Virus record (IMG/VR): IMGVR_UViG_2563366928_000012
Location: 1 to 39,483 of that record
Direction: 5' to 3' (one strand)
Length of the DNA stretch: 39,483 nt
From: a virus
Lineage: Duplodnaviria > Heunggongvirae > Uroviricota > Caudoviricetes
The notes beneath the pieces were generated by a model. The model ran no database searches. It worked only from the letters and a program-made list of their open reading frames with translations, and was not told where the DNA came from. The position numbers and the translations under genes are program-made. Shown here one piece after another: positions 1 through 39,483 of this stretch. Within the stretch, counting starts at the first letter, position 1. Each line of letters begins with the position of its first letter.

Positions 1-2946
1 TTAGTGCTTCCCTTCTATTAAGTCTAACCTAGCTTTTATCTTATCCATTTCTCTGCGCTGCCATGCCGCCTCGATATAGAATAAGAGATCAGGTCTGACC
101 CCCCATCTAGATCCTGCTGGCGTTATTTCAACGCGCTCAATGATGTCTTCTATTACCATCACTGGATTATCATCCTCATCAACAATGATGCTCCCGTCAT
201 TATCAGTCAGCGGCATTTCCCTTTGGCCAGTAATGACGTCATCATATACTGCGGGATAATCGTCATAGCAAAGAAAGGCATAGCGGCATGTTGTGCTTTC
301 TTCTTCCATGAGTCCGTGAGAAATAAGAACATCACGAAGTTGCTGCGCGATTACACCATGATGTATCCTCGCCCCTTCTTCCCCCTTTATAGCGACAGCG
401 TTCAGCCATTTATAAGCGATATACCTGACGTCACCCCAGGCATCCAGCAATGCTTCGTCAGGAGAGACCGGCTCTGTCTTTAATGTTCCGTCACTGGTAA
501 CCACAGGATTGGAGCCAAGATAAACTGTCGAGAACCTGTTTCCCGGACCACCAAGAGCATTTACATTATCAAGATAAGGTTTAACATCTCCGTTCTCAAA
601 AAGATGTTCGAGTGCGTTATATACCGCGCGACGTGGAGTACTGCTTCTGGAACCATGCAACGTTATCATTGCACCATCTGCTGAAGACGTTGTTTCACCG
701 CCGCTAACGATTAATCTCTGAGCGGTAACATCATCAGACGGTACTTTCTTCGCAATAATGGCGTAATTACCCTCAAGTTTGACTTCCGCGCGAACTTGTC
801 CTGATGTACCTGCATGGACAGTCAGTGACTGGACGGCAACATCATCTGTGAAATCAACGGGTACAGGAACCGTCCTCACGCCTGACGTCGACATAAAAGT
901 AGGAAGCGTTCTGTTAGGAGTGGCTCCGTAGACAAAATCCCTTGAAACAAATTCTTCCTGTTTAATTTTCACCCTGAAACAATACAAATCAGCCGGGTGA
1001 CCATCGTGAACATAAGGATATTTTCTGTTGTTATCCCCTATGCTCCATGGGTTTAGAAAGTCTTCCCCACCGAAAATGTAGTACAGCCAGTTGTCTTTGA
1101 TACAAACTGAACCAACACCAACCGCAGAGTTAACTATTCCGCCCTGATAAATCTGATCAGTAACATTAACCCACTCTACATTATCCAGACTCCACTCATT
1201 GACGTTAACTCTGGTCATAAATGTTCTTGGATAATTTCCTGCATAACGGTTATCAGGTTCTCCTCCTTCCCACTCACCAAATGCGCGCTCACTGCCAAAA
1301 ATAATCAGCTCATCGCCAACTTTGGCAAAAGGAAGGTTTGAGTGATGAACATTATTTGGGAAGCGAAGAGAATTCCATGATGTACCTAAATCAGAGCTTC
1401 TGTGCAATGAACTACCGGGTTGAGTACTTAATGTCCCCCTGGTCGTCAGATACAGAATGCCATCATAATATTTTACACATGGCTCAGATGCATTCGCCTC
1501 ATATTCTACAGGTATGCGTCTGCGAACAAAGCTACCAGGAGAACCGAAAGCATCAGAGAAATAGAGTATCCCAAGCTCGCGTGGACCAATATCACCATTA
1601 TGGTAGCCAACAGCAAAACTGTTATCGCTAATCGTCGCAAAACTGTGAATCTCAGTAACAGGAGTGCTTCCGTCAACAAAAGAAGGAATAGTTCCAAGAC
1701 TGGTTTTTCTCCATGGTGACGAGTGAAATGATGTGCCAAAACTCCAGTATCTACCCTCGTTATTCTGATCCACATCCTGGGTATTTTGCGTCGTAACTGT
1801 AAAGGTATTTTTATCAATAACAGTAGTCACCGTCATATTCCCGGTAACACCTGTAACACCAGAGTTTGAGAAGTTGACAAAATCACCAGCAAATAATCCG
1901 TGATCAGTAATGCGAATATAAGCGACTTGCTGATTTGCTGCTTTCGTTATACCACCATAAACGCGAAGGCTGCGACTCATTGGGCGATCCCACAACTCTG
2001 CAACCTGCAGTTTATTTCCTCTCACGGTCCGCGTCTCAATTACAGCAAAAAGGCGATTTCTGACAACCCCCATACTCATGCAGTGATAGTTAACTGTGGG
2101 ATAGTTTTCATGTAAATCTGTAAGCCATTCCGGCGTTGTCCAGGTCTTCCCGTCATCTCCTGAGCGAACCCATGCAACATGGAGGTTATTTACACCATGG
2201 CGGTCTCCAGCCATAAAAGGCGCATAGATGACATTGTCATATACAAACGTTTTATCCTGCGTCCAGGCGTTGTACCACGGTGTATCTGTAATTTTAAATA
2301 ACTCTCCCTGGATAAAATCTTCAGAAGCATAAAAAAGAGGCTGACCCGGTATTCTCTCAAATAAAAAACGAGCATTTTTAAATCGACTGACATCTGGAAG
2401 AGTTGATACTTTAAAAGTAAGCCCTCGCCCATCTATCTTTTCACCACCTGTTGCAACAGAAAGTAATTCTGATAGAGCTGATGTATCATCATGAACACCA
2501 TCACCAATAGCCCCCCAACCTCTTACATCATAACTGTCTCTCCATCTTGCTATCTGAAGTTTTGGGTATTTATTCGCTCCATCTGGGTCTTCTAATTGCC
2601 GCCGTAACTGATCAGGATCATACTTCAGCACATTCGGAAAATAGAACTGCTGCGCACCATACGCATCATAAACAGCCATAGAATGGCCTTGCACAGTTAC
2701 GAATTTGGCAATCTGTCCGTTATATACAGGATATCCAGCAGCGTTAATGATGATTGGTTGCGAAACAGGAACGTGAGAGCCGTCTTCGTTTTCCACATAA
2801 ACCTGAATCTGGTTTTCAGGATTTACAGGGTCAGTGTCAATTTTACCGATATAAATTTTGCCATTGGCTACGGCTTTAAAAGAACGCGCCATAGTGAAGA
2901 GTTGCGAAGGCATCGATACGATCACATTGGCTGTAATGTCTCTCAT
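1..2946 (-). CDS. Tailspike: P22-type head-binding N-terminus fused to endo-N-acylneuraminidase (endosialidase) with C-terminal intramolecular chaperone domain
   Basis: 981 aa ORF. N-terminus [11 protein letters not shown]...[21 protein letters not shown] matches recalled P22 gp9 head-binding domain. Sialidase Asp-box motifs SGDDGKTW and SSDLGTSW. C-terminal region resembles the autocleaving chaperone domain of endosialidase tailspikes. GGAG RBS upstream of ATG at 2946. Confidence 0.8.
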
Positions 2947-3002
2947 TTAATTTGCTCCAGACACAAGGAATCGCCGCAGCATGGCTACGGTGAATTTTGG
3001 GC

Positions 3003-3029
3003 ATAAAAAAACCCAGCCGAAGCTGGGTC
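3003..3029 (-). terminator. Intrinsic terminator between ant and tailspike
   Basis: Minus-strand hairpin ACCCAGC-TTCG-GCTGGGT followed by TTTTTTTAT. Confidence 0.5.
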
Positions 3030-3046
3030 GTTGCGTTGGTTATCTG

Positions 3047-3949
3047 TCAGTAGTTATGTACTGAAGGAGGTAATTCTTTATTCTTAAGTCTCATCCATGC
3101 GGAAAGATTCGTTGGTCCGTCTGGCTCATTAATATCAACATCTCGTGTATGGTTGATTAAAACATCTCTCGCTATATCGATAATACGGGAGAACTCATAA
3201 CCGCAGTCATGACATCTGCCGGAATAGTTCGATTGAATTTGTTTCAGCGCCGGATACAGTTCGCGGAATAATGCCTGTGAGCGGTTGGCATAATCCCATA
3301 ACCATACAAGGCTGTTTGCTTCTTTTGCAGAAAGCTCGTTGACTTTCCTCTCTTGTTTGCCAATGAACTCACCTTCAAGCACTACCCTGTGGATGTACTC
3401 TACGGCTTGCGGTATCTGAGATGCATCAAGCTCTTCAATACTTTCCACATTGAAACGCTGATGAATCATTGCATAAGCTTCTGGGTACATTAGATGCTTT
3501 TTGCTGACCAGCATATTTACAGCATCACGAAGCGGAGTCCTGTCATCAACAGATGTTTTCTTACGTGCATTTTCTGCCTTTCCCTTTGTCCAGTAGTCAT
3601 GCAGCACAGTAAAGCATTCTTCCTGGTACTGAATCAGTTTATCGCGGATGTCAGCACGAACTTTCTCGGGGTTGATGCTGAACAGCCATCCATTTAACTT
3701 CTTCAAAGGAAGGCAGAGTAGCTTACGAAGCTTTCCATCAGCAGCAACCATATTCATATGAATACAGTTGAACTTATCTAGTTGTTTCATAAGTTTTTGT
3801 TGCTGAGTACCCCAGCTCATTCCGAGGTTTTCAACGATTGGCTTCATCGCAACATATGCAACTCCGGCAGCCATGGCGGTGATAATTTGCTGACCGTTGA
3901 ATGGTACGTAAGAGGTGTTCACTGCTTCTAAAATTGCTATACTATTCAT
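3047..3949 (-). CDS. ant: Antirepressor Ant (immI)
   Basis: 300 aa from internal ATG ([10 protein letters not shown]...) with GGAGAA RBS; position downstream of arc and upstream of tailspike as in P22. The longer track ORF start at 4015 is judged read-through. Confidence 0.7.
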
Positions 3950-4011
3950 GTTGGTTTTTCTCCACGGATTTACTGACAACCGAAGCCCTGACTGTTCCCG
4001 CAGTTGGGGCT

Positions 4012-4215
4012 TCAACTTTCTGATCTATCAGTTATATCTTTCCCTTCATATACTTCACCTATATTGCTAATGCTGGCAGAACATCCAAGATGCTTGTATC
4101 TTATGATGTCCAACACGCAGTCACTACACAGCATCCGACCTGTTTCTTTAGAGTAAATGTATGTTTGATCAGCGTCTGATTCGCTAATGCCGCAGAAACA
4201 ACATTCTTTACTCAT
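4012..4215 (-). CDS. Small Cys-rich (zinc-ribbon-like) protein inserted between arc and ant
   Basis: 67 aa with CCFCG, CSDC and a further Cys. Start ATG overlaps the arc stop (ATGA), suggesting translational coupling. Confidence 0.45.
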
Positions 4216-4364
4216 ACCATTACCCCCTCTCTCTTCAAGCTGTCTATCAGGCGCTTGATAACCTCTGAGTTAAACGACCTGCACTCTTCCTTTGCCCTGC
4301 TACCTATAGCATCCTTTAACGACTGCGGCATCCTTACCAAAATCTTACTTATTTCTTTCTCCAT
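4212..4364 (-). CDS. arc: Arc-like ribbon-helix-helix repressor
   Basis: 50 aa from ATG with GGAGGG RBS; motif CRSFNSEVIKRLIDSLKREG resembles P22 Arc (RSVNSE motif). Confidence 0.75.
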   Translation of the reverse strand: MEKEISKILVRMPQSLKDAIGSRAKEECRSFNSEVIKRLIDSLKREGVMV

Positions 4365-4400
4365 GTTACCCTCCACACAAACAACTCTTTTCGAATACAA

Positions 4401-4478
4401 AAGATATCAAAGTGAGTATATCTAGTCAAAATTTTTTTGCATACACTTTGCTATCAAATTGAATACCAAAGGTGTGAT
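4401..4478. promoter_or_regulatory. Divergent arc/ant and mnt promoter-operator region
   Basis: Intergenic region between divergent arc and mnt; contains inverted repeat CAAAGTG ... CACTTTG and a GATATC palindrome. Confidence 0.4.
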
Positions 4479-4727
4479 ATGGCAAAGGGTGTGTCAATTT
4501 CTCCAACTACGGTAAGAATCCCTGAATCTTTACGCGAGGCTCTTGCTGTCAGAGCATCAAAAAATGGTCGCTCTGTTAACTCCGAGATCGTCATGATTTT
4601 GCAAGCCGCGATTGATGAAGATAGGTCGCCAAAGTCAGTTGAGTCATTTGCTCAGCAAGAAGCTGACAAATTCAAAGAGGCGCTGCTTGAGACGCTAAAG
4701 ACCATGTATGGTAAGGATGAAAAATAA
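4479..4727 (+). CDS. mnt: Mnt-like repressor
   Basis: Starts MAKGVSISPTTVRIPESLREALAVRASKNGRSVNSEIV; RHH with GRSVNSE motif as in P22 Mnt/Arc family. Stop overlaps next ATG by one base. Confidence 0.75.
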   Translation: MAKGVSISPTTVRIPESLREALAVRASKNGRSVNSEIVMILQAAIDEDRSPKSVESFAQQEADKFKEALLETLKTMYGKDEK

Positions 4728-5263
4728 TGCTGCACACAATTCATTTCTTATGCCCCGTTAACACTGCCACTGTTGGGCAACTTCAGAACCACTGTCTCAC
4801 CGCATTATCTCAAGGCGCAACTGAATTAAATATCCATATATCAAGTCAGGGAGGGGAAACTGCCGCTGGCTTTACTGCGTATAACTTTCTTAAGTCACTC
4901 CCTGTTACCGTTAGAACTCACAACATAAGCAATGTTGAATCCATAGCTAATATCGTTTTCCTGGCTGGCTCAGAACGTTTCGCAAACCCATTATCAAGAT
5001 TCCTGTTACATCCTCTATTATGGTGCTTTGCCTCCCCAGCCGCCGACCATGCCAGATTGAGAGAGTACGGGAAATGCCTCGATAACGATCTTGATCGCTT
5101 CGTTGAGACGTTCAATATCGACATCGGAACCCATATTAGGTGGGCATCCCTGATAGCAGACTCGACCATTTTGGATGCTAACAAGGCTCTTGAGCATGGC
5201 ATAATTAATTCCATAAAAACTGCAAGGCTGGCATCCAATCAGGCAAACTGGTGGGTTGTTTGA
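4727..5263 (+). CDS. ClpP-like (S14 Clp-fold) serine protease homolog
   Basis: 178 aa. ISSQGGETAAGFTAYNFL...SIANIVFLAGSERF...LLHP aligns by eye with ClpP (INSPGGVITAG...SMGAFLLTAG...MIHQP), with Ser and His conserved. Coupled to mnt. Confidence 0.55.
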   Translation: MLHTIHFLCPVNTATVGQLQNHCLTALSQGATELNIHISSQGGETAAGFTAYNFLKSLPVTVRTHNISNVESIANIVFLAGSERFANPLSRFLLHPLLWCFASPAADHARLREYGKCLDNDLDRFVETFNIDIGTHIRWASLIADSTILDANKALEHGIINSIKTARLASNQANWWVV

Positions 5264-5286
5264 TGGGTAAATCATGATTACTCCTT

Positions 5287-5320
5287 ATAAAAAACCCACC
5301 TGACGGTGGGATTTTCTTAT
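5287..5320. terminator. Bidirectional intrinsic terminator between convergent genes
   Basis: AAAAAA-CCCACC-TGAC-GGTGGG-ATTTTCTTATT; A-run upstream and T-run downstream of the stem. Confidence 0.6.
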
Positions 5321-6309
5321 TCTTTATCTTTTAAGTCTATGGTTCTTTGTCCAATAACCTTTTCATCTATGTATTTCTCATACTCTTCTCGAGTATCAGA
5401 AACCATTGCAATACCAGTAACCTTACCTATTTGGGTTCTAAGAGCCTTAACTCCAACCTCTGATAAAAACTGGTGTATTTTATCGTTTTTGCTGCCTTTT
5501 TCTTCTTTTGACGTTTTTGCTAAATTAAATACCTTTCCTTCACTTCTGGCTAATGGGTAATAAATGTGATCTATCGTAAGATATTTAAACGCCCATGGTC
5601 GCCCTCTAACTGGTTTGTCTATACCATACAGACGATACCAATGCTCATAAAGTTCAGGGGTGAACTCTCTTTCATACTCACGAGCCTCTTCAGCAACATA
5701 TCGCTTATATGCTTGAATTACCTCTTCTTTTGTTCTGTCATACCCTGCCAAAGCATAAACAAGCCCCTGAATGCCCGCCTTGGCTGATGCATCAATAATG
5801 ATTCTGGCTTGCTTAGCAATCCCTTCCTGACTGGAAAGCAACTTACCTTCAGCTTTAGCATTAGAGATTGCTCGACATAAATCAATTAATATTGTTACAT
5901 CGTAGCCATGTATTACAGGATTAGCTGGAGTGTTCGTGCCCGCCTGTTTGTATTGAAAAATAAGAGGATTTTCAAGTTTTGCCCTTAATTCATGCCCGAT
6001 ATACTGAGAAATAGTTTTCCCCTGAATAAACTTTGGCAACCTGCTGCCACCTTCGCCAAGACCAATCGCTTCTCCCATGCCTCTCTGGCTAATAACGGCA
6101 GTTTTGTTATCATCATTTAACACATAGCACTCAACATCAATCCCGAATTCATGCTGGAACGATCCCTTATGCGTAGCAATTAATGGTTTATCCTTCCATC
6201 TTGCAGCCGCTGCTTTCTTTGCTATTTCAGAACGCTGCTCTTTAGTCAGCGACTTTGCGCGAGCGATACCGCCCTTAGCTTTCCCTTCGCCACTTTTCTT
6301 TTCAGTCAT
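5317..6309 (-). CDS. Hypothetical 330-aa protein with basic N-terminal putative DNA-binding region (accessory cargo)
   Basis: Start MTEKKSGEGKAKGGIARAKSLTKEQRSEIAKKAAAARW; rest not recognised with certainty. Longer track ORF start at 6384 rejected. Confidence 0.55.
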   Translation of the reverse strand: MTEKKSGEGKAKGGIARAKSLTKEQRSEIAKKAAAARWKDKPLIATHKGSFQHEFGIDVECYVLNDDNKTAVISQRGMGEAIGLGEGGSRLPKFIQGKTISQYIGHELRAKLENPLIFQYKQAGTNTPANPVIHGYDVTILIDLCRAISNAKAEGKLLSSQEGIAKQARIIIDASAKAGIQGLVYALAGYDRTKEEVIQAYKRYVAEEAREYEREFTPELYEHWYRLYGIDKPVRGRPWAFKYLTIDHIYYPLARSEGKVFNLAKTSKEEKGSKNDKIHQFLSEVGVKALRTQIGKVTGIAMVSDTREEYEKYIDEKVIGQRTIDLKDKE

Positions 6310-6310
6310 A

Positions 6311-6400
6311 ATGCAAGCACCTTTATTGTGATGTATGCTTGCATTATATGCACTGTACACACATACAAGCAAGCATAAAACCAAAACAAAATGCTTGCAT
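6311..6400. promoter_or_regulatory. Operator-like inverted repeat array in divergent promoter region
   Basis: Four copies of an 8-9 bp motif as two inverted pairs: ATGCAAGCA (6311-6319) / TGCTTGCAT (6336-6344) and GCAAGCAT (6369-6376) / ATGCTTGC (6391-6398). Confidence 0.5.
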
Positions 6401-6465
6401 TACAACCGCGCTACTCCAACTACACATTATCATCTGGTATCCTGAGCAAAACTAAGGAGGTTGGT

Positions 6466-6795
6466 GTGCTTGAATGGTTTCTGTTGGCTGCATTAGTCGT
6501 TTCTGGTTTGGTGTATGAGTATCGAATGCACTCTCTAACAAAAAAAATAGGAATTCTAGAAAACGAATATTGTGCTCTCAAATCCTCACTGGAACGTGAG
6601 CAAGGGGACTTAAAAATCTCTCTGTCTAGCATTGAGCGTTCTATAGAGAGCTTAGAGGATAAGGTTGATCGTATAAAGAATGAGGATATTCATGATATTA
6701 AGGACGACATATCCTTCTTAAAATCTTGGTTGAAAAATGTTGGGAAAATTGCCACATCAACACGAGATAAGCTCAATCCATCCATGGATGACTAA
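6466..6795 (+). CDS. Small membrane-anchored coiled-coil protein (accessory cargo)
   Basis: GTG start 5 nt after AGGAGG RBS; N-terminal hydrophobic helix LEWFLLAALVVSGLVYEY followed by charged heptad-like region. Converges on gp16 stop. Confidence 0.5.
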   Translation: MLEWFLLAALVVSGLVYEYRMHSLTKKIGILENEYCALKSSLEREQGDLKISLSSIERSIESLEDKVDRIKNEDIHDIKDDISFLKSWLKNVGKIATSTRDKLNPSMDD

Positions 6796-8931
6796 TTACT
6801 CCTGTGCCATTCCGCTTAGCGATGCCACAATTCCAGCTCTTGCTAAACGCTGGAACTCTTCGTTTCCTAGTGCCTCGCGTATTGCTTTTACGGCGGCCTT
6901 ATTTGCCATAAATCTGCGTTCCGCCGCCGCTAATGCGCCATCACTTGCCCCAACCTTAACTGCCTTTGTTGCCTCTTGAACAGCCTTTTCAATAGCGTAA
7001 CGACCGCTTCTAGTTGCGGATAATTTCGCTATCGCTCCTTTTGCCATTGCATCAATTGCCCCACCTGCAGCGCCACCCGCTATTGCTCCAATAACGCCTC
7101 CTCCAGAGAACCCTGCGATAGTGCCAGTAGTTCTAAAAGCGCCAGACAATGCGCTCTCTAAAACTGGATGAAGGCCATTCTCAAGAGTGCTAATGGCTGG
7201 CATAGATCGCCCTGTCTGTTCAACATATCGAAGTGGCTTTGTTGCTGCTCGTGCAAGTTCTCCGTATGAACTTGTAATCCTGCCAAGTTCTGGAGAATAT
7301 CGACTAATTGCCTTCACGTTTTGTGGGGTAAGAATAGTCGCGATATGCTTAATTCCAGCCTCTTCAGACTTACCTCCGCGTACCCCTTGCGATACCGCAT
7401 CTTGTAATATTGATGCAATTGCTGGCGCGCGTTCCGACTCAGGTAGGGCGCTTATTATTTTATGGAACTGACCTGTTCCACTTTTTGCTGAACCCTGCAA
7501 CGCCTTAGAGCCATTAGTTACCAACTGATCAGTTGCAAGGTCTCTACCAAACGCTGCTTCAGCCTGTTCTTGTGCTGTAAATCTTGCTTTTGACAGATCA
7601 TTAGCTTTTTGCCAGTCATCAAGAAAACCGCCATTTTGAGCCATTATGCGCATATCTTCCGTTGCTGCATCACGAAGCTCAGCCATGCGCCTTGCCGTAT
7701 TTGCCTCACCAGACCTTATATACTTCTGCTCTGCGTCAGCAAGTTTACTTCGCCATGCCTTCATGGCATCAAACGTGATTCCTTTTTTACTAGTTTTAGC
7801 ATAAGCAGATGCGAATTGTTTCATCTCAGGAGTTAGCGGCATGCCGGCCAAAATATCACCCTGAATTGTAGCGTTCAGGTTTGACATTCTGGCCTTTGCG
7901 TCAGGCATCGTGGAGCGGACGCTATCCCATGCGGCCTTTTCTGAATTTTTCATTTTATCAATACTTGCCAAAACCCTTTGTTTTATGGCTGCACTTTTTT
8001 CTGATGCAGTTCCTGCTTCAGCCCCAAACTCATCCAATGCTGAGTTAAATTTCGACTCTATTTCACTGAATGCTTTGGTGTGTGCATCCTGTGTAATTCC
8101 GGGCTTTGACGCCAGAATCCCCTCCGCCTGAGCAAGACCACGACTACCTGATCTCATGCCAGGAGTTAATGCGTTGATATCTATTCCAGCAGTATCTGCT
8201 GCTTTTGCTATTTCGTCTGACACATTAGCTGACTGTCTGGCAATAATCTCTCTTCCTGTACCAGACTTTGCCATTTTCGAAACATCAGCAGCGGAATTTA
8301 TTGCCCCGCCACCAAGAACTTGAGGTGATTTAGAGGTTAAGATCCTTCCAGCCCCAGAAAGTATCCCCTGAGCACCAATATTGATACCACCGTTAATGGC
8401 AGCATTTTGTGCAAAGTCGCCCTCCTGATTTGCAGCATCAGCAAGAGAACCTGCAATCATGTTTCCTGCGGAACCGATATCTCCAGCGAGCTTTGCTGTC
8501 GCTCCAGCAGCTTTTGCCGCTGTGCCAATTGGCAGGAGATACCCACCAATTGTTTCACCGGCTTGCGCGTAAGGGTCTGTCGGTCGCTCGACAGGGCGAT
8601 AAACATCATCCAAAACCTTGGGGCCACCAAGCCCCTGGCTGATTGCATTAATCAGACTTGCGCCACCCTGCAATACGTCAAATGGTATGTTTACCAGACC
8701 ACGACCAGCCTGTTCTGCAATTTGCCCTGCACTTTGACCACCAGTGAGCCAATCGCCAGCTTGTTGCATCAATGATGGTTCTTCCCGTGTTGGTGCATTA
8801 TTGGCCTGATTAACTGTTTGTTGCTGAACAGCCTGACCAGCAAAATACTCATCAATGGCGGTGCCAATATCTTCCGTGCTCGTACCATCAGGAAAGGTAA
8901 ATGTCTTACCGTTTGCAGTAACTTTCATCAT
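6796..8931 (-). CDS. Ejection (injection) protein, P22 gp16-like
   Basis: 711 aa, Ala/Gly-rich, position after gp20 in the conserved P22 order 7-20-16. Confidence 0.65.
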
Positions 8932-10343
8932 TCCACCGTAAATTGAATGCCTGATTTTGAGGTATATGATCCAACCTGATTCCGTGGTTCTCCTGAAGGT
9001 GTCGAATCTTGTGCTGGCGCTGCGTCAGTATTCAATGACATATACCGCTTAACGGCACTCCCCAATGATTCACCTTTTTTAACATCCAACCCCAATATCT
9101 GACCGCCATTACGCGATTGTCCAGGGTTGCCATTCGCGCTCATCCACTCGGCTTTAAACTCATTAAACTGCGCGTTTCGTCGCTCAAGGTTTGCCATTGC
9201 ATCAAGCCATCTTGCGACCGTCTCAGGGTTATCCATGTCAGTTGGCGCACCCTGTCGAACGATCTCAACGTCTTTATCCGTTGCTGGGCCGGGAGGTAGG
9301 AATTTAAGAACCTGACTGTTAACAAGGGCATTTTGGCGAATGCGCAAATCACGCAATGTCGTATCGCTTCCGGTAAGTTTTGCGAACATGTTCTGTGCGT
9401 TACCGAACAAACCTGTCGTTGGTTTTTCTGCTCTGAACTGTTGAGCAAGCGCACTCATGGAATTGGCTGAGTTTGATGATGCTGTGGCATTGTTTACAGC
9501 CGTCTCGATGCCTTTTTCCATGTTTACTGACAGCTTAGGTGCTTCGCTAATCAACTGCTGAGCCTTTTCCTGCGCTTGCTGCATCTTAAACCCAAACTCT
9601 TGCTGATCCAGAGCCAAGCGTTGTGCTGCGATATTGTGCCCAGTCATTGCTGACTGATAGGAAAGGTTTTGCCCTCTCGCCTGAAGTGCTTCTCCAGCCT
9701 GATTGCTGCGGATTGTCTCTGCCAGTCTGCCTCGGTCAATTTCACGACCAGCCATCTTGTCCTGAACAGCAAACGCCTTTTCTGGTCCAAGCGCACCGAG
9801 AGACATAGTAGTCAGCATGTGTGATAGCTGCTCTGGATTCTGGATACCTGTCTGAATCATCCAGTCAGCATTCGCCCCCACGCGATTTAACCTGTCCTTG
9901 TTGTCAGTAATGAATTTACTGTAGGCTTCCGGTCCCTGAGAAAGAGCGACGTTAGCCCTCATGGCTAAATCGCCCATATCGTTGCGTTGCTGCTCATTAA
10001 TACCGGAAAACGCCTGTTGTGCCTGCGCAACAAACGCTGGATTTTCCTGGGCAAACTTAAATAGTCCAGATGGATCACCAGAAGCCCATGCATCAGCGTG
10101 AACCTTATTGAACGCACTAATAGCTTTCTGTTGCTGTTCCTGCTTATAAATATCTGCAACTCCAGCCAGACCACGTAACGCGGTCAGACCAACGTTATTT
10201 GCACCTGATCGAGCCAGTTCATTGTTTTCGCGGATCAGACCAAGCGTTGCGTTAATGTCGCTTGCCTTTGGCGCATTCTCATTTTGCGTACCGATGCCAG
10301 CCAGAAAACCACCAGAATTAATACCCTGTTGCCAAGTAGCCAT
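8928..10343 (-). CDS. Ejection protein, P22 gp20-like
   Basis: 471 aa, matching size and position of P22 gp20. Confidence 0.65.
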
Positions 10344-10353
10344 TGATTACCCC

Positions 10354-11046
10354 TTAAAACAGCGAACCAAGCAGACCAAGACCAGCACCGATACCAGCAC
10401 CCCACGGAGTTGATAGCTGGAGAGCACTGGCTATACCACCACCCAAAAGCGCACCGGATGCAGCACCACTAACACCCTGCCGCAATGCTGACGGTCGGTT
10501 GGCGTTTGCCGCCGCCAGCGCCGCGCTTTGCTGTGAAATCTGACTCATGTTGTTGGCATATGTTTGCCCGGCGTTTGCCTGTCCCTGAAGAGCGCCAAGA
10601 CCGATATTTGCCAGGTTGTTGTAATTGTTCATTTGTCCAGATAGCCATTGCTGACCAAGCGTTGGTGCGATTGTTGCTAACTGATTACTGGTTGCGGTGG
10701 AACCCAATCCACCTGTTGCTTCCGCTGCCGCCAGACTCTGATAGCGAGCCTGACCAGCAAGGTCTTTATACTGCTGAGAGTTGTAATACTGGTTAAGTGC
10801 CTGACCTTGCCCTTCCAGAGACGATAAGTTCTCAAGGCTGCCGACATACTTCCCAGCCAGAGGAGTAAACGGCTTCAGGTTGTTCATGATGGTGTTGAAC
10901 TGCTGATTTTGCAGGTCTGCGGCATACTTCTGAGCTTCTGCGGCATACTTTGCACTTTTATCAGAACTGCCACCTTTCCCGCCTTTTTCAGGGCAATAAG
11001 GTTCCTCGCCGCGCAGTTTTCTGCCCAGCTTAAATGCATATAACAT
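10354..11046 (-). CDS. Ejection protein, P22 gp7-like
   Basis: 230 aa, Gln/Ala-rich, position and size as P22 gp7. Confidence 0.6.
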   Translation of the reverse strand: MLYAFKLGRKLRGEEPYCPEKGGKGGSSDKSAKYAAEAQKYAADLQNQQFNTIMNNLKPFTPLAGKYVGSLENLSSLEGQGQALNQYYNSQQYKDLAGQARYQSLAAAEATGGLGSTATSNQLATIAPTLGQQWLSGQMNNYNNLANIGLGALQGQANAGQTYANNMSQISQQSAALAAANANRPSALRQGVSGAASGALLGGGIASALQLSTPWGAGIGAGLGLLGSLF

Positions 11047-11048
11047 GG

Positions 11049-11504
11049 CTATCTCCCGTGATTCAGGAAGTCGATTAGTTCTTCACGTGTTGCGCTGTAA
11101 AAAGTCACGTCATCCACGCCTTTGAAGTATTTCTTGATGGTTCCTACACGCTTAAGGCCAATCATTGCGCAGTACATCTGACCGTGGCGGAATTTGCGCG
11201 CAGCGAACGATGTGACGCACTGAACGGTGGTGTTAGTCAGAATGTATCGCCAGAACGCCAGCCCGATTTCCTTGCTGAAGCCGCGAATCTCTGGCAGGTA
11301 CATGGCGTGGCAATCGAATGTCAGCGGCTGAATCTCCTGATAGTAAACAATGCCGCCGAACTGTCCGTGCACGTTAACCTCAAAGTAACGGCATTCAGGC
11401 TTGTAGTCGTATCCATCACCGTTGTTGCTCCCGGCAATAATGTCAGGGTGATTTCCCACGGCTTCTATCAGGTCGATGTTTCGTGTTGGTTTGAATGTAA
11501 TCAT
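11049..11504 (-). CDS. P22 gp14-like protein
   Basis: 151 aa between tail needle and gp7. Confidence 0.55.
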   Translation of the reverse strand: MITFKPTRNIDLIEAVGNHPDIIAGSNNGDGYDYKPECRYFEVNVHGQFGGIVYYQEIQPLTFDCHAMYLPEIRGFSKEIGLAFWRYILTNTTVQCVTSFAARKFRHGQMYCAMIGLKRVGTIKKYFKGVDDVTFYSATREELIDFLNHGR

Positions 11505-12205
11505 CAGTCAATCAGCCCATGTAATCTAAGTGCTGTTTCAAGCGCCAGAATACGCTGCCGCGCCTGCTCCAAACCTGTAGCGATAGCTGCGACTTCGGAT
11601 TGTGTGTACGTAGTGCCGACCGTGTATGACTGGTTAGCGTTGAATGAGCCAAGAAGAGGTGTACCTGTGGCTGCAGTCCATCCGGTATTTCTTGCTCCAA
11701 CAACCTGAATTCCATCAACTGAATATGATGTTTTTACATCCAGCGGTGACGCAAGAGACTGCAATTTGGTTACGGTTTTCGATACGTAATCACTCTTAAT
11801 GTCAGATACATCGCTTTCTACGCCATCCAGTCTTTTGTCAACAGTGACCAGATGCGCCTGAATATCGATAACCTCATCCAGCAAGTAATCAACATCGCTA
11901 CGCAGTACGACTATCTTCCCTTCGGCGGTTGTTAACCTGACCTCAAGGAGATTTATCGCTTTTGTGTTTGCGGTGATTCTTGAATCGTGATCTGCCAGTT
12001 CGACGTCCTGTTCATCGTTTTTCACCTGAGCATCGTAAGCGCCCTGACCAGCCTGATTTGCCTTCCCGGCAATTGCGCCGACATCAGCCCCCTGATTAAT
12101 GACATACAGCAGGTAAGACTGGCTGAATATATTGCGTGGAAGGATTGATGTATCGAGCCGCGTCGCCTGCACAATAACAGGGGTGTTGAGATTCGAATCA
12201 GCCAT
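11504..12205 (-). CDS. Tail needle (P22 gp26-like)
   Basis: 233 aa from [25 protein letters not shown], close to recalled P22 gp26 N-terminus; coiled-coil heptads. Confidence 0.8.
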
Positions 12206-13623
12206 TACTCGATCCTTATCTGAGCGCCAGACAGAGTGACAGGTGACTTCGTGATAACGCGCAATTTGAAGCCGACATTTTTCCTGATGCGCCCTACTCG
12301 CTTCCACAAAACGCGTTTGTCGTAAACGAACGGTTCATTCTGCTCAATCATCTGCTCACGTCCGTAATTGATGCCGTCAGTGGTTGCAGAGAGGAACAGG
12401 CGGTCAGCGTACTGAGCGACACCAGTCGATGATTCAACTTCCAGATCAAAACATCTGGCGTTCTCAGCTTTGAAGAGTGGTGTAAACAACAGGTGTTCTT
12501 GCTGTAGCCCATACTGGCTGCTGATATCGAACTGCAATTTGCCGATAACCGATTCCAGCTTATCTCCGCACGTTATCTGATTGCCTTCGTAAATGAAGTC
12601 GATAGCGCGGTACACATCGTCATACAAGCCTGTTTTCAGCACACACCATTGCGGACCATTAGCGCTTGAAGATGCGTCGTACACGAGAACATGGCGAGGA
12701 AGGTGGATAATCAGCAACTCATGAGCATCAAATCGCAGCGATTCCATCACACCATCAGCCAGTTCATCAGCAGTGTAGGAGCGTAGTATTTTCTCAATGC
12801 TCGCGCTGGCGATTGGTGATACCTGCCCGGAACCGATGATGTATACAGATGGCGCACCTGTTGCCGGATTGCTGATGAACGCATAAGAATCAGCGAATGG
12901 CGTTTTGCAGTAAGTCCCGGCAATACCTTTCTGCACCATCAGCGATGGCTGGGCGACATACAAAGCAGCACCAACGGTGGTTGCACCAGTCAGGGAAAAA
13001 TACTCAATCGTCGATGAACCAAAGCAGACGATGAAGTCTCGCCATGTTCCGATTCCGATGATGCCGTCAGGCTGCGACTCGGCACGATATTGTGCGCTGT
13101 AGCGGTCAGGATGCGATTCGTCTTCAAGGTCAGTGATAAACCATGAATCAGTGCCGTCTTTTGACCACGCATAACGCCCGCGTAAGCGCGTAATGTCACG
13201 AACAGAACCTAACTCATACTGCGTGAATCCGCTGTCTGTAGGCCAGTTTGAGACGGTTTTAACCGTGCCATCATAGCGATACTCGACCAGTTGACCATTA
13301 ACGCCTACAGCCTGAGATGTCCGACCATGTGCCATTGATACGCGACCACTTCCGGCGACGTCACCGACTTCACTTTCGCCTTTGTAGAGCTTGCCACCAC
13401 ACACGCGATAAACAGCATTCTGCGCCATGTTGTACTCGACGCCGCGCGATACTCCGTTCACATCAGAACGTTTGGCAATGCCCGGGAATGAACGAAGATA
13501 TCCGCTGCTGTTAAGGATTTCTTTGGGGGTAGCCAACATATTCACTGGCAGATAGTCGATATAGTCGGCGTTTCGAAAGTCTTTGCCGACACCTTTCATA
13601 AGCGGAAGTTGCTGAATCGGCAT
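12205..13623 (-). CDS. Tail hub protein (P22 gp10-like)
   Basis: 472 aa, size and position as P22 gp10. Confidence 0.7.
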
Positions 13624-13632
13624 TTATTCACC

Positions 13633-14094
13633 TCACGTACTCGGATCATCTTTCTCGATGTAAAACCGATTCCACGTAAACGCGCTTTTGTTACCACTAC
13701 CGCGAGGCATGTCATTTCGCCGCTCAAGTGGTGGTATTTTGGTTAAAGCGATGCAGATTGTCTGATATGCACTGTCAGCAGCGGTAAGGAGAGCGTCTGA
13801 CGGCTGAATGACGTTATCCATGCACACTTGCACAGCGAGTTTCAAAGCGACGCCATCATTTGCCCATGCAGGGATACCTGAATCATCGTCAGGTAACGGC
13901 ATGATGCCGTTTTCTGTATCAGCAAACTGATACCCAAGCTCGATACCTTTAGCCTGCCATGCTGCCATCATGTCTTCGAGGTCATTAATGGCATCTTCAA
14001 TTGCCTGAGGTTCAGCATCTGTCAACGTGGCATTGGAATACAGCCCAGCTTTTCGTAAAGCCTTTAGAACGAGATCACCCTTCGTTTTCGCCAT
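13633..14094 (-). CDS. Tail adaptor / head completion protein (P22 gp4-like)
   Basis: 153 aa, position between coat region and gp10. Confidence 0.6.
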   Translation of the reverse strand: MAKTKGDLVLKALRKAGLYSNATLTDAEPQAIEDAINDLEDMMAAWQAKGIELGYQFADTENGIMPLPDDDSGIPAWANDGVALKLAVQVCMDNVIQPSDALLTAADSAYQTICIALTKIPPLERRNDMPRGSGNKSAFTWNRFYIEKDDPST

Positions 14095-14263
14095 CTTCTT
14101 CCGCCTTAGCCACTTTTTGCTTCGTTGCGGTTTCTTCAGGAGTTTTTACCCAGCCTTTTTTCAGGTGAGATTTAACTTCTTCGTCATCAACAATGATGTA
14201 ATCGACAGCAAACTGACCACAGGTGATCATGTTGCCCGGCTTATAGAGCATTGTTCGTGCCAT
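14075..14263 (-). CDS. Small hypothetical protein downstream of coat
   Basis: 62 aa from ATG (MARTMLYKPG...) with GGGAGAAG RBS. Confidence 0.4.
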   Translation of the reverse strand: MARTMLYKPGNMITCGQFAVDYIIVDDEEVKSHLKKGWVKTPEETATKQKVAKAEEDGENEG

Positions 14264-14271
14264 TGTCTTCT

Positions 14272-14297
14272 CCCAATAAAAATGGGGCCGAAGCCCC
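14272..14297 (-). terminator. Intrinsic terminator after coat gene
   Basis: GGGGC-TTCG-GCCCC then ATTTTTATT on the minus strand. Confidence 0.5.
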
Positions 14298-14304
14298 ACC
14301 TAAA

Positions 14305-15558
14305 TTACTGCCCGGCAATAACGATGCCCGTATATTCAGGAACCAGTACAGAGCAACCGTACAGAGTGGTGAAACGCGCAGTGGTTACGCCTTTGATGTG
14401 GTCGAAGGAGTAAGACATGATCAGCGTAGCGCCCTGCTCGGTGGTTGCCGTCATTACCTGTGGACCCTGACCAGTCGGGAACGCCAGTTTGCCGTACATC
14501 AGCTCAACAGAACCATCAGCCCAGAACAGGTTAGCAGGTGCTGCGTTCTTGTTGAGAATGGTGATTGCTGCTGATTCTGCCGGTTTGGCATCGACGTTTG
14601 CATATGGACGACTCGCAACATCGGTATTTTCAACAGGGAGAATCTTTGGAGAGATTGTTACGGTAGTTCCGCTAACAGCCAGAACACGGAATACCTGCGG
14701 TTGCCCGGTGGTATCTTTTGTGATCTGGTGTACGGAATTCACACCGGCAATGGTGAACGCATCACCAACCTGCAAGCCAGATGCAGATACCGTAATAGTC
14801 CCCTGTCGGTTATCAACTGGCATACCATTTGAATCTTTCGCTTCAACCTTGTGTTCAGGTTGGCCTGATACTGTCAAGGATTCAGCGCTTCCTTTCGGTA
14901 ATCGACCAGAAATATCGGTCTTGTAGCTATCAAAGGAAGCAACCGGAGGGATCTGCGCTTTTTCGTATGCTGTCAGGGTTGCGCCCTGAGCATAGGCACG
15001 GTGACCAAGCTCGCCAGCAAGGTCTTTGTAGTTGAAGGGGTTCCAGAAAGAGCGACGATTGATACCCTGCGGTACACCAATCGCCGTCATGGTGGCATCA
15101 ATACCTGCCGCACAGTTCCACAAATCACGGCCCTGTGTGCCTGTGGTTGAGTCAGCCATCGTGATCACGTTAGTAGCACGCTGCGTGACCATGGAAATCA
15201 GGTCCGAGTCAATCTGTGCAGCAAGGCGCATACCTGCGGCGCGACCAGCTTCAGTTTTATGTTCCGGGTCACGCATTTCACGCGCATCCAGAGTGTACAG
15301 AATGTTTTTCGGCTCCTTGAACACAGAAGGAACAAGGCGCTGAACCAGTGCTGTTGGCGTTTTGCCGCTGAGGTCTAGGCCCTCCTCAATGTTCATGTGG
15401 TAATGCTGCGGACGATACAGAACATCACCTGCTCGCTGCATTGCTGTATCACCGGGACGGAATTTTTTAGCGTTACGGGAAACTACGCAGGCGGCCTCAA
15501 AGCCTTCAACGTAGTTTTCGAACATGATTTCAAGGTCTTTTGCTAATTGGTTAGCCAT
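14305..15558 (-). CDS. Major coat protein (P22/Sf6 gp5-like)
   Basis: 417 aa, position after scaffold. Confidence 0.7.
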   Translation of the reverse strand: MANQLAKDLEIMFENYVEGFEAACVVSRNAKKFRPGDTAMQRAGDVLYRPQHYHMNIEEGLDLSGKTPTALVQRLVPSVFKEPKNILYTLDAREMRDPEHKTEAGRAAGMRLAAQIDSDLISMVTQRATNVITMADSTTGTQGRDLWNCAAGIDATMTAIGVPQGINRRSFWNPFNYKDLAGELGHRAYAQGATLTAYEKAQIPPVASFDSYKTDISGRLPKGSAESLTVSGQPEHKVEAKDSNGMPVDNRQGTITVSASGLQVGDAFTIAGVNSVHQITKDTTGQPQVFRVLAVSGTTVTISPKILPVENTDVASRPYANVDAKPAESAAITILNKNAAPANLFWADGSVELMYGKLAFPTGQGPQVMTATTEQGATLIMSYSFDHIKGVTTARFTTLYGCSVLVPEYTGIVIAGQ

Positions 15559-15576
15559 GCTTAATGCTCCGATAGG

Positions 15577-16470
15577 TTATTTTTTTGCCTTTTTAGCGGC
15601 GAAATACGGCGTCCAGTCACCAGTTTCCAGCGCCTTGGCTTTCAGTTTGTCGAGGTTATTGATTACTGCGCCGTTGCTCCCCTTAACTGTCGGGGTTGTG
15701 GCTGCCGTGGTTTTTGCTTTTGGCATGATTCTGGCCTTCGATTCGATACGTTCCAGCAGACGACCAATTGCTACGGGGTTGGTAGCTTCTGCCAGTTGCT
15801 TGCGCAGTTCAGCGTTGCGACCGAGTGCCAGAACAACGATTTCCGGCTTCTCTGACTCAAACAGGATCGCGTTTTGTGTCTCGATGGGGATTTCCTCGAG
15901 TACGGCCTGCTCAGCTTCCTGATAGCCAGGAACTTTGAGAGCCTTAACACGTTGCTGATATTTGGATAATCGCTCTTGATAGGCAGCCTGAAGCTCCTGC
16001 TCCTTCTGCTTGCGAGCCATCTCCTGTTGCTGGTACTTGCCGTTATCCTCTGCCCACTTAGCCATGCGTTGCTGGTAGATTTCTTCATCGAAACCGATGT
16101 CCTCATCATCCAGTTTTGGCATTCGCGGTGGTTGAGTGATTACCGGCTGCTGCTCGACGGGTTTCTGAGACTGACGCATCAGCTCTTTCAGCTCGCGGTC
16201 TTTCTCTTTAATCGTCTTGCGCAGGTGTTTTACCAGTCCATGCTCTGCGCCATCTTCGCTGGTTGGCGAATCCAGCTTTTCGTCACCAAAGTAGAATTCC
16301 TGTTCTGATTCGTCGTCATCAGTTTCAGTAGCTTCCTCTGCATCATTGCCGGAGGACTCACTGCCATCTTCTGTTTCGACTTCTTCAGCCAGTTCGACAT
16401 CATCAGGAATCTGCTCTGACGCGTCGGTTTCGATTTCAACTTCTGGTGTGTTTTCTGCCATCTGGTCCAT
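15577..16470 (-). CDS. Scaffolding protein
   Basis: 297 aa, highly charged and helical, acidic N-terminus, between portal and coat. Confidence 0.7.
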   Translation of the reverse strand: MDQMAENTPEVEIETDASEQIPDDVELAEEVETEDGSESSGNDAEEATETDDDESEQEFYFGDEKLDSPTSEDGAEHGLVKHLRKTIKEKDRELKELMRQSQKPVEQQPVITQPPRMPKLDDEDIGFDEEIYQQRMAKWAEDNGKYQQQEMARKQKEQELQAAYQERLSKYQQRVKALKVPGYQEAEQAVLEEIPIETQNAILFESEKPEIVVLALGRNAELRKQLAEATNPVAIGRLLERIESKARIMPKAKTTAATTPTVKGSNGAVINNLDKLKAKALETGDWTPYFAAKKAKK

Positions 16471-16560
16471 TTGTTACCCCTGTTTACTCGATGTTCAGCC
16501 CATCGGAAGGCAATAGGGTGCCAGGCCTCATAAAGACAGCCATTGCACGTTATTGGTTAA

Positions 16561-18759
16561 TTACTGCTGTGGTTGTTGCTGGGTTGATTTTTGCAGGATG
16601 CTGCTGATGTCCATTCGTTGTGCATGGCCCTGTGCCTGACTTTTCAGGACAAGCTCTGCATCAGCACGGGCATTGTCTCCTTGCTGTTGCTGGAACTGTC
16701 CGAGCAGTTTCAGCGCCTCACGGATATCAGATTTTTGCTGGCTATCGGCAGATGCGAGGATTTTCACAACATTTGCCGCAGCAACCTGAGCATCCGTCTG
16801 TGCCTGGAATGCTTTAACCTGAATGGCTGCTTGTTCGTTCTGCGCTTTCTGCAATTCAGCCTGACCAGCAAGAAGCTGACCTTGCGCAGCAACCATAGCC
16901 GGATCTGGCTGACTGGCCTGTTGTTGTTTCGCTTGTTCAACCATCTGCTGTTCTTCAGGCGTTCTCGGCTTGATAACGCCAGACAGAAGCAACTGATTGC
17001 GGTTGTATTCTTTAAGGTCGTCCATCCCTTCGCCGTCCATATTGTCGAGAATCATCGACGATACAAGGTCGTGCTTCTGCGTTCCTGGTGGGATAAGTGC
17101 CAGCATGGAAAGTAACGACTTAACCGTTGCATCACGGCGAGTAGCAAACGACTGACCAACATCGACAGTCACTTCATAGTTACCCTGCGAAAGGTCGTTA
17201 AGAGCGATAACCTGCCCTGTCTGACGGTCAACCACTTCACCAGTCATCAGCGCCACGTCATCGCTGCCGTCCTCATTAACGATACGCATCGGCGTATCAC
17301 TTCCATAGACCTCACGCGCCATAGAAAGCCACACAACGCCAGCGCGACGCATGGATTTAGCCATGTTGTCCATGTAGATATAGGACTGCGTGTCCATCCG
17401 GTTAAAGATGCTATCAACGGTATCGGTGGCGACGTTGCTCGGCATGTTCTCAAGCTGCGACGCACCTGTAATTTGCTGAATAGCCGTTCCGGTGTACTGT
17501 AATAGCCCGGCAAGAGCAGGAGGCATTTGTGTTGGAGGTGTATAACTGCTGACCTGAGCCTGCGCAGTAATATCTCCATTTTTGTTTTTCAGACTGACCA
17601 TCGGCAGGAACGCCGGGCGCTTTTTGTTGCGCTCCGCCCAATGAGTGGCGAGAGGGCCAGGAATCATGTCAACATCAACTACAGGAATGCCATCACCGCC
17701 AGCCTGAGTGGCGTTATCTGCAATCATGGAAACCATCAGGTTCTCAAGACGCTGTGCATCCATCGCTTTTGCTGCGTGGCCTTCGATTCGCTCCTGATTA
17801 TCAACAAATGAACGACGCCCATATACCGGGATGAGTGGAATATGTTCGCCAGGAATACGCTTCGGTTCTTCCAGCCATTCAGCGCCAGACAGAAGGCCGC
17901 AATAAACGCGGCGTTTCTTCACCGTTCGCTCACCAATCAGTTCGAATGCGCCATCGGTCAGCTCGTCGACAATATCTTTGATTTGCTCTTCATCATAGAT
18001 TGCCGTTTCTCCGCTGACAGGATTGCGCCACGCCGTGAGCTTCACCTTCTCTATGCGAACTTCGTAGTAGCGTCCAACATAGATGGCATCTGGCGTTGAC
18101 CAGTCATACTGAGTACCAGTGTCATCACGAGAAAGGCTTGCCGCGATGGAATCAGGGTATTCAGCCTCGAACGCTTTAGGCGTCATGGAGAACATTTCCA
18201 TAGCCCACATAGCATCAGAGCGGTCATATTGCTTGCTGTCCTGATCGAAGAAGACGCATGTCGCTGGGTCGTAAACAGGAAGAAGGCTGATGCGTCGCTG
18301 CTCGTTACTTGGGTCCATTTCATCTTCGTAATCGGCACACATGCGGAAACAACCGAATCCGCCTGTTACAGCATCATCAAATGCGTTATCACACGCTTCG
18401 CCACCGGATGTTTCCTGATAGTCAGCGCGGAATTTGCCGTTCATCTTTTCGGCTAACGCTTCCGATGCCTTATCGTCCTTCGGCCTGAATTTAACGCTGA
18501 TGCGATTCTGTCGATACTCGCCAATGATGCGATCACATTCACGGGCAATCTTATTCAGTTCAAAGCGCGGGTAATGCTCAAACCTGCCTTCATCAAATGA
18601 GTAACCAGCGTTTGTGCTGCCTTCCCACTGTGCGCCGGACACCCGGACGAAACGTTGAGCCTCAATAATCTGCTCACGCATATCCTGCGTTGCTGACCAG
18701 GCATTATCAAAGTTGCACAGCACCTTGCGATGCCAGTCAGTCATCTTTTTTTCTGCCAT
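16561..18759 (-). CDS. Portal protein
   Basis: 732 aa with Gln-rich C-terminal barrel-like tail, directly after TerL. Confidence 0.75.
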   Translation of the reverse strand: MAEKKMTDWHRKVLCNFDNAWSATQDMREQIIEAQRFVRVSGAQWEGSTNAGYSFDEGRFEHYPRFELNKIARECDRIIGEYRQNRISVKFRPKDDKASEALAEKMNGKFRADYQETSGGEACDNAFDDAVTGGFGCFRMCADYEDEMDPSNEQRRISLLPVYDPATCVFFDQDSKQYDRSDAMWAMEMFSMTPKAFEAEYPDSIAASLSRDDTGTQYDWSTPDAIYVGRYYEVRIEKVKLTAWRNPVSGETAIYDEEQIKDIVDELTDGAFELIGERTVKKRRVYCGLLSGAEWLEEPKRIPGEHIPLIPVYGRRSFVDNQERIEGHAAKAMDAQRLENLMVSMIADNATQAGGDGIPVVDVDMIPGPLATHWAERNKKRPAFLPMVSLKNKNGDITAQAQVSSYTPPTQMPPALAGLLQYTGTAIQQITGASQLENMPSNVATDTVDSIFNRMDTQSYIYMDNMAKSMRRAGVVWLSMAREVYGSDTPMRIVNEDGSDDVALMTGEVVDRQTGQVIALNDLSQGNYEVTVDVGQSFATRRDATVKSLLSMLALIPPGTQKHDLVSSMILDNMDGEGMDDLKEYNRNQLLLSGVIKPRTPEEQQMVEQAKQQQASQPDPAMVAAQGQLLAGQAELQKAQNEQAAIQVKAFQAQTDAQVAAANVVKILASADSQQKSDIREALKLLGQFQQQQGDNARADAELVLKSQAQGHAQRMDISSILQKSTQQQPQQ

Positions 18760-18760
18760 A

Positions 18761-20176
18761 TCAACCTACACCACAAGGAATTGAGTAACTGGAATAGTCG
18801 GGTTGCGCAGCCGACTCCGGGCAATGCATACACATCATCAGTGCATCAGCCAGGTTAGGAGATGGAATACCGAGCTTCTGCTTCATTTCGACCTTAGTCA
18901 TAAGCTCCAGCTTCCCGTTATTATTGAATTTGCGCTGAATCTGCGTCAGTTCTGCAAACAGCTTCTCCAGCATCTTCTCGCCTATCACTTCTTTGTCGAA
19001 ACTCAGCATGTCGTCGGGGTCTGCATACTCACCGTGGACAACCGCCCGATATGTCAGATACAGCCTGTCAGCCAGCGCGTAATAGAATTGCGCTCGCTTA
19101 TTGCGGAATACATCGCCAATAGTGCGAACGTTGTCGCCCTGTACGACTTCATCAGCCCATGCTCCGGCCTGATACGGAGCATCTTCATCGAATGGCGATT
19201 CGCTGCCCTTGAACATCGTGGCGGTGATTTTCTTGCCGGAGAACGCTTCCGTTGTCTGTCTGCGTAGCCCGGCACCGACACCATCGCCATCCCACAGGTA
19301 GTGGTCAGCGCCGTCTTCAATCGCCAGCGAAGTAGCCCAGTCAGCACCCTCGTTGATGTCCATCAGCAGGCCTTCGGCAATGCGCTTAACCACCGAACCG
19401 TGACGCGATGCGTAACCTTTAGCATCTGGCCCTGTATCTGACGGGTCATGCGCAGAGACAACCGCGCCTTTCGCTTTCCATCCGAGTTTCTTGTGCGCAT
19501 CGGTTGCGGCTTCAAGCCATTCACGTTTGATGATTGCCATATCACTTGCGCTTACTGGCTCACCAAGCCAGATGTGACGATACAGTGTCGGATTTCTGCG
19601 TTTACACTCTTCCATCTCCAGACGGAGAACTTCAGGAAAGTGCGGGTTGTCGGTGTAGTTCACCGTCAGCAGACAAATATCATCAGGAGGATTTACGACG
19701 AATCGCTGATAGGTATCGTCGAGGATGTTCTTCGGGTTAAAGCTCACCCATATTTCGGAAAACGGCTTGCGGATGGTTGGTATCAGGATATCCCACGATT
19801 CCTTTGTTACCGCTTCCGCTTCTTCCACCCAGCAGATATCAATGCCTTCGAGCGATTTAATCTTCGTCGGGTTGTTTTTGATGCCGTAGAACATGAATTC
19901 AGCATTCGTTCCGAGATGACGAATCATTGAACGCTGAATTTCAAACTCAGCCGAATACCCTTCACGCTCGATGGTGTCTTCAAGCAACCTGATTACCGAA
20001 TCGCTGATACTGTTTTGCAGCTCACGAGCGCAAAGAATACGCACAGGCTGCCGACGCGCCGCTTCAACAAGAAGCCTCGCAATTGCCCATGACTTACCGC
20101 TACCTCGACCGCCTTTGGCGACTTTGTAGCGATGCGCCTCAATGAACGGTTCAAAGATAGGATTAATCGAGGTCAT
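18761..20176 (-). CDS. Terminase large subunit
   Basis: 471 aa; Walker A-like GGRGSGKS near N-terminus; position. Confidence 0.8.
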   Translation of the reverse strand: MTSINPIFEPFIEAHRYKVAKGGRGSGKSWAIARLLVEAARRQPVRILCARELQNSISDSVIRLLEDTIEREGYSAEFEIQRSMIRHLGTNAEFMFYGIKNNPTKIKSLEGIDICWVEEAEAVTKESWDILIPTIRKPFSEIWVSFNPKNILDDTYQRFVVNPPDDICLLTVNYTDNPHFPEVLRLEMEECKRRNPTLYRHIWLGEPVSASDMAIIKREWLEAATDAHKKLGWKAKGAVVSAHDPSDTGPDAKGYASRHGSVVKRIAEGLLMDINEGADWATSLAIEDGADHYLWDGDGVGAGLRRQTTEAFSGKKITATMFKGSESPFDEDAPYQAGAWADEVVQGDNVRTIGDVFRNKRAQFYYALADRLYLTYRAVVHGEYADPDDMLSFDKEVIGEKMLEKLFAELTQIQRKFNNNGKLELMTKVEMKQKLGIPSPNLADALMMCMHCPESAAQPDYSSYSIPCGVG

Positions 20177-20613
20177 TTTCCGAATAGAGTGCTCATCGGT
20201 GATGTTTCAATCTGGATTGCGCCGCCGTCTTTGCCTGTTAGCTCGTGATCAACCTTGTCGCGCCATTTATCCTTCTGTCGGTTCTTAAGCCAGAAGATGG
20301 CAGCTGTTGTATCAGGCGGGTAATACTTCTCAAGAGGAGTTTCGACAATTCTGTTTTCAATAACACGAATATCGATGTCTGGAGCCACGAAGCCCATAGC
20401 GCGTTGATAAAGACGATCACTAACTTCTGCATCAGCGACTGCCTTACCCTTTTTTATGGACTCTAAAAACTCCGGATATTCCAATTTCCAATTGTTGATT
20501 GTTGCCTCGCTAACTTCAAAGAAGTCCGCGAGTTCGGCGTCTGTACAGCCCAGCAAGCACAGTTTGCGTGCCTGTTCGGCATACGCCTCTTGATACTTCG
20601 TTGGGCGCGCCAT
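20173..20613 (-). CDS. Terminase small subunit
   Basis: 146 aa directly upstream of and overlapping TerL start. Confidence 0.65.
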   Translation of the reverse strand: MARPTKYQEAYAEQARKLCLLGCTDAELADFFEVSEATINNWKLEYPEFLESIKKGKAVADAEVSDRLYQRAMGFVAPDIDIRVIENRIVETPLEKYYPPDTTAAIFWLKNRQKDKWRDKVDHELTGKDGGAIQIETSPMSTLFGK

Positions 20614-20615
20614 GT

Positions 20616-20858
20616 TTATGCTCCGGTAGTGAACAGGTCTAACGCTTCCTTCGATTTACGCACCGCTTCGATAGTGCGGGTTGTGATATCCGAATTAGCG
20701 CCGCCTGACTGGAAGTGAATTTTGAATAGCTCAAGCTTCAGTTCGTCAGTGCCAATGAATTGAAATGCTTCTTCTGCGGCTGCGTTCTGGTTCATGACCA
20801 GTTTGTAAATCTCTAACTGGAATTTCTGTTCTTCAGTCATGGGAATAATCTCTGCCAT
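20616..20858 (-). CDS. Hypothetical small protein upstream of terS
   Basis: 80 aa ORF, tightly packed before terS. Confidence 0.4.
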   Translation of the reverse strand: MAEIIPMTEEQKFQLEIYKLVMNQNAAAEEAFQFIGTDELKLELFKIHFQSGGANSDITTRTIEAVRKSKEALDLFTTGA

Positions 20859-20961
20859 TGTTGGCTCCGTTTATCCGTTAAAAGGGATATCAGTTAAGTT
20901 ATCCCGTGTAGGGTATAAGCCATTATCAAAGCCACTCAGTAAGGAATGGCTTTTGTGATAG

Positions 20962-20987
20962 CAATAAAAAAGGCCGCCTGGGCGACC
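20962..20987 (-). terminator. Candidate intrinsic terminator upstream of packaging genes
   Basis: GGTCGCC-CAG-GCGGCC then TTTTTTATTGC on the minus strand (one stem mismatch). Confidence 0.4.
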
Positions 20988-20997
20988 TGTTAGTTGT

Positions 20998-21183
20998 TCA
21001 CAACTTCCATTGAAGGTCCAGTATGTCGAAAAATGATCCGCATTTAGGGGGATTTTCCATTCTTGCCCTCTCTTCAGCCGCTTTGTAATAAGCCATTGGC
21101 CTTTTCACACCATCAGCACCAGTGATATATTCAACGCCTTCCTTCTGGTCTTTGTTTACGGAAACCATCGCAACATCTTCCAC
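20998..21183 (-). CDS. Hypothetical small protein
   Basis: 61 aa ORF between lysis and packaging modules; start ambiguous. Confidence 0.3.
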   Translation of the reverse strand: MEDVAMVSVNKDQKEGVEYITGADGVKRPMAYYKAAEERARMENPPKCGSFFDILDLQWKL

Positions 21184-21396
21184 TTGTTCGTTATCGATTC
21201 AGCGGATGTCTTTCCATCAGTCCGCCACCACAAAGAATCTTTTTTGCCATAAGGCAGGAGGTTCATCTTTCAGTGGCTGCCAGTGTTATTTCCCCACTTA
21301 CTGGCTTGGGTTGTTTCGCGGTACTGCCGTAACTGGTTGCCCAGAATAAATTCCGGTTTCATTATCAAGCCCACCCATTGATGGGCTTTGTAATGA

Positions 21397-21672
21397 CTAC
21401 AGTAACGAACTGCACAATGCGCCTGTATTTCGAGGATGACGTCCAAATACGTTAATCTTCTCGCGAACGCTCTCACTACACATTCGCTCTACAATTCGCC
21501 AAACAGCCTTTTCAGGTAAAAATTTCGGCGCTAGTGCTGAAATAGCACGCCACATACCCCGACTAAGCGAGCATGCTGTGCTACCGAAACTAAAGATGGC
21601 GAACGAAATAGACGTGATAAACGCCCAGCACCCAGAGAGAAAAGTTGAGATGCGGTGATAAAGCTTAGTCAT
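21397..21672 (-). CDS. Small membrane protein downstream of Rz
   Basis: 91 aa; AGGAG RBS 7 nt before ATG; hydrophobic helix STFLSGCWAFITSISFAIFSF. Confidence 0.45.
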   Translation of the reverse strand: MTKLYHRISTFLSGCWAFITSISFAIFSFGSTACSLSRGMWRAISALAPKFLPEKAVWRIVERMCSESVREKINVFGRHPRNTGALCSSLL

Positions 21673-21707
21673 ATATTGCTCCTGTTTTTTTGGTTTTCAT
21701 CGCCCGA

Positions 21708-22145
21708 TCATTTCAGGCATTGCGTCCTGATGTATTCCTGCAGGTAGCTAACCTGCGCGGTTATCCTGTCGATTCCACTTCTGAGACGGTAATAATTGAG
21801 TTCAGCATCTGCTGTAAGTCTTGGGCTTTCTCCATCGCCCATGCTGCTGGCTCCGGTCGTTGGCTTTGCACAGGTGGCGGCGACTTGCAGGCGCTTACGA
21901 CCAGCAGAAACATCAGCACGGAGGCTTTCGATAGTCTCGTTAGCATCAGCAAGCTCCTTTGTGTATCTGGCGTCGAGTTCTGCTACATCACGTTGACGCT
22001 TCTGCATATCAGCGATGATGGATGTGGCTTTATCGCGCTGCTCTTTGTAGGTCATGGCGTTATCACGGTAATGATTAACAGCCCATGACAGGCAGACGAT
22101 GATGCAGATAACCAGAGCGGAGATAATCGCGGTTACTCTGCTCAT
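21708..22145 (-). CDS. Rz: Spanin, inner membrane subunit Rz
   Basis: N-terminus [30 protein letters not shown] matches recalled lambda Rz. Confidence 0.85.
21761..21952 (-). CDS. Rz1: Spanin, outer membrane lipoprotein Rz1 (embedded in Rz, +1 frame)
   Basis: Embedded ORF with lipobox-like LVVSAC followed by Pro-rich segment; exact start uncertain. Confidence 0.6.
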
Positions 22146-22618
22146 ACCTCAACCTCTCTGACCGTTCCGCCAGCCTCTTTGAATTTTGCAATCAGGCTGT
22201 CAGCCTTATGCTCGAACTGACCATAACCAGCCCCCGGCAGTGAAGCCCAGATATTGCTGCAACGGTCGATAGCCTGACGAATATCACCGCGATCAATCAT
22301 CGGTAAAGCGCCACGCTCTTTAATCTGCTGTAGTGCAACAGCGTCCTGGCTTTTCGGAGAGAAGTCTTTCAGGCCAAGCTGCTTACGATAGGCATCCCAC
22401 CAACGGGAAAGAAGCTGGTAACGTCCGGCTGCTGTTGATTTGAGTCTGGGGTTTAGCGTGACAAGTTTGCGAGGGTGATCGGAGTAATCAGTGAATAGCT
22501 CTCCTCCTACAATGACGTCATAACCATGATTTCTGGTTTTCTGCCGTCCGTTATCAGTTCCCTCTGACCACGCCAGCATATCAAGGAACGCCTTACGTTG
22601 ATTATTGATTTCCACCAT
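22142..22618 (-). CDS. R: Endolysin (lambda R-type lytic transglycosylase)
   Basis: 158 aa starting [35 protein letters not shown] as in lambda R. Confidence 0.85.
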
Positions 22619-22925
22619 CTTCTACTCCGGCTTTTTTAGCAGCGAAGCGTTTGATAAGCGAACCAATCGAGTCAGTACCGATGTAGCCGATGAACACGCT
22701 CGTTATATAAGCGAGATTGCTACTTAGTCCGGCGAAGTCGAGAAGGTCACGAATGAACCAGGCGATAATGGCGCACATCGTTGCGTCGATTACTGTTTTT
22801 GTAAACGCACCGCCATTATATCTGCCGCGAAGGTACGCCATTGCAAACGCAAGGATTGCCCCGATGCCTTGTTCCTTTGCCGCGAGAATGGCGGCTAACA
22901 GGTCATGTTTTTCTGGCATCTTCAT
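22602..22925 (-). CDS. S: Holin/antiholin (lambda S)
   Basis: 107 aa starting [39 protein letters not shown], near-identical to recalled lambda S with dual-start MKM. Confidence 0.9.
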
Positions 22926-23041
22926 GTCTTACCCCCAATAAGGGGATTTGCTCTATTTAATTAGGAATAAGGTCGATTACTGATAGAACAAATCCAGGCT
23001 ACTGTGTTTAGTAATCAGATTTGTTCGTGACCGATATGCAC

Positions 23042-23080
23042 GGGCAAAACGGCAGGAGGTTGTTAGCGCAACCTCTTGCC
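23042..23080 (-). terminator. Candidate late-leader terminator (tR'-like)
   Basis: GGCAAGAGGTTG-CGCTAA-CAACCTCCTGCC then GTTTTGCCC on the minus strand, between tRNAs and S. Confidence 0.4.
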
Positions 23081-23167
23081 ACCCGCTTTCACGAAGGTCA
23101 TGTGTAGAAGGCCGCAGCGTAACTATCACTGATGAATTCAGGATAGCCAGTGGCTACGGCTCAGTTA

Positions 23168-23243
23168 TGGTGCTGGTTAACGGACTTGAACCGCTACCCA
23201 TTCGCTTACAAGGCGACTGCTCTACCATTGGAGCTAAACCAGC
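23168..23243 (-). tRNA. tRNA, anticodon UGU (Thr) by hand fold
   Basis: 76 nt cloverleaf: acceptor GCTGGTT/AACCAGC, D-stem GCTC/GAGC, anticodon loop CTTGTAA, T-loop TTCAAGT, encoded 3' ACCA. Confidence 0.6.
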
Positions 23244-23248
23244 ATGTT

Positions 23249-23323
23249 TGGCGGGACAGCGTGGACTCGAACCACGATAAGAAGGTTAACAGCCTTCCGT
23301 AATGACCTTTATACGACTGACCC
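23249..23323 (-). tRNA. tRNA-like, anticodon GUU (Asn) by hand fold, imperfect stems
   Basis: 75 nt: anticodon stem GAAGG/CCTTC, loop CTGTTAA, T-arm CGTGG-TTCGAGT-CCACG, 3' GCCA; one acceptor-stem and one D-stem mismatch. Confidence 0.45.
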
Positions 23324-23386
23324 AAATAAAAAAAGCCACCGTTGCAACTTAAGAGTCACTAACGGCAGCTTACCTTCTAATTATGG

Positions 23387-23905
23387 CTAAATAGATAATT
23401 GCATGTCAAGGCTTTTAACAGCAACATGCTTAACTTTCTCAACACGTTTACGCATTTTGAAAGCATTTTGCATTGGCTGGTACAAAACAAATAACGACGC
23501 TTTCAGGATGTCGTCAATTTCGTTTCTACAGGTTGCCATTGAAGGTTTTCTCCATCCCTCGCCACCACGTCCACACATTTTGCGTGGCTTTGCAGTCGCG
23601 TGATAGTAGGATGCAATTGCTCGCTTAGATGAACCATGAGCGTAGTAGCTGAGGAGGATGCCAAAGGCTTTCTTGTCAATGTACATGACGGAATCGACGA
23701 CCTGAGAAATCAACATTCCATCATCATCATTACACATTGGCCTTGTCATAACTCTTCCCGGCTCTACGCTCTCCATGAACTTCGCTATTACGCTGCTCAT
23801 GCGCTTTTCCAGGCGGCCTGAATAAACCCATGCACCCCACAGTTCAAGCCAGCCATTCAGCCAATCATGCTGTTCTTTGGTGAGGTTTAGTTCTCTTATG
23901 CCCAC
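23387..23905 (-). CDS. Q: Late-gene antiterminator Q-like (non-lambda Q type)
   Basis: 172 aa at the Q position between ninI and the late leader; Cys/His-containing; sequence differs from lambda Q, so assignment is positional. Confidence 0.55.
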
Positions 23906-24567
23906 GCGCCTTCTCCCTGTACCTGAATCAATGTGAGCTTTCCGCAGAACACTGCGCCGGTATCGATATACATCTGGTTGGCAAATTTGAGCGGTTTCAC
24001 TGCTGGCGTATGACCAAAGATGAACGTGTCCGCGCCTTTAATTTCTTTCACGATCCCGTCTTGTGAGTTGCTGATTCGTTCTCGGTTCCAGATTACCTGC
24101 TGATGATCAACTGGCTTTCCAAACTCGTATTCGTCACAAGGATAATCGGCGTGGCAGATGACATATTTTTTATCTTTGCTCACCAGTTCGATGATTAACG
24201 GAAGTTCATCTGCTTTATGGGCAAGAGCTTTAGCCAGAATTTCTTTGTCGTAATCGAGATTAAAGAACCAGCCACCGCCATTAAGCATCCAGTGATTGAC
24301 GTTTCCGCGCTCTGATAAGCCATCAATCATCATTTGCTCATGGTTTCCACGTACAGCTCTGAACCAGGGGAATGTGATTAATTCCAGGCATTCGACGTTC
24401 TCTGTACCGCGATCGACCAAATCGCCAACCGAGATAAGCAGGTCTTTTTTGGTGTCGAATCCTATCGTCTCCAGTTTTTTCATCAGGTTCGTGTAGCATC
24501 CGTGCAGATCGCCAACTACCCAAATATTTCGGTATTTGCTGCCATCAATTCTTTCGTAATAGCGCAT
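23896..24567 (-). CDS. ninI: Ser/Thr protein phosphatase NinI (lambda PPase)
   Basis: From [24 protein letters not shown]; GDLHG, GDLVDRG and GNHE metallophosphatase motifs. Confidence 0.9.
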
Positions 24568-24751
24568 CTCTTTCACTCCATCCGCGATGAACCATGAGAA
24601 CGTCGTTGACGATGGCGTGCATTTTCCCGTCTTTATCATCAACGTATTTTCTGACCGTACCGCGACTACATTTCAGTCTGCGTGCTACTTCTGTCTGGTT
24701 TCCGTATGCTTCAACGAGCATGTCTGGAATGGTTTTTACTGAGAACGTCAT
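24545..24751 (-). CDS. ninH: NinH
   Basis: 68 aa [37 protein letters not shown], matches recalled lambda NinH. Confidence 0.85.
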
Positions 24752-25359
24752 GCGGCCTCACTTCTGCTATTTCGCAGGTCTTTGAGTTTCTGTTGGTACT
24801 CTGCCTTGATCGCCTTGCACTCTTCGACAGTCCAGCGATGGCGGTTATGGTTTGATTCGATTTCGTCTACTGCTTCCTGCCCGATCCGGTTAATCAGTTC
24901 GACGCGATACGGAACGAGATTTCCGCTTTTATGCTGGTTGCACACCACGCATTGCTTGTGAATATTGCGTTCATCAAATCGGAGTTGAGGTGCCGCAGCA
25001 GTTGTCCGGTAATGCCCGGCATCCCACTGAGCAGACGTGAGCGTTCCGCACGAGATACATGGTAAGTCGCGGTCTCTTTCTCTGATGAAGGCGTTTACGG
25101 CTTGTTGGGCTTGTTTAATCCAGTAACTGCGGGGCTTTAAGGCGAGTTTTCGAATCTTAAGTTTATCTTTCTGTTTCTGCTCCTCTCGTCGTCGTTTCTT
25201 CTCTACTTCCTTTTCCGCTTTTTCGCGTTCTTTGCTTCGTCGTTCGAGTGCTATCTTGGTTCCACACTCTGGAGAGCACCACCACTGATTGGCGAATGCA
25301 GGGTGAAACCATTCCCGACATTCATCGTTTTTACATCGTCTTCGCGCTGGTTTAGCCAT
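24748..25359 (-). CDS. ninG: NinG (Rap-like recombination protein)
   Basis: 203 aa, Cys-rich N-terminus and Lys/Glu-rich stretch as lambda NinG; position. Confidence 0.8.
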
Positions 25360-25564
25360 CGTCTTCTTCCTCGTACATTGAGCTATTCGGATCGCTCATC
25401 AGTTCTGCACAGCAGAGCTCACACACGTGAACTTCCAGCACATGCAGCTTCTGACCGCAGTTAGCGCACGTTAAAGCTCGCTCGACGCTTTCTTGTTCGT
25501 AACTTCGATTTTGGTCAATCACCTTGTTTTCCTCGCACGATGTCTTAGCCACCGGATATCCCAC
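25352..25564 (-). CDS. ninF: NinF
   Basis: [25 protein letters not shown]...[18 protein letters not shown] matches recalled lambda NinF. Confidence 0.8.
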
Positions 25565-25701
25565 AGGTGAGCCGTGTAATTGAAGGTTTTAACGTCAGAT
25601 TCTTTTGGGATTGGCCTGGGTTTATTTCTGGAACGTTTCGTTGGAAGGTAATTGCAGTTTTCACAGATTATGTCGGTGAAACTTCGTCGCTGTCGCCTCA
25701 T
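25519..25701 (-). CDS. ninE: NinE
   Basis: From [60 protein letters not shown], matches recalled lambda NinE. Confidence 0.8.
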
Positions 25702-26144
25702 GCCGCCCTCCCTGTTCGTTGTGACCATTCATACTCTCGCCGGGAGTCATCACTCCACCGCACGTTGCGCTCTGAGCCGAACCAGAACATGATTTCGATA
25801 AGCTCAGTCATGCTGGCCTTTCGCATTTTGCTGGTACGCACGCCAAGCATAACAACGCCACCGTCGATACCAGGCGCACTTCGTTGCTCCAGTTTTTTGG
25901 TCTTAAGCCACAGGGCAGTGAACAGATCTTTCCAGTCCTCCGGCGCAAGTCTCTCTCCATGCCAGAGCACCTGACGCGATACGTCCTGCAATAACGCCCA
26001 CATAAGGCGGTTTTGAGGATTGCTCCGCTTTGGTTCTTTAATGTGGACTTCGTGAGGTGACTTGTCGTCGATCGGAAGTGAGAGTATTGCGTCTATGGCG
26101 TTGTTTCTGATTGCTTCGTTGCGAAGCATGTATATTGGCTTCAT
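25698..26144 (-). CDS. ninB: NinB (Orf-family recombination mediator)
   Basis: Position upstream of ninE; start taken at [11 protein letters not shown]. Confidence 0.65.
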
Positions 26145-26151
26145 CGTTACC

Positions 26152-26346
26152 TCAACTAACAAAACGCCACGCCATTTTTGCTACAGCGACAGGCATAACA
26201 CCGATAATCACCCAGACAAATGCAGCGCCAAACAACGTATACCATGGGTCTTTACCGTCATTCACAAGACGAATGTAGCTATGCAGAACAATAAAAAACG
26301 TCAGAAGAATCCATCCAACGCCAACGCATTTGAGTGCGACGAGCAT
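26152..26346 (-). CDS. Small two-helix membrane protein
   Basis: About 64 aa from internal ATG (MLVALKCVGVGWILLTFFIVLH...), two hydrophobic segments. Confidence 0.4.
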   Translation of the reverse strand: MLVALKCVGVGWILLTFFIVLHSYIRLVNDGKDPWYTLFGAAFVWVIIGVMPVAVAKMAWRFVS

Positions 26347-26370
26347 AAACTCAGCCACGATTTACTCTCC

Positions 26371-26405
26371 CCCAAATAAAAAGGCCTGCGATTACCAGCA
26401 GGCCT
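26371..26405 (-). terminator. Hairpin plus U-tract downstream of helicase gene
   Basis: AGGCCTGC-TGGTAATC-GCAGGCCT then TTTTTATTTGG on the minus strand; lies inside a 27-codon hydrophobic mini-ORF starting right after the helicase stop. Confidence 0.45.
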
Positions 26406-26434
26406 GTTACAAGCTCAGTGATGTAGATGGTCAT

Positions 26435-28315
26435 TTAATACTCCGTCACGTTTTCCTGTCGCCACGCCTCGTCATATTCCGATTTCGGCATATTGGCGAT
26501 GTAGCTATATGGCGATCCTGATTCAAGTTGCAGGAACTGGTGCGATTGCTCGTCAAGGAACAACGGGACACCACCTTCCCAACCTTCGCCGTTACGTTGT
26601 TTTTCAAGCATCAAAACAGATGCCGGAGATGCCAGTAGCTGTTCGTCCTTCTCTGACATCTTTTCACCACTCTGAACTCTCTGTAACGCTCTCTCGCGAG
26701 CCTTGTTACGCCAGATGATGAAAAGGTTGTCTGTCAGGTCTGTTATCGCTCCAGAGCCTTTTACGTCCATTTTCCCGGTTGGTTTTTCTTCGCTGTCTCC
26801 TTTTCGCGAGTGAGTAACGAGAATGACGTGGGAGTTTGTTTTGTTTTTGAAGTCGCAAATCGAGTCAACAAACGCCTTCTGCCCGTTATAGTCATCGTCG
26901 CCTATGCCACATTTCATCAGGCTGTCGATGATGAATAACTGGATCCCGTATCGGCGGCGAGCGTAGTCGAATATTTCGATCAGCCTGTCGGCTTTCGCCG
27001 TTCCGGTCAGGCCAAACACCCAAAGTCTTTCGTCATAAAATTTAAATGCAGAGTCAATTTCCAGCACTGGCGGCATCTTGCAGCACGTCGCCTGACGGGT
27101 AAGGCGCTTAAGGAGAATACCAGGCTTCAGCTCAAGTGACGCGATGCACGTCTTCACACCCTGACGCATTGCCTCAAGTGCCATATGCCCGACAACCTCC
27201 GTTTTTCCGTGACCGTTCACACCATTGACCAGCGTCAACTCTGCCTCACGGAACTGGAATTTATCTGCCAGAGATTCCCACGGTGGATTAAACAGATATT
27301 GCTGCTTGCCGTAGAAAGCGTTGATAGTGTCCTGGTAAAACTCTCGCGCGCTGTAGAGTTCTTCAGGATCGAAGTAGGATGCCGTGCCGATGTACTGCCA
27401 GATTTCATCCTCGGTAACACCGTTCATCAGGCATTCGTTGATGTCTTTGTACGGCAGAGTAACAAGACGGCAACGATGTTCACCGAGTCGGCTTGCGATT
27501 TCCCTTGCGGCTTCACGACCAACATCATCAACGTCCATCGAGATGAATATTTCCTCAAACCTGTCGAGGTTGTGATACTCAAACTCAATCCACTGTTGCT
27601 TAGCGCCTTTCCCGCCACCAAACGGCACGGATAACGCCGAGATGCCGTATTGCGCATAGCTCATACAATCAATTTCGCCTTCGCAAAGCACAACCGCCCT
27701 CACGCCAGCGTCCAGAGCCTGCCATCCGAACAGGCAAGGTTCGCAATCACCTTCTGCCATAATGACTTTCTTCCCGTCCTGGCGCTCAGTGCTGATTCGC
27801 TTGACCTGCAACAACTCACCATCGCGTTTGTACGGAATCACCAGAGCATCCAGTTCCCGCTCTCCATTCCACACCTTGCCGCTGACAACCTCGTAGCGCT
27901 TTACGATTTCTGGCGATATGCCACGCGATTGCAGGTACTCAAGATGGGATTCTGTTCTGGTAACGTAGCGGGCGATTTTCTTGCGATCAGGTCTGGAGAA
28001 TTTCTTCTCACGTCTGGCATCGAAATGGTGATCGTCATCCTTGATACCGAGAAATGCTTTCGCTTCCTGCATAGCCTGATGCAGGTTAATTCCACGACAT
28101 GCCATCCACAAATCAAGCATGTCACCGCCGTCTCCCTCAGCGAAATCAGCCCATTTTTTCTTGCCGCTAAGGTTGACCTTAAGGCTGTTTCCCTTGTCAC
28201 CGTTGACGTTACCGGCAACCCACTCATGCCCCTCTTTCTTGCCGTTTGGCAACAGGTGTGGAGCCACCCTGTCAACCTGCGCCCAAAGCAGGTCACTGAG
28301 TTCACTTGGCGTCAT
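26435..28315 (-). CDS. Replicative primase-helicase (TOPRIM primase fused to DnaB-like P-loop helicase)
   Basis: 626 aa; Walker A-like GVNGHGKT in C-terminal half, primase-like N-terminal half; sits downstream of the O-like initiator. Confidence 0.7.
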   Translation of the reverse strand: MTPSELSDLLWAQVDRVAPHLLPNGKKEGHEWVAGNVNGDKGNSLKVNLSGKKKWADFAEGDGGDMLDLWMACRGINLHQAMQEAKAFLGIKDDDHHFDARREKKFSRPDRKKIARYVTRTESHLEYLQSRGISPEIVKRYEVVSGKVWNGERELDALVIPYKRDGELLQVKRISTERQDGKKVIMAEGDCEPCLFGWQALDAGVRAVVLCEGEIDCMSYAQYGISALSVPFGGGKGAKQQWIEFEYHNLDRFEEIFISMDVDDVGREAAREIASRLGEHRCRLVTLPYKDINECLMNGVTEDEIWQYIGTASYFDPEELYSAREFYQDTINAFYGKQQYLFNPPWESLADKFQFREAELTLVNGVNGHGKTEVVGHMALEAMRQGVKTCIASLELKPGILLKRLTRQATCCKMPPVLEIDSAFKFYDERLWVFGLTGTAKADRLIEIFDYARRRYGIQLFIIDSLMKCGIGDDDYNGQKAFVDSICDFKNKTNSHVILVTHSRKGDSEEKPTGKMDVKGSGAITDLTDNLFIIWRNKARERALQRVQSGEKMSEKDEQLLASPASVLMLEKQRNGEGWEGGVPLFLDEQSHQFLQLESGSPYSYIANMPKSEYDEAWRQENVTEY

Positions 28316-28422
28316 GATTCCCTCAGATTGAGATTTTTAAACCAGAAATCGACAAACGAAATACTTAACCAGCCGTGGTTATAACCAGCGACCAGTAGCG
28401 ATTTGATTTTTGATTTCATGGT

Positions 28423-29283
28423 TCACCTGTCGAAAAACACGTAGCCAGTTTTCGATACGGTGATTGCGGATGATGGTTTGGATTGTGGTTGAATAGTTTC
28501 TGGCTTCTCGTCGTTCCAGCGTTGACCGTTCAGGTAGCTCGATGGTAACAACCTGTCGAATCCGAACTGCTTACCATTCCTGCATGCGATGTCTTCTGCC
28601 AGCATCGTGGCAAACTCGCTTGCCGTACCCCTGGTAGTTTTACGCCATTCCCTGAACTGTGTTCTGAATGCCGAAGCTGCGTTTTTCTTCCCGGCCTTCC
28701 GCATGCCTGCACACCAGAATATTTCCTCGAATGCCTTGTCGGTTTCTTCGTGACGGTCATGTGATTTTTCACACTCCGTCCGAACACTTTCGGACATAGT
28801 GTTTTTATTATTTCTTTTTTCTTTTGTAATAGTTTCTTTTGTGTGTCCCTGTTTTGGTGACAGCGCTGTCACCGTTTTGGTGACACTTTTTGTCACCAAT
28901 GCAGTGACATTATCACCAGAGTAGTGACACCCTTCGTTTTGCCATTCCTCGATGTTCTTGTTAGGCCCGATTTGCTGGCCTTCGCGAAGGATAACCTTCA
29001 TCGCGATAAGCTCATTCTTGGCCTTGTTTACCTTCTGTCTTGGCAGCCTGGTAATTTGAGCTAACTGACTATCAGAGATGCGATCCATATTTTTACCGTA
29101 GCCGTATGTTTTACGGCATATGGCGTGGGCAACCTTGCTCTGATTTTTCGTTAAATCTGCGCCGATAAGCTCTTCATACAGGGCATTTGCAAGACGGGTA
29201 TAACCATCTTCAACTTCTGCCACACGACGCTCCACAGGCCGTTGTGAAGGCCTTAAATGTGTTACGGTTGCAAGATTACTCAT
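28423..29283 (-). CDS. Replication initiator, lambda O-like N-terminal domain
   Basis: [47 protein letters not shown] resembles lambda O N-terminal domain; iteron array embedded in the coding sequence. Confidence 0.75.
28800..28930. repeat. Origin of replication: GGTGACA-type iterons plus adjacent AT-rich tract
   Basis: TTTTGGTGACAGCGCTGTCACCGTTTTGGTGACACTTTTTGTCACCAATGCAGTGACATTATCACCAGAGTAGTGACACCC next to a T-rich stretch, inside the O-like gene. Confidence 0.7.
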
Positions 29284-29454
29284 GACCTTTCTCCTTCTGC
29301 ATCAGCTTCACTTTTTCCAACTCAGCCCGGAATCGACCAGGCTGCTTGAAGCTGGACAGGAAGCGATCACGTAGTATGTGTTTGTGAATTTTGTCCTGGT
29401 AAGGACTGAGTTGTTTTGTCATAATTACTCCTGTGGATTGATCCAGTAATTCCC

Positions 29455-29754
29455 TCAGAACTCCATCTGGATTTGTTCAGAACGCTCGGTCTTGCACACC
29501 GGGCGTTTTTTATTGGTGATTCCATCAAGCGCATACTTAAAAGCCCTGCTAATCGGACTGATGTCTGATGCCATTCCGAAAGCACACAAGACCGAAGCAA
29601 TAAATCTCCAGTCCGTTCTGCTTATCTTCGATTCATGACAGCCAATCATCTTTGCCAGACCGCGCTGGGTAAGCGTTGACAGGTTGATGAGTAAATCCGT
29701 TTCTGCGCGATCAACGTCGCGCTGGGATAGTTTGCTGTAACTTGTTTGTGTCAT
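29455..29754 (-). CDS. cII: CII transcriptional activator
   Basis: C-terminus [20 protein letters not shown] matches recalled lambda CII C-terminus. Confidence 0.8.
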
Positions 29755-29840
29755 TTCTTAATATTTCCAATAGTGAATAGTTAGTTGAAAGGTATGCGTG
29801 GAAACGCATATGGCCTTAGTTGGTCAGATATCTTGGGACT

Positions 29841-29885
29841 CGCTTTTCAGCGACGTAGGACGAATGTCCGTTGTTACAAAGAGCG
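29841..29885 (-). promoter_or_regulatory. nutR-like site (boxA plus boxB)
   Basis: Minus strand: boxA CGCTCTTTG (29877-29885), then boxB hairpin TCGC-TGAAAA-GCGA (29841-29852). Confidence 0.55.
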
Positions 29886-29895
29886 GATCCGCTTA

Positions 29896-30111
29896 TTAAG
29901 CGGCTTTGTGTTCCGGCGGGAACACGTCATCAAGACTGACTTTTGCGCCTAACTTGTTTAGGCATGCAACAAGAGCACGGCATGTTTTAAGGTCTGGGAA
30001 GCGACGACCAGATTCCCAATGTCCGATAGCTCCCTGTGTGCATCCAACTGCCTTAGCAAGTGTTGTTTGAGAGATATTCAGTGACTCTCGATATTTTCGT
30101 AGGTTGCTCAT
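29896..30111 (-). CDS. cro: Cro-like HTH repressor
   Basis: 71 aa with HTH (ISQTTLAKAVGCTQGAIGHWESG), divergent from cI. Confidence 0.75.
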   Translation of the reverse strand: MSNLRKYRESLNISQTTLAKAVGCTQGAIGHWESGRRFPDLKTCRALVACLNKLGAKVSLDDVFPPEHKAA

Positions 30112-30220
30112 ATGCCCTCCATAGTAAACACGAATAAAAATACAATATGTACTTTACGAATACAAGTAAAAATACACATTGTGCATGGATGGTTCCAGTA
30201 CAAAGCGTAATAATAAGGAC
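30112..30220. promoter_or_regulatory. OR region (PR/PRM with candidate operators)
   Basis: Intergenic between cro and cI; contains ATACAATATGTACTTT and TACAAAGCGT, words shared with the putative OL region (32400-32470). Confidence 0.45.
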
Positions 30221-30880
30221 ATGAAAATGAAATGGTATGAACTGGCTAGATCCAGAATGAAAGAGCTCGGCATAACTCAAGAGAAGTTAGCCGAAGAGCT
30301 AGGTATGACGCAGGGTGGGATTGGACACTGGTTGCGCGGATCTCGTCATCCATCTCTTAGTGATATTGGTGTGGTGTTTAAATACCTTGGTATTGATAAC
30401 ATATCATTCAACCACGACGGGACATTTTCACCTGTTGGCGAATACTCATCGGCCCCAGTTAAAAAACAATATGAGTACCCTGTTTTTTCTCATGTTCAGG
30501 CTGGGATGTTCTCTCCAGAACTCAGAACCTTTACCAAAGGCGATGCGGAGAGATTGGTAAGCACAACCAAAAAAGCCAGTGACTCTGCATTCTGGCTTGA
30601 GGTTGAAGGTAACTCAATGACCGCACCAACAGGTTCCAAACCCAGCTTTCCTGACGGGATGTTAATTCTGGTTGACCCTGAGCAAGCTGTTGAGCCCGGC
30701 GATTTCTGCATAGCCAGACTTGGTGGTGATGAATTTACCTTCAAGAAACTGATCAGGGATAGCGGTCAGGTGTTTCTACAGCCACTAAACCCACAATACC
30801 CAATGATCCCATGCAATGAGAGTTGTTCCGTTGTGGGGAAAGTTATCGCCAGCCAATGGCCTGAAGAGACGTTTGGGTGA
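30221..30880 (+). CDS. cI: CI repressor: non-lambda N-terminal HTH fused to lambda-type CI C-terminal (S24/LexA-like) domain
   Basis: C-terminal about 150 aa from [28 protein letters not shown] to PEETFG match recalled lambda CI almost residue for residue; N-terminal HTH differs. Confidence 0.85.
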
Positions 30881-30919
30881 TGAAACCACTTTTATCTACA
30901 ATTTACAGGGCGGTAAACA

Positions 30920-31477
30920 TTGGCAAAAATAGATGATTATCAGCCAAGCCAAGTAGAAGTTGATAAAGTACTTTATTGTAAAAAAATAGTTAACTTTTCT
31001 GGCGTTAAATGGAAACAGAAACCAAGTCGCTCTGATATGTGGCTACAAGCTCATATCATCCCCTTGGATGAGGATTGTATACCTATACAAGGGCTAAAGT
31101 TTGAACTGAAATGGAAACCAGATCAGGATTCAGAACCTGATGACCCGATTTCTTACCCTAAAATAAATATTATTGCTTTCTATCATAACAAGAGGGTTTT
31201 CGCGGTAGATACCTATCACTTTGACAAACACACGAATAGTTACAAGGTCGATCATCCGAAGTACCAAGATATCATTTACGGTGCTCACTACCATGTATAC
31301 TATGAAGAAGCTGGATACTATAGTGATAGAATAGCGTTTCCAATCGAAGATGACATAAACCCAGATGACCTGGTAGGGTATTGGAATTACTTCTGTAAAC
31401 ATCTGAACATAACTTACTCTGGGAGAATACCTTTACCGCTTGAAGATGAGTCGGGGCAAATGGGGTTTGGAATATGA
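30920..31477 (+). CDS. Hypothetical protein A of AT-rich two-gene operon downstream of cI (candidate exclusion/defence gene)
   Basis: 185 aa, Tyr/His/Asp-rich, no recognised domain; possible D...E-x-K motif (PLDED...KFELK). Stop overlaps next gene start (ATGA). Confidence 0.55.
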   Translation: MAKIDDYQPSQVEVDKVLYCKKIVNFSGVKWKQKPSRSDMWLQAHIIPLDEDCIPIQGLKFELKWKPDQDSEPDDPISYPKINIIAFYHNKRVFAVDTYHFDKHTNSYKVDHPKYQDIIYGAHYHVYYEEAGYYSDRIAFPIEDDINPDDLVGYWNYFCKHLNITYSGRIPLPLEDESGQMGFGI

Positions 31478-32226
31478 TGTGCTCAACAGTGATCTCACAA
31501 CTAGGTTTCGAATGCCATCCAATAGGCAAGACCTTGAGAATTATCAGTCCATTCACTTACTGTGATGATGGAGAGCATGTCGGTGCCTTTATCCGTGAAG
31601 TCAATGGTAGGTATTTAGTTAGTGACAGATGCGATGCCTTAATGAATATGGAGGCAAGAGGGATCTCGCTTACCAAAAAACGACTTGATGAGATACGACA
31701 ATTACTGCTTAAAGAAGGCGCAGAACTCAATGCTCGAGGAGAAATCATTGCTTGGGCAACAGAAAAGGATGTCGGTGCGATTACATCGAACATAATTAGA
31801 GCTGGTATACTCGCATCAACTTTGTCGTTAGACTGGTATCAGCCAGTTCAAGCTGAAAAGTTTGAAAGTATGGTTATTGATTATCTATATCACACAGAGC
31901 TTAGAGACGCACTTTCTCTTCGTGAAAACGTATATGGCTTGAGTGGACATCAAATTACCGTCCCTGTAACAATAAAAACCGACATACCTAAATACGTTTT
32001 TACATCAAGCGTGAAACACGGAGGAAGCTGGAATAGTGCTTACTCATTGCTTGGGAAACTAATTGATCTTAAAGCTTCAAGTGAGGAGTATAACAACAGA
32101 TTTGTTGTTATAGACAGCGAAGCAATTGGTGATCAAATGCAACAACTCTCCTTACTCTTCCATGAATCAAGCCAAGTTCTACCATTCTCCAAAAGAGAGA
32201 CTTGGATTAAGAGACTTGCAGCATAA
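31474..32226 (+). CDS. Hypothetical protein B of AT-rich two-gene operon downstream of cI (candidate exclusion/defence gene)
   Basis: 250 aa, no recognised motif; translationally coupled to gene A; followed by an intrinsic terminator. Confidence 0.55.
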   Translation: MMCSTVISQLGFECHPIGKTLRIISPFTYCDDGEHVGAFIREVNGRYLVSDRCDALMNMEARGISLTKKRLDEIRQLLLKEGAELNARGEIIAWATEKDVGAITSNIIRAGILASTLSLDWYQPVQAEKFESMVIDYLYHTELRDALSLRENVYGLSGHQITVPVTIKTDIPKYVFTSSVKHGGSWNSAYSLLGKLIDLKASSEEYNNRFVVIDSEAIGDQMQQLSLLFHESSQVLPFSKRETWIKRLAA

Positions 32227-32231
32227 TACAA

Positions 32232-32258
32232 CCCGGCCTCAGCGCCGGGTTTTCTTTG
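32232..32258 (+). terminator. Intrinsic terminator ending the cI operon (tIMM-like)
   Basis: CCCGGC-CTCA-GCGCCGGG then TTTTCTTT. Confidence 0.6.
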
Positions 32259-32399
32259 CCTCACGTTCGCCCACCTAAAAACACATAACCAATTATATTT
32301 ATTGAAAAATAAATAGATGCAACCCACTAAACCACGCAATTCTGATCTCTCCTTACATCGCCGAGACAATACATCCACGCTAAAAAACAACACTATTAA

Positions 32400-32475
32400 A
32401 TACAAAGCGTTATAAAAAACCACGCCAACTTACAACAAATTGTATTGATCTTGTAAAGTACATATCGTACTATTT
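32400..32475 (+). promoter_or_regulatory. PL/OL-like region
   Basis: Contains TACAAAGCGT and AAAGTACATAT (reverse complement of an OR word) and TACAA-N4-TTGTA inverted repeat, upstream of nutL and N. Confidence 0.4.
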
Positions 32476-32519
32476 AACCGTCAGCAGGACGCTGGAAGCC
32501 AAATGGAACAGACTGGCAG

Positions 32520-32565
32520 GCTCTTTAAACAACGTCGACTCTCGACTACGTGGCTGAAAAGCCAG
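32520..32565 (+). promoter_or_regulatory. nutL-like site (boxA plus boxB)
   Basis: boxA GCTCTTTAA (32520-32528), then boxB hairpin TGGC-TGAAAA-GCCA (32551-32564), upstream of N. Confidence 0.55.
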
Positions 32566-32662
32566 ATCACCCAACCACATAAGCTGTGGGATGCAATGCC
32601 GAAGCAACCGTCTCAGGAGGAGCTTCGAGATTGCATCGCCAAAGTTTATTCGGGAGGAATCC

Positions 32663-32935
32663 ATGTCCAGAAAAACAGAATTTAAAGGCACCGCAGCTTC
32701 TCGCCGTAGAGCTCGTCGCGCAAATCTGCAAAGTCAGGAGGCGATCAGCTCCGACAAGCTACACAGGCCAACCCCTTCACGAGTGGTCTTGCAATGCAAG
32801 CGCAAACCAGCAATGAGAGCAGAAGTAATAACACTGACAACGTTGACCAGAAAATATGAAGGTTCAACTTGTCTTCCGAACGTAGCTCTTTACGCGGCAG
32901 GCTACCGGAAATCCAAACAACTGACAGCAAGATGA
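32663..32935 (+). CDS. N: Antiterminator N (P22 gp24-like)
   Basis: Arg-rich motif GTAASRRRARRANLQ near N-terminus; C-terminus NVALYAAGYRKSKQLTAR matches recalled P22 N tail; GGAGG RBS. Confidence 0.75.
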   Translation: MSRKTEFKGTAASRRRARRANLQSQEAISSDKLHRPTPSRVVLQCKRKPAMRAEVITLTTLTRKYEGSTCLPNVALYAAGYRKSKQLTAR

Positions 32936-32993
32936 CTTGTGTTGGTCGCCAGAAAATGAAATTAGGCAGCAAACCACTTATTTGAGGTGAGAT

Positions 32994-33080
32994 ATGGAAG
33001 AAGAATTTGAAGAGTTCGAAGAGCATCCTCAGGATGTGATGGAACAATACCAGGACTATCCGTATGACTACGACTATTGA
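32994..33080 (+). CDS. Candidate 28-aa highly acidic aromatic micro-protein
   Basis: GAGGTGA RBS then ATG; encodes MEEEFEEFEEHPQDVMEQYQDYPYDYDY; below the ORF-track length cutoff. Confidence 0.35.
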   Translation: MEEEFEEFEEHPQDVMEQYQDYPYDYDY

Positions 33081-33150
33081 TAAGAATCAATGGTGTGGAC
33101 AATACGAACGACGACAATGATTGCCAGAGAACTTGGTAAACAGAACAACA

Positions 33151-33178
33151 AGGCTGCCTGATGGTGGCCTTTATTTTT
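33151..33178 (+). terminator. Candidate weak intrinsic terminator
   Basis: AGGCTGCC-TGAT-GGTGGCCT (two wobble pairs) then TTATTTTTGG. Confidence 0.3.
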
Positions 33179-33203
33179 GGCATAAACAACAGAGGCGAAG
33201 ACG

Positions 33204-33398
33204 TTGACAGTTGGAAAGTCATATTCAACTAAAAACGGAAAAACATTTAGTTGTGAAAAAGATATTGGAGAAATAGACACTATCTTTCCATTTGGTGGGT
33301 GGGTATACAATTCTGATGGAAGCAAAGACAGATTTGCATATTACACCAGAGGAGGTGCGTATAAACTAACCAAATCAGAATATGATTTAATTATTTAG
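33204..33398 (+). CDS. Small AT-rich hypothetical protein
   Basis: 64 aa ORF; apparent TTG start after AGAGG. Confidence 0.3.
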   Translation: MTVGKSYSTKNGKTFSCEKDIGEIDTIFPFGGWVYNSDGSKDRFAYYTRGGAYKLTKSEYDLII

Positions 33399-33502
33399 CA
33401 CAGAGAAGCACTGTGTATTCATTCCAACGAGTGAATACACGGAGCAATGTCGCTCGTAACTAAACAGGAGCCGACTTGTTCTGATTATTGGAAATCTTCT
33501 TT

Positions 33503-33528
33503 GCCCTCCAGTGTGAGGGCTTTTTTAT
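33503..33528 (+). terminator. Intrinsic terminator (tL-like)
   Basis: GCCCTC-CAGTGT-GAGGGC then TTTTTTAT. Confidence 0.6.
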
Positions 33529-33589
33529 ATGCATACCAATAACGCTTCACTCGAGGCGTTTTTCGTTATGTATAAATAAGGAGCACACC

Positions 33590-33730
33590 ATGCAATATGC
33601 CATTGCAGGGTGGCCTGTTGCTGGCTGCCCTTCCGAATCTTTACTTGAACGAATCACCCGTAAATTACGTGACGGATGGAAACGCCTTATCGACATACTT
33701 AATCAGCCAGGAGTCCCCAAAAATGGATAA
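33590..33730 (+). CDS. Small hypothetical protein
   Basis: 46 aa (MQYAIAGWPVAGCPSESLL...), TAAGGAG RBS. Confidence 0.4.
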   Translation: MQYAIAGWPVAGCPSESLLERITRKLRDGWKRLIDILNQPGVPKNG

Positions 33731-33836
33731 AACACTTATGGCTATCCAGACTAAATTCACTATCGCCGCTTTTATTGGCGATGAAAAGATGTTTCGTGAG
33801 GCCGTCGAAGCCTACAGAAAATGGAGGTCAAAATGA
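33723..33836 (+). CDS. Small hypothetical protein
   Basis: 37 aa (MDKTLMAIQTKF...), AGGAG RBS; overlaps neighbours as in tightly packed early-left operons. Confidence 0.3.
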   Translation: MDKTLMAIQTKFTIAAFIGDEKMFREAVEAYRKWRSK

Positions 33837-34021
33837 TTCCGGTAGAACTGGCGAAAACTCCAGAGTTAAGTCGATTAAAAAGAGAATATCATATTGCTGA
33901 GGCTCGTTACTGGCGTAAAGCGGGAGATAAATCAAAGAAACAACTTTGCTTATGGCAGGCACAAAGAGAGCGCATGAATGAGCGTGAGTTTCTTTCCTCC
34001 CCATCCGAATTACCATTCTGA
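33833..34021 (+). CDS. Small hypothetical protein
   Basis: 62 aa (MIPVELAKTPELSRLKREYH...), GGAGG RBS. Confidence 0.35.
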   Translation: MIPVELAKTPELSRLKREYHIAEARYWRKAGDKSKKQLCLWQAQRERMNEREFLSSPSELPF

Positions 34022-34029
34022 GGCAAATT

Positions 34030-34710
34030 ATGGGAACTGCGACATTAATACTCGGTGAATCTGGCACCGGAAAATCAACCAGCATGAGAAATATCAATCC
34101 AGAGGAAGCAATACTTATAAAACCAATAGGCAAGCCGCTTCCATTTAAATCAAAAGACTGGCTGGCATGGGATGCCAGAGCAAAAAAAGGAACCGTAGTT
34201 ACCACTGACAAATGGGACGTAATAGTTGCCGTAATTAAGCGTGCTCACGAATACGGGAAAAGAATCGTTATTGTTGATGACTTCCAGTATGTGATGAGCA
34301 ATGAGTTTATGCGCCGCTCAGAAGAAAAATCGTTTGATAAATTTACTGAGATAGGCCGCCACGCATGGGAGGTGATTAAGGCTGCACAGGATGCACCTGA
34401 TGACCTGAGAGTCTATTTTCTTGCACACACCGAAGAAACCCCTATGGGGCGTGTGAAAATGAAGACTATCGGCAAAATGCTGGACGAGAAAATCACTGTC
34501 GAAGGCATGTTTACTATAGTTCTTCGCACCCTTACCCGCGATGACCAGTTCTTTTTCACCACGAAAAACAACGGTGCAGACACTGTAAAATCCCCAATGG
34601 GAATGTTTGATTCTAATGAGATTGATAACGATCTCTCTTTCGTCGATGCCACTGTTTGTGATTACTACGGCATCAATAATGTTCATCAAATTAAGGAAAA
34701 CGCCGCATGA
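34030..34710 (+). CDS. P-loop ATPase, Sak4-like (RecA-fold single-strand annealing/recombination protein)
   Basis: 226 aa; Walker A GESGTGKST at residues 9-17, Walker B-like IVIVDD; position equals the lambda exo/bet recombination slot. Confidence 0.5.
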   Translation: MGTATLILGESGTGKSTSMRNINPEEAILIKPIGKPLPFKSKDWLAWDARAKKGTVVTTDKWDVIVAVIKRAHEYGKRIVIVDDFQYVMSNEFMRRSEEKSFDKFTEIGRHAWEVIKAAQDAPDDLRVYFLAHTEETPMGRVKMKTIGKMLDEKITVEGMFTIVLRTLTRDDQFFFTTKNNGADTVKSPMGMFDSNEIDNDLSFVDATVCDYYGINNVHQIKENAA

Positions 34711-35294
34711 GCAACGTGATTTTTACTTATAACGAAGAAGCAGCACTGACCGCAGGGCAAGGTGGTTTTATTAACGAAACTGGTGCTCATATCATTACCA
34801 TTACTGAAGCAGAACTAAAGCAATCAGAAAAAGGAGCCAAATTTATTGAGTTTTCTGGCGAATCTGACGACGGACGTAAAATCCAATATCTTAGCGTCTG
34901 TGTTCAGAAAAATGACGGAACGGAAAACAAATTTGGCGCAAATGTCGTTCACGCCATGATGGGGTGTGCCGGGATTGGACAATTAACGCAACATATGGTT
35001 TCCGCCAGTAAATTTGTTGCTCCTGAGTTTCATGGAAAGAAAATCGGGTTAGTGCTCCAGAAAGTATTAACCACAAACAAAAAGACTGGCGCAGACAGCT
35101 ACCAGATGGAAATACGCATCCCGTTTATTGCACAAACAGGTCAAACCCTTAAAGAAAAGGCGGAAGGCAAGCAACCAGAAACTATCGCCAACATGGTTGC
35201 CAGCCTCAAAGATAAAGACAATCGCTCTAAAAACGTAAGCCATAATCATGCAGATGATTATGGTTACAGCCAGAACGATTACCCTCCTTTCTGA
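34707..35294 (+). CDS. Sak4-associated protein, possible ssDNA-binding protein with acidic C-terminal tail
   Basis: 195 aa ending ADDYGYSQNDYPPF, reminiscent of SSB C-terminal tips; overlaps ATPase stop. Confidence 0.35.
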   Translation: MSNVIFTYNEEAALTAGQGGFINETGAHIITITEAELKQSEKGAKFIEFSGESDDGRKIQYLSVCVQKNDGTENKFGANVVHAMMGCAGIGQLTQHMVSASKFVAPEFHGKKIGLVLQKVLTTNKKTGADSYQMEIRIPFIAQTGQTLKEKAEGKQPETIANMVASLKDKDNRSKNVSHNHADDYGYSQNDYPPF

Positions 35295-35317
35295 TTATTG
35301 AAAATAAGGCTCCCATT

Positions 35318-35614
35318 ATGCCAGCGCCTCTGTATGGTGCGGATGACCCGCGCAATTGCTCCGGTAGCTCCAAGGCGGAGGTGCTGGAAAATATCAAAAA
35401 CAATTTCGACGCGTTTCTTGCTCTGACACCAGAAACAAAAGCAGAACGGATGTACCGACGCGATATACAACTCGCGCTAAAACAGGAGAAGGACCGAACA
35501 AACGAAACAGCAATGAGACCGTTGCGAAAAGCGACAATAGACAAATTCCCTGAATATATCGACCCGCGCCTGCGTAATTACCGCTCACGCTATGGCGCTA
35601 TCAGTAATGACTGA
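35318..35614 (+). CDS. Hypothetical protein
   Basis: 98 aa ORF in the early-left operon. Confidence 0.35.
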
Positions 35615-35624
35615 GGAATTTACC

Positions 35625-35792
35625 ATGAGAGGACTTGCATACAATCCCGGCATTCTTCCGGCAGAAATGATTATTCGCCAACGCGTAAAGCCAATGCCAT
35701 CGAGAGAGGAATTGCTTAAGAGAAATAGTTTCGGTTCTGTTAATGACAACAAATATCTGAATGCGATGTGGCGCAAAGGAGGCAACCAGTGA
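35625..35792 (+). CDS. Small hypothetical protein
   Basis: Internal ATG ([15 protein letters not shown]...) preceded by GAGGAA. Confidence 0.3.
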
Positions 35793-35913
35793 GCGAAATT
35801 AATTACCAGGCATTGCGTGAGGTGGCGGAACGTGCAATTCCAGCAATGGAATGCCTGTTAATGTTGCCAGCTGATGATGATTTGTTAAGTGAACAGGAAC
35901 TAAAGATTACGGT

Positions 35914-36369
35914 GTGGATATTGATGCGCTCAACGCCTTCAAATTTCTGGCCGGACCAGAAACCGTGCTGGCACTACTGGATGAACGGGAAAGAAACCAG
36001 CAATACATAAAACGCCGCGACCAGGAGAACGAGGATATTGCGCTAACGGTTGGGAGGCTGCGCGTTGAGCTTGAAGCAGAACAGAAAACATCAGCAGCCA
36101 GACTTGAGGCGCTCGACCGCACCCACAAAATGTTCCAACGGGAACAATGCAGGGCAGAGGCCGCAGAGAAGCGCATTGCAGAGTTAGAAAGTGGTTCTCA
36201 GGCACAAAAGTTAGTTGAAGCAATCATTGTTGCGATAGAAAACGAACAGGAACGTCTTTTTGATGAAGATTACCTAATGGATTCGAAAGAATGCATTGAC
36301 ATAATTCGTGAAGAAGTAAAGCGATGGAATGATTCCCGCGCCGCTGGCATTCGCATCAAAGGAGAGTGA
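35914..36369 (+). CDS. Coiled-coil hypothetical protein
   Basis: 151 aa, strongly helical and charged; conflicts with overlapping ORF 35768-36010, so start uncertain. Confidence 0.35.
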   Translation: MDIDALNAFKFLAGPETVLALLDERERNQQYIKRRDQENEDIALTVGRLRVELEAEQKTSAARLEALDRTHKMFQREQCRAEAAEKRIAELESGSQAQKLVEAIIVAIENEQERLFDEDYLMDSKECIDIIREEVKRWNDSRAAGIRIKGE

Positions 36370-36370
36370 T

Positions 36371-36592
36371 ATGGCTAACTCATTACTTGAAACCTGCAAC
36401 AACTGGCAGATTCAGAGGGCGGAGATTTTATCTCGCAATCCAGATATGGCAATGACAATTGATAATCTGGATACGCTAATTGAACGGACCGTGCGTTCTG
36501 CAATTGATATAGCACGTCGAGTTGACTGGGATTTCAGAGAAGCGGAGCGGCTTGCTAAAGAGCAGGAGAAAGCAGCGGGTAAAGGAGACTGA
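36371..36592 (+). CDS. Small hypothetical protein
   Basis: 73 aa from MANSLLETCNNWQ, GGAGAG RBS. Confidence 0.4.
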   Translation: MANSLLETCNNWQIQRAEILSRNPDMAMTIDNLDTLIERTVRSAIDIARRVDWDFREAERLAKEQEKAAGKGD

Positions 36593-36593
36593 T

Positions 36594-36791
36594 ATGGATA
36601 AAAACATCACTGCTTACTGGAATCTGTCACTCGATACCGAATGCCCAAAATGCGGTCACAATTTCGATCTGCTTTGTGATGCTGATTTCTGGGAGTTTTC
36701 TGGAGCTAAACAGGCATGTGAAGAAATAAAAGGTTACGAAACATGCTGTCCAGAATGTAACCATGAATTTAAAACAGATTTCGTGTATTGA
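36594..36791 (+). CDS. Small zinc-ribbon protein
   Basis: 65 aa with CPKCGH ... CCPECNH; GGAGAC RBS. Confidence 0.4.
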   Translation: MDKNITAYWNLSLDTECPKCGHNFDLLCDADFWEFSGAKQACEEIKGYETCCPECNHEFKTDFVY

Positions 36792-36801
36792 GGCATAACA
36801 A

Positions 36802-37404
36802 ATGACCACTATTACCAGAGAAAACGCGGAAATTAAATCATTCATCACTGGTTTCCTGAGCGACCCGGCGCACGATAACCAATCTTCAGACAGCCTGCTT
36901 GCCAATGTGTTTCGTATTGCTCTGGCATCGCTAGAAGCAGAACCTGTAAGCCAAACTTACAACTTGCCACAAACGCACTTTGAACAGGTTGCTGACCTTT
37001 ACGAAATGCAATTTGATGACGGACGCACTTGTGCCTTTCATACTGATGCGCAAAAGGCTGCGCAATGGCTTCGGGCATGCGACGGAAACAGGGTTCAGGA
37101 ATACGTGAAACTGGAGCGACTGCAGAACGCGCTATCGGGCAACTCTCCGGTAATTCCGGATAGTTGGATAAGCTGTAGTGAGCGAATGCCAGAAATGGGA
37201 GAGCGACAATGCTATGTGTTAGCTGCTGACTTTAAAAACAACTACCCACCAAGCATCCCCAACACTCAGGTCGGCGTATATGGCGACTGGTTTAATGATG
37301 GCAAGCCCACTTGGGATGACGGTGGTGGCGAAGACCTGTATCTCAAGGAGGTAACCCACTGGATGCCTCTACCAGAACCGCCGCAGGAGGTTAACCGTGG
37401 CTAA
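36802..37404 (+). CDS. DUF551-like phage protein
   Basis: 200 aa ending THWMPLPEPP, a C-terminal signature I associate with DUF551 lambdoid proteins. Confidence 0.45.
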   Translation: MTTITRENAEIKSFITGFLSDPAHDNQSSDSLLANVFRIALASLEAEPVSQTYNLPQTHFEQVADLYEMQFDDGRTCAFHTDAQKAAQWLRACDGNRVQEYVKLERLQNALSGNSPVIPDSWISCSERMPEMGERQCYVLAADFKNNYPPSIPNTQVGVYGDWFNDGKPTWDDGGGEDLYLKEVTHWMPLPEPPQEVNRG

Positions 37405-37681
37405 CCTGCAACTTGCCGTCAAAGGTGAATACTTCGATGCCATGATTCGCGGAGAGAAAACGGAAGAGTATCGCCTGTGTAATGACTACTGGAATAAGCG
37501 AATTATGTTCCGGGAGTATGACCGCCTGATTATCACAAAGGGATATCCGAAGCGCGACGACTTCAGTCGCAGAATTGATGTCCCGTATGACGGATATGAA
37601 ATCAAGACAATCACACATCCCCACTTCGGCGATAAACCGGTAAAGGTATACGCGATAAAGGTGAATATCAGCAATGAATAA
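37397..37681 (+). CDS. Small hypothetical protein (possibly ASCH/PUA-like)
   Basis: 94 aa ORF overlapping the preceding stop; fold assignment is a guess. Confidence 0.3.
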   Translation: MANLQLAVKGEYFDAMIRGEKTEEYRLCNDYWNKRIMFREYDRLIITKGYPKRDDFSRRIDVPYDGYEIKTITHPHFGDKPVKVYAIKVNISNE

Positions 37682-37753
37682 CAATTCTCGCATTCGCGGG
37701 GATTTCTTTTATCTGAACTCGCTACGGCGGGTTTTGTTTTATGGAGATGATAA

Positions 37754-38098
37754 ATGTCAGATTTGGCTATGAAGGTTTTGAAATGGCAATCGACTGGCGA
37801 TGTTGGCATCAGTAGCGCAACTCTTGCCTCAATCGCATGTGGCCTGAAAAAGAATATCTATGGTCATAGCTTCGGTGCTCCACATGACGCAGCCGATTTC
37901 CGGCGATGCGTTGCACTTGTTGAGCAGATTCCAGAAATCAGAGATTCATTCGACAAGGTTGCACAGCGCGTTCCGGCATTCAAAGGCATCCTCAACGAAT
38001 GGGATTCCCTCGTTGCTCTGTTGAAGTCTGAAATGAAGATACACGGAAACAAAGCACCAGAGACTTACAGAAGAATTAGCGAACTACGCAAGGACTAA
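37754..38098 (+). CDS. Hypothetical protein
   Basis: 114 aa ORF upstream of xis. Confidence 0.35.
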   Translation: MSDLAMKVLKWQSTGDVGISSATLASIACGLKKNIYGHSFGAPHDAADFRRCVALVEQIPEIRDSFDKVAQRVPAFKGILNEWDSLVALLKSEMKIHGNKAPETYRRISELRKD

Positions 38099-38213
38099 CC
38101 ATGGAATCACACAGCCTCAAACCCAATGAGGCCTGTTCATTTCTCAAGATATCCAGACCTACCATTGCCGCATCAATGCGGCTTTTCTTGCGTGTAATTG
38201 CGGAGACTTTGCG

Positions 38214-38432
38214 ATGTACTTGACACTTCAGGAGTGGAACGCACGCCAGCGACGCCCAAGAAGCCTTGAAACAGTTCGTCGATGGGTACGCGAGTGCAGG
38301 ATATTCCCTCCTCCGGTTAAGGATGGAAGAGAGTATTTGTTCCACGAATCAGCGGTAAAGGTTGACTTAAATCGACCAGTAACAGGTAGCCTTTTGAAGA
38401 GGATCAGAAATGGGAAGAAGGCGAAGTCATGA
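38214..38432 (+). CDS. xis: Excisionase (lambda Xis)
   Basis: 72 aa MYLTLQEWNARQRRPRSLETVRRWVRECRIFPPPVKDGREYLF, matches recalled lambda Xis. Confidence 0.9.
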   Translation: MYLTLQEWNARQRRPRSLETVRRWVRECRIFPPPVKDGREYLFHESAVKVDLNRPVTGSLLKRIRNGKKAKS

Positions 38433-39483
38433 GCGCCGGGATTTACCCCCTAACCTTTATATAAGAAACAATGGATATTACTGCTACAGGGACCCAAGGA
38501 CGGGTAAAGAGTTTGGATTAGGCCGAGACAGGAGGATAGCAATCACTGAAGCAATACAGGCCAATATTGAGTTACTCTCAGACAGCGGACGCAAATCACT
38601 GATAGACAGAATTAAAGGCGGTGACGCAATCACTCTTCATGTGTGGCTTGACCGATATGAAAGAATCCTCACCGAAAGGGGGATCAGGCCGAAAACTCTA
38701 CTCGACTACGCCAGCAAAATCAGGGCAATCCGAAGAAAATTGCCGGACAAACCGCTCACTGACATATCAACGAAAGATGTGGCAGCAATGCTAAACACCT
38801 ACGTAGCAGAAGGTAAAGCAGCTTCCGCAAAATTAATCAGGTCAACCCTTGTTGACGTTTTTCGTGAAGCAATAGCCGAGGGGCATGTGGCAACGAATCC
38901 GGTAACAGCAACCCGTACAGCAAAGTCAGAAGTAAGGCGCTCAAGGCTGACAGCTAATGAGTATGTCGAGATTTACCATGCAGCCGAACCTCTCCCTATC
39001 TGGCTAAGGCTGGCGATGGATTTGGCTGTCGTTACAGGGCAGAGAGTGGGCGATTTATGCAGAATGAAATGGTCAGACATAAACGACAACCATCTTCACA
39101 TTGAACAGAGTAAAACAGGGGCTAAACTCGCCATTCCGCTAATGCTAACGATTGACGCGCTCAATATCTCATTGGCTGATACACTACAGAAATGCAGGGA
39201 GGCCAGCAGCAGTGAAACTATAATCGCATCAAAGCATCACGATCCGCTTTCCCCGAAAACAGTATCAAAGTATTTTACAAAGGCGAGAAATGCATCTGGA
39301 CTCTCATTTGATGGAAACCCGCCAACATTCCATGAACTGCGTAGCCTGTCAGCAAGGCTATACCGGAACCAGATTGGCGATAAGTTTGCTCAACGTCTTC
39401 TCGGGCATAAATCAGATTCAATGGCTGCGCGGTATAGGGATAGCCGTGGACGGGAATGGGACAAAATTGAAATCGACAAATGA
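38410..39483 (+). CDS. int: Tyrosine integrase (lambda Int family)
   Basis: 357 aa; N-terminus MGRRRSHERRDLPPNLYIRNNGYYCYRDPRTGKEFGLGRDRRIAITEAIQAN and C-terminus GREWDKIEI match recalled lambda Int; overlaps xis as in lambda. Confidence 0.9.
   Translation: MGRRRSHERRDLPPNLYIRNNGYYCYRDPRTGKEFGLGRDRRIAITEAIQANIELLSDSGRKSLIDRIKGGDAITLHVWLDRYERILTERGIRPKTLLDYASKIRAIRRKLPDKPLTDISTKDVAAMLNTYVAEGKAASAKLIRSTLVDVFREAIAEGHVATNPVTATRTAKSEVRRSRLTANEYVEIYHAAEPLPIWLRLAMDLAVVTGQRVGDLCRMKWSDINDNHLHIEQSKTGAKLAIPLMLTIDALNISLADTLQKCREASSSETIIASKHHDPLSPKTVSKYFTKARNASGLSFDGNPPTFHELRSLSARLYRNQIGDKFAQRLLGHKSDSMAARYRDSRGREWDKIEIDK

Follow-up and report, generated by a model that had tools for sequence, protein, structure and literature searches.

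A lambda-tailed repressor with a different DNA-binding head and six putative operator sites at the lysogeny switch of a common E. coli prophage type

The window analysed here, the whole 39,483-nt stretch of phage DNA, carries the lysogeny switch of a prophage type that is common in E. coli; as read from its sequence, the switch couples a lambda-tailed repressor with a different head to six putative operator sites. This is very probably the primary immunity region (cI-OR-cro together with OL-PL-N) of a CUS-3-like, P22-like temperate phage, and of the immunity type already known from VT2-Sakai, the Stx1 and Stx2-II converting phages and phage 1717. The locus is real, has already been annotated and published for VT2-Sakai and its relatives, and is nothing new in itself. 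Directly observed in this analysis are the sequences, the domain identities, the motif statistics, the pattern of conservation and the identity to annotated phages.

The bipartite lambdoid layout is present, with divergent cI and cro genes around a multi-site OR and a second cluster, OL, at PL and N (Table 1). The gap between the cro start (30111, minus strand) and the cI start (30227, plus strand) is 115 bp, and the region runs in reversed orientation relative to lambda. The stretch singled out in a sequence-only reading of the same DNA, 30112-30880, spans OR and cI; the OL half of its observation falls outside, at 32398-32472. Two flanking blocks are homologous to lambda DNA, one at the cII/O junction (29415-29519, 91% identity) and one in the terminator region past the rex slot (32230-32351, 90% nucleotide identity to lambda 35826-35708), and the terminator within the latter corresponds to lambda DNA just past rexB. 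Outside the immunity region the window is a CUS-3-like, P22-like phage, CUS-3 covering 75% of bases 1-25000 at 95.8% identity. The O-like gene is adjoined by a gene for a 626-aa replication protein (26435-28315, minus strand), where the relatives that share the immunity region carry lambda P or a DnaB-like helicase, which indicates that the replication module was swapped independently of immunity. Two adjoining phage tRNA genes, tRNA-Thr(TGT) and tRNA-Asn(GTT), lie at 23168-23323 on the minus strand.

Table 1. Features of the immunity region and its flanks, in window coordinates.
Feature	Position	Strand	Evidence or remark
O-like replication gene	28423..29283	-	
cII	29455..29754	-	Phage_CII, E = 4e-34
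nutR boxB CGCTGAAAAGCG	29841-29852	-	matches boxB of nutL
cro (71 aa), HTH_3-type	29896..30111	-	open reading frame; Pfam HTH_3, E = 4e-12
OR1 AAATACAATATGTACTT	30138..30154	.	holds reverse complement of AAAGTACATAT; identical to AP005153 annotated operator and to VT2-SA OR1; top PWM score, 19.9 bits
OR2 AAATACACATTGTGCAT	30170..30186	.	centre 43 bp upstream of ATG 30221; identical to VT2-SA OR2
OR3 CAGTACAAAGCGTAATA	30196..30212	.	holds TACAAAGCGT; overlaps putative PRM -10; one mismatch to VT2-SA OR3
cI repressor gene (217 aa)	30227..30880	+	HTH_3 and Peptidase_S24
cI N-terminal, immunity-specific part (HTH_3 DNA-binding domain and linker, residues 1-81)	30227..30469	+	
cI lambda-type cleavage-site region and Peptidase_S24 dimerisation/autocleavage domain	30470..30880	+	
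Ala-Gly cleavage site	30500-30505	+	
Catalytic Ser	30614-30616	+	
Catalytic Lys	30743-30745	+	
Two-gene cargo in rexA/rexB slot (185 aa, 250 aa; stop/start overlap)	30920..32226	+	
Intrinsic terminator closing the cI operon	32230..32251	+	terminator scan
OL3 AAATACAAAGCGTTATA	32398..32414	.	holds TACAAAGCGT; one mismatch to VT2-SA OL3
OL2 TACAACAAATTGTATTG	32431..32447	.	overlaps putative PL -35 (TTGATC, 32445-32450); one mismatch to VT2-SA OL2
OL1 AAGTACATATCGTACTA	32456..32472	.	holds AAAGTACATAT; overlaps putative PL spacer and -10 (TACTAT, 32468-32473); identical to VT2-SA OL1
nutL-like site: boxA-like GCTCTTTAA (32520), boxB-like GGCTGAAAAGCC (32552)	32520..32563	+	resemblance to lambdoid nut sites
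Antiterminator N gene (90 aa), arginine-rich motif near N-terminus	32663..32935	+	Pfam N_peptide, E = 3.4e-32

The C-terminal dimerisation and autocleavage domain had been described as essentially that of lambda CI, and the comparison bears this out: over residues 82-217 cI and lambda CI (101-236) agree at 135 of 136 positions, and the sole change is lambda W129 to Leu. Full-length lambda repressor (3bdn) is the best match of cI among solved structures (E = 2.6e-96), and Peptidase_S24 is found at E = 1.1e-28 (Pfam). Residues A92-G93, S130 and K173 align with A111-G112, S149 and K192 of lambda. On this near-identity of the cleavage and C-terminal region, RecA-stimulated self-cleavage and SOS induction would be expected of cI as well. 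At the DNA level the homology extends over 412 bp (30470-30881, 93.4% nucleotide identity to lambda 37637-37226), and its edges are abrupt, starting at codon 82 (30470) and ending at the stop codon.

Across codons 1-81 of cI (30227-30469) the DNA shows no homology to lambda. The N-terminal domain had been called unrelated. It is certainly different: 20 of 81 residues are identical to the lambda domain in a global alignment and 15 of 50 by BLASTP (E = 8e-8), some 25-30%; it is 20 residues shorter and has no N-terminal arm of the lambda kind, and the recognition helix reads QGGIGHWLR as against QSGVGALFN in lambda. ‘Unrelated’ goes too far, however, since both domains are HTH_3 (E = 1.9e-10 across residues 11-58 of a 219-aa query, Pfam) and the BLASTP match marks a diverged homologue rather than an unrelated fold. 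Among solved natural structures the closest phage-repressor match is the lambda N-terminal domain itself (E about 3e-3), ahead of 434 (0.24) and P22 C2 (0.4), yet at the low identity given above; a lambda-type N-terminal domain and recognition helix, by which imm-lambda would be recognised, are thus not what this locus carries. The domain is a diverged HTH_3 homologue closest to the C2 repressor of phage L/ST64T.

The cI open frame reaches back to 30179, with alternative starts at ATG 30221 and ATG 30185. ATG 30227 is the likely start; it is preceded by AAGGA 7 nt upstream, and ON470594 annotates the same codon. The longer RefSeq/Sato start at 30185 falls within the operators, in a stretch that evolves like non-coding DNA.

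Cro is 35% identical to the cI N-terminal domain (E = 1e-12), and its recognition helix, TQGAIGHW, is a near match to TQGGIGHW of cI. This shared TQG(G/A)IGHW fits both proteins reading one set of operators, as the repressor and Cro of phages 434 and P22 do.

Two words had been reported to recur at OR and at OL, and each does so exactly as stated: the window has just two copies of TACAAAGCGT, one at 30199 (+) and one at 32401 (+), where 0.07 would be expected, and just two of AAAGTACATAT, at 30145 (-) and 32455 (+), where the expectation is 0.00. The first copy of each lies in the cro-cI gap and the second 50-120 bp upstream of nutL, which is also upstream of N. The further claim that they belong to operators of this specificity agrees with their setting, as they form the cores of OR3 and OL3 (TACAAAGCGT) and of OR1 and OL1 (AAAGTACATAT), four of what appear from sequence to be six dyad sites, three at each cluster. 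Each site is 17 bp long and dyad-symmetric, with a half-site of about AAnTACAA derived from twelve half-sites around a central base, a pseudo-palindromic consensus of about AAATACAA-N-TTGTATTT and a TAC-N5-GTA core in all six. In the record of the Stx1 converting phage AP005153 six ‘putative operators’ are annotated, three in each of OR and OL, and these we mapped onto the window. A 2023 paper lists six VT2-Sakai operators on the opposite strand in its Table S1, three identical to those of the window and three different by one base (PMC10742460).

A symmetrised position weight matrix (PWM) was cross-validated by training on OR and scoring on OL and the reverse, over 39,467 positions of the window. 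The OR-only matrix ranked the OL sites 2nd, 5th and 6th, and the OL-only matrix ranked the OR sites 1st, 4th and 9th. A matrix built from all six gives them 15.2-19.9 bits, and they are the highest-scoring positions of the 39.5-kb window, the next-best reaching 10.8 bits. Motif discovery across the two intergenic regions gave the same picture independently of annotation: an OR by OL comparison of all 17-mers yielded a best pair matching at 16/17 and 29 pairs at 13/17 or better, whereas 300 shuffles gave a mean of 0.96 such pairs and a best of 15/17, none of the 300 reaching 16/17. Lambda operators, sought with a matrix built from lambda's own six, were not found in either region; the best scores were -2.4 bits in OR and -1.0 in OL, against 13.6-22.5 for the sites of lambda, and the lambda operator consensus expected of imm-lambda is thus missing from both. 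In electrophoretic mobility shift assays lambda CI bound the VT2-Sakai sites at 3.7-6.4 µM, compared with 0.2-0.35 µM for lambda OR1 and OL1 (PMC10742460). Both results agree with the immunity specificity different from lambda's that the sequence-only reading had proposed.

A seventh candidate, CATAACCAATTATATTT, lies at 32284-32300, some 114 bp upstream of OL3; its score is 8.2 bits in the window and rises to 11.7-13.2 bits in three relatives. It was rejected as immunity-specific because it sits in a lambda-homologous block and is carried by lambda itself (35759-35775, 13.2 bits).

If the specificity is not that of lambda, it could in effect be that of Salmonella phages L and ST64T, with cI and the L C2 repressor each repressing the other's operators and belonging to one immunity group. 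C2 is the closest characterised relative of the N-terminal domain, and its recognition helix (QGAIGHWLNG) is nearly identical to that of cI here; the ST64T/L Cro is 69% identical to the Cro of the window, with recognition helices one residue apart (W to Y). The operator consensus and spacing are the same, and the window PWM gives the ST64T OR and OL sites 11.2-19.0 bits in a layout of 34/26 and 30/25 bp. Identity across the N-terminal domains is about 55%, however, far below the rule of thumb of about 90% for shared specificity (PMC2629481), and two helix-3 positions that commonly contact bases differ, as do the central operator bases. Against the requirement of at least about 90% in both the N-terminal domain and Cro for the L/ST64T immC group, the figures of about 55% and 69% fall short, the shared operator consensus nonetheless standing. 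We consider a common immunity group unlikely, and retain a distinct specificity of the VT2-Sakai type.

The spacing of the sites departs from that of lambda. Centre-to-centre distances are 32 bp (OR1-OR2), 26 bp (OR2-OR3), 33 bp (OL3-OL2) and 25 bp (OL2-OL1), compared with 24/23 and 24/20 bp in lambda. Since OR1-OR2 and OL2-OL3 exceed the 20-24 bp of lambda, lambda-style pairwise cooperativity cannot simply be assumed. An extra site between OR1 and OR2 that would restore a lambda-like spacing was sought and rejected, with nothing above 9 bits and a spacer that is not conserved. Every relative scanned has three plus three operators (OR 32-34 and 26 bp, OL 33 and 25 bp), and the uneven spacing is kept across the E. 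coli relatives and ST64T/L together, at 32-34, 26, 30-33 and 25 bp for OR1-OR2, OR2-OR3, OL3-OL2 and OL2-OL1. As the same spacing goes with a lambda-type C-terminal domain here and with a different one in ST64T/L, the layout tracks the N-terminal domain and operator module and not the oligomerisation domain.

A more novel reading is that the lambda-type C-terminal domain behaves unusually in this setting, either by mixing subunits between heteroimmune repressors or through a different cooperative wiring. The lambda-like distances of 25-26 bp at OR2-OR3 and OL1-OL2, set beside 32-34 bp at OR1-OR2 and OL2-OL3, suggest that the domain might pair other operators than it does in lambda. The C-terminal segment (30470-30881) occurs 1,435 times in a set of 5,426 complete E. 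coli genomes, being present in 1,211 of them at no more than three copies each, and the OR and N-terminal module 802 times in 776 of them (about 14%). From this excess, many lambda-type C-terminal domains must be joined to other N-terminal domains, and there are genomes with two or more repressors of this kind, so that some polylysogens may contain two heteroimmune repressors with near-identical dimerisation domains. If so, mixed dimers or tetramers could weaken both immunities or couple their induction. We regard behaviour of this kind as quite unlikely, and return to the switch as an immunity region of the known type.

Could the shared words instead be paralogous promoter sequence, left by duplicated PR and PL cassettes, rather than repressor sites? 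The match between OR1 and OL1 does run on for 3 nt in the promoter spacer past the end of the 17-mer, as the offset of the best pair shows (30141 and 32453), and both word copies have the same orientation relative to their own promoters. A promoter needs no dyad, however, whereas the symmetric TAC-N5-GTA core is present in all six sites, and OR3/OL3 and OR2/OL2 are placed differently relative to the promoters. Variation among relatives also spares the symmetric outer triplets and falls on centres and spacers: in an alignment of eight related versions, variable columns number 6 of 72 at the outer operator positions, 10 of 30 at the centres and 26 of 51 in the spacers (outer positions versus spacers, Fisher p = 1.6e-7, which is indicative only, as the sequences are related and the value overstates their independence). 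Phage L/ST64T, moreover, has the same motif and layout despite different flanking DNA. A promoter origin for the words is therefore very improbable, and we continue to treat them as parts of putative repressor sites.

The promoters themselves are placed with less precision. A generic scan with a threshold of 9/12 called none of PR, PL and PRM, the named hexamers matching at about 7-8/12 (PL, read as TTGATC-17-TACTAT at 32445-32473, at 8/12), so that their positions are given by analogy only. OR1 overlaps the putative PR spacer and -10. The centres of OR2 and OR3 lie 43 and 17 bp upstream of ATG 30221, against 42 and 19 bp in lambda, which by analogy would suggest lambda-like activation and autorepression of PRM, possibly with a leaderless transcript. 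When the nutL and nutR stretches were folded, the boxB hairpins did not stand out in the minimum free energy structure; the nut assignment is accordingly one of motif resemblance only.

The immunity region is widely shared. Its nucleotide identity is 99.7% to ev017, ev207, PhiR57_1 and PhiR63_2, and 96.6-99.7% overall against VT2-Sakai, the Stx1 and Stx2-II converting phages, 1717, ev017 and ev207; the cro-cI and OL-N parts are 96.7% identical to those of Stx phages 1717, YYZ-2008, Stx1-phi, Stx2-phi-II and the WGPS and PA series. In VT2-Sakai a 1,605-bp cII-cro-OR-cI block is 96.6% identical and the OL-N block 94.3%, and the cI protein of AP005153 is identical at 217 of 217 residues. A survey of Stx phages places the VT2-Sakai-type CI in ‘clade I’, nearest to lambda CI with 61% overall identity (PMC8951638), and the near-identical cI and cro and the same six 17-bp operators put the window in that clade. 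In the VT2-Sakai record (NC_000902, 4901-5596) cI is split into a 510-bp ‘cI’ and a ‘c1 repressor protein fragment’; its alignment to the window has five gaps. Either a frameshift error in the 1999 sequencing or a genuine defect of the gene could account for this.

That cI is a recent, one-off recombinant of lambda and a heteroimmune phage, with a new specificity particular to this genome, is almost certainly wrong despite the sharp edges of lambda homology at codon 82 and the stop codon, because the lambda-like block differs at about 27 mostly silent positions, all six of the translated relatives have the same domain pairing (N-terminal domain 75-81 of 81 residues identical, lambda-type C-terminal domain 132-136 of 136), and the N-terminal and OR module recurs in the 776 E. 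coli genomes counted above. At 93.4% identity the block is not a recent copy of lambda, and a full-length homologue with the same pairing in the Salmonella phage vB_SosS_Oslo indicates that the combination is old. The data are compatible with exchange in either direction, and lambda itself may be the recombinant.

For the switch as an immunity region of the known type, the following operation can be proposed, in which cognate DNA binding, promoter positions, cooperativity and RecA cleavage are carried over from lambda by homology. The repressor would dimerise and oligomerise through its lambda-type C-terminal domain, while its phage-L-related HTH_3 N-terminal domain would read the six operators, one trio in the cI-cro gap and the other upstream of PL, nutL and N. 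With OR1 and OL1/OL2 occupied, PR and PL would be blocked. Lambda CI activates PRM from an OR2 in the position found here, and OR2, about 43 bp upstream of the cI start, would do likewise; the overlap of OR3 with the likely PRM -10 would provide for autorepression. Cro, whose recognition helix is nearly that of cI, would presumably recognise these operators too. RecA-stimulated self-cleavage at Ala92-Gly93, with Ser130 and Lys173, would inactivate the repressor and lead to SOS induction.

Between cI and its terminator lies a two-gene cassette (30920-32226) which is probably a prophage-expressed defence candidate. The first gene has a weak match to DUF6978 and to the PADLOC candidate PDC-M24A (E = 4.8e-4), the second matches DUF1828 and PDC-M24B (E = 6e-10), and to judge by its position the cassette would be co-transcribed with cI and terminated at the lambda-like terminator. 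Each fetched relative has other contents in the rex slot, with HicAB in O55:H7 CB9615, DUF3024 and two unknown genes in SCU-104 and an empty slot in E. coli W and phage 683R2; up to about 1.6 kb of cargo, or none at all, separates cI from OL. This cargo is not part of the switch itself.

Several Stx1, Stx2a and Stx2c phages, together with many non-toxin prophages, are induced under the control of this immunity type. Its sites are called ‘operators’ in the literature, in the accessible part of which we found no experiment with the cognate repressor or Cro on them and no cognate repressor-operator measurement, the sole mobility shift assays having used lambda CI. As far as its sequence tells, the region would be a clear-cut case from nature in which a lambda C-terminal domain operates together with a DNA-binding domain foreign to it and with operators spaced differently.

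Domain-level mosaicism of repressors is textbook knowledge for lambdoid phages. A precedent is the 933W repressor, an HK022-like N-terminal domain joined to an H-19B C-terminal domain according to a review citing Fattah et al. 2000 (PMC3202840); its domains are unrelated in sequence to those found here, its OL has only two operators and its binding is non-cooperative. Phi24B (PMC3064807) was set aside as a comparison, having 933W immunity. Closer to the window is vB_SosS_Oslo, an epsilon34-like phage whose repressor has the same pairing of a lambda-like C-terminal domain with an L/VT2-Sa-like N-terminal domain and is 68% identical over its full length; its N-terminal domain and Cro are 51% and 45% identical to those here, and its specificity is therefore probably different. 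The epsilon34 genome paper describes a lambda/HK97-like protease domain with an N-terminal domain that shares about 50% identity with its counterparts in ‘L, VT2-Sa and Ni12’, and proposes an operator, WTACRAWWTGTAT (PMC2629481), that resembles the one in the window.

Among the Stx phages, VT2-Sakai/Sp5, AP005153, AP005154 (Stx2 phage II), 1717 and YYZ-2008 have the same immunity type with a different cargo between cI and OL. The backbone here is CUS-3-like and P22-like and not that of an Stx phage, and the replication genes, with the 626-aa protein, are also unlike those of the VT2-Sakai group. Lambda is resembled in the cleavage region and C-terminal domain, in the three plus three 17-bp operators, the divergent cro, the operon terminator and the gene order. 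It differs in its operators, which read TATCACCG where the half-sites here read AAnTACAA, and in their spacing; the HTH_3-type Cro and the replacement of rexAB are likewise unlike lambda. Phage L/ST64T shares with the window the operator consensus and layout, while the C-terminal domain of its C2 repressor is only distantly related to lambda's, the overall identity of C2 to cI is 47% and the host is Salmonella. The switch works like the system of phage L, and is not filed as the same immunity.

Follow-up and report, generated by a model that had tools for sequence, protein, structure and literature searches.

The slot between the cI stop codon and the terminator of the repressor operon, which phage lambda fills with rexA and rexB, is occupied in a lambdoid E. 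coli phage by a different cargo: a swapped-in mobile module of two coupled genes, whose products are here called protein A and protein B. The phage is known from IMG/VR record IMGVR_UViG_2563366928_000012, and 'the window' below means the whole stretch that was analysed, all 39,483 nucleotides of that record. The pair is best explained as a would-be functional analogue of lambda RexAB that is yet built from unrelated, soluble proteins. On balance, and by a modest measure, we lean towards reading A/B as a two-protein anti-phage module, acting in superinfection exclusion or abortive infection from the lysogen-expressed tail of the repressor operon. As a kind, such cassettes are well known, being defence cargo in the repressor-downstream slot; the proteins themselves belong to no characterised system. 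The defence reading is supported indirectly, by machine-learning flags on both genes, a weak match to the candidate system PDC-M24, a conserved position in repressor operons and the presence of a DUF1829 domain in the validated system DS-6.

The cI-N region of the phage is 99.6% identical to those of ev207, ev017, PhiR57_1 and PhiR63_2, the PhiR phages reportedly stemming from the work of Brenes and Laub in 2025 on prophage defences in the ECOR collection. On the minus strand lie an O-like replication gene (28423-29283), cII (29455-29754) and a cro-like repressor gene (29896-30111), the last encoding a 71-aa HTH protein that matches PHROG transcriptional repressors and is annotated as Cro in PhiR57_1. 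It is divergent from cI, and the two make up the immunity switch. The first gene of the operon on the plus strand, annotated as cI (30185-30880, 696 nt), encodes HTH_3 (2e-10) and Peptidase_S24 (1.3e-28) domains, and its C-terminal half shares 93% DNA identity with lambda cI. A 39-nt spacer (30881-30919), the left junction of the cassette, separates cI from gene A (30920-31477, plus strand) and carries a ribosome-binding-like motif, AGGGCGG, 5-6 nt 5' of the TTG start. This 558-nt CDS of 185 aa is called identically in GenBank and RefSeq, and the MAK N-terminus that it implies is invariant among homologues. Gene B (31474-32226, plus strand; 250 aa) starts at the ATG of an ATGA read at 31474-31477, which holds both the stop codon of A and the start codon of B. 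An intrinsic terminator (32230-32258, plus strand), the right junction of the cassette, closes the cI-A-B operon: the terminator scan places its hairpin at 32230-32251, 4 nt past the B stop, with an 8-bp stem of which 6 pairs are G-C, followed by the T-rich TTCTTTGCCT. Beyond it lie the antiterminator gene N (32591-32935, plus strand; Pfam N_peptide, 2.3e-32), which forms the conserved right flank of the slot, and a Sak4-like annealase with an SSB (34030-35294, plus strand). Two coupled reading frames overlapping at ATGA, co-oriented with cI and ended by a clean intrinsic terminator were what the preliminary description had reported, and each of these points stands; the terminator scan found no terminator-like site between cI and A. 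A promoter internal to the operon and serving A was considered and rejected, promoter-like sites being no commoner (5 found) than in shuffled sequence (5.9 expected). In the lysogen, A and B would be transcribed from PRM, as part of a single operon running from cI through A and B to the terminator.

The edges of the cassette can be drawn to the base. When window positions 29701-33300 were compared by BLASTN with lambda (as carried in E. coli NCM3722), 2G7b, 2B8 and Stx2a_WGPS8, homology of 93-98% to those four phages ended at 30878-30882, which is the cI stop, and picked up again where the terminator stem begins (32229/32230). The corresponding interval in lambda is rexA-rexB, and the right-hand terminator is 90-93% identical to the sequence immediately 3' of lambda rexB. 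Both the placement of the pair at the lambda rexAB position and the swapping of cargo in the cI-to-N interval of related phages, raised beforehand, are thereby borne out. Phages with near-identical cI and N carry a 283-aa protein of unknown kind (2G7b), an NYN-domain protein (2B8) or a 173-aa protein, again of unknown kind (Stx phages), and lambda carries RexAB. The exchange can also be followed from the side of the cassette: one IMG/VR locus (L046) joins a lambda cI (97% identical) to an identical A/B cassette instead of rexAB, a second (L049) has the identical cassette behind an unrelated repressor (25.6% identical), and a third (L104) keeps the same cI (99.6% identical) in front of an A and a B that are 40.5% and 51.8% identical to those of the window.

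Base composition marks the same interval as foreign. The GC content of the cassette is 0.393, against 0.470 for the whole window, 0.504 for 9-20 kb and about 0.50 for the structural genes, and nowhere in the phage does a 1347-nt window fall lower (window mean 0.470, sd 0.032). Because this value is the phage-wide minimum and lies well under the structural genes, the shift is judged real. An earlier estimate of one-third G+C is true only of third codon positions (GC3 of 0.355 in A and 0.339 in B), the overall difference being 0.39 against 0.47-0.50; the idea of acquired cargo that went with it is upheld.

The linkage between the two genes, and of the pair to repressor genes, is universal among the loci examined, and it is striking. 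In every one of the 80 IMG/VR loci B follows A immediately, the two overlapping by 4 or 13 nt, and the pair stands behind a repressor gene. A repressor homologue is the next upstream gene on the same strand in 74 of them (73 recognised by homology and 1 by inspection), and in the other 6 one small gene separates the repressor from A. The proteins encoded upstream of A in these loci fall into 35 clusters at 90% identity and 12 at 50%, and a terminator-like hairpin follows B within 90 nt in 77 of the 80. Nearly every context read in prophages of Salmonella, Klebsiella, Aeromonas and Thorsellia likewise has A then B, usually with overlapping codons, after a repressor. Even where relatives of A are reduced to 21-25% identity, the pair follows an S24-type repressor in three loci (L024, L025 and L028) and is seen on short contigs in three others (L021, L023 and L026). 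At 99% identity or above the cassette is present in 239 of 5426 complete E. coli genomes, pathogens among them, and homologues of B occur in Salmonella, Yersinia, Erwinia, Serratia, Photorhabdus, Providencia, Pectobacterium, Klebsiella, Atlantibacter, Edwardsiella, Aeromonas and Thorsellia.

Protein A is a soluble, acidic protein of 185 aa that matches PHROG 2017 and has no known fold. Its family is small: searched with a profile, 1.84 billion representative proteins yielded 20 representatives at 50% identity, and a word-indexed search that started from a wider alignment gave 29 proteins. Among members with as little as 21% identity, full conservation is seen at K22, W31, R92, D97, N106, G121, H123, H125, F158 and P173, and near-full conservation at H104. 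In the structural model, H104/N106 and H123/H125 alternate along adjacent beta-strands, and the resulting cluster of Asp, His, Asn, His and His resembles a metal centre, which suggests that A may bind a metal. The maximum 19-residue Kyte-Doolittle hydropathy is 0.45, and no segment resembles a signal peptide or a transmembrane helix. Sequence-profile searching of the PDB with A gave nothing below E 0.2, no NCBIfam family covers it, and BFVD offered no fold relative at E <= 0.001. Against Pfam, DUF6978 reaches 22 bits, under its gathering cut-off of 29.6 and over the C-terminal part only; among 15 relatives of A, 5 match DUF6978 at E <= 0.01, all of them weakly. Since neither the profile search nor the word-indexed search of the A family reached bona fide DUF6978 members, the link of A to DUF6978 and PDC-M24A stays weak. 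Two nuclease assignments for A were tried and set aside. The preliminary description had seen a weak D...E-x-K pattern that might indicate a PD-(D/E)xK fold, but homologues do not keep the sole ExK of A, E62-L-K64, and the model has no such fold. An HNH nuclease fares no better: the spacing of H104-x-N106...H123 does not fit, and nothing in A matches a beta-beta-alpha-metal fold.

Protein B, soluble and of 250 aa, matches PHROG 1960 and comprises a DUF1828 domain (about residues 1-121) followed by a DUF1829-like domain (about 128-249). The Pfam match to DUF1828 scores 33.5 bits against a gathering cut-off of 22 (residues 26-110), and DUF1828 was found in 20 of 20 homologues. An AlphaFold2 model built from a 20-homologue input (pLDDT 81) shows two domains, the N-terminal half having a secretion-chaperone or YbjN-like fold and the C-terminal half a restriction-endonuclease-like alpha-beta-beta-beta-alpha-beta core. 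This core fits the fold matches of the model to restriction endonucleases and CRISPR ancillary nucleases (Can2 10.3, NgoMIV 9.8, BstEII 9.8, PspGI 9.6 and Cfr10I 7.8). The groups of fold matches can be provisionally assigned to the two domains by lengths and topology, an assignment that is independently backed by DefensePredictor, whose HHpred search on a near-identical B (WP_000968518.1) gives DUF1828 at 25-114 (probability 99.5) and then DUF1829 at 155-241 (98.8, PDDEXK clan) (table S5, PMC13092281). The PD-(D/E)xK-like fold thus sits in B and not in A, where the nuclease idea had earlier been placed. Conservation was read from an alignment extending to B proteins whose A partners share only 21-25% identity with the A of the window. 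The invariant residues of B are S25, P26, D32, G33, D51, R70, E90 and W121 in the N-terminal domain and F130, L138, G155, S157, G158, P164 and D198 in the C-terminal one. In this family alignment no canonical D...(D/E)xK motif appears: the second and third strands lack any conserved acid or lysine, G-x-S-G-H/I/R stands at the 'PD' position, and neither K173 nor K181 is constant. Sequence-profile searching of the PDB with B gave nothing below E 0.2, and B has no NCBIfam family. Its maximum 19-residue hydropathy is 1.19, and it too carries no signal peptide-like or transmembrane segment.

The lambda repressor operon, with rexAB, is expressed in the lysogen, and the likeness of A/B to RexAB is one of place and architecture: the same locus to the base, on the same strand, after the cI stop and before a homologous terminator, with two genes forming a unit within the repressor operon. 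The proteins differ throughout. Neither A nor B matches the PADLOC models of RexA or RexB, which the lambda proteins match at 9e-110 and 9e-61; compared with RexA by BLASTP, A and B each give E > 10; and RexB is a multi-pass membrane protein with a hydropathy of 2.39, as against 0.45 and 1.19 for A and B. Because neither A nor B has a hydrophobic segment, depolarisation of the membrane through an ion channel is not their mechanism, and a RexB-like mode of action was rejected on the same ground. Prophage defence genes that lie downstream of the repressor and are expressed in lysogens are also represented by RexABpp of P. putida (PMC12894663) and by BstA (PMC8585504). A/B shares with both the repressor-adjacent prophage position; BstA differs in being a single protein, and neither A nor B matches the PADLOC model for it.

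A closer resemblance in gene order is offered by PDC-M24, a two-gene cassette (FAM_00129>>FAM_00065; Payne et al. 2024 preprint) belonging to the PADLOC PDC systems, putative defence systems that were recognised through their embedding in BREX, DISARM or type I RM loci. Like A/B, it pairs a small first protein (profile of 148 aa) with a second of about 255 aa. Protein B matches PDC-M24B at E 6.1e-10, residues 2-248 aligning with profile positions 4-253 of 256, in a model that carries no curated threshold; A matches PDC-M24A only weakly (E 4.8e-4) and over residues 104-163 only (the last 60 residues), and each of the two PDC-M24A models is matched by 3 of 15 members of the A family. PDC-M24 was drawn from BREX, DISARM and type I RM loci, whereas A/B is nearly always found in prophage repressor operons, with no BREX, DISARM or type I RM context among those examined. 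The relationship is very distant, and PDC-M24 is itself an untested candidate. In DS-6/HipAD, which is validated, the DUF1829-bearing DS-6B is proposed to be an antitoxin-like, DNA-binding partner of a HipA-like kinase (PMC13092281). The two systems are alike in having two proteins, one of which bears a DUF1829-like domain fused to another DUF and is proposed to be non-catalytic; they differ in that the DS-6 effector is a HipA-family kinase, to which A is unrelated, and in that DS-6B pairs DUF1829 with DUF3037, not with DUF1828. Can2/Card1, which join a sensor domain to a PD-(D/E)xK nuclease, also differ, in that the N-terminal domain of B is not CARF, canonical catalytic residues are missing from B and nothing links A/B to cyclic-oligoadenylate signalling.

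The pair had been called uncharacterised, which is accurate as regards experiment and inaccurate as regards computation, both genes having already been flagged, through DefensePredictor and through the likeness to PDC-M24. DefensePredictor (Science 2026, PMC13092281) lists A (WP_001062368.1) and B (WP_000968517.1, WP_000968518.1) as 'Predicted novel defense gene' in tables S5 and S10, with mean log-odds of about 4.9-6.3 for the A/B accessions. These accessions are absent from its table S6, which holds the 94 tested units, 45% of the tested units having been validated (PMC13092281). Among open full texts, neither the domains nor the accessions of A/B appear in a defence context other than the DefensePredictor paper.

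Both proteins are cytoplasmic and soluble, and would be made in coupled amounts, as the start of B overlaps the stop of A; they probably work as a complex. If the pair does defend the lysogen, protein B could act as the sensor and regulator, its DUF1828 domain, with the fold of partner-binding secretion chaperones and YbjN, binding A or a phage protein, and its DUF1829-like domain, a degenerate nuclease fold, binding DNA or a ligand. Loss of the canonical D...(D/E)xK residues makes a DNA or ligand binder likelier for this domain than a standard nuclease. Protein A would then be the effector, dependent on a metal and kept in check by B until infection occurs. An effector role for A is argued from the invariant polar cluster in A, the missing catalytic residues in B and the precedent of DS-6B; as a division of labour it is a tentative proposal, and one that we consider possible rather than probable. 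A bolder extension, to which we give little credence, is that A founds a new fold with a His-cluster metal centre and that A/B guards the immunity operon itself, firing once a superinfecting phage silences or circumvents transcription of the repressor operon and so shifts the balance of A to B. This would be a mechanistically new class of defence in which the operon position is part of the mechanism and not just the loan of a promoter active in the lysogen.

The roles may also be reversed. Protein B could be an active, divergent nuclease of the PD-(D/E)xK fold that cleaves phage DNA on entry or during replication and is restrained or directed by its DUF1828 domain, with A as sensor or specificity subunit; such a scheme would still be a form of the defence model. 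The fold matches to the NgoMIV family leave room for it, as does D198, which is invariant and lies on the helix following strand three. However, no acid or lysine is conserved at the D...(D/E)xK position, K173 and K181 vary, and the strongest invariant polar cluster lies in A and not in B, so that we regard an active nuclease in B as doubtful. Residence in a repressor operon fits lysogeny control or prophage maintenance equally well as it fits defence, and A/B might then modulate the switch, or behave as an addiction or toxin-antitoxin-like module, with no protection against other phages. In favour of such a role are its confinement to repressor operons in every context examined, behind repressors of 12 clusters at 50% identity, the coupled two-protein design, which resembles toxin-antitoxin pairs, the proposal that the DUF1829-bearing DS-6B is an antitoxin and DNA binder (PMC13092281), and the action of lambda RexA on the switch noted in the P. 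putida RexAB paper (PMC12894663). Yet an unchanged copy of the cassette lies downstream of unrelated repressors and operators (25.6% identity), which speaks against a partnership with one particular repressor; sister phages that share the cI have wholly different cargo, or none of this kind, and are presumably viable, so A/B is not a core component of the switch; and its distant relative PDC-M24 was defined from BREX, DISARM and type I RM loci, not from prophages. A role confined to lysogeny is therefore unlikely in our estimation.

There is a slighter chance still that the cassette is a lysogenic-conversion moron unrelated to phages, a factor in host fitness, stress or virulence that has settled in a convenient lysogen-expressed slot. 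Its near-identical presence across the 239 E. coli genomes counted above, pathogens included, is compatible with this, as is the fact that neither protein has a demonstrated activity, and the cI-N slot of Stx phages carries other morons. Against it, A and B are cytoplasmic and lack any segment resembling a signal peptide or a transmembrane helix, both are flagged by defence predictors, and nuclease-like and chaperone-like sensor folds are typical of defence proteins. The anti-phage module thus remains the reading that we prefer.

Because a machine-learning screen had already flagged the pair, what is gained here is anatomical and evolutionary context, together with residues that can be tested, and not a first sighting. 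If A/B protects lysogens, a widespread module would be added to the list of prophage-encoded immunity systems, and a function would be assigned to DUF1828 and DUF1829 as well as to a protein without a known fold. The strict linkage to repressors makes the cI-to-terminator slot of lambdoid phages a hotspot, defined to the base, from which further systems could be mined. In practical terms, such cassettes would influence the range of temperate and therapeutic phages able to infect E. coli lysogens, the hosts of Stx phages included.

Carriage of the A/B pair, the two overlapping genes that lie downstream of cI as a candidate anti-phage system, extends to phages of lambda immunity. In three IMG/VR contigs (L046-L048; for example, L046 767-2826), whose cI is 97% identical to that of lambda, a cassette identical to that of the window replaces rexAB. 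Two further IMG/VR contigs (L104 and L108, 2714-4768) have a cI 99.6% identical to that of the window and an A/B pair that is only 40.5% (A) and 51.8% (B) identical to its counterpart there. Thus, two deeply diverged versions of one system circulate on a single immunity backbone, perhaps because of diversifying selection or because each version targets different phages. In a few relatives carrying A/B, one additional small gene lies between the repressor and A: in L062-L065 and L067 it encodes a 113-aa protein of PHROG 3467 (L062 3052-3393), and in L098 an 80-aa protein, judged by eye to be hydrophobic (3127-3369). Such an interposed gene may belong to the system as an accessory component or be a moron in its own right.

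The slot between the cI stop and the terminator also houses alternative cargo, namely a 283-aa protein in phage 2G7b (L002 1302-2153) and a 173-aa protein in Stx2a_WGPS8 (L004 1704-2225), the latter common among Stx phages. Neither protein had any match in Pfam or PADLOC, and both are further uncharacterised candidates from one cI-terminator hotspot.

The recombination module of the window (34030-35294) comprises two overlapping genes, one encoding a 226-aa Sak4-like P-loop annealase (phrog_2872, 4e-108) and the other a 195-aa single-stranded DNA-binding protein (SSB; phrog_743, 3e-66). These genes replace the exo/bet of lambda, and PhiR57_1, which has its cI-N region in common with the window, encodes Gam/Bet. 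Directly downstream of N, sieB is absent from the window (32936-33200); instead, a sequence matching the ral region of lambda by BLASTN (32969-33193) adjoins N without an intervening sieB, followed, in the early-left region, by a 64-aa ORF (33204-33398) with a full-length match to PHROG 15499 (1e-47). The same arrangement of N and then ral-like sequence is present in phage 2B8; in PhiR57_1 and lambda, the gene immediately following N is sieB, encoded on the other strand. The sieB position is a second variable slot for exclusion genes, adjoining that between cI and the terminator.

What the first reader, a model, noticed from the sequence alone, without database searches (positions are those of the whole stretch)
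32994..33080. Highly acidic aromatic 28-codon micro-ORF with a strong RBS just downstream of N
GAGGTGA followed at good spacing by ATG opens a frame encoding MEEEFEEFEEHPQDVMEQYQDYPYDYDY, which is dominated by acidic and aromatic residues. This composition is typical of DNA mimics or SSB-tail mimics, and the location is where lambda encodes Ral and other host-modulating factors. It is missing from the ORF track only because of length.
Basis: seen in the sequence. Interest (0 to 1): 0.5.

Follow-up and report, generated by a model that had tools for sequence, protein, structure and literature searches.

The report
Lambda orf28: conserved acidic micro-protein
The 28-codon ORF is an exact copy of phage lambda's annotated but uncharacterised gene orf28; comparison with relatives shows it is a real, selected micro-protein gene that sits joined to either of two unrelated anti-restriction genes (ral or lar), so it is a known ORF with an interesting unexplored role.

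Summary
GAGGTGA (32984-32990) is followed by an ATG ORF at 32994-33080 encoding MEEEFEEFEEHPQDVMEQYQDYPYDYDY, 59 nt after the N stop. It is not new: the peptide is 100% identical to lambda orf28 (lambdap47, NP_040623.1; phrog_16060, function unknown). In lambda its last 17 nt overlap the start of ral. In this window ral is dead (103-nt frameshifting internal deletion) while orf28 is intact.

Three independent comparisons show purifying selection on the peptide:
- Nine divergent ral-linked loci: pN/pS 0.15; variable sites by codon position 3/6/14.
- Lar-linked copies with no ral: pN/pS 0.05.
- Delta-ral lineage: 4/70 variable sites in orf28 against 18/83 in the ral remnant.

Indels are in frame and a Shine-Dalgarno sequence is always present. 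About a dozen uncultivated lambdoid contigs place the same micro-ORF immediately after a Lar-family gene, which is unrelated to Ral but has the same function.

My best reading is a translated acidic effector allied to type I restriction alleviation; its target is unknown. The DNA-mimic and SSB-tail-mimic ideas are untested and find no support in sequence. Verdict: an already known ORF, with moderate interest.

The parts
32591..32935 (+). Antitermination protein N gene (933W/VT2-Sakai type; the likely true start may be Met25 at 32663). Context: orf28 lies 59 nt after its stop.
   Evidence: PF25694 N_peptide 111.9 bits; phrog_271; annotated N in VT2-Sakai, YYZ-2008 and PhiR11_1 at the homologous position.
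32984..32990 (+). Shine-Dalgarno sequence GAGGTGA of orf28; the GAGG core ends 6 nt before the ATG.
   Evidence: Sequence. SD-like purine tracts are kept upstream of the micro-ORF in different upstream contexts and in all divergent loci. The same SD plus ATGGAA also opens an unrelated 83-aa ORF in VT2-Sakai.
32994..33080 (+). orf28 coding sequence, 28 codons plus TGA; peptide MEEEFEEFEEHPQDVMEQYQDYPYDYDY. The conserved core is ..F[DE][EDQ]HPxD[VD]MxQYQDYP[YF][DE][YFH]D[YF]. An internal Met16 (33039) corresponds to the start of the 13-codon Salmonella variant.
   Evidence: identical to lambda orf28; phrog_16060, E=7e-19, positions 1-28 of 28; selection tests.
33064..33120 (+). 5' remnant of ral: its ATG lies inside orf28 in the +1 frame with a 17-nt overlap. 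It reads MTTTIDKNQWCG, then frameshifts to QYERRQ*. A 103-nt deletion between GGRCAAT repeats has its junction after 33103.
   Evidence: Alignment to lambda and PhiR11_1; exact deletion computed; same allele in other phages and in at least 12 E. coli genomes.
33090..33161 (+). 3' remnant of ral (..IRTTTMIARELGKQNNKAA*), now a 23-codon ORF out of frame with the 5' remnant. PGAP annotates it as 'antirestriction Ral family protein' in E. coli ACN001.
33150..33180 (+). Intrinsic-terminator-like hairpin AAGGCTGCCTGATGGTGGCCTT plus TATTTTT. It overlaps the ral stop and closes the N-orf28-(ral) segment. A homologous hairpin directly follows the micro-ORF in the Lar-linked loci.
   Evidence: window; lambda homologue; GGCTGCCTAACCCGCAGCC plus T-run after the stand-alone micro-ORF.

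Best explanation
The ORF is phage lambda's orf28. SHOWN: it is a genuine protein-coding gene for a 22-28-residue acidic, aromatic micro-protein. It sits in the early leftward (pL) operon after N, has its own strong ribosome-binding site, and no intrinsic terminator separates it from N. The peptide sequence is under purifying selection in every genomic context examined. The gene is physically joined, usually by overlapping stop and start codons, to one of two unrelated type I restriction-alleviation genes: it lies upstream of ral (17-nt overlap) or downstream of lar (ATGGGTGA / ATGGATGA overlaps). It also persists, still constrained, where ral has been destroyed, as in this window. INFERRED: it is translated early and, where a partner is present, co-translated with it. 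It acts as a small polyanionic effector allied to alleviation of type IA (EcoKI-family) restriction, most plausibly by binding a basic or aromatic-binding surface on the host restriction-modification complex or on another host defence or DNA-handling protein. Because it survives without Ral or Lar, it is probably not merely their chaperone. Its molecular target is unknown.
For: Identity: 100% to lambda orf28; phrog_16060. Coding tests: (1) 48-nt core upstream of the ral ATG in 9 divergent loci (Escherichia, Cronobacter, Providencia, Proteus, Pantoea, Erwinia, Kluyvera): variable sites at codon positions 1/2/3 = 3/6/14, Fisher p=1.5e-4; pooled pN/pS 0.154 against 6.75 and 1.21 in the other forward frames; the one reverse frame with aligned wobble is full of stops. 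(2) Lar-linked copies with no ral overlap: 0/3/13, pN/pS 0.052. (3) Ten delta-ral alleles: 4/70 variable sites in orf28 against 18/83 in the dead ral remnant, p=0.005. Length variants of 22, 25, 26, 28, 30 and 56 codons all differ by in-frame indels. An SD is always present. The SD-ATGGAA is a module junction shared with an unrelated ORF in Stx phages. Linkage: of 119 IMG/VR loci found by the orf28 core alone, about 95 are followed by intact ral, about 10 by delta-ral and 3 by no ral. About 12 unique loci have Lar (PF14354 36.6 bits, phrog_599) immediately upstream, and this persists at 65% Lar identity. Ral's known action on type IA enzymes: PMC12707154, PMC3874165. Anecdote: a ral clone whose primer starts at orf28 Met16, so lacking codons 1-15 and the SD, had 'little to no effect' on EcoKI, whereas an earlier inducible clone gave 800-fold rescue.
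Against: No direct evidence of translation was accessible; the lambda ribosome-profiling paper is not held. orf28 knock-down has no plaque phenotype on a host without type I restriction (PMC10695390), and it was not tested on restricting hosts. ral occurs without orf28 in Citrobacter (an unrelated 66-aa ORF is coupled to it instead), in Kluyvera georgiana, and with only a 13-codon version in some Salmonella prophages, so Ral does not strictly need it. Linkage could partly reflect shared descent of one cassette: the terminator after the Lar-linked copy is homologous to the ral terminator. The selection tests use few, phylogenetically related sequences. There is no similarity to any protein of known function, and the AF2 model of a natural orf28-Ral fusion was uninformative (mean pLDDT 56).
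Confidence: 0.5

Rival explanations
1. Obligate partner of the zinc-ribbon alleviation proteins. Orf28 binds Ral or Lar stoichiometrically (as chaperone, solubiliser or antitoxin-like neutraliser) and has no activity of its own. Gene overlap ensures 1:1 synthesis.
For: Overlapping stop and start codons with ral and with lar, in either gene order. This is typical of interacting pairs and of type II toxin-antitoxin layout (small acidic protein plus small Cys4 protein). Natural in-frame orf28::ral fusions exist (P0001, 76 member sequences; P0011). The Rac Lar homologue RalR is reported to be a toxic DNase (my knowledge, not checked here).
Against: orf28 stays intact and constrained in the delta-ral lineage, and the window has no Lar-like CP[FWY]CG protein. 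ral exists without orf28 in several lineages. Ral is only about +3 in net charge by my count. The AF2 fusion model gave no confident docking.
Confidence: 0.2
2. Translational-coupling device. orf28 exists to load ribosomes, through its strong SD, onto the weaker ral start that lies inside it. The peptide is a by-product.
For: 17-nt overlap with the orf28 stop 14 nt past the ral AUG. Strong SD on orf28 against AGGA at 8 nt for ral. In lambda a -16 kcal/mol hairpin begins just after the ral AUG and contains the orf28 stop. Citrobacter ral is likewise coupled (ATGA) to another upstream ORF. The 2022 ral clone lacking the orf28 SD and N-terminus worked poorly.
Against: Amino-acid-level purifying selection is not expected for a mere ribosome ramp. 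In about 12 Lar-linked loci the micro-ORF is the last gene before a terminator, with nothing downstream to couple. It is conserved after ral is destroyed. The hairpin is not conserved in divergent loci. Coupling may still be a secondary role.
Confidence: 0.1
3. SSB-tail or nucleic-acid mimic aimed at host replication, recombination or repair proteins, unrelated to restriction. Its place next to ral or lar merely reflects the accessory-gene slot after N.
For: Composition: 43% D/E, 25% aromatic. D-Y-P-Y resembles D-I-P-F. An aromatic C-terminal residue after Asp is conserved (D-Y or D-F-COOH) even where there is no overlap constraint. It persists independently of ral. The pL operon is rich in recombination genes.
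Against: The DYPY motif is internal, four residues from the end, whereas SSB tips act through the terminal Phe carboxylate (established knowledge). No sequence match to any solved structure. It does not explain the repeated codon-overlap linkage to two different anti-restriction genes. 28 residues can mimic only a few base pairs of DNA.
Confidence: 0.12
4. A chance ORF kept only because the surrounding DNA is nearly identical among lambdoid phages.
For: Short ORFs are abundant. Most copies in E. coli and phage records are 95-100% identical in DNA.
Against: The frame, SD and peptide core are kept at saturating synonymous divergence (pS 0.9) across seven genera, with in-frame indels. All other frames show stops or pN/pS of at least 1.
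Confidence: 0.02

Closest known systems
Bacteriophage lambda orf28 (lambdap47, NP_040623.1; PHROG phrog_16060, 'unknown function')
   Same: Identical 28-aa peptide; same SD-ATG arrangement; same position downstream of N and overlapping the ral start; same terminator after ral.
   Different: In the window the N module is of the 933W/VT2-Sakai type with no sieB between N and orf28, and the adjoining ral carries a 103-nt frameshifting deletion.
Ocr (T7 gp0.3) and ArdA: acidic DNA-mimic inhibitors of type I restriction enzymes
   Same: Strongly acidic, phage- or mobile-element-encoded, expressed early, in an anti-type-I-restriction context (PMC9410887; PMC3874165).
   Different: Ocr and ArdA are folded proteins of about 116-166 aa that dimerise to mimic about 24 bp or more of DNA. 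Orf28 has 28 aa, no Pfam match and no solved homologue. It could at most cover a small basic patch.
T4 Stp, a 26-residue phage peptide acting on the type IC enzyme EcoprrI (my knowledge, not checked here)
   Same: Precedent that a phage peptide under 30 aa can target a type I restriction-modification complex.
   Different: No sequence resemblance. Stp is not acidic and is not linked to ral or lar.
C-terminal tips of single-strand DNA-binding proteins (E. coli SSB ..DFDDDIPF; T7 gp2.5 acidic tail ending in Phe)
   Same: An acidic run plus Pro and aromatic residues, with a conserved aromatic last residue.
   Different: The Pro-aromatic motif is internal, the terminal sequence is D-Y-D-Y rather than I-P-F, and it is a free peptide rather than a tail. 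No binding data.
Translationally coupled upstream ORFs and leader peptides
   Same: Short ORF with a strong SD whose stop overlaps the next gene's start (ral).
   Different: The peptide sequence is itself under selection, and the ORF also occurs as the last gene before a terminator (Lar-linked loci), so it is not only a leader.

Membership tests
Lambda Orf28 family (phrog_16060) | Full-length sequence match to the family profile or to lambda orf28 | tested here: met
   100% identical to NP_040623.1; phrog_16060 E=7.1e-19, residues 1-28 on profile positions 1-28 of 28.
Lambda Orf28 family (phrog_16060) | Location in the pL operon downstream of N, with the stop codon 14 nt inside the ral start (+1 frame) | tested here: met
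   N ends at 32935; orf28 is 32994-33080; the ral ATG is at 33064. ral itself is a deletion remnant here.
Lambda Orf28 family (phrog_16060) | Own Shine-Dalgarno sequence and ATG or GTG start | tested here: met
   GAGGTGA-GAT-ATG; conserved in relatives.
Lambda Orf28 family (phrog_16060) | The peptide is actually translated | not testable with these tools
   The ribosome-profiling paper for lambda is not held; only evolutionary evidence for coding.
DNA-mimic anti-restriction proteins (Ocr, ArdA) | Homology to the Ocr or ArdA families | tested here: not met
   No Pfam, NCBIfam or PDB sequence hit.
DNA-mimic anti-restriction proteins (Ocr, ArdA) | A folded surface of carboxylates spanning a type I enzyme's DNA site (about 24 bp; over 100 aa, dimer) | tested here: not met
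   Only 28 residues. The AF2 model of the fusion gives a low-confidence helix (pLDDT 46-54).
DNA-mimic anti-restriction proteins (Ocr, ArdA) | Binds and inhibits EcoKI-type enzymes | not testable with these tools
   Needs biochemistry or EOP assays.
SSB C-terminal-tip mimics | Acidic stretch ending in ..[DE]-[IFL]-P-F-COOH, with the terminal aromatic carboxylate as the binding determinant | tested here: not met
   The C-terminus is ..DYPYDYDY; Pro is at -6; D-Y-P-Y is internal. A terminal aromatic residue is conserved, so only a loose resemblance remains.
SSB C-terminal-tip mimics | Competes for SSB-partner pockets | not testable with these tools
   Needs peptide binding assays.
Pure translational-coupling leader ORF | Stop overlaps or abuts the downstream start | tested here: met
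   17-nt overlap with ral in lambda and relatives.
Pure translational-coupling leader ORF | No constraint on the encoded amino acids; always followed by a coupled gene | tested here: not met
   pN/pS 0.15 and 0.05. In Lar-linked loci a terminator follows directly.
Type II toxin-antitoxin-like pair (acidic antitoxin with Ral or Lar) | The partner is toxic alone and the antitoxin is never lost while the toxin is kept | tested here: inconclusive
   ral occurs without orf28 in Citrobacter and K. georgiana, which argues against this. The toxicity of Ral was not testable.

The most novel reading that the evidence does not exclude
Orf28 is an unrecognised third player of lambdoid type I anti-restriction. 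It would be the smallest known anti-restriction or anti-defence protein, co-translated with Ral or Lar but active on its own, and systematically missed because it is 3 nt shorter than gene-caller cut-offs. Its omission from 'ral' constructs would explain the discrepant strengths reported for Ral.
Probability: 0.3. Interest if true: 0.7.

Novelty: already known. Interest (0 to 1): 0.4.

Why it matters
As an object, this is lambda's orf28, annotated in the lambda reference record and filed as a PHROG of unknown function. For the genome scan it is therefore a rediscovery. What the follow-up adds is evidence that this neglected ORF is a real gene:
- It shows frame-specific purifying selection across at least seven enterobacterial genera.
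- It is present in about 16% of complete E. coli genomes.
- It is codon-overlapped with either of two non-homologous restriction-alleviation genes (ral, lar).
- It is retained when ral is destroyed.

If the peptide takes part in defeating type I restriction, it would revise the one-protein picture of Ral and Lar. It would also give a chemically synthesisable 28-mer probe for the EcoKI decision between methylation and restriction. More generally, it shows that anti-defence micro-proteins hide just under the 90-nt annotation threshold.

Tried and rejected
- tblastn of the peptide against phage records found nothing, because of the low-complexity filter and short query.
- The search for homologous proteins refuses queries under 40 aa. 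A concatenated two-member query returned only frameshift fusions, chimeras and N-terminally extended calls of the same ORF, plus one genuine 56-aa variant. No larger protein carries the motif as a tail.
- phmmer against PDB gave no hit at E up to 10. Pfam and NCBIfam gave none.
- The species-representative genome scan for Ral mostly returned lambda DNA contaminating unrelated assemblies, so divergent loci had to be fetched protein by protein.
- A hairpin masking the ral start is strong in lambda but not conserved in divergent loci, so I rejected it as general evidence for coupling by unfolding.
- AlphaFold2 of the natural orf28::Ral fusion P0001 gave mean pLDDT 55.8 and pTM 0.37, which is uninformative.
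- The lambda ribosome-profiling paper (Liu et al. 2013) is not in the library. Full-text searches for the peptide string and for 'lambdap47' found no functional study.
- Rfam shows no RNA family over the ORF.
- I considered and set aside the idea that the N-terminal acidic run acts as a ribosome-destabilising regulatory leader (MgtL-like). The ORF is the terminal gene in Lar-linked loci, and the C-terminal half is the most conserved part.

Full report
**1. Observation**

The sequence is as described. GAGGTGA lies at 32984-32990, followed three bases later by ATG at 32994. The frame stays open for 28 codons to TGA at 33078-33080 and encodes MEEEFEEFEEHPQDVMEQYQDYPYDYDY. The N-family antiterminator gene (PF25694, 111.9 bits; phrog_271) ends at 32935. 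A terminator-like hairpin with a T-run lies at 33150-33180, and no terminator-like site lies between N and the ORF. A 28-codon ORF is unremarkable on its own: one search lists 59 ORFs of at least 20 aa in 3.5 kb. The case therefore rests on comparison with relatives.

**2. Identity**

The peptide is 100% identical to lambda orf28 (lambdap47, NP_040623.1; NC_001416 complement 34271..34357). In lambda its last 17 nt overlap the start of ral (34087..34287). It matches PHROG phrog_16060, 'unknown function', over its full length at E=7e-19. It has no Pfam, NCBIfam or PDB match.

In the accessible literature orf28 appears only in two forms. One is a 'hypothetical protein' that is non-essential in a CRISPRi screen on a host lacking type I restriction (PMC10695390). 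The other is a set of strain genotypes carrying delta-orf28-ral (PMC2327257). Searches for the peptide string or the locus tag found no functional study.

**3. Local anatomy in the window**

Alignment with PhiR11_1 and lambda shows that ral has lost 103 nt between two GGRCAAT repeats, with the junction after 33103. This leaves:
- an 18-codon 5' remnant, MTTTIDKNQWCGQYERRQ* (33064-33120);
- an out-of-frame 3' remnant, ..IRTTTMIARELGKQNNKAA* (33090-33161).

The Cys4 core of Ral is gone, so Ral is dead here while orf28 is intact. The same junction occurs uninterrupted in at least a dozen complete E. coli genomes, in phage E212 and in about 10 of 119 IMG/VR loci. PGAP annotates the 23-codon remnant as 'antirestriction Ral family protein' and does not annotate orf28. 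The window contains no Lar-like CP[FWY]CG protein.

**4. Is it a gene?**

Divergent ral loci were fetched through Ral homologues of 65-80% identity. A micro-ORF in the same position and frame is present in seven genera:

| Source | Peptide |
|---|---|
| Cronobacter | MEEEFEEFEEHPQDVMEQYQDYPYEYDY |
| Providencia | MEEDIEEFDEHPDDDMRQYQDYPYEYDY |
| Proteus | MEDDIEEFDEHPDDDMSQYQDYPYEHDY |
| Pantoea | MDEEEFDEHPADDMSQYQDYPYEFDY |
| Erwinia | MEEFDQHPDDDMSQYQDYRYEY |
| Kluyvera | similar |
| Unnamed metagenomic phages | similar |

Lengths of 22, 25, 26, 28 and 30 codons differ by in-frame indels in the acidic N-terminal part.

There are three selection tests.

Test 1 used the 48-nt core that lies wholly upstream of the ral ATG, in nine loci.
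- Variable sites at codon positions 1/2/3 are 3/6/14 (Fisher p=1.5e-4).
- Pooled pN/pS is 0.154 with pS about 0.9, against 6.75 and 1.21 in the other forward frames.
- The only reverse frame whose wobble position coincides is full of stops.

Test 2 used six distinct Lar-linked copies that have no ral at all.
- Variable sites are 0/3/13 and pN/pS is 0.052.
- This includes the C-terminal YDYDY part, which in lambda is confounded by the ral overlap.

Test 3 used ten delta-ral alleles.
- orf28 has 4/70 variable sites, against 18/83 in the ral remnant (p=0.005).

Other supporting points:
- An SD-like tract precedes every copy.
- In Stx phages (VT2-Sakai, YYZ-2008) the same SD-ATGGAA opens an unrelated 83-86-aa ORF (phrog_2471) that ends at the same terminator. 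The orf28 initiation region is therefore a module boundary used by real genes.
- Among 80 near-identical lambda-type loci the recurrent polymorphisms are synonymous (Pro12, Pro23), and replacements are singletons.

Caveats: the alignments are short, the sequences are related by descent, and the pooled pairwise counts are not independent. However, three separate data sets agree.

**5. Architectures and distribution**

- **A: micro-ORF then ral, 17-nt overlap.** This is the common form. About 95 of 119 loci found by the orf28 core alone have it. It is present in 883 of 5,426 complete E. coli genomes and in 117 phage records, including lambda, P22, Sf101, HK140 and BTP1.
- **A': micro-ORF plus dead ral.** This is the window's form.
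- **B: Lar-family gene, then micro-ORF, then terminator.** The Lar-family gene scores PF14354 36.6 bits against a cut-off of 28.6, and matches phrog_599. The Lar stop lies inside the micro-ORF start (GTGGGTGA, ATGGGTGA, ATGGATGA). There are about a dozen unique loci, all downstream of an N-like gene. The arrangement persists when Lar is only 80% or 65% identical (L265, L266). This form is absent from the annotated phage and E. coli collections.
- **C: a 56-aa variant.** A Cys/His-containing N-terminal extension replaces the acidic run, but the core DDFDEHPADDMGQYQDYPYDYDY and the overlap with a divergent ral are kept.
- **D: a 13-codon version.** MNKYQEYPYGYDY corresponds to Met16 through the end, in some Salmonella prophages.

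ral without orf28 occurs in two places. In Citrobacter an unrelated 66-aa ORF is coupled to ral by ATGA. In Kluyvera georgiana ral starts directly after the SD. Natural one-base indels fuse orf28 to Ral (P0001, 76 member sequences).

**6. How it most likely works**

Shown: the ORF is coding, constrained, early-operon, and linked by codon overlap to two non-homologous proteins with the same reported function. That function is alleviation of type IA restriction, by turning the EcoKI methyltransferase into a de novo enzyme (PMC12707154; PMC3874165).

Inferred:
- The overlaps give coupled, roughly stoichiometric synthesis.
- The peptide (net charge about -12, 7 aromatic residues, conserved His-Pro, Met, QYQDYP and a terminal D-Y/F) acts as a small polyanionic ligand for a basic surface.
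- Because it persists under constraint without Ral or Lar, it probably has its own host target rather than being only a chaperone or a leader.

I favour a role allied to type I restriction alleviation, at about 0.5. Lower weights go to an obligate Ral/Lar partner (0.2), an SSB-tail or DNA mimic unrelated to restriction (0.12), a pure coupling device (0.1) and chance (0.02).

One literature observation fits a contribution of orf28 but is only anecdotal. The 2022 pRedCmRal construct was amplified with a primer that starts at orf28 Met16, so it lacked orf28 codons 1-15 and its SD. It had 'little to no effect' on EcoKI. An earlier inducible ral clone is quoted as giving 800-fold rescue. I could not determine what the earlier clone contained.

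The lambda mRNA has a stable hairpin just 3' of the ral AUG that includes the orf28 stop. It is not conserved in divergent loci. An AlphaFold2 model of the natural fusion was of low confidence.

**7. Comparison with known systems**

By every testable criterion it is a member of the lambda Orf28 / phrog_16060 family. It is not a member of the Ocr or ArdA families (no homology, and a quarter of their size). It does not meet the defining C-terminal motif of SSB tips. It resembles coupled leader ORFs in geometry but not in selection pattern. T4 Stp is a precedent for a peptide under 30 aa acting on a type I enzyme, but I recall this from memory and it is unrelated in sequence.

**8. Verdict**

- Observation: confirmed.
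The gene is real and in the right neighbourhood, but the mimic mechanism is unsupported.
- Novelty: already known (lambda orf28).
- Interest: 0.4. It is a rediscovery, but of an overlooked gene in the best-studied phage, now with clear evidence of function and a specific, testable link to anti-restriction.

Noticed in passing
window 33064-33161: ral is a pseudogene: a 103-nt deletion between GGRCAAT direct repeats removes the Cys4 core. The same allele circulates, and has itself diversified, in other phages and in at least 12 complete E. coli genomes. PGAP names the 23-codon remnant 'antirestriction Ral family protein'.
   Followed up: yes
L001 1935-2186 (VT2-Sakai orf20) and L003 1935-2195 (YYZ-2008): In Stx phages the orf28-ral cassette is replaced precisely, from the shared SD-ATGGAA to the shared ..NKAA*-terminator, by an unrelated 83-86-aa ORF (phrog_2471, unknown function). 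YYZ-2008 has an extra in-frame DDT repeat. This is a clean example of module exchange at a start codon.
   Followed up: partly
L085-L100, L103, L105, L106, L108 (genome-contig scan): Lambda ral DNA at 98-100% identity sits on short low-coverage contigs in assemblies of unrelated organisms (Nocardioides, Paenibacillus, Bradyrhizobium, Shewanella, Arthrobacter and others). This is almost certainly lambda control or ladder DNA contamination.
   Followed up: no
window 33577-33635 and 33590-33730: The lambda cIII thermoregulator RNA (RF01804, 88.5 bits) lies at the start of a cIII gene. The CIII here ends at ..QPGVPKNG (46 aa), which appears shorter than lambda CIII as I recall it.
   Followed up: no
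window 34030-35294: The recombination module is a Sak4-like ATPase (phrog_2872) plus an SSB (phrog_743), not lambda Red. The SSB ends in ..DDYGYSQNDYPPF, an acidic D-Y-P-P-F tip that loosely echoes the D-Y-P-Y of orf28.
   Followed up: no
window 32961-32970 and 33152-33162: In the MFE fold, UUAGGCAGC (between N and orf28) pairs with GCUGCCUGA, the 5' arm of the terminator hairpin (9-10 bp), competing with terminator formation. Both segments are kept in VT2-Sakai-type phages although the ORF between them differs. This may be chance.
   Followed up: no
P0001, P0005, P0011, P0103: Natural in-frame orf28::ral fusion proteins created by 1-nt or larger deletions. P0001 represents 76 member sequences. 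Whether any is functional is unknown.
   Followed up: partly
L110-L112 1304-1504 (Citrobacter): Where orf28 is absent, ral is instead coupled by an ATGA overlap to an unrelated 66-aa ORF (MAKITFGFCSAEKAHAVQKG..) with no family hit. This may be another candidate Ral-associated small protein.
   Followed up: no
window 33204-33398: A 64-aa ORF (phrog_15499, unknown function) follows the terminator. It is shared with PhiR11_1 and 2G7b, where it lies between ral and ea10.
   Followed up: no
window 31474-32226: A 250-aa DUF1828 protein (PF08861; phrog_1960) lies upstream of N, followed by a terminator-like hairpin at 32230-32251. The same family is seen upstream in L263.
   Followed up: no
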